Shown piece by piece: positions 1 to 64,000 of a stretch of DNA of 64,000 nucleotides (within the stretch, counting starts at the first letter, position 1; the number at the start of each line of letters is the position of its first letter). This stretch comes from an uncultured Chloroflexia bacterium. Lineage in GTDB: Bacteria; Chloroflexota; Limnocylindria; Limnocylindrales; CSP1-4. The translations under genes were made by a program, and so were the position numbers. The stretch covers positions 32,001 to 96,000 of the forward strand of contig CAVXPZ010000001.1 in NCBI GenBank assembly GCA_963763775.1, given 5' to 3'. Below the pieces are notes generated by a model, which made no database searches, had not been told where the DNA came from, and saw only the letters and a list, made by a program, of their open reading frames with translations.

Positions 1-2071
1 GATCGGCCTGTTCGACATCGAGATCCCGAAGGACAAGGCGGCCCGCCTGACGGCCGCGGACGACTCCGTCCTCGCCATCGACAAGCAGTTCCAGCGCGGC
101 CTCATCACCGAGGACGAGCGGTACGAGCAGGTCGTCGGCGTCTGGCAGGAGACCACCGCCAGGATGTCGGACGAGATGATGAAGTCGCTGGACCCGACGG
201 GCCCGGTGACGATGATGACCGCCTCGGGCGCCCGCGGGAACAAGGGCAACATCGGCCAGCTGGGCGCGATGCGCGGCCTGATGGCCGACCCGTCCGGCCG
301 GATCATCGACGTGCCCGTGCGGAGCAACTTCCGCGAGGGCATGACGGTCCTCGAGTACTTCATCTCGACCCACGGCGCCCGCAAGGGCCTCGCCGACACC
401 GCGCTGCGCACCGCGGACTCCGGGTACCTGACCCGGCGCCTCGTGGACGTGGCCCAGGACGTCATCACCCGCGAGGACGACTGCGGCACCGAGGAGGGGA
501 GCTGGATCATCCGGAGCGAGTCGAGCGAGGAGACGGGCGCCTTCCAGCGTCGTCTCGTCGGCCGCCTCGTGGCCGCGTCCCTCCCGGACCCCACCGTCAA
601 GACGAAGAAGGGCGACGAGCCCGTCCTGCTCATCGAGCGCAACGAGGCGATCGACGAGGAGCTGGCCGCCCGGATCGACGCCGCCGGCGTCGACGAGGTG
701 CTGGTCCGCTCACCCCTCACCTGCGAGGCCCGCTACGGCGTCTGCCGGGCGTGCTACGGCCGCAACCTCGCCACCGGCGAGATGGTCGGCTCGGGTGAGG
801 CGGTCGGCATCATCGCCGCCCAGTCCATCGGCGAGCCCGGCACGCAGCTGACGATGCGGACGTTCCATACCGGCGGCGTCGCCGGCCTGGACATCACCGC
901 CGGCCTGCCGCGCGTCGAGGAGCTGTTCGAGGCCCGGATCCCCAAGGGCAAGGCCGAGATCAGCCACATCGACGGGATCGTCGAGATCATCCGCGGCGAC
1001 GGGCCGACGAAGGTCAAGGTCATCTCGACCGAGGTCTACGACACGTCCCTGGGCATCCCGCCCAAGTCGGAGATGCTCGCGGCGCCCGGCGACCTGGTCG
1101 AGCTCGGCCAGGTCCTGGCCCGGGTCGAGGCCGACGGGGCGACGACCGACGTCGCGTCTCCGGTCAAGGGGTTCCTCGTCAAGGAGAAGGACGGGCTCGT
1201 CGTTCGCGCCGAGGACGTCGTCGAGCGCGAGTACCTCATCCCGCACAACGCCAAGATCCTCGTCGACAACGGCCAGGAGATCCGGGCGGGCGACGCCATC
1301 ACCGATGGCCCGATCAACCCGCAGGAGTACCTCGACACCCGGGGCAAGGATGCCGTCCAGCGGTACCTCGTCAAGGAGGTCCAGAAGGTCTACCGGAGCC
1401 AGGGCGTCACGATCAACGACAAGCACATCGAGATCATCGTCCGGCAGATGCTCCGCAAGGTCCGCATCGATCAGCCGGGTGACATCGACATGCTGCCGAC
1501 GGAACTCGTCGACCGCCTCGAGTTCGAAGAGGACAACAACCGTGTCCTGTCGGAGGGTGGCGAGCCGGCGACGGCCCAGACCGTCCTGCTCGGCGTGACC
1601 AAGGCCTCCCTCAATACCTCGAGCTTCCTCGCCGCGGCCTCCTTCCAGGAGACGACCCGGGTGCTCACCGAGGCCGCCATCAACGGCGCCAAGGACCACC
1701 TGATCGGGCTCAAGGAGAACGTCATCATCGGCAAGCTCATCCCCGCTGGGACGGGCGCGCCGGCGAACGTGGCCGCACGCAAGGAGCGCGAGCGACGGGC
1801 TGCCCTCGAGGCGCTCGCCGGCGAGGCCCTTGACGACCTCGGCAGCGAGTACAACCCGTTCCTCGAGGGCGGCGAAGGCCGCGCCCCGGACGACGACGCC
1901 ACCGATCTCGCGCTCGCCGCGACGATCGCGGGCGGCTCGGACGAGGACGACCTCGCCAACCCGTTCCTCGCCGCCGACGACTCGGACGAGGCCGCGGTCT
2001 CCGACGAGGCGCTCGCCGTCTCGTTCGCGGCCGGTGCCGATGCCGGAGCCGAGGCCGTCGAGAAGGACTGA
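1..2071 (+). CDS. rpoC: DNA-directed RNA polymerase subunit beta' (5'-truncated by window)
   Basis: Bridge helix [27 protein letters not shown], trigger loop [26 protein letters not shown]; frame is open from base 2. Confidence 0.99.
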
Positions 2072-2112
2072 ATCGGGGTCCTCGGGACCCACCCGGGCGG
2101 CTCGGCGCACGT

Positions 2113-2142
2113 TTGACACGCGTTCCGAGCCGCTGATAGACT
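2113..2142 (+). promoter_or_regulatory. sigma70-type promoter of str operon
   Basis: TTGACA-18 nt-TAGACT with TG extended -10, upstream of rpsL. Confidence 0.65.
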
Positions 2143-2325
2143 CCGCCTTCGTGGCCTCGGGAGGGGTCCGCCAGCGGCGTGCGCGCCGGGACCGCCAGAC
2201 CACACATCGGAACAGCCTGAAACGACCCCCGCCGGAGTCCCCCAGGACCCCGGCGCCGACGGGCCGTCCGGTCCTTCGTGACCGACCACTCGACTCGACC
2301 ACCGACCGAAAGGAGCAGCGTCTTC

Positions 2326-2754
2326 GTGCCGACGATCAGCCAGCTCGTGCGTCACGGGCGCCAGCGCAAGATCTCCAAGATCAAGGCGCCGGCCATGCGC
2401 AAGAACTGGAACAGCCTGCGACAGCGCCAGGTCTCGATCCCCGGCGCCCCCCAGAAGCGGGGTGTGTGTCTGCAGGTCCGGACGATGACGCCCAAGAAGC
2501 CGAACTCGGCGCTGCGCAAGATCGCGCGCGTGCGGCTCACGAACCAGATGGAGGTCACGGCCTACATCCCCGGGATCGGCCACAACCTCCAGGAGCACTC
2601 GGTCGTCCTCGTGCGCGGCGGGCGCGTGAAGGACCTCCCGTCGGTGAAGTACCACATCATCCGCGGCACCCTCGACGCCGCCGGCGTGCGCGACCGCAAG
2701 CAGGGTCGCAGCAAGTACGGCGCGAAGGCCGCCGGCAAGCCAGGGGCTCGCTGA
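2326..2754 (+). CDS. rpsL: 30S ribosomal protein S12
   Basis: [27 protein letters not shown]; GTG start after AAAGGAG. Confidence 0.98.
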
Positions 2755-2755
2755 G

Positions 2756-3223
2756 ATGCCGCGTCGTACCAGCATCCCGCGCAAGTCCAAGTACGAGACG
2801 GTCCCGGCCAACCGGATGACCGCGCGGTTCTCGGCCAAGCTCATGAAGGGCGGCAAGCAGAACCTCGCGGAGCGGATCCTGCGCCAGGCCCTCGCCCGGG
2901 CCGAGGCCCAGGCCGGCCGGCCCGGCCTCGAGATCCTCGAGGCGGCGATGCGCAACGCCACCCCCATCATCGAAGTCAAGCCGCGCCGCGTCGGTGGCGC
3001 GACGTATCAGGTCCCGGTCGAGATCCGGGGCGACCGCCGCATGTCGCTCGGTGTCCGCTGGCTCGTCCAGTCGGCCCGCAAGCGCAACGGCAAGAGCATG
3101 AGCGAGAAGCTGGCCTCCGAGCTCGTCGACGCCATGAACGGCCTCGGCGCGGCGGTCAAGCGACGAGAAGACACGCACAAGATGGCGGAGGCCAACAAGG
3201 CCTTCAGCCATTTCAAGTGGTAG
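2756..3223 (+). CDS. rpsG: 30S ribosomal protein S7
   Basis: [30 protein letters not shown]. Confidence 0.98.
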
Positions 3224-3244
3224 ACGCGGGAGCTTAGGAAGACC

Positions 3245-5321
<2,077 letters not shown>

Positions 5322-5343
5322 GCAGGAGTCGGGAGCAGCCACG

Positions 5344-6540
<1,197 letters not shown>

Positions 6541-6547
6541 GGACGAC

Positions 6548-6856
6548 ATGGCGAAGCAGCGGATCAGGATCCGCCTCAAGGCCTACGATCACCGCCTGCT
6601 GGATCAGTCGGCGGCCCAGATCGTGGAAACGGCCCAGCGGACCGGCGCGGACGTCGTCGGCCCCGTGCCGCTGCCGACGCGGATCGAGAAATTCACCGTC
6701 ATCCGGTCGCCGTTCATCGACAAGGACAGCCGGGAGCAGTTCGAGATCCGCACGCACAAGCGGCTCGTGGACATCCTGGACCCCTCGTCGAAGACCGTCG
6801 ACGCCCTGATGCGACTCTCGCTGGCTGCGGGCGTCGACATCGAGATCAAGATGTAA
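6548..6856 (+). CDS. rpsJ: 30S ribosomal protein S10
   Basis: [29 protein letters not shown]. Confidence 0.98.
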
Positions 6857-7467
6857 TGAGCATCGGATTGATCGGCCGCAAGGTCGGCGTGACCCAGGTC
6901 TTCCAGGACGACGGCACGATGGTGGCCGTGTCCGTGGTCGCGATCGAGCCCAACACCGTGACCCGGGTGCGCACGACCGCGCGCGACGGCTATACCGCCG
7001 TGCAGCTCGGCACCGAGGTCGTCAAGAAGCTGACCAAGCCCGAGGCGGGCCAGCTCAAGGACCTCCCCAAGGTCAAGACCATCCGGGAGTTCCGCGTCGA
7101 CGACGTCGACAGCTACGAGGTCGGGCAGACGGTCGCGATCGGCGACCTCTTCGCCGAGGGCGAGCTCGTGGACGTCACGGGCGTGTCCAAGGGCAAGGGC
7201 TTCGCCGGCCACATCAAGCGCCACAACTTCCACCGCGGCCCCAAGTCGCACGGCTCGGACCATCATCGCGAACCCGGGTCGATCGGCCCGGGCACGACCC
7301 CCGGTCGTGTCTATCGCGGCCTGAAGATGGCCGGCCACATGGGCGACGAGCGGGTCACCATCAAGAAGGTGCGCGTCGTGCGCACCGACCTCGAGCGCAA
7401 CCTGCTCCTCGTCAAGGGGACCCTCCCCGGCGCGCGCGGCTCGTTGATCCTCGTGAAGAAGGCCTGA
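6856..7467 (+). CDS. rplC: 50S ribosomal protein L3
   Basis: [30 protein letters not shown]; synteny. Confidence 0.98.
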
Positions 7468-7471
7468 CACG

Positions 7472-8119
7472 ATGCCGCAGACCAATCTGTACGACCGGAC
7501 GGGCAAGACCGTCGGCAGCGTGGAGCTCAGCGATGCGCTCTTCGCCGCGCCGGTGAATGCCGCCGTCCTCCACCAGGTCGTGACCGCCCAGCTCGCCGGT
7601 CGCCGGACCGGCACCGCCGACACCAAGACCCGCGGCGAGGTCCGCGGCGGCGGCAGGAAGCCGTACCGCCAGAAGGGGACCGGTCGCGCACGACAGGGCT
7701 CCATCAGCGCCCCGCACTACCGTGGCGGCGGCGTCGTGTTCGGCCCGCACCCGCGCTCGTACGAGCAGCGGCTGCCGCGCAAGATGAAGCGCCTCGCGCT
7801 CCGCGGCGCGCTGACGGCCAAGTTCAGCGACGACGCGATCAAGGTCATCGACACCTTCGGGCTCGACGGCATCAAGACCAAGGACCTCGTCGGCGTGCTC
7901 GGCGCGCTCCAGGCGACGGGTCGGGTCCTCGTGGTCGCCCCCGCGCGCGACGAGCGGCTCGAGCTGTCGGCCAGGAACCTGCCGACCGTCGAGGTCATCC
8001 TCGCGGACTCGCTCAACGTCGTCGAGCTGCTGAAGGCGGACGTCGTGCTCATCGAGCAGCCCGCGCTCGCGCGGATGGACTCGGTGTACGGCGGCGCGGC
8101 GACGGAGGTGGTCGCATGA
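7472..8119 (+). CDS. rplD: 50S ribosomal protein L4
   Basis: [27 protein letters not shown]. Confidence 0.98.
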
Positions 8120-8430
8120 GCGCCCTGACCGCGCCGGAGATCATCCTGCGCCCCGTCATCAGCGAGAAGTCGATCGACGAGTCCGGTCGCGGCAAGTACA
8201 CCTTCGCCGTCCACCGCGAGGCCAACAAGATCCAGATCAAGGCCGCCGTCGAGGAGCTCTACAAGAAGGAGAACGTGACGGTCGTCGCCGTCAACGTCCT
8301 CACGACCAAGGCCAAGGAGAAGCGCCGCGGCACGCGGCGCGGCCGGATCGTCGGTCACACCACGGCTTGGCGCAAGGCCATCGTCACCCTGGCCCCCGGC
8401 CAGAAGATCGAATTCTTCGAGGGGGTGTAG
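8116..8430 (+). CDS. rplW: 50S ribosomal protein L23
   Basis: [19 protein letters not shown]; synteny. Confidence 0.97.
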
Positions 8431-8432
8431 GC

Positions 8433-9260
8433 ATGCCGCTCCGAAGCTACAAGCCCACGTCGCCCGGGCTCCGGCAGATGACTCGCTCGACCTTCGAGGA
8501 GATCACCACCAAGGAGCCGTACAAGCCCCTGCTCGAAGCCCAGATCCGCGGCTCCGGCCGCAACAACCAGGGCCGGATCTCCGTCCGCCATCGCGGCGGC
8601 GGGGAGAAGCAGCACTACCGCAAGATCGACTTCAAGCGCGACAAGCTGAGCGTCCCGGCGCGCCTCGCGACGATCGAGTACGACCCGAACCGCTCCGCGC
8701 GGATCGGCCTGCTCCATTACCGCGACGGCGAGAAGCGCTACATGCTCCTGCCGCACGGCCTCAAGGTGGGTGACATCGTCGTCGCCGGCCCGGATGCCGA
8801 GGCGCGCGTCGGCAATGCGCTGCCCCTGGCGAACATCCCGCTCGGCACGACCATCCACAACATCGAGCTGGTCCCCGGCAAGGGCGGCCAGATCGTCCGG
8901 TCCGCCGGCACGGCTGCGCAGCTCCTGGCCAAGGAGGGCGACTACGCCACCGTCCGACTCCCGTCGGGCGAGATGCGCCGCGTCCCGATGCGCTGCATGG
9001 CGACCGTCGGCCAGGTGAGCAACCTCGATCACGACAACGAGAACCTCGGCAAGGCCGGCCGGGCCCGGCATCTCGGGCAGCGGCCCGAGGTCCGAGGCGT
9101 CGTCATGAATCCACGTGACCATCCGCACGGCGGTGGTGAGGGCAAGTCCCCGACCGGGATGCCGCCCAAGACCCCGTGGGGCAAGCCCGCCATGGGCTAT
9201 CGCACCCGGCGGTCGAAGACGACCGGACGACTCATCGTCCGATCGCGGCATCGCAAGTAG
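8433..9260 (+). CDS. rplB: 50S ribosomal protein L2
   Basis: [30 protein letters not shown]. Confidence 0.98.
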
Positions 9261-9277
9261 CGGGGAGGTAGGAGCTG

Positions 9278-9562
9278 ATGTCCCGTTCAGTCAAGAAGGG
9301 TCCTTTCGTCGAGGCCCGCCTCCTCGGTCGCATCGAGGAGATGAACAAGCGAAGCGAGAAGAAGGTCGTCAAGACCTGGTCGCGCGCGTCGGTCATCTTC
9401 CCGACGTTCATCGGCCACACGATCGCTGTCTACAACGGCAAGAAGCACGTCCCGGTCTACGTGACCGAGAACATGGTCGGCCATCGCCTTGGTGAGTTCA
9501 GCCCGACCCGCAACTATCGCGGGCACGGGAAGCACACCGAGCGGTCCGCGGCGCTGAAGTAG
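9278..9562 (+). CDS. rpsS: 30S ribosomal protein S19
   Basis: [24 protein letters not shown]. Confidence 0.98.
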
Positions 9563-9575
9563 GAGCGAGCCGACC

Positions 9576-9914
9576 GTGCGTGTTTCCGCCACCGCCAAGT
9601 ACCTTCGCGGCTCGACCCGCAAGACCCGACTGGTCACCCAGGCCATCAAGGGCAAGCCCGTCGAGGAAGCCGCGGCACTGCTCAAGTTCATGCCGCAGTA
9701 CGCGGCCCGTGACGTCGCGCGCGTCCTCAAGAGCGCGACGGCCAATGCCGAGAACAACCACAACCTGTCGGCGGAGGACCTCATCGTCTTCGATGCGGTC
9801 GCCGACGAGGGTCCGACGATCAAGCGGTTCCAGCCGCGAGCGCAGGGTCGGGCGTTCCCGATCCACAAGCCCATGACGCACATCACGATCGTCGTCGCGG
9901 ACCAGGAGGCCTGA
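9576..9914 (+). CDS. rplV: 50S ribosomal protein L22
   Basis: SATANAENN, GPTIKRFQPRAQGRA. Confidence 0.97.
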   Translation: MRVSATAKYLRGSTRKTRLVTQAIKGKPVEEAAALLKFMPQYAARDVARVLKSATANAENNHNLSAEDLIVFDAVADEGPTIKRFQPRAQGRAFPIHKPMTHITIVVADQEA

Positions 9915-9915
9915 T

Positions 9916-10599
9916 ATGGGACACAAGGTCCATCCGTACGGCTTCCGCCTGGGTGTCTCGCGCACCTGGACCGCGAAGTGGTACGCGGATGACAAGGAAT
10001 ACACGTCCTCCCTCAAGGAGGACATCAAGATCCGCCAGCTCATCGATCGCCGGCTGGCCAACGCCAGCGTCAGCGGCGTCGAGGTCGAGCGCGGCATCAA
10101 CCACGTGACGGTCACGATCCACACCGCCAAGCCGGGCATCGTCATCGGCAAGGGCGGGGCCAACGTGGAAGTGCTCCGCCAGCAGGTCGGCGCGCTCACG
10201 GACCGCAAGGTCAAGCTGGAGATCAAGGAGATCCGCCAGCCGGAGCTCGACGCGTACCTCGTCGCCATGAACATCGCCGGGCAGCTGAGCCGCCGCATCG
10301 CCTTCAAGAAGGCGATGAAGCAGGCCATCCAGCGCTCGATGAAGGCCGGCGCCAAGGGCGTGAAGATCGCCGTCGCGGGGCGCCTCGGCGGCTCCGAGAT
10401 GGGCCGTCGCGAGTGGGACAAGGAAGGCCGCATCCCGCTCGGGACGCTCCGTGCCGACATCAGCTACGGCCAGGTCCACGCCCACACGACCTACGGTCGG
10501 ATCGGCGTGAAGGTCTGGATCTACCGCGGCGACATCGCCCCCGAGCGGACGCCCGCGCGCGACCTGAACGTCCCGGCCCCGGCCGGGCAGGGGGCCTGA
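9916..10599 (+). CDS. rpsC: 30S ribosomal protein S3
   Basis: [15 protein letters not shown] motif [21 protein letters not shown]. Confidence 0.98.
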
Positions 10600-10602
10600 G
10601 CC

Positions 10603-11025
10603 ATGCTGATGCCGAAGCGGGTCAAGCACCGCAAGGTCATGCGCGGCCGGATGTCCGGCGTCGCCAAGGGCGGCCACACGGTCGCATTCGGCGAGTACGG
10701 CCTGGCCACGCAGGAACCCGCCTGGATCACCAGCCGCCAGATCGAGGCCGCACGACGCGCGATGACCCGCTCGGTCAAGCGCGGCGGCAAGATCTGGATC
10801 CGGATCTTCCCGGACAAGCCGGCGACCAAGAAGCCTGCCGAGACCCGGATGGGCTCGGGCAAGGGCGCACCCGACCATTGGGTCGCGGTGGTCAAGCCCG
10901 GCCGGATCCTGTTCGAGATGGCCGGCGTCGATCACGACTCGGCGATCGAGGCGATGCGCCTCGCGAGCCACAAGCTTCCGGTCGCCACGCGCGTGGTCGT
11001 CCGCGAAGGCGCGAAGGAGGCTTGA
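10603..11025 (+). CDS. rplP: 50S ribosomal protein L16
   Basis: [20 protein letters not shown]. Confidence 0.98.
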
Positions 11026-11028
11026 CCG

Positions 11029-11229
11029 ATGGATATCGACAAGGCCCGCGCGCTGTCCGACGCGGAGCTCGAGCAGGCGCTGCGCGACGCGAAGCAGGAC
11101 CTGTGGGGCGCGCGATTCGCGCTCTCCACCCGACAACTGAAGGACTTCAGCACGATCCCGCAGACGCGGCGAACGATCGCGCGGATCCTGACCGTCCAGC
11201 GCGAGCGCAAGCTCGGCCGGACGGCGTGA
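11029..11229 (+). CDS. rpmC: 50S ribosomal protein L29
   Basis: 66 aa helical protein, [10 protein letters not shown]; lies between rplP and rpsQ. Confidence 0.95.
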
Positions 11230-11242
11230 GGGAGATCACGCG

Positions 11243-11650
11243 ATGACAGGAGCGAACACCCACGTGCAAGGGCAGCGGAAGACGAAGGTCGGCCGCGTGG
11301 TCAGCGACAAGATGGACAAGACGATCGTCGTGTCCGTCGAGCGGCTGGCGCGCCACCGGCTGTACAAGCGGGTCATCCGCTTGACGACGAAATTCAAGGC
11401 GCACGATGAGGCCAACGACGCCCACATCGGCGACACCGTCCTCATCGAGGAGTCCCGGCCGTTGTCGGCGACGAAGCGCTGGCGGCTCGTCAGCGTGATC
11501 GCCCGCGCCGGCGAGCACGGGCTGCCCGGCGAGGCCGTGGTCGGCGAGGAAGACGCCACCTCGGAGGCGATCCATTCGTCCGCCCATCCCGGCCGTGACC
11601 GCGCGGCCGCCGAGGCCGAGGCCGCCGCGAGCGAGGAGGCCGGGTCGTGA
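11243..11650 (+). CDS. rpsQ: 30S ribosomal protein S17 with acidic C-terminal extension
   Basis: [25 protein letters not shown]. Confidence 0.97.
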
Positions 11651-12015
11651 TCCAGTCGCAGACCCGCCTCAAGGTCGCCGACAACACCGGCGCTCGCACC
11701 ATCCAGTGCATCCGGGTCATGGGTCGGTCGCTCAAGACCGAGGCCGGCGTCGGCGACGTCATCGTGGCCAGCGTCAAGCAGGCCATCCCGAACGCCGCCG
11801 TCAAGAAGGGTGACGTCGTCCGCGCCGTCATCGTCCGCACGGCCAAGGAGTACGGCCGCCCGGACGGGAGCTACATCCGCTTCGACGAGAACGCGGCCGT
11901 CCTGATCAACAACCAGGGCAACCCGCGCGGCACGCGCATCTTCGGCCCGGTGGCGCGCGAGCTGCGCGACCGCAACTACATGAAGATCGTGTCGCTCGCC
12001 CCGGAGGTGCTGTGA
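11647..12015 (+). CDS. rplN: 50S ribosomal protein L14
   Basis: [28 protein letters not shown]. Confidence 0.98.
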
Positions 12016-12449
12016 TGGCCGTCCGGACCGAGACCCGGGGCACCAAGGTGCCCGAGATCCGCAAGGGCGACACCGTCGTCGTGCTCGCCGGCAAGGACGC
12101 CGGCAAGACCGGCAAGGTGGATCGCATCATCCGTCGCGAACCCGCCCAGGGCGGCCGCAGCATGTACCGGCGCGGTTCCGCGGCCGGTGGCGTGACCGTG
12201 GTCGTCGAGGGCGTCAACATCGCCAAGCGGCATACCAAGCCGCGACAGACCTCGAGCGCGACGGATCGCATGCCCAAGATCCAGCAGGGCGGGATCCTCG
12301 ACATCGCCCAGCCCATGCCCATCGGCAAGGTCATGGTCGTGTGCGGCAGCTGCCACAAGCCCACCCGGATCGGGCATCAGACGCTCGAGACCGGTCAGCG
12401 CGTGCGCGTCTGCAAGCACTGCGGCCAGCAGCTGGAGGTCAAGGCATGA
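12015..12449 (+). CDS. rplX: 50S ribosomal protein L24
   Basis: [32 protein letters not shown]; alternative GTG start at 12012. Confidence 0.96.
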
Positions 12450-12988
12450 CCGCCCGTCTGCAGGAGCGCTACACGGCCGAGGTCGTGCCCGCCCTCCAGA
12501 AGCAGTTCGAGTACGCGAACCCGAACCAGGTGCCGCGGCTCACGAAGATCGTCGTCAACATCGGCCTCGGCGAGGCGCTGTCGAACGCGAAGGCGCTCGA
12601 TGCGGCCCTCGGCGACCTCACGACCATCACGGGCCAGAAGCCCATCGTGACCAAGGCGAAGAAGTCGATCGCCCAGTTCCGCGTCCGGACGGGCAACTCG
12701 ATCGGCGCCAAGGTCACCCTCCGCGGCGAGCGGATGTGGGACTTCCTGGACCGGCTGACGTTGCTCGCCCTGCCGCGCATCCGCGACTTCCGGGGGATCC
12801 CCAGCAAGTCGTTCGATGGGCGGGGCAACTACTCCCTCGGGATGCGCGAGCAGCTCGCGTTCCCCGAGATCGACTACGACAAGGTGGACCGTCTCCGCGG
12901 GCTGGAGATCAGCATCGTGACGACGGCGAAGACCGACGAGGAGTCCAAGAAGCTTCTTGAACTCCTCGGCATGCCCTTCGCCTCGTAG
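12446..12988 (+). CDS. rplE: 50S ribosomal protein L5
   Basis: [29 protein letters not shown]. Confidence 0.98.
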
Positions 12989-13005
12989 GCGCGGGGAGGA
13001 GACAG

Positions 13006-13191
13006 ATGGCCAAGAAGTCGATGGTCGCCAAGGCGGCCCGAACACCCAAGCACAAGGTCCGCGGGTATCACCGCTGTTTCGTGTGCGGTCGCCCGCGCGC
13101 GTACATGCGACGGTTCGCGCTCTGCCGCATCTGCTTCCGAGAGCGGGCGCTGCGCGGCGAGCTGCCCGGCGTCACCAAGTCGAGTTGGTAG
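13006..13191 (+). CDS. rpsZ: 30S ribosomal protein S14 type Z (zinc-binding)
   Basis: 61 aa, RCFVCGR...[16 protein letters not shown]. Confidence 0.97.
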
Positions 13192-13198
13192 GAACACG

Positions 13199-13597
13199 AT
13201 GAACATCTCCGATCCGATCGCGGACATGCTCACCCGGGTCCGGAACGCCTCGCGCGCCCGGCACACCGAGGTGGTCGTCCCGGCGTCGCGGACCAAGCGC
13301 GAGATCGCTCGCATCCTCAAGGACGAGGGCTTCATCGCCGACGTCACCGAGGAGCAGGACGGCTCCGCCGCGGTCCTCCGACTGACCCTCAAGTATGTCG
13401 ATGGCAAGGTCCCGGTCGTCTCCGGGCTCAAGCGCATCAGCAAGCCCGGCCTGCGGGTCTACGCCCGCAAGACGGACATCCCTCGGGTGCTGGGCGGCCT
13501 GGGCATCGTCATCGTCAGTACCAGCCAGGGCATCATGACCGGCCAGCAGGCGCGTCAGGCGCAGCTGGGCGGCGAAGTCCTCGCGTTCGTCTGGTAG
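13199..13597 (+). CDS. rpsH: 30S ribosomal protein S8
   Basis: [30 protein letters not shown]. Confidence 0.98.
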
Positions 13598-13606
13598 GCG
13601 AGGACC

Positions 13607-14158
13607 ATGTCGCGTATCGGTCGTCTTCCCATCGCCGTCCCTGCCACGGTCGACGTGACCATCGACGGGCGCACGCTCACGGTCAAGGGCCCGAAGGGCA
13701 CCCTGACCCGGTCGTTGCACCCGGACATGTCGGTCACGCGCGAGGAGGCCACGCTCGTGGTCACCCGCCCGACCGAGCAGAAGACGCACAAGCAGCTGCA
13801 CGGGCTCACGCGGACCCTCGTGAACAACATGGTCATCGGGGTCAGTGACGGCTATCGCAAGGGGCTGGAGATCACCGGCGTCGGCTATCGAGCCGCGCTC
13901 AACGGTCGCAAGCTCCAGCTCAACCTGGGCTACAGCCACCCGATCGAGATCGACCCGCCCGAGGGCATCAGCTTCGAGGTCGAGACGCCCACGCGCCTCG
14001 CCGTCGTCGGGATCGACAAGGAGCTCGTCGGCCAGGTGGCCGCGACCGTCCGGTCGACCCGGAAGCCGGAGCCGTACAAGGGCAAGGGCGTCCGCTACGC
14101 GGGCGAGCAGATCCGCCGCAAGGCCGGCAAGGCCGGCAAGATCGGCGGCAAGAAGTGA
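13607..14158 (+). CDS. rplF: 50S ribosomal protein L6
   Basis: [20 protein letters not shown]. Confidence 0.98.
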
Positions 14159-14186
14159 TCTCGAGCACCGACAAGGAACGAACACG

Positions 14187-14549
14187 ATGACGCAGGTCGC
14201 CAGTCGCGGCGCCGCCCGACGCAAGCGCCACGAACGGATCCGCCTTCACCTGACGGGGACCGAGCAGCGCCCGCGCCTCGCGGTCTTCCGCAGCCTCAAC
14301 CACATCTACGCCCAGGTCATCGACGACGCGTCCGGCCGGACGCTCGCCGCGGCATCGACCGTCGAGAAGGAGCTTCGCGGCTCCAAGTCGACCAAGTCGG
14401 AGGAGGCAGCCGTCGTCGGCCGCCTCATCGCCGAGCGAGCGAAGAAGGCGGGCGTCGGCCAGGTGGTCTTCGATCGAGCCGGGTTCCGGTACCACGGGCG
14501 GATCAAGTCGCTCGCCGATGCCGCCCGCGAAGCCGGCCTCGACTTCTGA
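14187..14549 (+). CDS. rplR: 50S ribosomal protein L18
   Basis: [41 protein letters not shown]. Confidence 0.97.
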
Positions 14550-14564
14550 TCGGAAGGAGCCAAC

Positions 14565-15104
14565 GTGGCACGCATCGACGCATCGAAACTCGCGCTCGAG
14601 GAGCGCGTCGTCCAGATCAACCGGGTCGCCAAGGTCGTCAAGGGCGGCCGGCGGTTCAGCTTCAGCGCGGTCGTCGTCGTCGGTGACGGCGCGGGCCACG
14701 TCGGCGCCGGACTCGGCAAGGCCGGCGAGGTCCCGGAGTCCATCCGGAAGGGCGTCGAGGACGCCAAGAAGAACGTGATCAAGATCCCGATGGTCGGCAC
14801 GACGATCCCCCACGAGGTGACCGTGCGGTTCGGCGCGAGCCGGGTGATGCTGAAGCCGGCCTCGCAGGGGACCGGCGTCATCGCGGGCGGTTCCGTCCGC
14901 GCCGTGCTCGAAGCGGCCGGCGTCCGCGACATCCTCTCGAAGACGTACGGGTCGACCAACCCGGTCAACGTCACGCGAGCCACGATCGAAGCGCTGCGTG
15001 AGCTGCACTCCGCCGAGGAGCTCAGCGCTCGTCGCGGCGTCCGACTCGTGAGCCGGATCGCGGGCCAGCCGGCGCCCGGCACGGAGGTGCGCGATGCCCG
15101 GTAA
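14565..15104 (+). CDS. rpsE: 30S ribosomal protein S5
   Basis: [24 protein letters not shown]. Confidence 0.98.
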
Positions 15105-15324
15105 GCTCAAGGTGACCCAGGTCCGCAGCGAGATCAGCCACATCAAGCGCAATCGCGCGACGGCGCGGGCCCTCGGCCTGCACGGGATCGGGAGCACCAG
15201 CATCATCACGGACAACCCCGCCACGCGCGGCATGGTCCGCCAGGTCCGCTTCCTCGTGACCGTCGAGGAGCTGGACGAGAACGGCAAGGCCGTGACCCCG
15301 GCGGCCGACGAGGACAAGGCATGA
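15094..15324 (+). CDS. rpmD: 50S ribosomal protein L30
   Basis: [20 protein letters not shown]; lies between rpsE and rplO. Confidence 0.93.
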
Positions 15325-16135
15325 AGCTCCACGACCTGCGCCCCGCCGAGGGTGCGCACAAGCCGCGAACCCGCGTCGGCCGCGGCATCGCCGCCGGCAA
15401 GGGCAAGACGGCCGGCCGCGGCACCAAGGGCCAGAAGGCTCGGGCCGGCGGCTCGATCCCGCCCTGGTTCGAGGGCGGCCAGACGCCGCTCCACATGCGG
15501 ATCCCGAAGCTGCGCGGCTTCAAGAACCGTGGCCGCGTGGAGTTCGAGGTCGTGAACGTCGGCGCCATCAACGACCTCGTCGAGCGCGGCGCGTTCGAGA
15601 CCGAGGCGCCCAAGGGCGCCAAGGCGAAGGCCGCCGCCTCCGCGCAGATCACGATCAACCAGGACATCCTGCGGGCCGTCGGGCTCGTCCGGACGCTCAA
15701 CAAGCCGCTCAAGATCCTCGGCGGCGGCGAGCTCACCGCCGCCGCTGTTCGTCGTCGCCGATGCGTTCACCGCGTCCGCCCGGACGAAGATCGAGTCGGC
15801 CGGCGGCGTCGTCAACGTCCTCGAGGTCCCGACCACGGCCACGCCGGCGCTCAAGGGCGCCCGTCCCGAGGCCGCCGCGACCCCTGTCGAGGCTCCGGAG
15901 GCGACGACCCCGAAGGCCGAGAAGCCGCCGAAGGCCGCCAAGGCGCCGAAGGCCCAGAAGGTCGTCGAGACCGAGCCCGAGGCGGTCGCGGAGCCCGTCG
16001 TCGACGCGGAGACCGACCGAGACCGAGGCTGCGGTCCTCGCGGCCCCTGACGCGGAGGCCGCGTCCGAGAGTCCTGCCGCCGTGGAGGCCGAGTCGGCCG
16101 ACGAGGCCGAGCCGACATCCGGCGACGACGCCTAG
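15321..16135 (+). CDS. rplO: 50S ribosomal protein L15 with long low-complexity tail (apparent frameshifts at ~15741 and ~16015)
   Basis: [32 protein letters not shown]; removing one base restores [26 protein letters not shown]; true 3' end is inferred. Confidence 0.9.
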
Positions 16136-16138
16136 CCC

Positions 16139-17419
16139 GTGTTCGACTCTCTGCTGAACGCCTTCCGGGCGCCGGATATCCGGCGCCGGATCCTCTATGT
16201 CCTGGGCCTGTTGATCGTCTTCCGGCTCCTGGCCAGCGTGCCGGTCCCGGGCGTCGACAAGGCCCAGCTCCAGGGCTTCGTCAACAACAACCCGCTCTTC
16301 GGGTTGCTCGACCTCTTCTCCGGAGGCGGGTTGGCGAGGTTCTCGATCGTGGCGCTCGGCATGAACCCGTACATCAACTCGTCGATCATCATGCAGTTGA
16401 TGACCGGCGTCGTCCCGCGGCTGCAGGCGCTGAGCCGGGAGGGCGAGTACGGGCGGAACAAGATCAACCAGTACACGCGGTACCTGACGGTGCCGATGGC
16501 CATCCTGCAGGCCTACGGCTTCCTCGCGCTGCTCAACTACAACGGCGTGCTCTCGAGTGGCTTCGACCTCGCGAGCTTCGAGACGCTGACGCAGATCGCC
16601 ACGCTGACCGCGGGCGCGATCGCGCTGATGTGGATCGGCGAGCTCATCACCGAGCGGGGCATCGGGAACGGCATCAGCTTCATCATCTTCGCGGGCATCG
16701 TGAGCCGCGCCCCGAGCGCGATCACCGCGTTCATCGCGAGCCCGAACCTGGCGGCGTTCATCGCCTTCGCCGCGGTCGCGGTCGCGGCGGTCGGCGTGAT
16801 CATCTACATCCAGGAAGGCCAACGGCGCATCCCGATCCAGTACGCCAGCCGCGTGCGTGGCCGGCGCATGTACCAGGGCGGGCAGACGTTCCTGCCGTTG
16901 CGCGTCAACCAGGCCGGCGTCATCCCGATCATCTTCGCGGTCAGCATCCTGCTGTTCCCGCAGCAGCTCGCCTCGTACTTCACCGGGTCCGAGGTCAAGA
17001 TCGTCGCGGACATCGCGAACGGCATCGTCCGGTTCTTCAGCCCGGGCTCGCCGCTCTACATCGTCCTGTACTTCTTCCTGACGATGGGGTTCACGTACTT
17101 CTACACCGCGTTCACGTTCAAGCCCGATGAGACCGCCGAACAGCTGCGCAAGAACGGCGGCTTCATCCCGGGGATCAGGCCAGGTCGTCCGACACAGGAT
17201 TACCTTGCCCGGGTCGTGACCCGGATCACGTTCGCCGGCGCCCTCTTCCTGGCGATCGTGGCCGTCTCGCCGGCGCTCATCGCGATGATCTTCACCGACC
17301 TCTCCACGCTCGGCCTTGGCGGCACGAGCCTGCTCATCGTGGTGTCGGTGGTCGTCGAGACGATGAAGCAGATCGAGGCGCAACTGATGATGCGCAACTA
17401 CGAAGGCTTCATCAGATGA
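16139..17419 (+). CDS. secY: Preprotein translocase subunit SecY
   Basis: [49 protein letters not shown]. Confidence 0.98.
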
Positions 17420-17420
17420 G

Positions 17421-17541
17421 GTCGCCGGCCCTGGCGGCCGATCCCGGCGTCGCCGTCTGCGCACGATCGCTCACGCACCTTCGAGTGCGCTCGCTCTCGT
17501 GCTCGCCGACGCCCTGGGCTCGACTCGCCATGCGCGGCGAC
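17421..17541. repeat. REP/REPIN-like long imperfect palindrome, copy 1
   Basis: Nested inverted arms GTCGCCG...CGGCGAC and GCACGA...TCGTGC; 40-nt core shared with 23926-23965. Confidence 0.7.
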
Positions 17542-17552
17542 TTGCCCGACCG

Positions 17553-18215
17553 ATGACCGTCCTGGTCCTGCTCGGGGCTCCGGGGGCAGGGAAAGGGACG
17601 CAGGCGCCGATCCTCGCGCAACGTCTCGGCCTTCCGCACATCGCGACCGGCGACCTCTTTCGAGCCGCGGTCCGCGACGGGTCGCCGATCGGCATCGAGG
17701 CGCGCCGCTACATGGAGCGCGGCCAGCTGGTGCCCGACGACATCACGATCCGGATGCTCCTCGCCCGACTCGCCCAGGGCGACGCCGGGAAGGGCGTGAT
17801 CCTCGACGGGTTCCCGCGCAATCGGGCCCAGGCGGAGTCGCTCGACGGGGCCCTGGCCGAGCATGACGGGCGTGTCGACCGCGCGCTCCAGATCGACGTC
17901 CCCACCGAGGAGCTCGTGGTCCGGCTGTCCGGCCGGTGGGTCTGCCAGGCCTCGGGCCACGTCTACAACGAGACGACGAACCCGCCGAGGGCGACCGGCC
18001 GATGCGACCTGGACGGGTCGCCGCTGATCCAGCGGGACGACGACCGCACGGAGACGATCCGGGCCCGCCTGGCCCTCCAGCTGGGCAGCCTCCGCGACGT
18101 CGTGTCGTACTACCGATCGGCCGGCGTGCTGCGGACGGTGGACGGTCGCCAGGACATCGATGAGGTGACGGCGGCGCTGCTGGCCGCGGTCGACGACCTG
18201 TTCGAGGCCGCCTGA
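17553..18215 (+). CDS. adk: Adenylate kinase
   Basis: GAPGAGKGTQA, HIATGDLFR, LDGFPR, QRDDD. Confidence 0.97.
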   Translation: MTVLVLLGAPGAGKGTQAPILAQRLGLPHIATGDLFRAAVRDGSPIGIEARRYMERGQLVPDDITIRMLLARLAQGDAGKGVILDGFPRNRAQAESLDGALAEHDGRVDRALQIDVPTEELVVRLSGRWVCQASGHVYNETTNPPRATGRCDLDGSPLIQRDDDRTETIRARLALQLGSLRDVVSYYRSAGVLRTVDGRQDIDEVTAALLAAVDDLFEAA

Positions 18216-18216
18216 C

Positions 18217-18981
18217 ATGGTCACGAGGAAGTCGCGCGCCGAGGTCGACAAGATGCGCCGGGCCGGGCGCATCGTGGCCGAAGTGTTGGCCCTGATCGAG
18301 GAAGGCCTCAAGCCGGGCGTCTCGACGGCCGACCTCGACCGCCAGGCCGAGGCCCACATCCGCCGGTCCGGTGCCATCCCCTCCTTCAAGGGCTACCCCG
18401 GGATCAACCCGCGGACGCCGTTCCCGGCCAGCGTGTGCATCTCCATCGACGACGAGATCGTCCACGGCATCCCCGGGGAGCGCACGATCCGGACCGGGCA
18501 GATCGTCTCGGTCGACGCCGGCGCCATCCTCGACGGCTGGCACGGCGACTCAGCCCGGACCTTCTATATCGGCGACCCGCCACCCGCGATCGCCGACCTG
18601 ATCGCCACGACGCGCGACGCGATGCTCGCCGGGATCGCCGCCGCGGTCCCCGGCCGCCACATCGAGGACATCTCCGCCGCCGTGGAGGACGTCGCCAAGC
18701 CCAAGGGCTACGGGATCATCCGCCAGTTCGTCGGCCATGGCATCGGGACCGAGATGCACGAAGAGCCCCAGGTCCCGAACTTCCGGACCGGTCGGCCGGG
18801 CCGCAAGCTCGAGCCCGGCCTGTGCCTCGCGATCGAGCCGATGCTCACCATGGGCCGGCACGAGGCGCATGTCCTGCCCGACGACTGGACCATCGTCACG
18901 GTGGACGGGTCGCTCGCCGCGCACTTCGAGGACACCATCGCCGTGACCGAGCACGGTCCCGAGGTCCTGACGGCCCTGTGA
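18217..18981 (+). CDS. map: Methionine aminopeptidase type I
   Basis: CISIDDEIVHGIP, GHGIGTEMHEEP, AIEPM, AHFEDTI. Confidence 0.97.
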   Translation: MVTRKSRAEVDKMRRAGRIVAEVLALIEEGLKPGVSTADLDRQAEAHIRRSGAIPSFKGYPGINPRTPFPASVCISIDDEIVHGIPGERTIRTGQIVSVDAGAILDGWHGDSARTFYIGDPPPAIADLIATTRDAMLAGIAAAVPGRHIEDISAAVEDVAKPKGYGIIRQFVGHGIGTEMHEEPQVPNFRTGRPGRKLEPGLCLAIEPMLTMGRHEAHVLPDDWTIVTVDGSLAAHFEDTIAVTEHGPEVLTAL

Positions 18982-18986
18982 GGTGG

Positions 18987-19015
18987 TTGCCGGGATCACG
19001 CATCTTTGATACGCT
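18987..19015 (+). promoter_or_regulatory. Putative sigma70 promoter for infA-rpmJ-alpha genes
   Basis: TTGCCG-17 nt-TACGCT with TG extended -10. Confidence 0.5.
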
Positions 19016-19078
19016 ACGCGTTCGTGTGTCGGCCCAGCCGGGCCGACACTGCGCGTGAGAAAGGGAAGCACGTAGCCT

Positions 19079-19297
19079 GTGGCCAAGCGAGATGCGATCG
19101 AAGTCGAAGGGACGGTCATCGAACCGCTTCCGAACACGATGTTCGCCGTCGAGCTGGAGAATGGCCACCGGGTGCTCGCCCACATCAGCGGCAAGCTTCG
19201 GATGAATTTCATCCGCATCCTGCCGGGTGATCGAGTCCGTGTCGAGTTGTCCCCGTACGACCTGACGCGCGGCCGGATCACCTACCGCCTCAAGTGA
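19079..19297 (+). CDS. infA: Translation initiation factor IF-1
   Basis: [25 protein letters not shown]. Confidence 0.98.
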
Positions 19298-19331
19298 TCG
19301 ATACCAGTCCTACCACGAGCCCGAGGATCCG

Positions 19332-19445
19332 TTGAAAGTCAGAGCTTCCGTCAAGGCGCGCTGCGACAACTGCAAGGTCATCCGTCGCCACGGCACCGTG
19401 ATGGTCATCTGCACCAATCCCAAGCACAAGCAGCGGCAGGGGTAA
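19332..19445 (+). CDS. rpmJ: 50S ribosomal protein L36 (absent from ORF track; TTG start)
   Basis: Manual translation [37 protein letters not shown]. Confidence 0.97.
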
Positions 19446-19448
19446 CCG

Positions 19449-19820
19449 ATGGCACGCATCGCCGGCGTCGACATCCCGCGTGAGAAGCGCGTCGAGATCG
19501 CTCTGACCTACGTCTTCGGGATCGGCCTGCCGACCAGCCAGAAGATCCTGGCCCAGACGAACATCAATCCGGACACGCGCGTCCGCGACCTCACCGAAGA
19601 GCAGGTCAACCGGCTCCGCGAGCTGATCGACCGGCGCTACAAGGTCGAGGGCGACCTTCGCCGCGAGGTGGCGCTGAACATCAAGCGCCTCACGGAGATC
19701 GGGTCGTACCGCGGCCTGCGCCATCGGCGCAACCTGCCGGTGCGCGGCCAGCGGACCAAGACCAACGCTCGCCAGCGTCGCGGCCCCAAGAAGACCGTCG
19801 GCGTCCGGCGCAAGAAGTGA
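19449..19820 (+). CDS. rpsM: 30S ribosomal protein S13
   Basis: [23 protein letters not shown]. Confidence 0.98.
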
Positions 19821-19837
19821 CGAGGGACTGACCAGGC

Positions 19838-20233
19838 ATGGCGGAACGCAAGCGAGCGGTCAAGCAGCGTCGGCGTGAGAAGAAGAACGTCCCGCAGGGG
19901 CACGTTCACATCCAGGCCACGTTCAACAACACGATCATCACGATCACGGACCTCAACGGGGCCGTCATCAGCTGGGGCTCCGCCGGCGTCGCCGGGTTCA
20001 AGGGCTCCCGCAAGAGCACCCCGTACGCGGCCGCGTTGTCGGCCGATGGCGCCGCTCGCCGGGCGATGGAGCACGGCATGCGCCAGGTCGAGGTGTACGT
20101 CAAGGGCCCCGGTGCCGGTCGTGAACAGGCGATCCGCTCGCTCCAGGCCGCTGGCCTCGAGGTCAGTGCCATCACCGATGTGACCCCCATCCCGCACAAC
20201 GGCTGCCGCCCGCCCAAGCGGCGCCGCGTCTAG
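19838..20233 (+). CDS. rpsK: 30S ribosomal protein S11
   Basis: [29 protein letters not shown]. Confidence 0.98.
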
Positions 20234-20249
20234 CAGAGCCCGAGGACCC

Positions 20250-20876
20250 ATGGCCCGTTACACCGAAGCCGTCTGCCGCCTGTGCCGACGGGAGGGCGCC
20301 AAGCTCTTCCTGAAGGGCACGCGGTGCTATACCAAGAAGTGCGCGTTCGAGCGTCGGCCGACCCCTCCCGGTCAGCACGGCGTCCGTCGGCGCAAGGTCG
20401 CCGAGTACGGCCTCCAGCTGCGCGAGAAGCAGAAGGTCCGCCGCACCTACGGCGTCCTCGAGCGGCAGTTCCGGAACTACTTCGTCGACGCGGAGAACAA
20501 GCCCGGCGTGACCGGTGAGAACCTCCTGCGCTCGCTGGAGCTGCGCCTCGACAACGTCGTGTTCCGGATGGGCCTCGCCACGTCGCGCGCCCAGGCCCGC
20601 CAGCTCGTCGCGCACGGTCACTTCGCCGTGAACGGCCGGCCCACGAACATCTCGTCCTTCCGACTGAAGCCGGGCGACCGGATCGAGGTCCGCGAGACCC
20701 ATCGGACCCGCGAGCCCTTCAAGATCGCGAAGGAGACCCTGCGCAACCACCAGGCGCCCGAATGGCTGACGATCGACGCTGCCAGCCTCTCCGGGACCGT
20801 CGTCACCCCGCCCAGCCGCGACCAGATGCCGCTCGACCTCAACGAGCAGCTCGTGGTCGAGTACTACTCGAGGTAA
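20250..20876 (+). CDS. rpsD: 30S ribosomal protein S4 (Cys/zinc type)
   Basis: CRLCRREG...C...[22 protein letters not shown]. Confidence 0.98.
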
Positions 20877-20886
20877 CCGCACCCTC

Positions 20887-21876
20887 ATGATCGAACTCGA
20901 GAACCCGCAGATCGAGCCCGTCGAGGAGGTCGGCACGTACGCCAAGTACGAGGCCGGTCCGCTGCAGGCCGGCTACGGCGTCACGCTCGGCAACGCGCTC
21001 CGGCGCGTCCTCCTCTCGTCCCTGGAGGGCGCGGCGGTCACGAGCATCCAGATCCGTGACGTCTACCAGGAGTTCTCGACGATCCCGGGCGTCAAGGAGG
21101 ACGTCACCCAGATCGTCCTGAACGTCAAGAAGCTCCGCCTGAAGAGCTACGCGACACACCCGGTCCAGCTCCGCCTCATCAAGAGCGGCGCCGGCGCGGT
21201 GACCGCAGCCGACATCGCCGAGTCCGCCGACGTCGAGATCGTCAACCCGGACCTCGTCCTGATGACGCTCGACACGGACGACGTGACGATCGAGCTCGAC
21301 CTGACCGTCGAGCGCGGCGTCGGCTACCTGGGCGCCGAGCGAGCCGAGGCGCTGCCGATCGGCGTCATCGCCGTCGACGCGATCTTCACCCCGGTCAAGA
21401 AGGTCAACTACTGGGTCGAGGGCATGCGGGTCGGTCAGATGACCAACTACGACAAGCTCACGATCGAGATCGAGACCGACGGCACGATCAGCCCGGAGGA
21501 GGCCCTCAGCCGCTCCGCGGAGATCCTCGTCAACCAGTTCCGGCCGTTCGTGACGGTCGGCATGGCGGCGGTCCCGGCCGTGCCCGTGACCGGCGCGGCG
21601 ACGCTCCCCTCGAACATGCTCGACATGCCGATCGAGGAGCTGGACCTGCCGATGCGAGCCTACAACTCGCTCAAGCGCAACAACATCGTCAAGGTCGGCC
21701 AGCTGCTGCAGCTCAAGGACGACGACCTGCTCCGGATGCGCAACTTCGGCAAGAAGTCGCTCGACGAGATGAAGGAGCGCCTGCGGATGCGGGGCTTCAT
21801 CGTCCCGGACACGGAGACCGACGGCCTGGACCTCGAGGACGGCGACGAGCCGTTCGAGGACGAGACGGAGGCCTGA
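20887..21876 (+). CDS. rpoA: RNA polymerase subunit alpha
   Basis: GYGVTLGNALRRVLLSSL, alpha-CTD RAYNSLKR...NFGKKSLDE. Confidence 0.98.
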   Translation: MIELENPQIEPVEEVGTYAKYEAGPLQAGYGVTLGNALRRVLLSSLEGAAVTSIQIRDVYQEFSTIPGVKEDVTQIVLNVKKLRLKSYATHPVQLRLIKSGAGAVTAADIAESADVEIVNPDLVLMTLDTDDVTIELDLTVERGVGYLGAERAEALPIGVIAVDAIFTPVKKVNYWVEGMRVGQMTNYDKLTIEIETDGTISPEEALSRSAEILVNQFRPFVTVGMAAVPAVPVTGAATLPSNMLDMPIEELDLPMRAYNSLKRNNIVKVGQLLQLKDDDLLRMRNFGKKSLDEMKERLRMRGFIVPDTETDGLDLEDGDEPFEDETEA

Positions 21877-21879
21877 GTC

Positions 21880-22236
21880 GTGTCCTCCCATCGGATCGGC
21901 GGGCGCAAGCTCAGCCGCAAGCAGGGCCCGCGGCTCAGCCTGTACAAGAACCTGACCGTGTCCGTGCTCCGCTACGAGCGGGTCAAGACGACCGAGGCGA
22001 AGGCCAAGGAGATCAGCGGCCGGGTCGAGAAGATGATCACGCTCGCGAAGCGCGGCGACCTCGCCGCCCGACGCGCCGTGGTCTCGCAGTTCCCCAACGA
22101 ACCGCTCGTCGTGAACAAGCTGTTCGATGAGATCGCCCCCAAGTACGCCGACCGGTCGTCCGGGTACACCCGGATCGTCCGTCTCGGCCAGCGCCGCGGC
22201 GACGCCGCGGAAATCGTGCAGATCGAACTGGTCTGA
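21880..22236 (+). CDS. rplQ: 50S ribosomal protein L17
   Basis: [24 protein letters not shown]. Confidence 0.97.
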
Positions 22237-22243
22237 TCCACCG

Positions 22244-23030
22244 ATGCCCGAGAGGGTGTCCTCGCGGCGCTTTCGCGCCCGGGTCGAATATGACGGAACG
22301 GACTTCGCCGGGTTCCAGGTCAATCCTGGGAAACGGACGGTCCAGGGGGTCCTGGAGGACGCGCTGCGTCGCCTCGGCAACGGGGTGGAGCGACGGGTCG
22401 ACGGGGCCGGCCGAACGGATGCCGGGGTCCACGCCGAGGGGCAGGTCATCGCCTTCTCCTACGACGGACGACTCTCGGCGACGGAGCTGGGACGGGCGCT
22501 CGATGCGCTGCTCCCCGGCGACGTCGCCATCCGGGATCTGCGTCGGACGACCTCGGGGTTCCATCCCCGCTATGCGGCGCGGTATCGGGAGTACCGCTAC
22601 ACCGTCTGGAACGGGCCGCGCAGCCCGCTCCGCGAGCGCTCGGCGCTCGGGGTGCGAGTCCCGCTCGACACCGCCGCGATGGCGGAGGCCGGGTCGGTCT
22701 TCCTTGGCCGGCACGACTTCAGCGCCTTCGGGGCGACGGACCGATCACCGGTCCGGACCGTCATGGCGGTCCGGGTCCGGCGGAAGGGACCGGTCGTGAC
22801 GATCGACGTCAGGGCCGATGTCCTTCCTCCGAGGGATGGTCCGCCGGATGGTGGCCGTCCTCGTGGAGGTCGGCCTGGGGAAGATGGATATGGAAGCGGT
22901 CCGGTCGGCGCTCGCCGATGCCGGACCAGCGAACGATGGGGCGGCTGCCCCGGCCAAGGGGCTCTGCCTCCGGCGCGTGGCCTTCGGGCGACGACCGGAC
23001 GAATGGAACGGAGAACACGAGGAACGATGA
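22244..23030 (+). CDS. truA: tRNA pseudouridine(38-40) synthase (apparent +1 frameshift at ~22820)
   Basis: [31 protein letters not shown]; continues as SFLRGMVR...APAKGL in ORF 22818-23030. Confidence 0.93.
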
Positions 23031-23458
23031 ACGCCAAGACCGTAGCCGTACGGGAGAGCGAGATCGAGCGACGATGGTTCGTCGTCGACGCGACGGACGA
23101 GACGCTGGGTCGCCTCGCGTCGCGCATCGCCCGTGTCCTCGAGGGCAAGCACAAGCCCACCTACCAGCCGAATCTCGACTCCGGCGACCACGTCATCGTG
23201 CTCAACGCCGCGAAGATCGCCGTGACGAGCAGCAAGCTCGAGTCGAAGATCTACGCCCGCCACAGCGGCTACCCCCAGGGCTTCAAGGAAGAGACCCTGG
23301 GCCACCTGCTGGCTCGTCGGCCGGAGGAGCCCATCCGCCGTGCCGTCAAGGGGATGCTGCCGCACAACCGCCTCGGCGCCCAGCAGCTGCGCAAGCTGAA
23401 GGTCTACGCCGGATCCGACCATCCGCATCAGGCCCAGCGGCCTGAGCCGCTCGCCTGA
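23027..23458 (+). CDS. rplM: 50S ribosomal protein L13
   Basis: WFVVDA...[27 protein letters not shown]. Confidence 0.97.
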
Positions 23459-23475
23459 CGAGGAGCCCGAACCGT

Positions 23476-23874
23476 ATGTCCGCCCCTGCCTTCTACTCCG
23501 GGACCGGTCGTCGCAAGACGGCCATCGCCCGCGTCCGGCTCCTGCCGGGCGAAGGTGAGATCGTCGTCAACGGCCGCTCGCTCGACGAGCACTTCGGCAA
23601 CGCGATCAACGAGACCGACGTCCGCATGCCGTTCCGCGTGACCGGCACCGAGGGCCGCTACAACGCGATGATCAAGGTCGAGGGTGGTGGCGTCACCGGT
23701 CAGGCTGGGGCCATCCGCCACGGCATCGCCCGTGCGCTGCTCGAAGTCGACCCGGAGGGCAACCGCCTCCCGCTGCGCCAGGCCGGCCTCCTCACGCGCG
23801 ATCCGCGCATGAAGGAGCGCAAGAAGTACGGCCTCAAGCGAGCTAGGAAAGCGCCTCAGTACACGAAGCGCTAG
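23476..23874 (+). CDS. rpsI: 30S ribosomal protein S9
   Basis: [31 protein letters not shown]. Confidence 0.98.
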
Positions 23875-23880
23875 TCGACG

Positions 23881-23998
23881 GCGCCGGCCAGGGACGCTCA
23901 TGCGTGCGTTGGTCGCTCCGCGCGCTCGCTCACGCACCTTGGGGTGCGCTCGCTCCCGTGCTCGCGTCCGCCTTCGCCTGAACGCCCCTGGTCGACGC
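23881..23998. repeat. REP/REPIN-like long imperfect palindrome, copy 2
   Basis: Arms GCGCCGGCCAGGG...CCCTGGTCGACGC; core TCGCTCACGCACCTTGGGGTGCGCTCGCTCCCGTGCTCGC matches 17467-17506. Confidence 0.7.
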
Positions 23999-24033
23999 AC
24001 GGCAGTTCGAACAGGGCGATGGAGCCCGGCGCG

Positions 24034-24987
24034 ATGACCGCGTCGCTGCATGGGCGGGACTTCCTGAGTGTCGCGGACTTCTCGGCGGCCGAGGTGGAGC
24101 GGGTGTTCGCGACCGCGACGGCGCTCAAGTCGGAGTTCCGGGACGGACGCCGGCACGCCGTGCCGCCGCTCGCGGGGCGGACGCTCGCGATGCTTTTCCA
24201 GAAGCCGAGCCTGCGCACGCGCGTGACCTTCGAGGCCGGGATGGCCCAGCTCGGCGGCCATGCCATCTACCTCACGAACGACGTCGTGCTCGGGGCGCGC
24301 GAGAGCGTCCGCGACGTGGCGCGGAACCTCGACCGGTTCGTCGACGGGATCGTGGTCCGGACGGGCCCGCAGGAGGTCGTCCTCGAGCTCGCCGCGCAGG
24401 CCGAGATCCCGGTGATCAATGGCTTGAGTCTGCGCGAGCATCCGTGCCAGGCCCTCGCCGACGTCTTCACGATCGGCGAGCGGTTCGGCGACGTCCGCGG
24501 CGTCAGCCTGGCGTTCGTCGGCGACGGCAACAACGTCTACCACTCGCTGGCGCTGCTCGGCGCCGCCCTCGGGATGGAGATCCGGCTCGCCCATCCTCCC
24601 GGCTACGCCCCGAACGAGCGGATCGTCGCCCGCGCCCGCGAGCTGGCCGCGGCCTCGGGTGGTCGGCTGGTCTTCGGCGAGGACCCGGTCGAGATCGTGC
24701 GCGGGGCGCAGGTCGTCTACACCGATGCGTGGACCTCGATGGGGCAGGAGGCCGAGGCCGAGGAGCGCCGCGACGCCTTCGCTGGCTTCCAGGTCGACGA
24801 CGCCCTCCTCGACGCCGCCGGCCCGGACGTCGTCGCCATGCACTGCCTGCCGGCCCACCGGGGCGAGGAGATCACCTCGTCCGTGATGGACGGACCGCGT
24901 AGTCTCATCTTCGACCAGTCGGAGAACCGGCTCCACGTCCAGAAGGCCTTGCTGGTCGAAGTCCTGGCAGGGGAGGACCACCCGTGA
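24034..24987 (+). CDS. argF: Ornithine carbamoyltransferase
   Basis: FQKPSLRTR, HPCQALAD, GDGNNV, TDAWTSMG, MHCLPAHRGEE. Confidence 0.93.
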   Translation: MTASLHGRDFLSVADFSAAEVERVFATATALKSEFRDGRRHAVPPLAGRTLAMLFQKPSLRTRVTFEAGMAQLGGHAIYLTNDVVLGARESVRDVARNLDRFVDGIVVRTGPQEVVLELAAQAEIPVINGLSLREHPCQALADVFTIGERFGDVRGVSLAFVGDGNNVYHSLALLGAALGMEIRLAHPPGYAPNERIVARARELAAASGGRLVFGEDPVEIVRGAQVVYTDAWTSMGQEAEAEERRDAFAGFQVDDALLDAAGPDVVAMHCLPAHRGEEITSSVMDGPRSLIFDQSENRLHVQKALLVEVLAGEDHP

Positions 24988-25865
24988 GCGATGCCCTCGA
25001 GCGCTACAAGGACGCGCTCCGTCGCGGCCACGCCGCGTCGCTTCGAGGGGCCTTCGACGAGGCCATCACCGCGTACCGCGAGGCGGCCACGATCGCACCG
25101 GACCGCGCGATGCCCCAGGCGAGCCTGGCCGGCGTGCTCGCCCGGACCGGGCGACTGAGCGAGGCGCTCGCGGCCTATGACGTGGCGCTGGCCCGCCAGG
25201 CGGATGACGAGGCGTCGCTGCGCGGCCGCGCGGAGATGCTCGTGATCATGGGCCGACGAGCCGAGGCGGCCGACACCCTGGACCGACTCGCGGACGTCCT
25301 CGACCGCGACGGGCGGCTCGCGGATGCCTGCGATGTCGCGAGTCGCGCCCTGGACCTCGCCGAATCGCGAGCCCGGCGACAGGGCCTCGAGGCCATGGTC
25401 GAGCGGCTGCGCGAATCCGGGGACGCCAGCGGCGTCGCCGATCTCGAGGCCGCCCTCGGCACGACGCCGGTCGCCGAGCCGAAGCGCGACCCCCGCAAGC
25501 CCGTGCTCGCGGCCGCGGCCGTGCTGTCGGCGGCGGCCGAGGCCGCGCTCGACGCCGGCGACCCCGACGAGGCGCGCCGCTGCTACCTCGAGGCGGCCGC
25601 AGCCCAGCGCTCGATCGGCAACCTGCATGCGGCGCTCGACCAGTGCTATCAGGCCCTCGCGATCTCCCCGGCCGACGGCGCCGTGCATCTCGCCCTGACC
25701 GAGCTCTACCTCGACCGGGGCTGGAGGACGCCCGCCGCCGACAAGCTCGTCCTCCTGGGACGGCTCTCGGAGCTCGGCGGCGACGAGCTCACCAAGGCGA
25801 GGCTCTGCACGATGGCCGCCGACCGGTTCCCCGACGACCAACGGTTCGCGGCCATCTGCGGCTGA
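24984..25865 (+). CDS. Tetratricopeptide-repeat protein
   Basis: Repeated Ala-rich helical units (EAITAYREAATIAPD, ALDQCYQALAISPAD); GTGA overlap with argF. Confidence 0.75.
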   Translation: MSDALERYKDALRRGHAASLRGAFDEAITAYREAATIAPDRAMPQASLAGVLARTGRLSEALAAYDVALARQADDEASLRGRAEMLVIMGRRAEAADTLDRLADVLDRDGRLADACDVASRALDLAESRARRQGLEAMVERLRESGDASGVADLEAALGTTPVAEPKRDPRKPVLAAAAVLSAAAEAALDAGDPDEARRCYLEAAAAQRSIGNLHAALDQCYQALAISPADGAVHLALTELYLDRGWRTPAADKLVLLGRLSELGGDELTKARLCTMAADRFPDDQRFAAICG

Positions 25866-25907
25866 CCGCCCGGCCGCGGGCGAGGGCGATGCTACACTCG
25901 CCCGACG

Positions 25908-26852
25908 ATGACGGATCTCCTCGGATCGATCCTCGACCAGGTCAGCGCGACCACGGTGATCGACATCGGGATCACCGCGCTCCTGATCTACTGGCTGTTC
26001 AGCCTCATCCGCGGGACTCGCGCGGTCCGGCTCGTGATCGGCGTCAGCGTCCTCATCCTCGTCTACGCACTGGCCGTGGCGTTCAACCTCGTCCTGCTCA
26101 CCCGGATCCTCCAGGGTGGCGCGGTCGTCGGCCTGTTCGCGCTCGTCGTCGTCTTCCAGCCGGAGCTGCGCCGGGCCCTCGAGCGCATCGGTCGGGTGGG
26201 CTCGTTCGCCTGGCTGATCTCCCCATCGGAGGCCCGCGCCTCCAGCCACGTCGCGGCCGAGGTCGCGAAGGCCGCTGCAGGGCTGTCGGCTGACGGTCAC
26301 GGCGCCCTGATGGTGATCGAGCGCGAGACCGGGCTCGAAGAGGTCGCTGAGACGGGCGTGATGATCCACGGCGACCTGTCGGCGGACCTCCTGCGGACCA
26401 TCTTCTCGCCGAGGACCGCGCTCCACGACGGGGCCGTGATCGTCCGCGGCGACGCGATCCTCGCGGCCGGCGCCGTCCTGCCGCTCGCCGAGACCAGCAT
26501 CCACTCCGAGCGGTTCGGGACGCGCCATCGCGCCGCGCTCGGGATCGCCGAGCAGACCGACGCGCTGGTCGTCGTGGTGTCCGAGGAGAACGGGCAGGTC
26601 AGCCTCGTCGAGCGGAGCCGGATCGTCCGGAACTTGAACGAGCCCCAGCTGGCGGCCGCACTGCGCACGCTCCTCGACCCGTCGACCGGGCGCCGGGGGA
26701 GCCTCGCGTGGCCATCCGGCGGGACCGGCGGTCGGGCCCCGAGGGTGGGTGACCTGGGCCGATTCGTCGGGCGGCCGCCGGCCGCACCGCCGCGGGCCGC
26801 GTCCGATGATCCGGACCAGCCGACCGCCGCGGCCGCTCAGGCGCCGCGGTGA
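25908..26852 (+). CDS. cdaA: Membrane-anchored diadenylate cyclase CdaA/DacA
   Basis: Three N-terminal TM segments, VVFQPELRRAL, LHDGA and GTRHRAA catalytic motifs. Confidence 0.95.
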   Translation: MTDLLGSILDQVSATTVIDIGITALLIYWLFSLIRGTRAVRLVIGVSVLILVYALAVAFNLVLLTRILQGGAVVGLFALVVVFQPELRRALERIGRVGSFAWLISPSEARASSHVAAEVAKAAAGLSADGHGALMVIERETGLEEVAETGVMIHGDLSADLLRTIFSPRTALHDGAVIVRGDAILAAGAVLPLAETSIHSERFGTRHRAALGIAEQTDALVVVVSEENGQVSLVERSRIVRNLNEPQLAAALRTLLDPSTGRRGSLAWPSGGTGGRAPRVGDLGRFVGRPPAAPPRAASDDPDQPTAAAAQAPR

Positions 26853-28112
26853 CACGACTCCTCGGCGTCGTCGTCCACAATTGGCCTCTCAAGCTCGCGG
26901 CGATCGGGCTCGCGACCCTCCTGTACGCGGGTCTCGTCTTGTCCCAGGGCAGCCAGACCTTCACGGGCGTCATCCCGGTCAAGGTGGACAACCAGCCCAA
27001 GGACACGATCGTGCTCAAGACGATCGACCCGGTCACCGAAGTGCGCTACTTCTCGCCGTCCGGGGCGGTCCCGATCACCTCGACGTTCACCGCGACCGTC
27101 GACGTCAGCAACGTCGTGCCGGGGTCGGGACCGGTGTCCCTGCCCGTCGTGGTCACCTCCGTGGACAACCGGATCCAGGTCATCGGCTCGACGCCGGACA
27201 AGGTCACGGTCCAGCTCGACGCCCTGGTGACCCGGAACGACGTCCCCGTGCTCGTCGACTACGGCACGCCGCCGGAGGGATTCGAGGTCGGGCACCGTCG
27301 AGGTCACGCCGCCGACCGTGTCGGTCTCCGGTCCCGCGACGGTCGTCGACCAGATCGTCGGGGTCCAGGGCAGCGTCCAGATCCAGGCGTCGGGCATCAG
27401 CGTCGACCAGGACGTCGCCCTCACCCCGATCGACAAGCTCGGCAACGCCGTGAGTCCGGTCAACGTCCAGCCTCGCACCGCCCGGGTGAAGATCCCCGTC
27501 TTCGAGAACCGCCAGTCTCGGACCCTGCCCGTGCGCCCCGTGATCACGGGGACGCCGGCCGCCGGCTTCGAGGTGGCGTCGGTCACCGTGCTGCCGACCG
27601 CCGTGACCGTCGAGGGCGGCGCCGAGCCGCTCTCCCAGCTCGCGGAGGCCGACACCGAGCCGGTGTCCGTCACGGGCGCCTCGAGCGATATCAAGACCAG
27701 CGTGGGTCTCGCGCTGCCCAGCGGGATCGTGCCGCTCGGCGATCCGCAGGTCACGGTGTCGGTGACCCTCCGGCCCGTCACCTCCACCCGGACCTTCGAG
27801 GCCGGGGTCACGCTGACCGGCACCAGGGAGGGGCTCGCCTACGACGTCCAGATCGACCGCGTCCTCGTGACGGTCGGCGGGTCCGTGGCGGACCTCGACC
27901 GGCTCGAGGGGGCCAACCTGGTCGCCGACCTCGACGTCAGCGCCCTCGAGCCCGGGACCTCGAACGTCCCGGTCACGCTGGACCTGCCCGCCGGGCTCAC
28001 GCTCGTCTCGGCGAGCCCGCCGACCGTGCCCGTGACCGTCGTCGCCCTGCCGGGTGCGTCCGCGTCGCCGGCCGGGATCGTCGTGCCGTCCTCGTCCCCG
28101 GGCGGCGGTTGA
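26849..28112 (+). CDS. cdaR: CdaR/YbbR-domain regulator (apparent +1 frameshift at ~27290)
   Basis: HNWPLKLAAIGLATLL anchor, beta-rich repeats (P..VTVSGP, VTVEG); sits between cdaA and glmM. Confidence 0.85.
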
Positions 28113-28114
28113 CG

Positions 28115-29446
28115 ATGGCCCGGCTCTTCGGCACCGACGGGATCCGCGGTGTCGCCAACGTCGACCTCAAGCCCACGCTCGCGTTCGCGCTCGGGCGCGC
28201 CACCGCCCATCGGCTGGTGGGGCCCGGCGGCGCTCTCGTCGTCGGACAGGACACGCGCCGGTCGGGCGACATGTTCGTCGCGGCGATCGCCGCCGGCGCC
28301 AGCAGCCTCGGCGCGGAGGTCCACGTCGTCGGCGTCGTGCCGACGCCTGCCCTGGCGTTCCTGGCCGGGTCCGGGCCGTTCGCCGCGGGGATCATGGTGT
28401 CGGCCTCGCACAATCCGGCCGACGACAACGGCCTCAAGGTGCTCGACGGCAACGGCCTCAAGCTCGACGACGCCGTCGAGGACGAGCTCGAACAGCTCAT
28501 CTGGACGGCCGACGACCTGGGCGGCGCCACGAATGCGGGCCTTGGCCGGATCGTCGCGCGGCCGGACCTCGTGGACGCGTACCGGACCCACCGGCTGAGC
28601 CTCGCCGGAAGCGTCCATGCCGATGGCCATCGGCTCGTCCTCGACGGGGCCAACGGCTCGGGATCCGCACTGGGGCCGGAGATCCTGCGCGCGACCGGGG
28701 CCACGGTCGAGACGATCCACGTGGAACCGGACGGGATCAACATCAACGTCCGCTCGGGTGCCACGGATCCGGCGTCCCTCGCGGCGGCGGTCGTCGAGCG
28801 TGGCGCCGACGTCGGCTTCGCCCTCGACGGCGATGCCGACCGCCTCATCGCCGTCGACTCGACCGGACAGGTCGTGGATGGCGACCAGATCCTCGGGATC
28901 CTCGCGCTCGACCGGCTCGCGCGCGGCGTGCTGCCGGGCGGCGTGGTCGTCTCGGTGCTCTCGAACGGCGGCCTGCAGGCCGTGGTCGAGGCGGCCGGCG
29001 GCCAGGTCGTGCGGACCCCGGTCGGCGACAAGTACATCCTCGAAGGCATGCAGGTGTCCGGTGCCAGGCTGGGGGGCGAGAAGAGCGGCCACGTCATCGA
29101 CCTGGACCACACGACGTCCGGTGACGGGATCGTCACCGCCCTTGAGGTCCTGCGCGTGATGACCGAGGCGGCCATCGGGCTCGGGGCGCTCGCCGCGAGG
29201 ATCCCGATGCTCCCGCAGCAACAGCGGGCGGTGAAGGCGCGTCACAAGGACCAGTGGGAGGCCGACCGGGCGCTCCAGACCGCCATCGCCGATGCCGCCG
29301 CGCGGCTCGGATCGACCGGTCGGGTGCTCGTCCGGCCGTCCGGCACGGAACCGGCGCTGCGCGTCATGGTCGAGGGCCCGGACGCCGCCTTGGTCGTCGA
29401 ACTCGCCGACGCGCTCGCGACATTGGCGGGGGAGCGACTAAACTAG
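28115..29446 (+). CDS. glmM: Phosphoglucosamine mutase
   Basis: LFGTDGIRG, SASHNP, DGDADR, GGEKSGH, VRPSGTEP. Confidence 0.95.
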   Translation: MARLFGTDGIRGVANVDLKPTLAFALGRATAHRLVGPGGALVVGQDTRRSGDMFVAAIAAGASSLGAEVHVVGVVPTPALAFLAGSGPFAAGIMVSASHNPADDNGLKVLDGNGLKLDDAVEDELEQLIWTADDLGGATNAGLGRIVARPDLVDAYRTHRLSLAGSVHADGHRLVLDGANGSGSALGPEILRATGATVETIHVEPDGININVRSGATDPASLAAAVVERGADVGFALDGDADRLIAVDSTGQVVDGDQILGILALDRLARGVLPGGVVVSVLSNGGLQAVVEAAGGQVVRTPVGDKYILEGMQVSGARLGGEKSGHVIDLDHTTSGDGIVTALEVLRVMTEAAIGLGALAARIPMLPQQQRAVKARHKDQWEADRALQTAIADAAARLGSTGRVLVRPSGTEPALRVMVEGPDAALVVELADALATLAGERLN

Positions 29447-29523
29447 CCCGCGGTGCCCACCCATCGGCGTCACCACGGCCCGCCGACCTCGGAGCGGCAG
29501 GGCGAACGGAGGACTTGACCCGG

Positions 29524-31356
29524 ATGTGCGGCATCGTCGGCTACACCGGTCCGCGTGAGGCGGGCCCGCTCCTCATCGAGGGGCTCAAGCGACTCGAATA
29601 CCGCGGGTACGACTCGGCGGGGATCGCCCTGGTCGACGACTCGGGCGACCTCTTCGTCGAGAAGCGCGCCGGCAAGCTCGCCAACCTCCAGACGGCGATC
29701 GCCGACCGGACGCCGCACGCCGCGATCGGGCTGGCCCACACCCGATGGGCGACGCACGGTCGTCCCAACGACCTCAATGCGCATCCGCATCAGGACTGCA
29801 CGGGCGAGATCACCGTGATCCACAACGGGATCATCGAGAACTTCCGCGAGCTCCGGGACGGGCTCGAGGCCCGCGGCCACAAGCTGACGTCGGAGACCGA
29901 CACCGAAGCCCTGGCCCACCTGATCGAGGAGGCCTACGACGGCGACCTCGCGGAGGCCGTCCGGCACGCCCTCCGCCGCGTCGACGGGGCGTACGCGATC
30001 GTCGTCATGCACCGCGCCGAGGGCGACCGGCTCGTCGGCGCCCGCCAGGACGTGCCGCTCATCGTCGGCCTGGCCGACGGCGAGGCGTTCCTCGCGTCGG
30101 ACGTGGCCGCGATCCTCGCGCACACGGACCAGATCGTGTTCCTCGAGGAGGGCGATGTCGCCGACCTGCGGCCGTGGGGCGTCACCATCACGGACATCCA
30201 TGGCGCGCCGCGCGAGCGGCCGGTGACGACCATCGACTGGTCGCCCGAGGCCGCCGAGAAGGGCGGCTACGAGCACTTCATGCTCAAGGAGATCCACGAG
30301 CAGCCCGAAGCGATCGCGCAGTCCCTGACGGGCCGCGTGACCCGGGACGGCCGCATCCACGTCGAGGAGCTCGCCGGGATGGCGGACATCCTGCGCTCCA
30401 TCGATCGGATCGAGCTGGTGGCCTGCGGGACGGCGTTCTACGCGTCGTTGATCGGGGCCGCGGCGATCCAGGCCTGGACGGGCATCCCGGCCCGCGCGAC
30501 GGTCGGCTCGGAGTTCCGGTACAGCCCGCCGCCGCTGGACGGACGCACGCTGGTGATCGCGGTGACGCAGTCCGGCGAGACCGCCGACACCATCGCCCCC
30601 ATCCGGCTCGCCCGCGAGCGTGGCTGCCCGATCGTGGCGGTGACCAACACGGTCGGCTCCGCGATCACCCGCGAGGCCGACGCGGTCCTGTTCCTGCAGG
30701 CCGGACCCGAGATCGCGGTCGCCGCGTCCAAGACCTTCGTCACCCAGGTGACGACCCTGATCGTGCTGGCGGCCGCCATCGCGAGCACCCGCGGCACGAT
30801 GGACGAGGCGCGCGAGCTTGAGCTCGGGGTCGCGCTGCGCGCCCTTCCGGCCGCCGCCGCCCGCGTCGTGGCCTCCGCGTCCGAGCAGACACCGGCGCTC
30901 GCTCGCCGCTATGTCAACTCCCGCGGGTTCATGTTCATCGGTCGCGGCTACGGGTATCCCGCGGCCCTCGAAGGCGCCCTCAAGCTCAAGGAGGTCAGCT
31001 ACGTGCACGCCGAGGGCTACGCCGCCGGCGAGCTCAAGCACGGCCCGATCTCCCTGCTCGACGCCGAGTGCCCCCTCGTGGCGGTGGCGACGCGGTCGTC
31101 CGTCTACGACAAGGTCATCAGCAACGTCATGGAGGGCCGCGCCCGCGACGCGCGGGTGATCGCGGTCGCGACCGAGGGGGACGTGCAGATCGAGCGGTTC
31201 GCCGACGACGTCTGCTGGGTGCCCGACACGCACGAGGCACTGTCGCCGATCCTCGCGGTCATCCCCCTGCAGCTGTTCGCCTACCACGTGGCGGTCGCGC
31301 GCGGCACGGACGTCGACCAGCCGCGGAACCTGGCCAAGTCGGTGACGGTCGAGTAG
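29524..31356 (+). CDS. glmS: Glutamine--fructose-6-phosphate aminotransferase
   Basis: MCGIVG, LEYRGYDSAG, HTRWATHG, TQSGETADT, DQPRNLAKSVTVE. Confidence 0.98.
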   Translation: MCGIVGYTGPREAGPLLIEGLKRLEYRGYDSAGIALVDDSGDLFVEKRAGKLANLQTAIADRTPHAAIGLAHTRWATHGRPNDLNAHPHQDCTGEITVIHNGIIENFRELRDGLEARGHKLTSETDTEALAHLIEEAYDGDLAEAVRHALRRVDGAYAIVVMHRAEGDRLVGARQDVPLIVGLADGEAFLASDVAAILAHTDQIVFLEEGDVADLRPWGVTITDIHGAPRERPVTTIDWSPEAAEKGGYEHFMLKEIHEQPEAIAQSLTGRVTRDGRIHVEELAGMADILRSIDRIELVACGTAFYASLIGAAAIQAWTGIPARATVGSEFRYSPPPLDGRTLVIAVTQSGETADTIAPIRLARERGCPIVAVTNTVGSAITREADAVLFLQAGPEIAVAASKTFVTQVTTLIVLAAAIASTRGTMDEARELELGVALRALPAAAARVVASASEQTPALARRYVNSRGFMFIGRGYGYPAALEGALKLKEVSYVHAEGYAAGELKHGPISLLDAECPLVAVATRSSVYDKVISNVMEGRARDARVIAVATEGDVQIERFADDVCWVPDTHEALSPILAVIPLQLFAYHVAVARGTDVDQPRNLAKSVTVE

Positions 31357-31358
31357 GG

Positions 31359-31958
31359 ATGCCCACCGGCGACCCGACCGCCGCGTCCGCGCCCGCCGCC
31401 GGGGCGGTCCCCGCCGGCACGACCGAGCTCGGGATCGACATCATCAAGGTCGACCGGATCCGCGAGACCATCGCGCGATTCGGGGCGCGCTTCTCCTCCC
31501 GCGTCCTGACGCCCGCCGAGCAGCGCTACGTCCGGGATCGCCCCGAGACCTTCGCCGGCCGCTGGGCCGCCAAGGAGGCCGTGTCCAAGGTCCTCGGACT
31601 TGGCGTGCGAGGGATCGGCTGGCGCGACATCGAGGTGGAGCGCCTGCCCACGGGACAGCCCGCCATCCGGCTGCACGGCCGGGCGGCCGCGCGAGCCGAA
31701 CAACTCGGGATGGGCCGCATCGCCGTCTCGATCAGCCACGAATCCGACTATGCGGTGGCGATCGCGTACGGCATCCGCACCACCGGCGGCCGCTTCCTGT
31801 TCCCGCCCGACATCGAGGAACGGCTCGATGATCGCGAGCGGCAGATCCTCGCCCGGATCGAGCGCTTGCGGGACCTCGCGGAATCCGCCGGGGCGGGGGC
31901 CCTGGCATCGGATGCGCCACGACCCCCAGACGACGGCACCGGGAACGGTCGTGCCTGA
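31359..31958 (+). CDS. acpS: Holo-ACP synthase with C-terminal extension
   Basis: LGIDII, FAGRWAAKEAVSKVLG, VSISHE. Confidence 0.92.
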   Translation: MPTGDPTAASAPAAGAVPAGTTELGIDIIKVDRIRETIARFGARFSSRVLTPAEQRYVRDRPETFAGRWAAKEAVSKVLGLGVRGIGWRDIEVERLPTGQPAIRLHGRAAARAEQLGMGRIAVSISHESDYAVAIAYGIRTTGGRFLFPPDIEERLDDRERQILARIERLRDLAESAGAGALASDAPRPPDDGTGNGRA

Positions 31959-33054
31959 GCGCGGCCCGGTCGGGTTCGGCCGGCGGTCCACCGACGACCC
32001 GGTCGCCGCTGACGCCGCGGCCACGGCCCCCGTCCCGGATGGCGCCGTGAAGCTCGACGACGACGCGGTCGGGGCGTTACTGCCGGAGCGGCCGGCGCGC
32101 GGGCACAAGGGCTCGTTCGGCAAGCTCCTCGTGATCGCCGGATCGCTCGATTACGCAGGGGCGGCGCTCCTCGTGTGCCGTGCGGCGGGGCGTGCCGGGG
32201 CGGGCCTCGTGACGCTCGCGGTACCGGAGTCCCTGCAGCCGCTGTTCGCCGCGAAGGTGGTCGAGGCGACGACGATGGGACTCCCCGAGGACGACGTCGA
32301 GGAGATCGACCCGGAGCCGGCGCTCGCCCGGGTCCTGGACCACGAGCACGATGCGATCGTCGTGGGGCCCGGCCTGCGACCCGGTCTGGCGACCGCCGAG
32401 CTCGTCCGGCTCCTGCTGGCCACCGAGGGCACCGATCCCGCCCCGATCGTGCTCGACGCCGAGGCGCTCCGCTCGCTGGCGACCCTCGAGGACTGGTGGG
32501 TCGCGGCCAGCCGGTCCGCGGTGCTCACGCCGCACGCGGGCGAGTTCGCGCGCCTCCGTGCCGGGAGCGGGCTCGATCCGATCGCGGACGGCGATCTCGT
32601 GGACGACGACGCGGCGCGCGTCGCTGCCGCGCGTGACGCCGCCGCGCGATGGGGCCAGGTGGTCGTGCTCAAGGGGGCGGCCACGGTCATCGCCTCCCCC
32701 GACGGGGAGGTCGCGATCTCGCCGTTCGAGAACCCGGCCCTCGCGAGCGGCGGCACCGGCGACGTGCTGGCCGGCGCGATCGGCGCGCTCCTCGCGCAGG
32801 GCCTGGCACCGTATGCCGCCGCCCGACTCGGCGTGTACCTGCACGGCCTGTCCGGCGAGGCCGTGCGCGAACGGCTCGGTGATGCCGGTCTCCTCGCCTC
32901 GGACCTGCCCGACGGCCTGGCGGTGGCGCGGAAGCGGCTCGCGGCCGCCGCCGAACGGCGCCGCGCGCGCGGCCGGCTCGGTTTCGGGGCGCGGCCGGAT
33001 CCGGCGGACGCGACGGACGTCGCGCGCGAGGCGGCGGCGCCCGACCCGGCGTGA
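31951..33054 (+). CDS. nnrD: ADP-dependent NAD(P)H-hydrate dehydratase (no fused epimerase domain)
   Basis: HKGSFGKLLVIAGS, VGPGL, VLDAEAL, LTPHAGEF, LASGGTGDVLAG. Confidence 0.92.
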   Translation: MPERGPVGFGRRSTDDPVAADAAATAPVPDGAVKLDDDAVGALLPERPARGHKGSFGKLLVIAGSLDYAGAALLVCRAAGRAGAGLVTLAVPESLQPLFAAKVVEATTMGLPEDDVEEIDPEPALARVLDHEHDAIVVGPGLRPGLATAELVRLLLATEGTDPAPIVLDAEALRSLATLEDWWVAASRSAVLTPHAGEFARLRAGSGLDPIADGDLVDDDAARVAAARDAAARWGQVVVLKGAATVIASPDGEVAISPFENPALASGGTGDVLAGAIGALLAQGLAPYAAARLGVYLHGLSGEAVRERLGDAGLLASDLPDGLAVARKRLAAAAERRRARGRLGFGARPDPADATDVAREAAAPDPA

Positions 33055-34280
33055 GGGAGCCCATCGAGCACCGGCTCGCCGCCGCCGGCCTCCCGCCGAT
33101 CCCGAGGACCGCGTGGCTCGAGATCGACCTGGCCGCGCTCGCGGCCAACCTGGACGTGCTGCGCCGGGCGACGGGTCGACCGTTGCCGATCCGGCCGGTG
33201 GTGAAGGCCGACGCCTACGGCCATGGCGCGGTCCCGGTGGCGCGCACGCTCGTCGCCGCGGGGGTCGACGGCCTCTGCGTCGCGACGCTCGATGAAGCCC
33301 TGGCCCTGCGCGCGGCGGGCATCGAGGCGCCGATCCTGGTCATGTACCCGGTCCCCCCCGCCTGGGCTGCCGAGGTCGCCCGGTCCGCGATCACGATCTC
33401 GGCGGGTGATCCGGGTCTGCTCGAGGCGATGCTCGCGGCCCACGCGACCGACCGGACGGGGCTCCCGCTCCGGGTCGAGCTGGAAGTCGAGACCGGGCTT
33501 GGCCGTGGCGGCTTCGACGTCGAAGGCGCGGTCGAGGCCGCCCGCGTGGTCCGCGCGGCCCCGGATGCCGAGATCGTGGGCATGTGGACCCACCTCCAGG
33601 CCCCTGAGGACCCCGAGCGGACGGCGACGCAGCTCGCGCGGTTCGACGCGGCCGCGGCGGCGCTGCGCCTGGCTTGGATCGACGTGCCCGACCGGCACGC
33701 GACCGCGAGCGGCGGGCTCGTCTCGGACGGGATCGCCGCGTACGACGGCGTGCGACCCGGGCTCGCGATCTACGGCCTCCTGCCGGATGAGCTCGATGCG
33801 GCGCAGCGGGCCACCCCGGTCGCCCGGGCGCTGCGCCCGGTCATGTCGCTCCATGCCCGGCCCGTCCGCGTGGCGGACCTGCCGGAGGGGTGGGGGATCA
33901 GCTATGGGCCCACGTTCGTGACCGCTCGGCCGAGCCGGATCGCCACGCTGCCCCTCGGGTATGGCGACGGCTGGCCTCGGGCCCTCTCGAACCGGGCGGA
34001 GGCCCTGGTCCGCGGCCAGCGCGTCCCGATCGTCGGCAACGTCGCGATGGACGCGATCATGGCGGATGTCACCGACATCCCGGGTCCGGCGGTGACCCCG
34101 GCCGACGAGTTCACGCTCATCGGGGCCCAGGACCGCGAGCGGATCACCGTCGCCGACTTGGCGCAGACGCGCACCACGAACTCCTGGGAAGTCGTCACGT
34201 CGATGGCTCGGCGTCTGCCTCGGGTGTACGATGCCGCGTCCGGACCGGTCGGTCTGCGCACGCTCACCGAGCGGAGTTGA
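33051..34280 (+). CDS. alr: Alanine racemase
   Basis: PLP lysine motif VVKADAYGHG, VRPGLAIYG, ISYG, GYGDG, VGNVAMD. Confidence 0.93.
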   Translation: MREPIEHRLAAAGLPPIPRTAWLEIDLAALAANLDVLRRATGRPLPIRPVVKADAYGHGAVPVARTLVAAGVDGLCVATLDEALALRAAGIEAPILVMYPVPPAWAAEVARSAITISAGDPGLLEAMLAAHATDRTGLPLRVELEVETGLGRGGFDVEGAVEAARVVRAAPDAEIVGMWTHLQAPEDPERTATQLARFDAAAAALRLAWIDVPDRHATASGGLVSDGIAAYDGVRPGLAIYGLLPDELDAAQRATPVARALRPVMSLHARPVRVADLPEGWGISYGPTFVTARPSRIATLPLGYGDGWPRALSNRAEALVRGQRVPIVGNVAMDAIMADVTDIPGPAVTPADEFTLIGAQDRERITVADLAQTRTTNSWEVVTSMARRLPRVYDAASGPVGLRTLTERS

Positions 34281-34286
34281 ACACCT

Positions 34287-34814
34287 GTGGCTCGCATCGA
34301 ACTGTGGAACGGCGACATCTGCGACCTCGAGGTCGACGCGATCGTCAACGCGGCGAATCTCTCGCTGTGGATGTCCACCGGCGTCGGCGGCGCGATCAAG
34401 CGCGCCGGGGGTGACGTCATCGAGTTCGAGGCCGTGCGTCAGGCACCCGTGCCCCTTGGCGGGGCGATCGTCACGAGCGGCGGCACGCTGCCCGTCCGCG
34501 TCGTGATCCACGCCGTCTCGCTGGACCGCGAGCGTCGCACGAGCGGCGCGACCATCGAAGCGGCGGTCCGCGCGGCGATGGCCCGGGCACGCGAGCTCGG
34601 CGTCACGAGCATCGCGTTCCCGGCCCTCGGGACCGGGGTCGGCGGCTTTCCGATCGAGGAGGGCGCGCGCATCACCGTCGAGACGGTGCGCGAGGAACTG
34701 CCCTCGTGTCCTACCATCCTCGTCGTGACCTTCGCCCTGCGCGGCCAGGCCGCCTATCAGGCGTTCGCGGCCGCCCTCACCGCCTCCCATCCCGCGGCCG
34801 GGGCCGTCGCATGA
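34287..34814 (+). CDS. Macro domain protein (MacroD/YmdB-like ADP-ribose binding)
   Basis: GDICDLEVDAIVNAAN, VIHAV, SIAFPALGTGVGGFP. Confidence 0.9.
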   Translation: MARIELWNGDICDLEVDAIVNAANLSLWMSTGVGGAIKRAGGDVIEFEAVRQAPVPLGGAIVTSGGTLPVRVVIHAVSLDRERRTSGATIEAAVRAAMARARELGVTSIAFPALGTGVGGFPIEEGARITVETVREELPSCPTILVVTFALRGQAAYQAFAAALTASHPAAGAVA

Positions 34815-35101
34815 CGATGCCCGTCGAGCCGACCGAGGAGCAGCGGGATGAGCTGGTCGAGGAGGTCGCTCGCGAGATCCACCTGCGGGGCCTGACCGGC
34901 CCAGCCGTCCACTTCCTCGAGGCCAGCCGGCCGTACCGGCCGCTCGGCGCCAACGCCATGTTGTTCTTCGACCCGGTGCTGCACGGGCTGTTCGGCGGCG
35001 AATCGGCGTCCGCGAGCGAGATCCTCGCCGACGACGCCGGGATCGAGCAGCTGATCGAGCGGCTGGAAGAACTCGACGACGAGGCGACCTGGGACGCGTG
35101 A
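34811..35101 (+). CDS. Small acidic hypothetical protein (96 aa)
   Basis: ATGA overlap with macro gene; GC3-biased codons; helical, ...FLEASRP...FFDP...LIERLEE. Confidence 0.75.
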   Translation: MTMPVEPTEEQRDELVEEVAREIHLRGLTGPAVHFLEASRPYRPLGANAMLFFDPVLHGLFGGESASASEILADDAGIEQLIERLEELDDEATWDA

Positions 35102-35135
35102 CCCGCACCCGGTCATGGCCGGGTAGCATGACCTC

Positions 35136-36752
35136 GTGACCGGCGACCCGCGCGCATTCCTCGCCCTCGACCGCGGAGCGGCCACTTCCGGCGCCGCCTT
35201 GATCGGCCGGGTCGGCGGCATGTGGCGGCTGCTCGGCTCCGTCGCCCTGCCTGCGGCCTCCGACCCCGATGCCGCCGTGGGCCTGCTCCTGCGCCGCGTG
35301 ATCGCCGCCGACCCTCGCCTCGCCCGACGCCTCGGCGTGGACACGGACGACGGTGGGCTGCTCCCGACGGTCACGGTGACCTCGGCTCGGCCACGACGGC
35401 TGGTCGTCGTCGCGGCCTCGGAGCGGGCGCTCGCCCCACTCGTCGCGTCGGCGGCGCGGAGCGGCTGGCGGACGATCGGCGTCAGCGCCGAGACGACCGA
35501 CCCGCTCGCGATGACGCGGCTCCTCCTCGACGAGGCCACCGACGGGATCCTGGCCGGTGCCGGTGACCCCCCCGGGGCCGACGAGCGCGGGCCGCTCGCC
35601 GAGCTCACGGCGCTCGTGGGCGCGGCGGCGCGTCGGCGGCCCGAACGGCTGGTGGTCCTCGCCGGCGCCATGGCCGAGTCGACCGCGGCCTTCGGCGACC
35701 TGAACACCCGTGACGGCGAGACGCTCCTGGCGCCGGCCGCGCACCCGGGTGTCGAGGGGGCACCGCTGCGCGACCTGCTCAGTGCCCTCGCGCTCCCGGC
35801 CGACGACGCCCGCCGCGCGCTCGGGCCGGCGCTGCTCACCCTCGCGACCGTCCTGGAGCGCCGGGTCGAACTCGTGGAGATCGGCTTCAACGGGGGCGTG
35901 CGGGCGACCGCGACCCCCGGCGGGCCGTCCGAGGGCCCCAGCGCCGACGTGGCGATCGTCCCGACCGCCCGGCTCGCGCCGTCGGACCCCGACGACGCCA
36001 CCGTCGATCGAGTACTGGCCTGGACGACGGTGCCTTCGGACCGCCATCGGCTCCGCGACCGGCTGCGCGAGCTGCGGATCGCCCCGTGGTCGGACCTGAC
36101 CGGGGACGGTGCCGCCCTCAGGATGGCCGCCGCGCGGGCCGCCCTCGCCCGGCTCGCCGAGGCGACACCCGAATTCGATGCCGCGCCCGCCCCCGACATG
36201 ATCGTCGCGGCGGGTGGCGTCTGGGCGATCGCCCCGGCGCCGGTCGTCGCCCTCGCGCTCGCGGACGTGCTGCGACGGCCAGGGGCGTCGAGCTACGCGC
36301 TCGACCACGCCCGGCTCCTCGGGCCGCTGGGGTCGATCCCGGACGTCGAGGAGCGGCGGGCCGTGATCACGGACCTCGCCGACGACCTGCTGGCGCCGCT
36401 CGGCAGCGTCGTGACGCCCTCGGGCCTCCGGTCCGGACGAAGTGCGGGCACGCTCACGGTCCACGGTCGCACCGGCCCGGCGCGTCGTGGAGGGCCGATC
36501 GACCTGGTCCCCGGCGGCATCGAGGTCGTGGACCTCCCGCCCGGTTCGAGCGCTACCGCGGAGTTCCAGTTCCGCGACACCGTGCGGCTCGGCGGCCGCG
36601 GGCGGCACTTCGCCGTCGACGTGGTGGGCGGGCTGGCCGGTCTCGTGGTCGACCTGCGCGACGTCCCGATGCGGCTCCCCGAACGGGCCGACCTCCGCCG
36701 CGAGTTGCTCGACGCGTGGCAGACCACGGTCGCGAGCGGGATCCGCCGGTGA
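35136..36752 (+). CDS. GlmL/MutL (glutamate mutase L)-like actin-fold protein, degenerate
   Basis: N-terminal AFLALDRGAATSGAALIGRVGGMWRLLG resembles ASKHA phosphate-1 strand; DMIVAAGGV; C-terminal GGLAGLVVDLRDVPMRLP...W; family recognised from recall, not searched. Confidence 0.65.
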   Translation: MTGDPRAFLALDRGAATSGAALIGRVGGMWRLLGSVALPAASDPDAAVGLLLRRVIAADPRLARRLGVDTDDGGLLPTVTVTSARPRRLVVVAASERALAPLVASAARSGWRTIGVSAETTDPLAMTRLLLDEATDGILAGAGDPPGADERGPLAELTALVGAAARRRPERLVVLAGAMAESTAAFGDLNTRDGETLLAPAAHPGVEGAPLRDLLSALALPADDARRALGPALLTLATVLERRVELVEIGFNGGVRATATPGGPSEGPSADVAIVPTARLAPSDPDDATVDRVLAWTTVPSDRHRLRDRLRELRIAPWSDLTGDGAALRMAAARAALARLAEATPEFDAAPAPDMIVAAGGVWAIAPAPVVALALADVLRRPGASSYALDHARLLGPLGSIPDVEERRAVITDLADDLLAPLGSVVTPSGLRSGRSAGTLTVHGRTGPARRGGPIDLVPGGIEVVDLPPGSSATAEFQFRDTVRLGGRGRHFAVDVVGGLAGLVVDLRDVPMRLPERADLRRELLDAWQTTVASGIRR

Positions 36753-37792
36753 ACGGCGAGCGCCGGAGCGCCGGGGAGCGGGATCCGGACATCGGCCTGG
36801 TCCCGTCCCGACCGCTCATCGAGTCGCCGATCGACGCGGTGTTCGCCCTGTCGCCGGGCGACCGGGCGCTCGTCGAGGCCGGCGGTTCCGTGGTCGTGGG
36901 TGCCCCGATCGCCGAACGGCTTCGGGACCCGCGGCTGGAGGACAAGTCGGTGTCCGAGCCGGTCGAGCCGCGGCCCGGCGACCGCTGGCACGCCCTGGGC
37001 GGTCGGGTCGTCGCGCCGCCGTCGCCCGGGGCGCCACGCGGCTCACCCGGCGGCGAGTACCTCTTCCCGTGGAAGGGCCGCTGGCGCGTCGCCACCGGCG
37101 ACATCATGGATCCGGTCGAGACGCCGGTCGCGGGCATCGTCCGCGAGGTGCGCCCGGGGACGTCCATCACCATCCGGGCCGCCGGACGCGGCATCCGCGG
37201 GATCGTGGCCCTCGGCGGGCCGACACGGGGACGGCTCAGCCTCGCCTCGGGACCCGACGGCGGCCTGCGCCCGGGCGCCCTCGATGTCGGGATGGCCGGT
37301 TCCATCCTCATCGTGGATGCGCGCGTCGATGCCGAGACGCTCACCCGTGCCCGCGCCATGGGCGTCCGGGGGATCGTGGTCGCCGGCCTCGCGAGCAAGG
37401 AGCGGCGCGACTTCCTGGCCTCGGAGGCCCGGCAGCGCGCCGCGCTCCATCGACTCCCGCCCTATGCCGTCCTGGTCATGGAGGGGGCGACCCGTCGGCC
37501 GATGGCCGGCCAGATCATGGCGCTCTTCGCGTCCCTCGCCGGCCGCGAGGCGGCGATCGTCTCCGACCCGCCGATGCTGGTGTTCGACGCCCCGGACCTG
37601 CGGGTCCCGACACCGAGCCCGGACCTGGTGCGGATCCGCGCCGGCGCGCTGATCGGGCAGGAGGCCCGCTGGGTCGGCGCCGCCGGCCGTCGGCGGTTCA
37701 GCAGCGGCGTGGACCTCGAGGCGGGGCACGTCCGGCTCAGCGACGGCGGCACGGTCGCCATCCCGCTCGGGGACCTGGAGCGGTTCGTCTGA
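36749..37792 (+). CDS. Hypothetical protein with barrel-sandwich-hybrid-like hairpins and C-terminal KOW/SH3-like domain
   Basis: GTGA overlap with upstream gene; LVEAGGSVVVGAPIAE, TPVAGIVREV, ARAMGVRGIVVAG, VRLSDGGTVAIPLGDLE. Confidence 0.7.
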   Translation: MNGERRSAGERDPDIGLVPSRPLIESPIDAVFALSPGDRALVEAGGSVVVGAPIAERLRDPRLEDKSVSEPVEPRPGDRWHALGGRVVAPPSPGAPRGSPGGEYLFPWKGRWRVATGDIMDPVETPVAGIVREVRPGTSITIRAAGRGIRGIVALGGPTRGRLSLASGPDGGLRPGALDVGMAGSILIVDARVDAETLTRARAMGVRGIVVAGLASKERRDFLASEARQRAALHRLPPYAVLVMEGATRRPMAGQIMALFASLAGREAAIVSDPPMLVFDAPDLRVPTPSPDLVRIRAGALIGQEARWVGAAGRRRFSSGVDLEAGHVRLSDGGTVAIPLGDLERFV

Positions 37793-37833
37793 CCGTCGGG
37801 CATCACGCTCGTCCTTCCGCTACCCTCGGGCGG

Positions 37834-38307
37834 ATGGCCGCGATCGCCGCACGCACCCGCCGGGTCACGGCACCCGACCCCGACGCCACTTCGGCCCTCG
37901 GCCGCTCGCTCGCGAGCGCCGCGCACCCCGGTGACCTCGTGTGCCTGTGGGGCGACCTCGGGGCGGGCAAGACGCACCTCGCCAAGGCGTTCGGGGCCGG
38001 TCTCGGGGTGACCGACACGATCACGTCCCCGAGTTTCGTGCTCATGGCCGAGTACGACGGCCGTCTGCCGCTCTTCCACGTCGACCTCTACCGGCTCGCC
38101 GACGCGAGCGAGGCCATCGCGGGCGGCCTCCTCGACGATCGCTGGTCGGGCGGGGTCACCCTCATCGAGTGGCCGGACCGGATGGGCGCGGCGTTGCCGC
38201 CGGAGCGGCTCGACGTCGTGATCGACGGGTCCGGCGACGATCCCCGGGAGATCCGCCTCACCGCGCACGGGACACGGCATGCCGGGTACCTGGACGTCCT
38301 CGGATGA
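37834..38307 (+). CDS. tsaE: t6A biosynthesis ATPase TsaE
   Basis: GDLGAGKT, TSPSFVL, HVDLYRL, LIEWPD. Confidence 0.95.
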   Translation: MAAIAARTRRVTAPDPDATSALGRSLASAAHPGDLVCLWGDLGAGKTHLAKAFGAGLGVTDTITSPSFVLMAEYDGRLPLFHVDLYRLADASEAIAGGLLDDRWSGGVTLIEWPDRMGAALPPERLDVVIDGSGDDPREIRLTAHGTRHAGYLDVLG

Positions 38308-38987
38308 GCGGCCCGATCCTGCTGGTGATCGACAGCGCGACCACGCGCATCGTGGTGGCGACCGGCGCCATGGACGGACGGCCGATCGACATCGCGGCCT
38401 GGCCAGCCGGGTACCGACACGGCGAGACCCTCCTGCCGGCGGTCGAGCGGCTGCTGGCCGACGGCGCCCACACACGCCGCGACATCGGCGCGGTCGTCGT
38501 GGGGACCGGCCCCGGCGCGTTCACGGGGCTCAGGGTGGGGATCGCGACCGCCAAGGGGCTCGCGCACGGGCTGGGTTGCCCGATCGTCGGGGTGGCGACC
38601 GGGGACGCCCTCCTCGCCGCCGCGGCGGCCGACATCGACATCGATCCCGAGCGGCTGACCCTCCTGTTGCCCGCCGGACCGGCTGACCGCATCGAGGTCC
38701 GCGCCGGGGCCGCGCCGGCCCTGCTGCCCGCGGGCGTGGAGCCGGCGCACGTCCCCGACGGGGTGCTGGTGGCGGTCGATCTCGAGGACCGGGCGCCGGC
38801 CGACGCCGTCGCCCGGGGCGATCGCGCCCGCGACGGGTTGGCGGTGGCCATGCTTCGGGCCGCGGCCGCGAGGCTCGCCGCGGGCGACTCGGACGACCTC
38901 GCCCGGCTCGTGCCGGAATACGTGACCCTGCCGCGCGGCGCGGCCCCACCGAGCGGGGAGGTGACATGGTCGCGCGACCCCCGGTGA
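38304..38987 (+). CDS. tsaB: t6A biosynthesis protein TsaB
   Basis: LVIDSAT, HGETLLP, GTGPGAFTGLRVGIATAKGL. Confidence 0.93.
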   Translation: MSGPILLVIDSATTRIVVATGAMDGRPIDIAAWPAGYRHGETLLPAVERLLADGAHTRRDIGAVVVGTGPGAFTGLRVGIATAKGLAHGLGCPIVGVATGDALLAAAAADIDIDPERLTLLLPAGPADRIEVRAGAAPALLPAGVEPAHVPDGVLVAVDLEDRAPADAVARGDRARDGLAVAMLRAAAARLAAGDSDDLARLVPEYVTLPRGAAPPSGEVTWSRDPR

Positions 38988-39556
38988 GGGTCCGGATCGA
39001 GCCGATGCGGCTCGACGACCTCGACGCCGTGCACGCCATCGAGCGCGCGAGCTTCGCCGCCCCGTGGCCGGAGAACGCCTACCGCAGCGAGCTCGAATCG
39101 AACCGGCTCGCCTCGTACCTCGTCGCGCGGGCCGACGACGAGATCGTCGGATACGGCGGGATGTGGCTGATGGTCGATGAGGCCCACATCACGACCTTCG
39201 CGATCCACCCTGCCTGGCGACGACAGGGGATCGGCGAACGCCTGTTATTGGCCTTCCTGGACCTCGCGACCGATCGTCACGCCCGGGAGGCGACGCTCGA
39301 GGTCCGTCTCTCGAACCTGCCGGCGCGGCGGCTCTACGAGAAGTACGGGTTCCGGCCGGTCGGCCTGCGGCCGCGCTACTACAGCGACGACCACGAAGAC
39401 GCGCTGATCATGACGACCGACCCGCTCACCGACCCAGCGATGCGCGACCGGATCGCCCGCCTACGCGAGGGTCTCGACGCCGCGCCGGCGCCGACCGGTC
39501 CCGACGATGCGGACGAGCCGGCAGGGGCGGACGACGGCGCGGGCGGCGCGACGTGA
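38966..39556 (+). CDS. rimI: Ribosomal-protein alanine N-acetyltransferase
   Basis: IERASFAAPW, TLEVRLSN...LYEKYGF, RYYSDDHEDALIM. Confidence 0.93.
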   Translation: MVARPPVRVRIEPMRLDDLDAVHAIERASFAAPWPENAYRSELESNRLASYLVARADDEIVGYGGMWLMVDEAHITTFAIHPAWRRQGIGERLLLAFLDLATDRHAREATLEVRLSNLPARRLYEKYGFRPVGLRPRYYSDDHEDALIMTTDPLTDPAMRDRIARLREGLDAAPAPTGPDDADEPAGADDGAGGAT

Positions 39557-40617
39557 GCGGCCCGCTCGTCCTCGCGATCGAGTCGTCGTGCGACGAGACC
39601 GGCGTCGCCCTCATCGAGGGCGGCCGCACGATCCTCGGCAACGTCATCGCGTCGCAGGTCGCGCTCCACGCCGCCTCGGGCGGGATCGTCCCTGAGGTCG
39701 CCGCCAGGGCGCATCTGCGCTGGATCGTCCCGGTGCTCGACGAGGCGTGGGCGGACGCCGGCGTCGCCTGGTCGGACATCGACGCCGTCGCGGTCACGTA
39801 CGGCCCCGGGCTCGCGGGTTCGCTGCTGGTGGGCATCAACATGGCGAAGGCGCTCGCCTGGGTCCACGACGTCCCGCTCGTCGGCGTCAACCACCTCGAG
39901 GGGCACGTCTACGCCGCGTGGCTGGCCGACCCCGGGGCGGAGGACGTCGCGGACCCGGTCTTCCCGCTCGTGGCGCTCGTGGTCTCCGGCGGCCACACCT
40001 TCCTCGCGGAGATGCGCGACCACCTGAGCTACCGGCTGCTGGGAACCACCGTGGACGACGCCGCGGGTGAGGCGTTCGACAAGGTCGGACGGCTGCTGGG
40101 CCTGGGCTACCCGGGCGGACCGGCGATCTCCCGCGCGGCGGAGGCGGCCGTCGATCGGGACCGGGCCTTCCCGCGCGCCTGGCTCGGCGACTCCTACGAC
40201 TTCAGCTTCTCGGGGCTCAAGACGGCCGCCCGGCGGATCGTGACGAGTGCCCGGATCGAGGCAGGCCTCGCCGATGACCCGGCGGCCGCGCTCCCGGACG
40301 CGGTCGTGGCCGAGCTGTCGTGGGGGTTCCAGGACGCGGTGGTCGACGTCCTGGTGACCAAGACGATCCGCGCCGCGCGGGCGACCGGGGCCCGGTCGAT
40401 CGTGCTGGGCGGCGGCGTCGCCGCCAACGCAGCGCTGCGCACGCGCTTGGCTGGAGAGGCCGAGGCGATGGGGCTCCCGTTGATCGTCCCGCGTCCGAGC
40501 CTGTGCACGGACAACGGCGCGATGATCGGCGCGGCGGGCGCCCGCCGGTTCGAGGCGGGAGAGCGGTCCGGGCTCGACCTGGACGCGCGCCCGTCGCTGC
40601 CGCTCGCCCGGCGATGA
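39553..40617 (+). CDS. tsaD: t6A carbamoyltransferase TsaD
   Basis: IESSCDETG, NHLEGH, VSGGHT, DDAAGEAFDK, CTDNGAMIG. Confidence 0.96.
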   Translation: MSGPLVLAIESSCDETGVALIEGGRTILGNVIASQVALHAASGGIVPEVAARAHLRWIVPVLDEAWADAGVAWSDIDAVAVTYGPGLAGSLLVGINMAKALAWVHDVPLVGVNHLEGHVYAAWLADPGAEDVADPVFPLVALVVSGGHTFLAEMRDHLSYRLLGTTVDDAAGEAFDKVGRLLGLGYPGGPAISRAAEAAVDRDRAFPRAWLGDSYDFSFSGLKTAARRIVTSARIEAGLADDPAAALPDAVVAELSWGFQDAVVDVLVTKTIRAARATGARSIVLGGGVAANAALRTRLAGEAEAMGLPLIVPRPSLCTDNGAMIGAAGARRFEAGERSGLDLDARPSLPLARR

Positions 40618-41495
40618 CCCCGTCCGCGCGTCCGCCCCTGGATCCGGCGGACGTCCGCGCGACCCTCCGCGCCGCGGGCCTGCGGGCCCGCCATTCGCTG
40701 TCGCAGAACTTCCTGGCGGACGTCGACGTCCTCGACGGGATCCTCGCCGAGGCCTCGCCCATCCCGGGTGATCGCGTGCTGGAGGTCGGCCCCGGGCTCG
40801 GCCTCCTCACCGGCGGCTTGCTGGCGAGTGGCGCCACGGTGACCGCCGTCGAGCTCGATCGAGGCCTCGCGGCCTTCCTGCGGGAGCGCTTCACCGACGC
40901 GATCGACGCGGGCGCGTTGCGGCTGGTCGAGGGTGACGCGCTGGACCAGGATCTCACCCACCTGGTCGAGCCGCCCTACGACGTGGTCGCGAACCTGCCG
41001 TACCACATCACCAGCCCCATCCTGCACGCCTTCCTCGGGGCGCCGCCGCGTCCGGCGCGACTGGTGCTGATGGTCCAGCGCGAGGTGGCCGACCGGATCG
41101 CGGCCCCGCCCGGCAAGATGAGCTACCTGTCGGTGTTCGTGCAGTACCACGCGCGGGTCCGGGTGGCGTTCCCCGTCTCGCCCGACGCCTTCGAGCCCGA
41201 GCCGGCCGTGGCCTCCGCCGTCATCGTGGTCGAGCCGTACGACCTCGACGACCGGCTGACGCCCGACGAGGAGGACGAGCTCTGGCGGCTCGTGCAGGCG
41301 GGGTTCCGCGAGCGCCGGAAGATGCTCCACAACGTGCTGACACGCCAGCTCCGCCTCGACCACACGCGCGTCGACGCGGCGCTGGCCGAGGTCGGGATCG
41401 AGCCCGACCGGCGCCCGCAGACCCTGGCCGTGGGCGAGTGGCTGGCCCTGCGCGAGGTCCTGACCCCGATCCCGGGCGACGGTCGCGGCCGATGA
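40614..41495 (+). CDS. rsmA: 16S rRNA adenine dimethyltransferase KsgA
   Basis: LSQNFL, EVGPGLG, VANLPYHITSP, MVQREVA. Confidence 0.95.
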   Translation: MTPSARPPLDPADVRATLRAAGLRARHSLSQNFLADVDVLDGILAEASPIPGDRVLEVGPGLGLLTGGLLASGATVTAVELDRGLAAFLRERFTDAIDAGALRLVEGDALDQDLTHLVEPPYDVVANLPYHITSPILHAFLGAPPRPARLVLMVQREVADRIAAPPGKMSYLSVFVQYHARVRVAFPVSPDAFEPEPAVASAVIVVEPYDLDDRLTPDEEDELWRLVQAGFRERRKMLHNVLTRQLRLDHTRVDAALAEVGIEPDRRPQTLAVGEWLALREVLTPIPGDGRGR

Positions 41496-41535
41496 CGACC
41501 GGCCAGCCGGCGGGCCGCTGCGGCCGCCGCGACCG

Positions 41536-42547
41536 ATGACGAGTGCCGACGACCCGACGCGGCGACTGACGCCGGTCGTCCGGCTCGCACCGGCGAAGCT
41601 CAACCTGTCCCTCGCCGTGGTCGGGCGCCGGCACGACGGCTTCCACGAGCTCCACTCGGTCTTCGTGCCGCTCGGGCTCGCGGACCGGCTCAGCCTGGCC
41701 CCGGCGGGGGCACGCACCGACACGCTGCATGTCCGAGGGTTCGACGCGGGACCGACTGGCCGACAACGTCGTCCTTCGGGCGCTCGTGGCCACGCGCGCG
41801 GCCGTCGGCGGTGGGTGGCCCGGAGGCCCGGGCCCGGCCCCGGCCCTCGCCGCCCGGCTCGAGAAGCGGATCCCGGTCGCCGCGGGCCTCGCGGGCGGTT
41901 CCTCCGATGCCGCCGCGACGATCGACGGCGCGCTCGAAGCCTGGGGCGCCGCCCTGGACCCCGAGACCGTGTCGCGGGTCGCGGCCGGCATCGGGTCGGA
42001 CGTGCCGTTCTTCGCGGCTGGCGGCCCGGCCCTCATCGAGGGGCGTGGCGAGCGCGTGGCCCCGCTGGGCGGGCTGCGCGGCCACCCGGCGGTCCTCCTG
42101 GTGACCCCCGATGTCGCGGTCTCGACCCGTGACGTGTTCGCGGCCTTTGACGCCCTGCGCCCCGGCGGCGGGGACGGCTCGGTCCGGATGTCGTCGGCCC
42201 ACCTGGCCGAGGAGCTCCGGTCGGGCCTCGGGGCATCCGACCTGGTCGCCCGTGCCGGCGTGCTCGCGATGGCCAACGACCTGCTCCCGGCGGCCGCCGC
42301 CGTACTCCCGTCGCTCGTGCCGTTCCGGCGAGCGGTCAGCCGCCGCCTGCGCCGGCCCGTCGGCCTGTCGGGCTCCGGCCCGACGCTCTGGGCGCTCTAT
42401 GCTTCGGAGGCGGAGGCCGCGGCCGCCGCGGAAGAGGTCCGCGCCGGGATCGCCGACGGGACGCTCGTCGCGCCAGGGGGACCGGCGCCGTTCATCACCG
42501 CCACGACCATCGTCACCCATCGCATCGAAGGGGAGCCAACGCCATGA
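41536..42547 (+). CDS. ispE: 4-diphosphocytidyl-2C-methyl-D-erythritol kinase (apparent +1 frameshift at ~41755)
   Basis: APAKLNLSLAV...DGFHEL in the first frame; KRIPVAAGLAGGSSDAA, GSDVPF, LSGSGPT in the next frame. Confidence 0.9.
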
Positions 42548-42936
42548 CGCGATCGGCCATCTCGACCAATGCCGCTCCGGCCGCCCTCGGGCCCTACAGC
42601 CAGGCCATCACCGCGGGCGACCTCGTGTTCTGCGCCGGGCAGGGCGCCATCGACCCGGCGACGAACGACGTGGAGACCGGGACGATCGAGGAGGAGACGC
42701 GCCGGACGCTGCGGAACGTCGGCGCGATCCTCGACGCGGCGGGCGTCGGGTTCGCCGACGTCGTCAAGACGACGGTCTTCCTGACCGACCTCGCCGACTT
42801 CGCGGCGATGAACGCGGTCTATGCGACGTTCTTCCCGGACCCGCCGCCGGCGCGCTCGACGGTCCAGGTCGCGGCCCTGCCAAAGGGGTTCAAGGTCGAG
42901 ATCGAGGTGGTCGCCTACAGGCCGCGGGTCGGTTGA
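42544..42936 (+). CDS. ridA: RidA family reactive intermediate deaminase
   Basis: APAALGPYSQA, MNAVYATFF, PARSTVQVAALP, VEIE. Confidence 0.92.
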   Translation: MTRSAISTNAAPAALGPYSQAITAGDLVFCAGQGAIDPATNDVETGTIEEETRRTLRNVGAILDAAGVGFADVVKTTVFLTDLADFAAMNAVYATFFPDPPPARSTVQVAALPKGFKVEIEVVAYRPRVG

Positions 42937-42962
42937 CACCCCGAACGGGCCACCCATACCAT
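42933..42962 (+). promoter_or_regulatory. Putative sigma70 promoter for glmU
   Basis: TTGACA-18 nt-TACCAT. Confidence 0.5.
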
Positions 42963-43063
42963 GCCGGGACCCGATCGATGACATCCGACCCACCAGCGCC
43001 CCGCCCAGCGCGCGTCGCGACCGACGTCCGTCGCGCGACCCCGGCCAGCCGGCGCCGACCCAC

Positions 43064-44476
43064 GTGACCCATCCCGGGACGACGACCCCGAGCGGCCCTG
43101 CCGCCATCGTCCTCGCCGCCGGCCTCGGCACGCGCATGCACTCGTCACGGCCGAAGGTGCTCCACCAGCTCTGCGGCCGTCCGATGCTCGCCTACGTGCT
43201 CGACGCGTGGGCCAGCACCGCGGATGGCGCCGCGGCGCCATCGCCGATCGTCGTCTACTCGCCATCCGTCGCCGACGTCGTCGAGGCGTTCGCCGATCGG
43301 GCGACCTTCGCCCTCCAGGACGTGCCGCGGGGCACGGGGGACGCGGTCCGCGTCGCCATCGACGGGGTCGCCGACGACGCGACCGAGGTCCTGATCATGT
43401 ACGGCGACGTCCCGCTCATGACCGGCTCGGACCTCGAGGCCGTGCTGGAGGCGCGTCGCGCCGACGATGCGGCCATCGCACTGGCCAGCGTGTTCTCGGC
43501 CGATCCCGCGTCGCTCGGACGTGTGGTCCGCGGCGAGTTCGGCACGGTGGAACGCATCGTCGAAGCGAAGGACGCGACGCCGGACGAGCTCGAGACCAAT
43601 GAGACGAACGCCGGCCTCTACGCGGTCGACGCCGCGTGGCTGCGCCGCCGCATCGGCTCGCTGACGCCGTCGGCGACCACCGGGGAGCTCTACCTGACCG
43701 ACCTCGTCGCCCTGGCCCGCGAGGACGGGCGCCTCGTGACCGCGGTGGCCTTCGAGGACGACGGGCGATTCGACGGCATCAACGACCGGAGCCAGCTCGC
43801 GGCGGCCGAGTGGAGCCTGCGGGTCCGGCTGAACGAGGCCCACATGCGGGCCGGGGTGACGATGCGCGACCCCTCGACGGTCTACCTCGACTGGACCGTC
43901 GACCTGGCCCCGGACGTCACCATCGAGCCGAACGTCATCCTCCGCGGCGCGACGAGCGTCGGGGCCGGGACCGTCATCGGCGCGGGAACCCAGATCGTGG
44001 ACTCGACGGTCGGCGAGCGGGCGTCGGTCTGGGCGAGCATCGTCGAGCGCTCGGTCATCGAGGACGAGGCCACGGTCGGCCCGTTCAGCCACCTGCGCCC
44101 CGGCTCGGTCGTCGGCCGCGGTGCCGAGGTCGGCAACTACGCGGAGCTGAAGAACACGAGGCTCGGGGCGCGCTCGAAGCAGCACCACATGAGCTATCTC
44201 GGCGACGCCGAGGTCGGCGAAGGGGTGAACGTCGGCGCCGGCACGATCACGGCCAACTACGACGGCCGCCAGAAGCACCACACCACGATCGGTGCCGGCG
44301 CGTTCCTCGGGGTCGACACCATGCTCGTGGCGCCGATCGAGGTCGGCGAGGGCGCCAAGACCGGCGCCGGCGCCGTCGTCACGAAGGACGTCCCGGCAGG
44401 CAAGCTCGCGGTCGGCGTGCCGGCACGGATCCGCGAGCCCCGGGCCAAACCCGCCGGCGGGGACTCGAAGGGGTGA
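43064..44476 (+). CDS. glmU: Bifunctional UDP-GlcNAc pyrophosphorylase/acetyltransferase
   Basis: VLAAGLGTRM...PKVLH, YGDVP, YLTD, hexapeptide repeats, HMSYLGDA, NYDG; start approximate. Confidence 0.95.
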   Translation: MTHPGTTTPSGPAAIVLAAGLGTRMHSSRPKVLHQLCGRPMLAYVLDAWASTADGAAAPSPIVVYSPSVADVVEAFADRATFALQDVPRGTGDAVRVAIDGVADDATEVLIMYGDVPLMTGSDLEAVLEARRADDAAIALASVFSADPASLGRVVRGEFGTVERIVEAKDATPDELETNETNAGLYAVDAAWLRRRIGSLTPSATTGELYLTDLVALAREDGRLVTAVAFEDDGRFDGINDRSQLAAAEWSLRVRLNEAHMRAGVTMRDPSTVYLDWTVDLAPDVTIEPNVILRGATSVGAGTVIGAGTQIVDSTVGERASVWASIVERSVIEDEATVGPFSHLRPGSVVGRGAEVGNYAELKNTRLGARSKQHHMSYLGDAEVGEGVNVGAGTITANYDGRQKHHTTIGAGAFLGVDTMLVAPIEVGEGAKTGAGAVVTKDVPAGKLAVGVPARIREPRAKPAGGDSKG

Positions 44477-45804
44477 GCCTCCCGATCGTCCCGCTCCTGG
44501 TCATCGTCGTCCTGACGGTGTTCGAGGCGTTCTTCGTCGCCGCGGAGATCGCCCTGGTCTCGATCCGGCGCAGCCGCGTCGAACAGCTCGCCGAGGAGGG
44601 CGACCACGGGGCCAAGCGAGTCCGGCGCCTGCTCAACGAGCCGGGCCGCTTCCTCGCGGTCTGTCAGCTCGGCCTCACGTTCATCGGGTTCTTCGCCTCG
44701 GCCTACGCGGCAGTCAGCCTCGCCGACCAGTTCACGACGGTCCTCGCCGGGGCCGGCATGGATGCGGGGACCGCCGCGGGCGTCGCGCTCGTCGTCGTGA
44801 CGATCCTGCTGGCCCTCTTCACGATCGTGTTCGCGGAACTCGTGCCCAAGACGCTGGCGCTCGCCCACGCCGAACGGTTCGCGATCACCCTTTCGCTGCC
44901 GATCGAGTTCCTGGCTCGCGCGCTCGGCCCGGTCATCCGCTTCCTGACCTGGATCACGAACGCGATCGTCCGCCTGTTCGGCGCCGAGGTCACCGGCGAG
45001 GCGCAGATCACCGCCGAGGAGCTGCGCCTGATCGTCGAGCGGGGTGGGGAGCAGGGCATCCTCGAGGCCGAGGAGGAGCAGATGATCAACGCGGTCATCG
45101 AGCTCGGCGACCAGCGCGTCCACGAGGTGATGGTCCCGCGGATCCACATGGTGACCCTGGCGGCCGACGCGTCGCTCGATGACGCGATCGACACGGTCAT
45201 CAACGAGGGGCACAGCCGGATCCCCGTGTTCGAGGGCACGATCGACGAGATCGTCGGCATCCTCTACGCGAAGGACCTGCTGCCGTTCCTCAAGGGCACC
45301 GTCGACCAGCGCCCGGCCGTGCGCTCGATCCTGCGGACGCCCGTGTTCGTGCCCGAGTCGATGACGGTCGACGACCTCCTGCACGAACTCCAGCGACGCA
45401 AGGTCCACCTCGCCATCGTGCTCGACGAGTACGGCGGCACGGCCGGCCTCGTCACGATCGAGGACCTCCTCGAGGAGATCGTCGGCGAGATCCAGGACGA
45501 GTACGACGAGGAGGAGCCGCTCATCACGAAGCTCTCCGACGATGAGGCGCGTATCGACGGGCGCGCCGCGATCGACGACCTCGAGGAGCTGTTCGACACA
45601 TCGCTCGGTCTCGAGGACGAGGACCAGTACGACACGGTCGGCGGGCTGATCTATCACCGGATCGGGGGCGTGCCGAAGCCGGGCGACCGGGTGTCGGTCG
45701 ACGGCCTGACCCTGACGGTCGAGACGACCGACGGGCGGCGTGTCGGCAAGGTCCTCGCGGTCCGCGAGCGCCCCGACCCCGAGGACGACGAGGACGACCG
45801 ATAG
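44473..45804 (+). CDS. Hemolysin/CorC (CNNM-CBS) family membrane protein
   Basis: FFVAAEIALVS, FAELVPKTLA, HSRIPV, LDEYGGTAGLVTIEDLLEEIVGEIQDEYD. Confidence 0.92.
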   Translation: MSLPIVPLLVIVVLTVFEAFFVAAEIALVSIRRSRVEQLAEEGDHGAKRVRRLLNEPGRFLAVCQLGLTFIGFFASAYAAVSLADQFTTVLAGAGMDAGTAAGVALVVVTILLALFTIVFAELVPKTLALAHAERFAITLSLPIEFLARALGPVIRFLTWITNAIVRLFGAEVTGEAQITAEELRLIVERGGEQGILEAEEEQMINAVIELGDQRVHEVMVPRIHMVTLAADASLDDAIDTVINEGHSRIPVFEGTIDEIVGILYAKDLLPFLKGTVDQRPAVRSILRTPVFVPESMTVDDLLHELQRRKVHLAIVLDEYGGTAGLVTIEDLLEEIVGEIQDEYDEEEPLITKLSDDEARIDGRAAIDDLEELFDTSLGLEDEDQYDTVGGLIYHRIGGVPKPGDRVSVDGLTLTVETTDGRRVGKVLAVRERPDPEDDEDDR

Positions 45805-45859
45805 GCCACCCGCTGGGCGCCTCGCCTCGCCCGAGCCGAGTTCATGCCGGGATCGCGAC

Positions 45860-46654
45860 GTGACCGACCTGGTGCCCGACGGCCGCGCGATCCCGCCACC
45901 TGGGCACGCCTCGCGGTTCTCGGTGATCGCGCATGGCGGGAGGACCGTCCTCGGGCCGCTCGCCGCCGATCGTCTCGATGCGCTCGCCGATGTGCTGGCG
46001 CTCGTGCCCGGCGCGCGGATCGTCGAGCTCGGCTGTGGCAAGGCCGACCTCCTGATCCGGGTGTTGCGGCGCTGGCCGACCGCGAGCGCCGAAGGGTTCG
46101 ACCGCAACCCGTGGTTCCTCGCCGACGCGCGGGCCGCGGCCGAGGTCGCTGGCGTCTCGGCACGGCTCTCGCTCATCGACACGGACGCGCCCGGCGTCAT
46201 GCTGGCCGGCCGCTCGGTGGATCTCGCGATCGCGATCGGGGCGACCGGCATCGTCGGCGAGGCGGCCGGGACGCTCGCGTTCCTGGCGTCGATCGTCGAG
46301 CCGGGCGGGCAGGTCGTGTTCGGGGACGGGGCGTGGGTCGCGCCGCCACCCGACGACGGACTGGTGGCCTTCGGCATGACTCGCGACGAGTTGCCCGACG
46401 GCATCGACGGCTTCACGGCCCTCGCTGCAGCCGCCGGCCTGGAGGCGATCGACGTGGCGCTCGCCTCGACCGCCGAGTGGGACGACTATGAGGATGCCTA
46501 CGCCGGCGCGATCGAGCATTGGGCCGCCGGCGTCAGCTCGGACGATCCCGACCGCGACGCCTTCCTGGCCCGGGCGGCCATGTTCCGGGAGACCTACGCC
46601 GGGTGGCGCCGCGCGTGCCTGGGCTTCGCGCTCGGCCGGTTCCGCCACCGCTGA
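45860..46654 (+). CDS. Class I SAM-dependent methyltransferase
   Basis: Motif I IVELGCGKA, PGGQVVFGDG; start approximate. Confidence 0.8.
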   Translation: MTDLVPDGRAIPPPGHASRFSVIAHGGRTVLGPLAADRLDALADVLALVPGARIVELGCGKADLLIRVLRRWPTASAEGFDRNPWFLADARAAAEVAGVSARLSLIDTDAPGVMLAGRSVDLAIAIGATGIVGEAAGTLAFLASIVEPGGQVVFGDGAWVAPPPDDGLVAFGMTRDELPDGIDGFTALAAAAGLEAIDVALASTAEWDDYEDAYAGAIEHWAAGVSSDDPDRDAFLARAAMFRETYAGWRRACLGFALGRFRHR

Positions 46655-46682
46655 TGCGCCGGCCGCGGCGCGGCCCGAAACG

Positions 46683-47708
46683 TCAGGCCGAGATCACCGA
46701 GACGATGATCTGCTCGAGGCGCGCGCGCGCCGCCGGGGTCACGACGCCCGCGGCATCGAGCTCGGCGAGGGCCTCGTCGCGGTAGCGGTGCGCCTGGTCG
46801 CGGGTGTACTCGCGGGCGCCCGTCCGCTCGAGGATCGCAACGACCTCGGCCACCTCCGCGTCGGTCATCGATGCGGTCGCGTGCAGCTCCGCGAGGCGGG
46901 CGCGGTCGTCCGGGTCGGCGGCCTCATGGGCGAAGATCACGGGGAGCGTCTGCTTCTTGTGCGCGACGTCGGAGGGCGCCTTGCCGGTCGCGCGCTCCGC
47001 GCCCCAGATGCCCAGCAGGTCGTCGTTGAGCTGGAACGCGAGGCCCAGGGCCCACCCGAACCCGCGGTATCGCGCGATGACGTCGTCGTCGTCGGTGGCG
47101 AGCAGCGCGCCGGCCTCGATGGAGGCGGCGATGAGCGACGCGGTCTTGCGGCCGATCATGTCGAAGTAGCGCTCGACGCTGATGAGCTCGTCCGAGGCGC
47201 TCATCGCGATGTCGAGGTACTGGCCCTCGCACAAGGCGAGGCACGTCTCGTCATAGAGGCGCATCAGCCGCAGGACCTTCGCGTCCGAGAACCCGAGGTC
47301 GGTCAGCCGGTGCAGCGCGATCCGCGACAGGCTGAAGAGGGTGTCGCCGGTGTTGATCGCCTGCGGGATGCCGTGGACGGTCCAAAGGGTGGGCCGGTGG
47401 CGGCGTTCCGTGTCGCCGTCCTCGATGTCGTCGTGGACGAGGCTGAAGTTGTGCCCGAGCTCGACGGCCGCCGCCCCGGGCAGCGCGCGCCGGTGGTCGC
47501 CGGCGATCGAGGCATAGGCGAGCAGGCCCAGCAGGGGCCGCATCCGCTTGCCGCCACTCGAGCCGGTGCCGTCGAGCGCCAGATGGTAGCGGACCATCTC
47601 GTACAGCCCGTGCGTCGAGGGATCCCGGTCCGCCACGAGGCGGACGAGCTCCGCCTCCGTGTCCGCGAGGAGGATCGACAGGTCGATGTCGGGGGAGACG
47701 GTCGTCAT
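46683..47708 (-). CDS. Polyprenyl diphosphate synthase (short-chain, GGPPS-like)
   Basis: GGKRMRP, FSLVHDDIED...RRHRPT, GQYLD, KTA, FQLNDDLLG. Confidence 0.93.
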   Translation of the reverse strand: MTTVSPDIDLSILLADTEAELVRLVADRDPSTHGLYEMVRYHLALDGTGSSGGKRMRPLLGLLAYASIAGDHRRALPGAAAVELGHNFSLVHDDIEDGDTERRHRPTLWTVHGIPQAINTGDTLFSLSRIALHRLTDLGFSDAKVLRLMRLYDETCLALCEGQYLDIAMSASDELISVERYFDMIGRKTASLIAASIEAGALLATDDDDVIARYRGFGWALGLAFQLNDDLLGIWGAERATGKAPSDVAHKKQTLPVIFAHEAADPDDRARLAELHATASMTDAEVAEVVAILERTGAREYTRDQAHRYRDEALAELDAAGVVTPAARARLEQIIVSVISA

Positions 47709-47907
47709 CGCAGCGGCAGTGTACATGAAACGTGTACCACGCAGGTAGCCTGTTGAGGCGGTCGGAACGGCCGGGTCCCGTGGCGCGCGTGAAACCCGGC
47801 CGGGCGTGAACGACGCCGGCGCGGGGGACGCGACCGCACCGGCGTCTACCCACCTGTACGTGCGCGCGGGCCGGTCGGATGAGGGCGACGGTGGTACCGT
47901 CGCCGGG

Positions 47908-48681
47908 ATGCCCGCACCGCGCCGCTACACCACCGACGCCATCGTCCTCTCGCGCTTCGATCTCGGCGAGGCGGACCGGGTGCTGACACTCATCACCCCC
48001 GGCGGCGGCAAGCTCAAGGCGATCGCCAAGGGGGTCCGGCGACCGACCTCCCGGCTGGGCGGCAGCCTCGAGCCGTTCGCGGAGCTGACGATCGCCCTGG
48101 CCCGTGGCCGGACGTTCGACGTCGTGACGCAGGTGAGCGTCGGGCATGCGTGGCTCAATCTCCGCAATTCGCTGGAAAGCGCCGCCACGGCCTGGTACAT
48201 CGCCGAGCTCGCCGACCGCTCGCTCGAGGAGCGGCACGCCGCAGAGCCCCTGTACTCGCTCCTCCGGCGCGCGTACGAGCTCCTCGACACGGGGATGGCC
48301 CCCGGGCGAGTGGCTCGCTGGTACGAGATGCACCTCCTGGACGAGCTCGGCGTCCGCCCGGAGGTCGACCGCTGCGTCGAGTGCGACCGGCTGCTCGAGT
48401 CCGCCGAGCGATTCCGCTGGGTGCCACCGCTCGGCGGCGTCGTCTGCGAGCGCTGCCCGGGCCCCGGCTACGACCGTGCCGGGCTGTCGCTCGAGGGGCT
48501 CAAGCTCCTCAAGGCGTACCAGCGACTCGACATCGAGGCCATCGCCGAGCTTCGGTTGGGTCCGACCGTGGAGCGCGAGGTCGAGGCGGCCCTGCGCGAG
48601 TTCGTCCGCGACGCCCTCGAGCGTGACGCGCGGTCCCTCGCGTTCCTCGACGAGGTCCGCCACGCCCCGGTCCCGGGCTGA
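47908..48681 (+). CDS. recO: DNA repair protein RecO
   Basis: GEADRVLTL, AKGVRRPTSRLGGSLEPF, CxxC...CxxC. Confidence 0.93.
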   Translation: MPAPRRYTTDAIVLSRFDLGEADRVLTLITPGGGKLKAIAKGVRRPTSRLGGSLEPFAELTIALARGRTFDVVTQVSVGHAWLNLRNSLESAATAWYIAELADRSLEERHAAEPLYSLLRRAYELLDTGMAPGRVARWYEMHLLDELGVRPEVDRCVECDRLLESAERFRWVPPLGGVVCERCPGPGYDRAGLSLEGLKLLKAYQRLDIEAIAELRLGPTVEREVEAALREFVRDALERDARSLAFLDEVRHAPVPG

Positions 48682-49190
48682 TGGCGACGGTCGAGCTCCG
48701 GGACATCGTCACCGAAGATGACTTCGAGGCGGTCTTCCGCCTCCGCCGTGGGCCGGGTCAGGATCGGTACCTCGGGCAGATGATCGGCCATTTCGAGGAC
48801 GCGATCAGCGACGCCCACGCGTGCCCGCGGTACTGGTCGGTCCATGACGGCCAGGACGGCGCGCTCGTCGGCTTCGTGATGATCAGCGACGGGATCCCGG
48901 CCGAGACGCTGGCGGCGGACGACGACATCGTCGGGCCGTACTACCTGTGGCGCCTGCTCATCGACGCCCCGCGACAGGGTCGGGGGTACGGGGCCGCCAC
49001 CATCGACGCGGTCGTGCGCTACCTTCGGACCCGTCCCGGCGCCGACGTGCTCCTGACCAGCTGCAAGGCCGGCCCGGGCTCGCCCCAGCCCTTCTACCTG
49101 CACTACGGGTTCGTCCCGACCGGCGAGGCCAAGTGGGGCGAGGACCTGCTGCGACTCGACCTGACCGATCGACCCGAGGAGGATGGATGA
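48681..49190 (+). CDS. GNAT family N-acetyltransferase
   Basis: YYLWRLLIDAPRQGRGYG, FYLHYGF. Confidence 0.85.
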   Translation: MATVELRDIVTEDDFEAVFRLRRGPGQDRYLGQMIGHFEDAISDAHACPRYWSVHDGQDGALVGFVMISDGIPAETLAADDDIVGPYYLWRLLIDAPRQGRGYGAATIDAVVRYLRTRPGADVLLTSCKAGPGSPQPFYLHYGFVPTGEAKWGEDLLRLDLTDRPEEDG

Positions 49191-49612
49191 CCGCGACGAT
49201 CGACGCTTCGAGCCCGAAGGGCGCGCGAGCGCTCGCGCGCCTCGACACCGAGCTGATCGGCTGGCTGACCACCACCAACCCCGACGGGCAGCCCCAGAGC
49301 TCGCCGGTCTGGTTCCTGTGGGTCGACGGAGAGCTCCTGGTCTACTCGGGCAAGCGAGCGCCACGGAACGCCAACCTCGAGGACCGGTCGCTCGTCGCGT
49401 TCAACCTCAACACCGATGCCGTCGGCGACGACGTCCTGACCATGGAAGGCGTGGCGCGGATCGACCCGGGCGGCGCCCCGGCGTCGGCGAACCCGGCCTA
49501 TCTGGCCAAGTACTCGGCCCTGCTCGCCGACTACGACTGGACGGCCGAGTACTTCTCGGGCGAGTACCCGGTGGTCGTCCGCGTGACCCCGACGCGGTGG
49601 CGGGTGGCCTGA
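49187..49612 (+). CDS. PPOX-class (probable F420-dependent) split-barrel protein
   Basis: WLTTTNPDGQPQSSPVWF, YLAKY, VVRVTPTRWR. Confidence 0.8.
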   Translation: MTATIDASSPKGARALARLDTELIGWLTTTNPDGQPQSSPVWFLWVDGELLVYSGKRAPRNANLEDRSLVAFNLNTDAVGDDVLTMEGVARIDPGGAPASANPAYLAKYSALLADYDWTAEYFSGEYPVVVRVTPTRWRVA

Positions 49613-49614
49613 GC

Positions 49615-50790
49615 GTGGGACGATGGCGCGGGGCCGCCATGGCCGCCACGGTCGGTGCGGTCGCCGTCGCCGGAGCCCGGGTCGGCGGGCGACGGGTCGT
49701 GGCGCGGACGGAACGCCGGCTCAACCCGACGGCGTTCACGCCGCCGTACTACGCGTCGGAGCGCGCGCGGGCCGTGCACGAGCGCCTGCTGATCGCCGAC
49801 CTGCACGCCGACTCGCTGCTGTGGGGCCGGGACCTCCTCCAGCGCGGCGACCGCGGGCACGTCGACGTGCCCCGGCTCATCGAGGGGAACGTCGCCCTGC
49901 AGGTCCTCGCCGCCACCACGCAGTCGCCGCGGCATCTGAACCTCGAGCGGAACGACGACGGCAGCGACGACATCATCCTGGTCGCGCTCGCGGAGGGTTG
50001 GCCGCCGGCGACGTGGCGGAGCCTCCTGGCGCGCGCGCTCCATCTCGCCGCCCGGGCCGACGCGACGGCACGGCGGTCGGGCGGCCGCTTCTCGATCATC
50101 CGGTCTCGGGCGGACCTGGCCGCCCACCTGGCGGTGCGCAGTCCGATCTGGCCGGTCACCGCCGGACTGCTTGCCATCGAGGGTGCGCACGCGCTCGACG
50201 GCGATCCCGCGAATGTCGACGTGGTAGCCGAGGCCGGCTTCCGGATGATGTCGCCGAGCCACTTCTTCGACAACGCGTTCGGCGGGTCCGCGCACGGCGT
50301 CGAGAAGGGCGGGCTCACCGCCTCGGGCCGGGAGATGGTCGAACGGATGGAGGCCCGCTCGATGATCGTGGACGTGGCGCATGCGTCGGCCGCGACGATC
50401 GCGGATGTCCTCGCGATGGCCACGCGTCCGGTCGTGGCCTCGCACACCGGCGTGTGCGGCGTGGCCGACAATGCCCGGAACCTCACCGACGACCAGTTGC
50501 GCGCCGTCGCGGGGACCGGCGGGCTCGTCGGGATCGGGTTCTGGCCGACCGCCTGCGGCGGCGAGGACGCGGCGGCCATCGCGCACTCCATCCGGTACGC
50601 CGTGGACGTCGCCGGGGCAGACCACGTCGGCCTCGGGTCGGACTTCGACGGCGCCGTCCAGGTGCCGTTCGACGCGTCCGGTCTCGCCCAACTGACCGAC
50701 GCCCTCCTCGATGCCGGTCTCGATGAGGACGTCATCGCGAAGGTCATGGGCGGCAACGCCCTCCGGCTGCTGGCCGAGACGCTGCCCTGA
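49615..50790 (+). CDS. Membrane dipeptidase (peptidase M19)
   Basis: DLHADSL, AIEGAH, VDVAHAS, SHTG, HVGLGSDFDG, MGGNALR. Confidence 0.88.
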   Translation: MGRWRGAAMAATVGAVAVAGARVGGRRVVARTERRLNPTAFTPPYYASERARAVHERLLIADLHADSLLWGRDLLQRGDRGHVDVPRLIEGNVALQVLAATTQSPRHLNLERNDDGSDDIILVALAEGWPPATWRSLLARALHLAARADATARRSGGRFSIIRSRADLAAHLAVRSPIWPVTAGLLAIEGAHALDGDPANVDVVAEAGFRMMSPSHFFDNAFGGSAHGVEKGGLTASGREMVERMEARSMIVDVAHASAATIADVLAMATRPVVASHTGVCGVADNARNLTDDQLRAVAGTGGLVGIGFWPTACGGEDAAAIAHSIRYAVDVAGADHVGLGSDFDGAVQVPFDASGLAQLTDALLDAGLDEDVIAKVMGGNALRLLAETLP

Positions 50791-50874
50791 ACCGTCGGCC
50801 TCGCCGCCTCTGGTAGCATCGAGGACCAGCATCCCGCGCGGCCCTGCCACGGTCGCGTACCAGCGGAGACCCCC

Positions 50875-52287
50875 GTGACCACCCCGACCCACCGCCCCGA
50901 CGACGTCGCGCCCGCCGTCGCCGACCTCGACACCATCGTGTCGCTCAGCAAGCGCCGCGGCTTCATCTTCCCGTCGTCCGAGATCTACGGGGGCATCAAC
51001 GCCGTGTGGGACTACGGGCCCCTCGGGGTGGAGCTCAAGAACAACGTCAAGCGGGCCTGGTGGCGCGCGATGGTCCAGGAGCGCGACGACATCGTCGGAC
51101 TCGATGCCGGGATCCTCATGCACCCGCAGGTCTGGGTGACGTCCGGCCACGTCGGGTCGTTCAGCGACCCGCTGGTCGAGTGCGCCACGTGCCGGCGTCG
51201 CTATCGGCTCGACGAGCTCCCGGGCGCGGAGGACCTCTCGGCCACGGACCTGCGCGACGAGGGGATCGTCGAGCGCCTCGGCCTCAAGTGCCCCAATGAC
51301 GGCGGGCCGCTCTCGCCGCCGCGCCGGTTCAACCTCATGTTCAAGACGTTCATGGGCCCGGTCGAGGAAGAGGCCTCGGTCATCTACCTTCGCCCCGAGA
51401 CGGCGCAGGGCTCGTACGTCAACTTCAAGAACGTCCTCCAGTCCTCGCGCAAGAAGCTGCCGTTCGGGATCGCCCAGATCGGCAAGTCGTTCCGCAACGA
51501 GATCTCGCCGGGCAACTTCGTGTTCCGGATGCGCGAGTTCGAGCAGATGGAGATGCAGTACTTCGTTCGCCCGGAGGGTGCGGCCGCCGCGGCGTTCGAG
51601 GAGTGGCTGCCGAAGCGTCGGGCGTGGTACGAGCGCTACGGCGTGACACCGTCACGCCTCCGCCTGCGAGAGCATGCGCCGGACGAGCTGGCGCATTACG
51701 CGAAGAAGGCGATCGACGTCGAGTACCGCTTCCCGTTCGGGTGGAAGGAGCTCGAAGGGATCCACAACCGCGGCGACTTCGACCTCTCGCGTCACTCCGA
51801 GGCGTCGGGGGAGACGCTCGAGTACTTCGATCAGGCGACCGACGAGCACGTGATCCCGTGGATCGTCGAGACGGCCGCCGGGGCCGACCGGGCCGCCTTC
51901 ACGTTCCTCATCGACGCGTACCGCGAGGAGGAGGTCCGCGGCGAGACGCGCGTCTCGCTCGCCCTGCATCCTGACCTCGCCCCGTACAAGGTCGCGGTCC
52001 TGCCCCTGCTCAAGAAGCGGCCCGAGATCGTGGAGCTGTGCCACAAGATCAAGGCGGACCTCCAACGGCACACCATGGCCGTCTACGACGACACCGCGGC
52101 GATCGGCAAGCTCTATCGCCGCCAGGACGAGATCGGTACCCCGTGGTGCGTGACCGTGGACGTCGACTCGCTCGAGGACGGCGCGGTGACCGTCCGCGAC
52201 CGCGACTCGATGACGCAGGAGCGCGTGCCGGTCGAGGGCGTCACGCGGCTCATCCTCGACCGCCTCGACACCGCCCGCATCGGGTAG
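50875..52287 (+). CDS. glyQS: Glycine--tRNA ligase (homodimeric alpha2 type)
   Basis: [51 protein letters not shown]. Confidence 0.96.
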
Positions 52288-52291
52288 CTCG

Positions 52292-53297
52292 ATGGCGGCG
52301 GCCGATCCCACCGGTAGCCGCATCGCCGCGACGGAGATCGCGGACCGTGTCCGCGATTGGCTCGCGACCCTGGACACACGTCAGCGCTCGCGAGCCGTCT
52401 TCCCGTTCGGCACGTCCGAACGATCCGTCTGGGGCTACGTCCCGGGACCACGTGAGGGCATGGCGCTCGGTGCGATGGACGCGGCGCAACGAGCGGCCGC
52501 GATCGCGATCGTGACGACCGCGATGAGCCCTCGGGGCGCGGCCGAGATCGCGTCCGTCATCGCGCTCGAGACGATCCTCGGTGACCTCGAGCGCGACGGT
52601 GGCCGACCCGGCTGGATCCGACGCGACCCGGACCTCTACTGGTTCGCCGTGTTCGGAGAGCCCCGAACGTGGCTCGCCGTGGTCGTGGCGGGTCGGTGGC
52701 CACCACATCGCGATCCAGCAAACCTTCGTCGGGCCGACCGCGATCGGGAGCGGTCCGTCGTTCCTGGGTGCCAACCCGGCGGTCGTGCCCCAGGGCCCGT
52801 CGGCGGGCGCCCGCGCCCTCACGGGCGAGGAGACACTGGCACACGAGCTGCTCACGAGCCTGACGCCCGGACAACGGCGCATCGCGGTCGCGGACGCGGT
52901 CGCGCCGCCGGACATCCGGAGCGGAGCCGGTCCACGCGCCGACGTGCGCGACATCCCGTTCGGCCTGCGCCACGACGCCCTGGACGACGCGCAGCGCGAC
53001 CGGCTCGAACGCCTGATCCGCCACTACCTGGACCGAGCCCGGACCGAGGTCGCGGCGATGGAGTGGGAGCGGATCCTTGAGGCCGGTCTCGGGGACGTGA
53101 CCTTCGCGTGGGCCGGGTCGGACGCGCCGGGCCAAGGTCACTACTACGCCGTCCGGGGTCCGCGGTTCCTCATCGAGTACGACAACACCCAGAACGGCGC
53201 GAACCACATCCACTCGGTCTGGCGTGACCTGGCCAACGACTGGGGCGAGGACCTGCTGGCCGCGCACTACCGGGCCGGGCACCCGCCGGCGCCGTAG
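52292..53297 (+). CDS. DUF3500-like protein (apparent +1 frameshift at ~52661-52670)
   Basis: WGYVP...G, YWFAVFGEP then PWSWRVGGHHI, PSFLGANP, YYAVRGPRFLIEYDNTQNGANHIHSVWRD. Confidence 0.75.
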
Positions 53298-53303
53298 CCC
53301 TCG

Positions 53304-53332
53304 GGAACCTTTTGGGCCCGTCGCGACGACTA
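53304..53332 (+). promoter_or_regulatory. Putative ECF-sigma autoregulatory promoter
   Basis: GGAACC-17 nt-CGACTA directly upstream of the ECF gene. Confidence 0.5.
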
Positions 53333-53381
53333 CCATCCTGAGCGCGGCGACCGTCGCCGCGCCGGCACGATGAGGGTGGCC

Positions 53382-53945
53382 GTGGACCAGCGAGAGCTCG
53401 TCGAGCGAGCGCAGCGAGGCGATCATGACGCCTTCGCCGAGCTCGCCCGCGTGTTCGTCGCGCGGCTGGACGCGGCGGCCCGACTCATCCTCCGGGACCA
53501 CGAGCTCGCGCGAGACGCGGTCCAGGAGGGCTTCATCCGAGCCTGGAAGAACCTGCCGACGCTTCGCGATCCGGATCGCTTCGAAGGCTGGCTCCGCAGT
53601 CTCGTCTTCCGCTCCTGTGTCGACGTCCTTCGACGTCGAGGCCGCCGACCGATCGAGGTCGAGCTGCTGCCGGCGGATTCGCCGGCGGTCGCCGACATCT
53701 CGTCGATCGTGGCCGACCGCGAATTGCTCGACCTGGCGCTCCGGCGCCTGCCGCCCGAGCAACGCGCGGTCGTCGTCCTGCACTACTACCTCGGGATGTC
53801 GTTGCCCGACGTGGCGACGACCCTCGGGATCCCCGTCGGGACCGCGAAGTCCCGCCATCACCGGTCGCTGGCCGCCATGCGGGCGGCGATCGACATCGAC
53901 GCGGATGTCTCGACATCTCCGGTCGCGGGAGGGCAGTTCGCATGA
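53382..53945 (+). CDS. ECF RNA polymerase sigma factor
   Basis: GDHDAFAEL, DAVQEGF, FEGWL, LPPEQRAVVVLHY, IPVGTAKSR. Confidence 0.92.
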   Translation: MDQRELVERAQRGDHDAFAELARVFVARLDAAARLILRDHELARDAVQEGFIRAWKNLPTLRDPDRFEGWLRSLVFRSCVDVLRRRGRRPIEVELLPADSPAVADISSIVADRELLDLALRRLPPEQRAVVVLHYYLGMSLPDVATTLGIPVGTAKSRHHRSLAAMRAAIDIDADVSTSPVAGGQFA

Positions 53946-55226
53946 CCGCCTTCGACCGGGTCGAGCGTCGCCTGCCCGAGCTCATGGACGAGCTCGCGTC
54001 GGCCAGCGTCCCCGACTACTTCGACGACATGCTCCAGCAAGCGGCGCGGACTCGTCAGCGCCCCGCCTGGAGCGCCCTGGAAAGGTGGCTCCCCATGGGC
54101 GAGATCGCCCGACCCCTCCCGATGCGCCCCATCCCGTGGCGCCCGATCGCGGTCCTCGCGTTGATCGGGCTGCTCCTCGCCGCGAGCGCGGTCTACGTCG
54201 GCTCGGCACGTCGTGTGCCGACCCCGTTCGGCGCAGCCACGAACGGGCTGATGTTCTATCACGGCGCGGACGGCGTCATCTACGCGGCGGACCCCCAGGG
54301 CGAGACGACCCGGCCCGTCGTGCACGGTGCCGAATCGTACGAATACCCGATCCTGTCCCGGGACGGCCGGCGGATCCTGTATGACCACACCGACGGGACG
54401 ACCTCGACCCTCTACGTCGCCGACGTGGACGGGTCGAACCCGCATCCGCTCGCTGGCACGCACCAGGGCTGGTCGTGGGCCGAGTGGTCGCCGGACGGCC
54501 GCCAGGTCGCGATCATCTCGACGGTCGCCGGTGTCCAGGCGCTGTCGGTCCTGGAGGCCGACGGTTCCGGGGCGCGGACCCTGCCGCTGGGTCGTGACGT
54601 GAAGCTGGCCTACTACCTGCCGGACGGGCGGTTCGCGCTCGTGGCCGCCGAGACGCCAGGCCAGGCCTGCCGCCCCGACGACGGCACGAGTCGATGCGCG
54701 CTGATGGTGGCGAACGCCGACGGGACGAACGCTCGAGACGATCCTGTCGGCGGCCGAGTATTCGGGTCTGAGCCTGTCGCCGTCGCCCGACGGCAAGAGC
54801 CTGCTCTACGTCCGCTGGGTGCCTGACGTAGAGCCGGGTCGGCTCCACGTGGTCGACATCGCGACCAAGCACGATCAGGCCTTGACGATCACCAACGAAG
54901 CGGCCGAGGAGAACATCAATGAGGCCGAGTACTCGCCGGACGGGAGCCACATCCTGTTCGACCGGTACGAGGCGACCGGCGAACACTGGGCGGTCGTGCC
55001 GGCCGCGGGCGGTACGGCCGTCAATGTCGGGCCGGCTTGGCCGCCCCGTCCGGACAGCACCGTGCCGGAAGCGCACTTCTCGCCCGACGGGGCATCGGTC
55101 CTGAGCTTCTATCCCACGACCGATGGCGCGGGCGAACTCTGGCTCCTCGATGCCACGGGCAGGACGCAGCGTCGACTCACGCTTCCCGCGACGTACGCGC
55201 CCGCGTGGCAGCGCACGGCGCCCTGA
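53942..55226 (+). CDS. Putative anti-sigma: N-terminal cytoplasmic helix, TM segment, TolB/PD40 beta-propeller (apparent +1 frameshift at ~54731)
   Basis: ATGA overlap with sigma; TM IAVLALIGLLLAASAVYVG; repeats LSRDGR, WSPDGR, SPDGK, YSPDGS, FSPDGA; ends APAWQR. Confidence 0.78.
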
Positions 55227-55240
55227 CGGTCGTCACGGAC

Positions 55241-56779
55241 CTAGGCGTCGGCGGTCGAGACCTCGGCAGCCGGCGCCGTCGGCGCCGCCTCGTCCGTCGC
55301 CGCAACGGCAGGGGTCTCGCCCCGCAGCCAGCGGTCGATCGCGGCGGCGGACCGCTTTCCGTCGCCCATCGCGAGGATCACGGTCGCGGAGCCGCGGACG
55401 ATGTCCCCGCCGGCGAACACGCCGGGCAGGCTCGTCATGCCGTCCTCGTTCGTCACGATGTAGCCCCACTCGTTGACGTCGAGGTCCGGGGCCGCGGCGC
55501 GGAGCAGGGGATTGGAACGTGTGCCGATCGCCACGACGACCATGTCGCAGTCGATGACGAACTCGGAGTCGGGCATCGGCTCGGGCCGGCGCCGGCCGGA
55601 CGCATCGGGCTCGCCGAGCGCCATCCGCTGGCAGCGCAGGCCTATGACCCAGTGGTCGTCGTCCCCGATGACCTCGAGTGGCGCGACCTGGAGGTCGAAG
55701 CGGATCCCCTCTTGCTCGGCGTGATGGACCTCTTCCGCCCGGGCGGGGAGCTCGTCGTGACCGCGGCGGTAGACGATGATCGCCTCGGCCGCGCCCAGCC
55801 GCTTTGCCGTCCGGACGGCGTCCATCGCCACGTTCCCGCCACCGACGACGACGACCCGTTGACCGTGGAGTACGGGCGTGTCGCTGTCGGCGCCCCACGC
55901 GCCCATGAGGTTGACGCGGGTCAGGTACTCGTTCGCGGAGTAGACGCCCTTGAGGTTCTCCCCCGGGATGTCCATGAACACCGGCAGCCCGGCACCGACC
56001 GCGAGGAAGACCGCGTCGAAGCGCTCACGCAGCTCGGCGAGGGTGTAGGTCTTGCCGATGATCGCGTTGGTCTCGATCTTGACGCCGCTCTCGACGAGCC
56101 GGGCGACCTCGCGCTCGACGATGTCGTTCGGCAGCCGGAACTCCGGGATCCCATAGATGAGCACGCCGCCCGCGGCATGGAAGGCCTCGAAGACGGTGAC
56201 CTGATAGCCCATCTTCGCCAGCTCGCCGGCGGCCGTCAGGCCGGCCGGCCCGGAGCCGACGATCGCGACGGACTTGTCACGCGTGGCTGGACTGGGATGG
56301 GCCAGAGCCTCCGGGTGAGTCCCCGCCCAGTCCGCCACATAGCGCTCGAGCGAGCCGATCGCGACCGGCGCGCCCTTCTTGCCGCGGAGGCACAGGCCCT
56401 CGCACTGGGTCTCCTGCGGGCAGACTCGGCCGGTCACGCACGGCAGCGCGTTGTCGTCGAGGAGCGATCCGGCCGCCGCGGCCATGTCGCCGCGACGCAG
56501 GTGGTCGATGAACCGCGGGATGTTCACGCGGACCGGGCAGCCGTCGATGCACTTGGGGTTCTTGCACTGCAGGCACCGTTCGGCCTCGAGCATCGCCAGA
56601 TGCTCGGTGAAGCCGAGGTTGACCTCCTCGAACGAGTGCGAGCGCCGATCCGGGTCCTCCTCGGGCATCGACACGCGGTCGATGGCCATCCGCTGCCGAG
56701 GGTCGAGGGCGACGTCCTCGCCGGCGAGGATGCGCCGGACGAGGTCCTGGATGTCCGAGGCCGGCTTCGGATCCGTCAT
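55241..56779 (-). CDS. nfnB: NfnB/SudA large subunit (GltD-like flavo-Fe-S protein)
   Basis: EAERCLQCKNPKCIDGCPV, GRVCPQETQCE, GSGPAGL, YGIPEFRLP, GGGNVAMD, GSATVILAMGDG. Confidence 0.9.
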   Translation of the reverse strand: MTDPKPASDIQDLVRRILAGEDVALDPRQRMAIDRVSMPEEDPDRRSHSFEEVNLGFTEHLAMLEAERCLQCKNPKCIDGCPVRVNIPRFIDHLRRGDMAAAAGSLLDDNALPCVTGRVCPQETQCEGLCLRGKKGAPVAIGSLERYVADWAGTHPEALAHPSPATRDKSVAIVGSGPAGLTAAGELAKMGYQVTVFEAFHAAGGVLIYGIPEFRLPNDIVEREVARLVESGVKIETNAIIGKTYTLAELRERFDAVFLAVGAGLPVFMDIPGENLKGVYSANEYLTRVNLMGAWGADSDTPVLHGQRVVVVGGGNVAMDAVRTAKRLGAAEAIIVYRRGHDELPARAEEVHHAEQEGIRFDLQVAPLEVIGDDDHWVIGLRCQRMALGEPDASGRRRPEPMPDSEFVIDCDMVVVAIGTRSNPLLRAAAPDLDVNEWGYIVTNEDGMTSLPGVFAGGDIVRGSATVILAMGDGKRSAAAIDRWLRGETPAVAATDEAAPTAPAAEVSTADA

Positions 56780-57645
56780 CGGGCGCTCTCTGCCTCGGCG
56801 CGCTCGGCCCCGACCGCCATCGCCGGGATGCGGCAGGCCTCGCGCTTGGCCATCGCCTCCTGTTCGAACGACCGGTACGTCGTCAGGCGGTCGGCCAGCA
56901 GGGCGAAATCGACCTGGTGCCCGTCGAACTCGGGGCCGTCAACGCAGGCGTAGCGGGTCTCGCCGCCGACCGAGACGCGACAGCCGCCGCACATCCCGGT
57001 CCCGTCGACCATGATCGCGTTGAGCGAGACCGTGGTCGGCACGCCGTACCCGCGCGTGAGCTCGCTGACGGCACGCATCATCGGCACCGGGCCGACCGCG
57101 TAGACGGCGTCGGCGCCGACCGAGAGGACGTCCGCGAGCGCGTCCGTGACAAAGCCGGGTCGGCCGTAGCTCCCGTCGTCGGTGCAGGCGATCACGTCGC
57201 CGCAGCGTGCCAGCTCCGGCTCGAGGATCACCCACTCGCGCGAGCGACCCCCGATGATGCTGGTGACCCGGACCCCTAGCCGCTGGAGGCCCTGGGCGAT
57301 GGGCAGGATGACGGCCGTCCCGACGCCGCCGCCCACGCAGATGGCGTGTCCGGCCTCGATGAGCTCGGTCGGGCTCCCGAGCGGTCCCGCGACGTCCGTG
57401 ATGGCGTCGCCCGGGCGAAGGTCCACGAGGTCGGCTGTGGACTTCCCGATGGACTGGATGATGAGCGTGATCGTGCCTGCGACCGGGTCCGTGTCGGCGA
57501 TCGTCAATGGGATGCGTTCCGCCCCTGGCCCCAGCCGGACGATGACGAACTGGCCGGGCCGCCGGACCTCGGCGATCCGGGGCGCCTCGACGACGAGGCG
57601 AGTGACGTTCGGTGAGAGCTGCTCGGCGGAGACGATCGGGTGCAT
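56776..57645 (-). CDS. nfnA: NfnA/SudB small subunit (FNR-like with [2Fe-2S])
   Basis: PGQFVIVR...ERIPLTI, GPLG, GGGVG, MVDGTGMCGGCRV...CVDGPEF. Confidence 0.9.
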   Translation of the reverse strand: MHPIVSAEQLSPNVTRLVVEAPRIAEVRRPGQFVIVRLGPGAERIPLTIADTDPVAGTITLIIQSIGKSTADLVDLRPGDAITDVAGPLGSPTELIEAGHAICVGGGVGTAVILPIAQGLQRLGVRVTSIIGGRSREWVILEPELARCGDVIACTDDGSYGRPGFVTDALADVLSVGADAVYAVGPVPMMRAVSELTRGYGVPTTVSLNAIMVDGTGMCGGCRVSVGGETRYACVDGPEFDGHQVDFALLADRLTTYRSFEQEAMAKREACRIPAMAVGAERAEAESAR

Positions 57646-57834
57646 GTTCAGCCCGTGTCCGACTGCGGTCTTGGTCGACCGTGCCTCGATCGTAGGTGGC
57701 GCGGCCGATCGGCCTGACCCGTCACCCGGCCCGTTTCGGCCGGGCCGAATGTCACGAGCGCCGCGCACCTCGAGCCCTCTAGACTCCGTTGGGCTGGCGC
57801 GATCGACGCGACTGCACCACCACAGGAGGCGAGG

Positions 57835-59250
57835 ACGAGCACCGAGCAGGTCCGCGCGGCGGGTCAGGGCGCCCCGACGGGAGGGCCGTACCCCGACCAG
57901 CCGAGTCGATCGCCCTGGATCGCGCAGCTCGCCCCGGACGGCCCGCCGCGCCGACTCGACTCGGACGCGACCGCCGATGTGGTGATCGTGGGTGCCGGGA
58001 TCGCCGGCGTCGCGACAGCATTCTTCACGCTCAGATCGTCGGCGGCGCAGGTTCTCCTCGTCGAGCGCGACCGCGTCGCCCGTGGCGCCACCGGCAGAAA
58101 CGCCGGGCAACTCACGACCTACTTCGAGCGGCCGCTCGCCGACATCGCCGACGAGTTCGGGTCCGACCTAGCGATCCAGGGACAACGTGCGGTCGACGGT
58201 GCCCACGATCTGCTCGACCTGATGACGGCCGAGGCCGGGACGTCGGTCCGGGTCGAGCGGTTCGTCGGTCACATGGGCATGTTCTCGCTCGACCACCTGC
58301 AGGTGCATCTGCGGAACAACCGACTCCGCCGCGAGTCCGGCCTGCCGACGGAGGCCTGCGCCGTTTCCGACACGGCGCCATTCCTGGATCGGATCCCGCG
58401 AGCATACGAGGGCCTGTACTCGGTCGTGCCGCAGGCCCGCATCCGTGAGCTCCTCGAGACGGCGGACGACCGGTATCGGGCCGTGCTCTCGGACCGCAAG
58501 GGGTGCGTCAACGGAGGAGCCCTGGTGCAGCAGGTCCTCGCCTACCTGGAACGGCGGTACCCGGACCGGTTTCGCTTCGTCGACCACTCGATGGTGAACC
58601 GGGTCGTCGTCGGCCCCGGCCGTGTCGCCGTCCATGCCCTCGGCCATGTCGTGCGAGCGGCGCGCGTCGTCATGTGCACCAACGGGTTCGTCGACCACGT
58701 CATCGAGGCCGAGCCTGGTGAGCCGGTCGGCCTGTCCGACTCGCAGCGGGTCGTTGGCACGATCGGCTACATGGCCGCGATCATCGAGGAGCAGCCTCGC
58801 GCACCTGCGGCGCTGAGCTACATCCGGAACAAGGCGGTGGGCGGCGGTGACACGCCGTACGTCTACGTGACACGCCGGACATACGACCGCTCGGACGACA
58901 TCGTCACGCTCACGTGCATGGGCGGGCCCGAGCACCCGATCGAGAGCGCCAGCTACGACGCCGAGGCGGCCGTGCCTGGGGCGATCATGGACGAGATCGA
59001 CGGGCACCTCCGGCCGTTCGCCCAGTCTCGGCGGCCGCCGGGCCGGCCCTACGACTTCCAGTGGCACGGCCTGATGGGCTACTCGAGCGGGATGGTCCGG
59101 GTCATCGGCGTGGACCCGAGGCACCCGGAACTGCTGTACAACCTCGGCTGCAACGGCGTCGGCTTCCTGCCCTCGATCCACGGCGGCGAGACGGTGGCGA
59201 GACTCCTTGCCGGCGAGCGTCTGCCGCCAAGCGTCTTCGATCCGCGCTGA
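57835..59250 (+). CDS. FAD-dependent oxidoreductase (DAO/PuuB-like); start uncertain (ACG at 57835 or GTG at 57979)
   Basis: SPWI...DVVIVGAGIAG, ATGRNAG, WHGLMGY, NLGCNGVG. Confidence 0.8.
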   Translation, partial: TSTEQVRAAGQGAPTGGPYPDQPSRSPWIAQLAPDGPPRRLDSDATADVVIVGAGIAGVATAFFTLRSSAAQVLLVERDRVARGATGRNAGQLTTYFERPLADIADEFGSDLAIQGQRAVDGAHDLLDLMTAEAGTSVRVERFVGHMGMFSLDHLQVHLRNNRLRRESGLPTEACAVSDTAPFLDRIPRAYEGLYSVVPQARIRELLETADDRYRAVLSDRKGCVNGGALVQQVLAYLERRYPDRFRFVDHSMVNRVVVGPGRVAVHALGHVVRAARVVMCTNGFVDHVIEAEPGEPVGLSDSQRVVGTIGYMAAIIEEQPRAPAALSYIRNKAVGGGDTPYVYVTRRTYDRSDDIVTLTCMGGPEHPIESASYDAEAAVPGAIMDEIDGHLRPFAQSRRPPGRPYDFQWHGLMGYSSGMVRVIGVDPRHPELLYNLGCNGVGFLPSIHGGETVARLLAGERLPPSVFDPR

Positions 59251-59263
59251 GCCGGGCCTCAGG

Positions 59264-60073
59264 CTAGACGCTCGGCTTGCCCTTCGGCCAGTAGAGCTCC
59301 TTCTTGACGTGGAACTCCGGAAACCCGTGGTCCATCAGGGCCGCCTCCGCGTTGAGGATCATGTCCGGGTTGCCGCAGATGTAGACCACGGTCCTGTCCG
59401 GTCGGAGGTGGAGGTCCCGGCAAACGTCGATGACGACCTGCTCGGCTCGTCCCGTCCGGCCGGTCCAGCCCGCGTTGCGCGGATCGCTCGGCCGGCTGAC
59501 GGTCGGCACGTACGTCACCGGGTAGTCGCCGCCCGACTGCAGGGCCTCCAGCTCGTCGCGGTAACCGAGCTCGTCTGCGTACGAGACGCCGTTGAGGACC
59601 ACGGTCTTGCGCGGGGCGCCCGCGAGCATCGTGTCGCGGATCATCGCGATGAACGGGGCGATGCCCGTGCCCGTGGAGACGAAGAGGTGCGTCCGGTCGT
59701 CGTCCGGCTCGAGCATGAACTTGCCCTTCGGCCCGATCATCCGCATCCCGTGCCCGACCGGGAGACGCCACAACAGCGTCGTGAACCGGATGATCGGGAC
59801 GAGCCGGACATACATCTCGTAGCCGGTGTCGCCGGCCTCCCGCGGCGACGACGCCACGGAATATGGGCGCTGCCAGAGCTTGTCGTCGGCGAACACGCCG
59901 ATCGTCATGTACTGCCCGGGCTCGAACGGCGTCGGCTCGCCATCGAACTTCACCCAGATGCGCGCAAGGTCGTGCGTGTAGTCCTCGCGGCGCACGATCG
60001 TGGCGTTGTAGCGCTCGTCGTGGGACTCGATGACGCGCTCGTCGTCGATCGGGGCCTCGAGGAGTTCGGACAT
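59264..60073 (-). CDS. Ferredoxin--NADP+ reductase (Fpr-like)
   Basis: FEPGQY, RPYSVAS, STGTGIAPF, YICGNPDM, ELYW. Confidence 0.88.
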   Translation of the reverse strand: MSELLEAPIDDERVIESHDERYNATIVRREDYTHDLARIWVKFDGEPTPFEPGQYMTIGVFADDKLWQRPYSVASSPREAGDTGYEMYVRLVPIIRFTTLLWRLPVGHGMRMIGPKGKFMLEPDDDRTHLFVSTGTGIAPFIAMIRDTMLAGAPRKTVVLNGVSYADELGYRDELEALQSGGDYPVTYVPTVSRPSDPRNAGWTGRTGRAEQVVIDVCRDLHLRPDRTVVYICGNPDMILNAEAALMDHGFPEFHVKKELYWPKGKPSV

Positions 60074-60262
60074 GGGATGACGCGGCCTCCGGACGGGTCG
60101 TATTCGTCACGCATGGTACCCGTCGCGACCCGACGCGACGGCGTGCCGAAGGTCACGAACCGGTACCGACGCGGAACGGGCCCGGGACGGAGTCGAGCGC
60201 GACCCGCGGGAGACAGCGCGGGCCGCGCTCGATCGGGTTGCTGGCCTCGACGGAGGTCGTGC

Positions 60263-60958
60263 CTAGGCGGAGCCGATCGTGCAGTCGAACGCGACCGACC
60301 CGGACGCGCGCGACCGGTCACGGTCGATGGTCGAGATGCTCGCGAGCCTGGCGCTCGCCGCGGCTCCACGGGAGCCGGACTTGGTCCCTGGGTCACACGA
60401 CACGTTCGGGTTGAACGGGGCGTACAGGCCCGAGGGGTTGTATTTCCACAGCCAGACGTGCAGCGCCCAGAACGGCGGGATCTCGTAGCGATTCGGGATC
60501 TCCGGATGCAGCCGATCGCCCGTCTTCATGAACATCTGCCCGAAGAGCATGGGGGTCGTGTCGCCGTGGTCCTTGAACCACGCGTCCTGGAAGACCACGT
60601 ACTCGAGGGCGACCAGCTGCAGGCGACCGCGTCGGTCCGGCGCGTAGACGAGCACCTGCGGTCTCGCCGGGTCGAGGCTCGTGGTCAGGTTGTCGGGGTC
60701 GAGCCAGTGGAACCCCATGGCTCCGGTGCCGTCGAGCGAGGCGATGCACTCGTGGAGCGGGACGCCGTCCGGGAACGGCCCATAGCCGGCCTTGGCGGCA
60801 CGATCCGTGGAGTGGAACCGGGCCGTCGCCACGGCGGCCCGCAGGAGGTCCCAGCTGGCGCCGCCGCCGCCATGCGCGGCCGCCCCTGAGACCGCGACCG
60901 AGCCGAGCAGGATCGCCGCGAGGGTGGCGCCAACCAGGCGGCCCGTGCGGCGGTTCAT
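60263..60958 (-). CDS. Secreted hypothetical protein with conserved-looking Cys/His/Met motifs
   Basis: Signal peptide MNRRTGRLVGATLAAILLGSVAVSGAAAH; ECI...GAMGFHW, LEYV, LHVWLWKYNPSG..NPNVSC. Confidence 0.75.
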   Translation of the reverse strand: MNRRTGRLVGATLAAILLGSVAVSGAAAHGGGGASWDLLRAAVATARFHSTDRAAKAGYGPFPDGVPLHECIASLDGTGAMGFHWLDPDNLTTSLDPARPQVLVYAPDRRGRLQLVALEYVVFQDAWFKDHGDTTPMLFGQMFMKTGDRLHPEIPNRYEIPPFWALHVWLWKYNPSGLYAPFNPNVSCDPGTKSGSRGAAASARLASISTIDRDRSRASGSVAFDCTIGSA

Positions 60959-61068
60959 GGCCGGACCTTCGTTCGGTCCTCGTCGTGCGTGGCCACCATG
61001 GGGTCCTCCTTCCGGTCGCCGCGGCCTGCGGCCGACGTGCCTGCGGAGCGTCCGCCAGCCACCCCCGC

Positions 61069-61098
61069 GTCGTCATCGGTCGAACGACCGATGACGGC
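61069..61098. promoter_or_regulatory. Perfect palindrome, operator-like (site 1)
   Basis: CGTCATCGGTCG-AA-CGACCGATGACG. Confidence 0.55.
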
Positions 61099-61110
61099 CA
61101 GGGCGGCGCC

Positions 61111-61371
61111 CTATCCGGTCGGGCCGCATCGACGGCGCCGTCGCTTCACGGCGTGTGGGTGTGGCGATGTGGGCGAGGCATGTGGTGGAGTCGGCGATCG
61201 GGCCGCATCGAGCGGGCCGCATGCATGAGCCGGCGCACGACGCGAGGGATCGCGGAGGCGAGGGACCGGACGGCTCGATCCGCCGCCGTTCACCCGATGG
61301 CCGCCAGCGGCCTCCTGGCGCATCGACTCGATGTGGTGGACGGCAAGGGTCTCGTACGACTTCGGGTTCAT
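61111..61371 (-). CDS. Small hypothetical protein (3' end uncertain; a +1 error would give stop at 61146)
   Basis: GGAGG 5 nt before ATG; MNPKSYETLAVHHIESMRQEAAGGHR. Confidence 0.45.
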   Translation of the reverse strand: MNPKSYETLAVHHIESMRQEAAGGHRVNGGGSSRPVPRLRDPSRRAPAHACGPLDAARSPTPPHASPTSPHPHAVKRRRRRCGPTG

Positions 61372-61428
61372 GTCGGCCTCCACGCCAACGGCGGTTCTCG
61401 CAGCCGACGATGCCGAGCCGACCGGCGT

Positions 61429-61455
61429 CCGTCATCGGTCGTTCGGCCGACAACG
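61429..61455. promoter_or_regulatory. Degenerate inverted copy of the site-1 palindrome (site 2)
   Basis: CCGTCATCGGTCGTTCGGCCGACAACG vs reverse complement of site 1 CCGTCATCGGTCGTTCGACCGATGACG. Confidence 0.5.
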
Positions 61456-61626
61456 CCGGCTGGACGCGACCCATCCCGCCGCCCGACGGCCTGGCTCGGC
61501 ACCATCCCGCAACCAAGGCCCACCCCAGTGCGACGGTACAATCGAAGCGCACGACATCGATCGACGTGCGGGCCCGCGCCCCTCCCTCGGCGGCGTGCCC
61601 GCGCTTGACCCTCGGAGGACGTCCCC

Positions 61627-64000
61627 ATGGCCACCGCCACGCCCACCAGCGACCGTCCGCATCGCGCCGCGAAGCGGTACATCTACGCCTGGGGGGACGG
61701 CCGCGCGGAAGGCAACGCCGGGATGCGCGACCTCCTCGGCGGCAAGGGCGCCGGCCTGGCCGAGATGACCATCGCGGGCCTCCCGACGCCCCCGGGCTTC
61801 ACGATCACGACCGAAGCCTGCAACGACTATTTCTCGGCCGGTGAGCAGCTGCCGGACGGGCTGTGGGACGACGTGCTCGACGCGGTCAGGGAGGTCGAGC
61901 GGAGCACCGGCAAGGGCTTCGGCGATCCCGCGAACCCGTTGCTCGTGAGCGTCCGCTCAGGGGCGAAGTTCTCGATGCCCGGCATGATGGACACGGTCCT
62001 CAACCTGGGGCTCAACGAGCGGACGCTCCACGGCCTGATCGAGCTCACCGGCAACGAGCGGTTCGGCTGGGATGCCTATCGACGGTTCATCCAGATGTTC
62101 GGCCGCATCGTCATGGGCGTCGACGGCGAGCGGTTCGACCATGCGCTCGAGGCGGCGAAGACGGCGCACGGCGCCAAGCAGGACACCGATCTCGACGGCG
62201 CGGCCCTGCGCGACCTCGTCGGCGAGTTCAAGGCCGTCGTCAAGGCCGACACGGGCCGGGACTTCCCCGAGGACCCGGACGAGCAGCTCGACCTCGCGAT
62301 CAAGGCCGTGTTCGCCTCGTGGTTCGGGAAGCGGGCGGCGGACTACCGCAAGAACCAGGGCATCGCCAACGACCTCGGCACGGCCGTCAACGTCGTCACG
62401 ATGGTGTTCGGGAACATGGGCGACGACTCCGGGACGGGCGTGGCGTTCACCCGCGACCCGAACACCGGGGAGAAGGTGCTCTTCGGCGAGTACCTGACCA
62501 ACGCCCAGGGCGAGGACGTCGTCGCGGGGATCCGGACGGCGCCGAAGATCGCCCAGATGGAGACCGACATGCCGTCGGTCTACGCGGAGTTCCAGCGGAT
62601 CGGCCAGCAGCTCGAGCGCCATTACCGCGACGTCCAGGACCTCGAGTTCACGATCGAGCGCGGCCGGCTCTACATGCTCCAGACCCGCTCCGCGAAGCGG
62701 ACCGCGGCGGCGGCCGTCCGGATCGCGGCCGACATGGTCGACGAGGGCGTCATCACGAAGGAAGAGGCGATCGCGCGGATCGAGCCGGCGCACGTCGACC
62801 AGCTGCTGCGTGACCAGTTCGACCCGGCCGGCCTCAAGGCGGCGGTGCGCATCGCCAAGGGCCTCAACGCGTCGCCCGGGGCGGCCGTCGGGCGGGCGGT
62901 GTTCTCGGCCGACACCGCCGTCGAGTGGGTGGATCGCGGCGAGCAGGTCGTGCTCGTCCGCGTCGAGACCTCGCCCGACGACTTCCACGGCATGGCCGTC
63001 GCCCAGGGCATCCTCACGGCCCGCGGCGGGGCGACCTCGCACGCGGCCGTGGTCGCGCGCCAGATCGGCAAGCCGTGCGTCGCCGGATGCGCGGAGCTGG
63101 TGGTCGACTACGCGACCAAACGGGCGCACAGCACCGAATCGGACGTCGCGTTCGCGGAGGGTGACTGGATCAGCGTCGACGGCGCCACGGGCCAGGTCTT
63201 CCAGGGCGCGCTGCCGACCGTGTCCGCGCGCTTCGAGGACCAGCCGGACCTCCAGAAGGTGCTGGGCTGGGCCGACGAGATCCGCCGGATGGGCGTCTGG
63301 ACGAACGCCGACAAGCCCGAGGAGGCCGCGCAGGCCCGCGGGTACGGTGCCGAGGGGATCGGGCTGTGCCGCACCGAGCACATGTTCCGCGAGGGCGAGC
63401 GCCTCGAGATCGTCCGCGACGCGATCCTCGTCGCGAATGTCGCAACGAGGGCCAAGGCTCGACTCGCCGCCGGCGAGGCACTCGACGCGGACGACACCGC
63501 GGCGGTCGCGCGCTTCGACGGCGCCATGGCCAAGCTCGAAGTCCTCCAGCAGGGCGACTTCGAGGGCATCTTCCGCGCGATGGACGGGCTTCCGGTCGTG
63601 GTGCGCCTCATCGACCCGCCACTGCACGAGTTCCTGCCCAACCTCGAGGAGCAGCTCGTCAAGGTGACCCGTGCCGAGATGTCGGGTGGCGCCTCCGCCG
63701 AGGACAAGGAGCTCCTGGCCACGATCAAGAGCATGCACGAGCAGAACCCGATGCTCGGGCTGCGCGGCTGCCGGCTCGGGCTGATGATCCCGGACTTCGT
63801 CAAGATCCAGACCCGCGCCATCCTCAACGCCCAGATCGCGGTCAAGACCGCGGGCGGCAACCCGATCGCCAAGATCATGATCCCGCTCGTCGGGCACGTG
63901 AACGAGCTGTCGCGGACCCGGGCCCTGCTCGAGGCCGAGGCGAAGGCCGTGGAATCCAAGGCCGGCGTCCACGTCGACTACAAGTTCGGGACGATGATCG
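61627..64000 (+). CDS. ppdK: Pyruvate, phosphate dikinase (3'-truncated; absent from ORF track)
   Basis: Manual translation: LLGGKGAGLAEM, LLVSVRSGA..SMPGMMDTVLNLG, NAQGEDVVAG, TARGGATSHAAVVAR, IGLCRTEHMF, EQNPMLGLRGCRLG; GGAGG SD. Confidence 0.97.
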   Translation, partial: MATATPTSDRPHRAAKRYIYAWGDGRAEGNAGMRDLLGGKGAGLAEMTIAGLPTPPGFTITTEACNDYFSAGEQLPDGLWDDVLDAVREVERSTGKGFGDPANPLLVSVRSGAKFSMPGMMDTVLNLGLNERTLHGLIELTGNERFGWDAYRRFIQMFGRIVMGVDGERFDHALEAAKTAHGAKQDTDLDGAALRDLVGEFKAVVKADTGRDFPEDPDEQLDLAIKAVFASWFGKRAADYRKNQGIANDLGTAVNVVTMVFGNMGDDSGTGVAFTRDPNTGEKVLFGEYLTNAQGEDVVAGIRTAPKIAQMETDMPSVYAEFQRIGQQLERHYRDVQDLEFTIERGRLYMLQTRSAKRTAAAAVRIAADMVDEGVITKEEAIARIEPAHVDQLLRDQFDPAGLKAAVRIAKGLNASPGAAVGRAVFSADTAVEWVDRGEQVVLVRVETSPDDFHGMAVAQGILTARGGATSHAAVVARQIGKPCVAGCAELVVDYATKRAHSTESDVAFAEGDWISVDGATGQVFQGALPTVSARFEDQPDLQKVLGWADEIRRMGVWTNADKPEEAAQARGYGAEGIGLCRTEHMFREGERLEIVRDAILVANVATRAKARLAAGEALDADDTAAVARFDGAMAKLEVLQQGDFEGIFRAMDGLPVVVRLIDPPLHEFLPNLEEQLVKVTRAEMSGGASAEDKELLATIKSMHEQNPMLGLRGCRLGLMIPDFVKIQTRAILNAQIAVKTAGGNPIAKIMIPLVGHVNELSRTRALLEAEAKAVESKAGVHVDYKFGTMI

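Follow-up and report, generated by a model that had tools for sequence, protein, structure and literature searches.

We analysed a window of 64,000 nt from contig CAVXPZ010000001.1 (GCA_963763775.1), whose host family is CSP1-4 in the class Limnocylindria. Four consecutive ORFs lie between alr and tsaE, all on the plus strand (Table 1), and this position of the gene set is specific to the class. As stated in the original prediction, the macrodomain and small genes are coupled by ATGA at 34811-34814 and the GlmL-like and partner genes by GTGA at 36749-36752, both hexamers are present, and the called genes of the window include no mutase. Purifying selection acts on all four genes, with median dN/dS values over 9-10 close loci of 0.20 (macrodomain), 0.14 (small), 0.19 (GlmL-like) and 0.18 (partner), compared with reference values of 0.26 for alr, 0.22 for tsaE and 0.10 for glmS.

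Table 1. Genes and promoter-type boxes between alr and tsaE, with positions in the window
Feature	Position	Strand	Remark
alr	33051-34280	+	left neighbour of the four ORFs
Macrodomain gene, 175 aa	34287..34814	+	PF01661, E 1.5e-27
Small acidic protein gene, 96 aa	34811..35101	+	homologs come first in the operon of other Chloroflexota
TAGCAT, -10-type box	35124..35129	+	6 nt before GTG 35136
Long-form GlmL/MutL-like gene, 538 aa	35136..36752	+	ASKHA fold predicted
Partner gene, 347 aa	36749..37792	+	coupled to GlmL-like gene by GTGA
TACCCT, -10-type box	37821..37826	+	7 nt before tsaE ATG
tsaE	37834-38307	+	right neighbour of the four ORFs

Promoter-type boxes and the macrodomain gene

A TAnnnT hexamer stands 6-7 nt upstream of the GlmL-like start in 69 of 72 host-family loci; it reads exactly TAGCAT in 63 and is separated from the start by 6 nt in 67. 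As background, of the 3031 gene starts called in the host genome 272 are preceded by the pattern, as are 30 of its 30899 internal ATG/GTG codons, and host-family loci have none before the macrodomain (0/67), small (0/72) or partner (0/70) starts. The conservation of TAGCAT before the GlmL-like gene exceeds chance, and the hexamer may, from its sequence, be a leaderless-type promoter for the GlmL-like/partner pair; the same type of -10 box is described for Deinococcus (excerpted text of PMC12340547). Its presence in 69 of 72 loci supports a separate promoter, and with it the earlier view of the last two genes as their own transcription unit. The TAGCAT site is also the place where the sister family has four membrane genes. 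TAnnnT precedes tsaE in 29 of 69 host-family loci, and the TACCCT box belongs to the tsa genes and marks the right border of the gene set.

The macrodomain protein falls below every NCBIfam cut-off (at most 120 bits versus equivalog cut-offs of at least 200). MacroD-type ADP-ribose hydrolases carry a GGGV-D loop and a G-x-aromatic-G loop. The protein encoded here has the Macro domain in common with them but lacks both loops: the host-family motifs are WMSTGV and GTGVGG, atypical yet conserved, where the second macro copy of the host genome has GGGVD and GTFG. Such motifs would suit a binder, and the gene, besides its coupling to the small gene, is present at 67 of 70 host-family and 3 of 6 sister-family loci, all of which fits the initial proposal that the four genes form a module which the macrodomain would tie to ADP-ribose signalling. 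However, the macrodomain gene is confined to Limnocylindria, adjoins the GlmL-like gene at none of the 29 loci from other classes and none of the 13 small-genome loci, and is absent from three host-family loci, all in one genus; the putative promoter, moreover, lies between it and the pair. With the gene repeatedly missing near the pair, the four-gene module does not hold and the ADP-ribose link is unsupported, making this reading very improbable. The macrodomain gene is likely a class-specific, co-transcribed bystander outside the conserved core.

The seven-gene operon, its probable remnant and the fused form

Between alr and tsaE, where the host locus lies, five of six sister-family loci carry a full operon in the order small gene, DUF6754, memB, memC, memD, GlmL-like gene and partner, and the same seven-gene set is found at other sites in other Chloroflexota classes. 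The host locus keeps the small gene, the long GlmL-like gene and the partner in operon order. A six-frame search of the host genome (87% complete) did not find the four membrane genes. Alignments of memD and DUF6754, for which the positive controls were part of the training alignments, matched 0 of 21 host-family genomes and, bar one weak match, none of 42 partner-positive genomes from 13 other families. For memB and memC, the only two genes for which an unseen positive control was recovered, three host-family genomes gave no match and one weak partial match, respectively. The small, GlmL-like and partner genes are thus very probably what is left of a Chloroflexota operon of seven genes, without its four membrane genes. 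The small gene is present in 70 of 70 host-family loci (median identity 79%), and in other classes it is found in 13 of 15 membrane-type and 0 of 14 membrane-less loci. Downstream (3') of the operon, a gene with an LPxTG-like C-terminus is seen in 5-6 loci, its Pfam match reaching only E 0.04.

Among 251 Chloroflexota genomes, the partner was found in 140 and not found in 111. DUF6754 is present in 67, of which 62 also have the partner, leaving 78 partner-positive genomes without DUF6754 by Pfam search. This shows that the GlmL-like/partner pair is the core of the system and is kept without the membrane genes. The pair is present in 23 of 24 genomes of the same genus, a few matches being split across frames, and in two families the GlmL-like and partner genes are not linked. 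The partner occurs in 139 of 224 murD-positive and 1 of 27 murD-negative genomes, a weak link given that 85 murD-positive genomes are without it and that the murD-negative set consists largely of related small genomes. Outside Limnocylindria, no envelope gene lies consistently beside the locus.

In a sister genus with genomes of about 1.1 Mb, the GlmL-like protein and the partner are encoded as one trimmed ORF of 556 aa at 13 of 13 loci, as called with a partner profile built without the small-genome lineage (hhalign 97%), and all 16 of 16 small genomes examined retain the two. The fused ORF is under purifying selection (dN/dS 0.14-0.21 in 15 pairs), and evolves faster than alr, tsaD, rimI and acpS (0.04-0.08). 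It is without the flavodoxin-like insert, and by eye the phosphate-1 DxG can be made out in just 2 of 12 sequences. The series from full operon through three-gene remnant to fused chain, all at one chromosomal site, represents a natural deletion experiment that marks the membrane module, macrodomain, small protein, flavodoxin-like insert and hybrid barrel as dispensable, and the second ASKHA lobe, C-terminal domain, swivel and KOW domain, which the fusion retains, as kept. In this lineage ksgA and ispE are also fused to each other (647 aa).

The long branch to the host family (1.12), the lost Pfam match and the altered motifs might suggest a decaying relic without current function. This is scarcely credible against the retention in same-genus and small genomes, the dN/dS of 0.18-0.19 and the conserved promoter, and the selection data have already largely refuted it.

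Domain architecture of the two proteins

The 538-aa protein carries a phosphate-1 DxG (residues 12-14), a flavodoxin-like insert (85-222), a phosphate-2 loop (245-254), adenosine glycines (360-361) and an extra C-terminal beta domain (about 420-534). It has no Pfam or NCBIfam match of its own; syntenic orthologs 30% identical to it match PF13941 over cut-off (E 6e-28 to 2e-21), while the protein itself is below detection, and its Atlas neighbours carry MutL. The predicted model (pLDDT 94.5) is a two-lobed ASKHA fold that matched FtsA, DnaK, PilM and DdrA, in support of the GlmL-like fold first proposed. The protein is therefore homologous to PF13941 by transitivity, via relatives and fold, as a distant long-form relative of GlmL/MutL, and is not a direct member.

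In the host family, phosphate-1 is kept in sequences with full starts (D12 in 60/62, G14 in 62/62), as are adenosine G361 (69/69) and D390, so nucleotide binding may persist. The phosphate-2 Asp is replaced by E, V, M or I in at least 67 of 69 host-family sequences, compared with D in 31 of 36 others, and the small residue of this motif, which elsewhere reads D-x-G-G/A/S, is mostly H, F or Y. Membrane-less lineages outside the host family retain canonical phosphate motifs. On balance, these replacements point to weak or no ATP hydrolysis by the host-family protein.

The partner combines a barrel-sandwich hybrid (28-145), a swivel beta/beta/alpha domain (146-281) and a KOW/SH3-like C-terminus (about 290-346), in line with the hybrid-barrel/KOW protein originally described. 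Its swivel resembles phosphocarrier domains, and the partner has an RraA-like domain. Unlike the phosphohistidine swivel carriers Enzyme I and PPDK, which have a conserved phosphorylatable His, the partner alignment contains no conserved His.

The top Foldseek ranks of the GlmL-like model are N-methylhydantoinase and Apc/Acx ATPase subunits, and ASKHA core plus insert align with the subunits of hydantoinase A and of acetone and acetophenone carboxylases over about 320 residues (322 for acetone carboxylase beta). The alignments have rmsd values of 7-8 and low identity. Together with the phosphocarrier-like swivel, these matches could indicate an ATP-dependent enzyme akin to hydantoinase or acetone carboxylase, or a protein that drives a membrane complex for nutrient uptake. 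We consider such a role distinctly unlikely: no cognate catalytic subunit (HyuB-type) is nearby, the membrane subunits were not found in the host family or in the 78 partner-positive genomes noted above, the phosphate loops decay in the host family and the fusion, and the carrier His is missing. The diol dehydratase reactivase DdrA (PDB 2d0o) differs in that the swivel here is a separate gene or a C-terminal fusion; DdrA is not among the 50 listed fold matches of the partner, and the loci read have no dehydratase neighbour.

The KOW, hybrid-barrel and RraA-like domains could instead bind RNA, the ribosome or RNA polymerase, with the ASKHA protein as a switch. These domains are small and promiscuous, however, and whole-protein scores are low (TM 0.16 to NusG); the tsa neighbourhood is only class-specific, the ancestral operon consists mostly of membrane genes, and 111 of 251 genomes had no detected partner, leaving such a factor unlikely.

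B12 enzymes and the role of the pair

MutL/GlmL is presented as a chaperone for glutamate mutase reactivation (excerpted text of PMC4682846). GlmL/MutL (PF13941, TIGR01319, NF040745) and Or-4 (NF040744) share the ASKHA core and the same Rossmann-type insert with the 538-aa protein, which differs in its extra length of about 90 aa, a C-terminal beta domain that 3/3 mutase-linked copies lack, a fixed partner gene and an altered phosphate-2 loop. Four orthologs score 26-88 bits against cut-offs of 204-600, and the 538-aa protein gives no match. True copies adjoin mutase genes (L171-L173), in contrast to this system, where neither a mutase neighbour nor co-inheritance was seen.

The pair might still reactivate or chaperone a B12 enzyme, either methylmalonyl-CoA mutase or the degenerate lysine-5,6-aminomutase-alpha-like protein of the host family. 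Elsewhere, the host genome does have B12 genes: its methylmalonyl-CoA mutase is split, and its lysine-5,6-aminomutase-alpha-like gene is degenerate. Yet among the 140 partner-positive genomes GlmE occurs in none and intact KamD/OraE in five, and 123 have neither even with the degenerate copy counted. In G099 (96%, one contig) the two genes are adjacent and none of the three mutase families searched was found, no KamE dimer domain was found in the host genome, and five small genomes had nothing KamD-like. Of four genomes tested, two yielded no methylmalonyl-CoA mutase (PF01642), which is present in 8 of 14 controls without PF13941 over cut-off; a MeaB-like gene (label from motifs) adjoins the B12 subunit. 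The fused form also drops the flavodoxin-like insert. A B12 reactivase is accordingly quite improbable. The claimed independence from glutamate and lysine/ornithine mutase genes stands, co-inheritance with these or with methylmalonyl-CoA mutase not being seen, although "mutase-independent" must be qualified by the B12 genes elsewhere in the host genome. Databases call long relatives 'MutL/glutamate mutase L', and the B12 role so implied is unsupported by their distribution.

Kept without membrane genes and B12 enzymes and fused in tiny genomes, the pair would likely have a basic scaffold job. We tentatively favour a two-subunit cytoplasmic scaffold or nucleotide-sensitive adaptor, not a strong ATPase, that would probably serve a cell-envelope process; an envelope target rather than another is itself put forward with some reserve. 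There is good reason to expect the GlmL-like protein and the partner to bind each other in a putative complex, although their fusion is weaker evidence for binding because another two neighbours, ksgA and ispE, fused in the small-genome lineage too. The putative contact is probably between the second ASKHA lobe with the C-terminal domain on one side and the swivel and KOW domains on the other, the parts retained by fusion.

Actin-fold proteins such as FtsA and PilM dock on membrane assemblies, and where the operon is complete the pair would attach to the membrane module in a similar way. Given how widely the pair persists in its absence, that module would act as an optional localiser or input rather than being what the pair is there to power. 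FtsA and PilM share the actin fold at 12-15% identity but have no counterpart of the partner, the GlmL-like protein has the flavodoxin-like insert, and a separate ftsA is present in 5 of 5 genomes tested.

No description of the pair or operon was found in the literature searched. More speculatively, the pair could be an actin-fold scaffold that has so far escaped notice and is nearly essential to most Chloroflexota that make peptidoglycan, with the membrane module absent in many lineages, a pseudo-ATPase in Limnocylindria, the 556-aa chain of streamlined freshwater cells as its minimal functional core, and the B12-mutase accessory GlmL as a shorter form derived from this older protein. The system, which occurs in more than half of the sampled Chloroflexota genomes, offers a soluble one- or two-protein target for study.

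Conserved gene set and optional membrane module

The four open reading frames between alr and tsaE, their two start–stop overlaps and both proposed hexamers (table) were all verified in the sequence. Purifying selection acts on each of the four genes at a level comparable to alr and tsaE. Relatives carry the names Chloroflexota or Ca. Limnocylindrales; the window's family and a same-order genus with 1.0–1.4 Mb genomes (the small-genome lineage) are probably the CSP1-4 and Limnocylindraceae of PMC13212565, a match drawn from genome size and kinship. The original prediction gave the last two genes, encoding a GlmL-like actin-fold protein and its partner, their own promoter. This is supported by a TAnnnT box 6–7 nt upstream of the GlmL-like start in 69/72 loci of the window's family versus 9% of gene starts genome-wide. 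Locus counts throughout are not independent because some genomes are counted twice and close kin are included. No such box was found upstream of the macrodomain, small or partner genes at these loci. The box fits a predicted leaderless promoter; similar promoters have been described for Deinococcus (PMC12340547).

Mapping the genes at 40 loci, and afterwards at 72 others, revealed a seven-gene operon in the order small gene, DUF6754, memB, memC, memD, GlmL-like gene and partner, with 2, 5–6, 2 and 5 predicted membrane helices in the four intervening products, respectively. A sister family of the same class has the full set between alr (or the macrodomain gene) and tsaE at 5 of 6 loci. In the window's family, all 70 loci whose upstream DNA can be seen are missing the four membrane genes, with the promoter box lying in the gap, and none of the four was found in the window's own genome (87% complete). 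Alignment searches with memD and DUF6754, for which all seven controls were themselves part of the alignments, gave no match in 21 genomes of the window's family, four of the small-genome lineage and two of the sister family, and a single weak match in 42 partner-positive genomes from 13 other families; the memB and memC searches recovered a control outside the alignments. In one draw of 251 genomes, the partner occurred in 140, DUF6754 in 67 and both in 62. As 78 genomes have the partner without DUF6754 and five the reverse, the core consists of the pair, to which the membrane module is an optional addition. A quick tree with an arbitrary root groups the window's family with the sister family (support 100) and takes several changes, at least two of them forced, to explain the membrane-less state.

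The small, GlmL-like and partner genes belong together as predicted, but the macrodomain gene probably does not: it adjoins the set at 67/70 loci of the window's family and 3/6 of the sister family, versus 0/13 in the small-genome lineage and 0/29 elsewhere. Outside the window's family, the small gene accompanies the membrane module (13/15 membrane-type versus 0/14 membrane-less loci); the window's family nevertheless retains it, with a median identity of 79%. The gene set is real, conserved and undescribed in the literature searched, which included few subscription papers and yielded nothing on the seven-gene system or the pair; PMC4682846 covers only GlmL's role as a chaperone for glutamate mutase reactivation.

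At three loci (table), the N-terminus of the memC product is long and acidic and carries as many as 35 PxWL repeats, possibly a docking motif; short acidic ORFs with PxWL were seen by eye 5′ of the GlmL-like gene at two membrane-less loci (L197, L199). The own genome has a second macrodomain gene with canonical-looking motifs. Three genes (the ybbR-like gene, ispE and ftsA) appear split by frameshifts, probably through assembly errors.

Coordinates of features at the locus, in the own genome (G000) and at loci of relatives (L)
Feature	Location	Strand	Remark
ATGA overlap	window 34811	+	
GTGA overlap	window 36749	+	
TAGCAT	window 35124-35129	+	
TACCCT	window 37821-37826	+	
Split ybbR-like gene	window 26849-28112		
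Split ispE	window 41536-42547		
Split ftsA	G000:C1:218163-219276		
Second macrodomain gene	G000:C1:1153968-1154474	-	
Degenerate KamD-like gene	G000:C2:41503-42888	-	also L163-L170; E 1e-15 to 1e-33
memC with PxWL repeats	L095:11895-16109, L097:4372-7659, L101:8986-11184		
GlmL-like/partner fusion	L069:9527-11197		also L183-L194; ~1.1-Mb genus
Thr-rich follower	L085:7749-8303		also L086, L088, L092, L093

Relation to B12 mutases

Independence from B12 mutases, also predicted, holds in part. GlmE was found in 4/251 genomes and in 0/140 partner-positive ones; intact KamD/OraE occurs in seven of the 251, five of them partner-positive. True GlmL or Or-4, where present, is short and adjoins a mutase gene. 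When the quick tree is rooted at its midpoint, three such copies (L171–L173) fall among the long forms. Against independence stand a split methylmalonyl-CoA mutase in the own genome, with its B12 subunit in 5/5 small-genome relatives, and a degenerate KamD-like (lysine-5,6-aminomutase-alpha-like) gene elsewhere in 12/12 genomes of the window's family. The latter scores far under the equivalog cut-off, was not found in five small genomes or 14 sister-family genomes, and is a second orphan B12-related gene of the family; the KamE dimer domain was not found in the own genome. The methylmalonyl-CoA mutase family PF01642, tested in four partner-positive genomes only, was however not found in two, including single-contig G099, in which the two genes of the pair are neighbours. 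Among 14 controls, 8 had PF01642 with no PF13941 over the cut-off.

Fusion in small genomes and a proposed role

The partner profile, which included one row from the small-genome lineage, matches 16/16 of its genomes. Rebuilt without sequences from this lineage, it matches one open frame of 556–639 codons at 13/13 loci read, and the GlmL-like profile matches that frame too. This fusion covers GlmL-like profile positions of about 205–510 and partner positions 141–345, is without the flavodoxin-like insert and the hybrid barrel, and overlaps both alr and tsaE at L069 and L185. Its dN/dS (0.14–0.21) exceeds that of most neighbours there (0.04–0.16), and the phosphate-1 DxG motif is visible in 2 of 12. 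This favours a physical pairing of the two proteins around a core that is not catalytic. However, an apparent ksgA-ispE fusion at L069 (the gene after tsaD, 647 aa) indicates that neighbours fuse in this lineage anyway, and an unlinked partner in families f13 and f30 also counts against a physical pair. In these two families the partner is far from the GlmL-like operon (L200, L201, L202), yet it occurs in 16/16 and 7/7 genomes. The lone fusion in the window's family comes down to a single base, either as an artefact or as a recent slip. ORFs of about 590–650 aa follow tsaD in several more small-genome loci, and glmS is missing at the fusion site in several.

We tentatively propose, at slightly under even odds, that the pair would act as a scaffold or adaptor with two subunits and an origin in the envelope, and would have weak or no catalytic activity in Limnocylindria. 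The envelope step, the weakest part, draws on the membrane genes of the ancestral operon, a fold related to those of FtsA and PilM, the LPxTG-like gene that follows the operon in some loci, and the near absence of the partner from murD-negative genomes (1/27, seven of the 27 deduced by complement). These genomes, by our assignment largely Dehalococcoidia without dcw genes (a loss described in PMC10608941), are therefore not independent. A separate ftsA gene also exists, in 5/5 genomes tested. The Thr-rich protein encoded 3′ of the operon has an LPNTG-type C-terminus and a weak Pfam anchor match (E 0.04).
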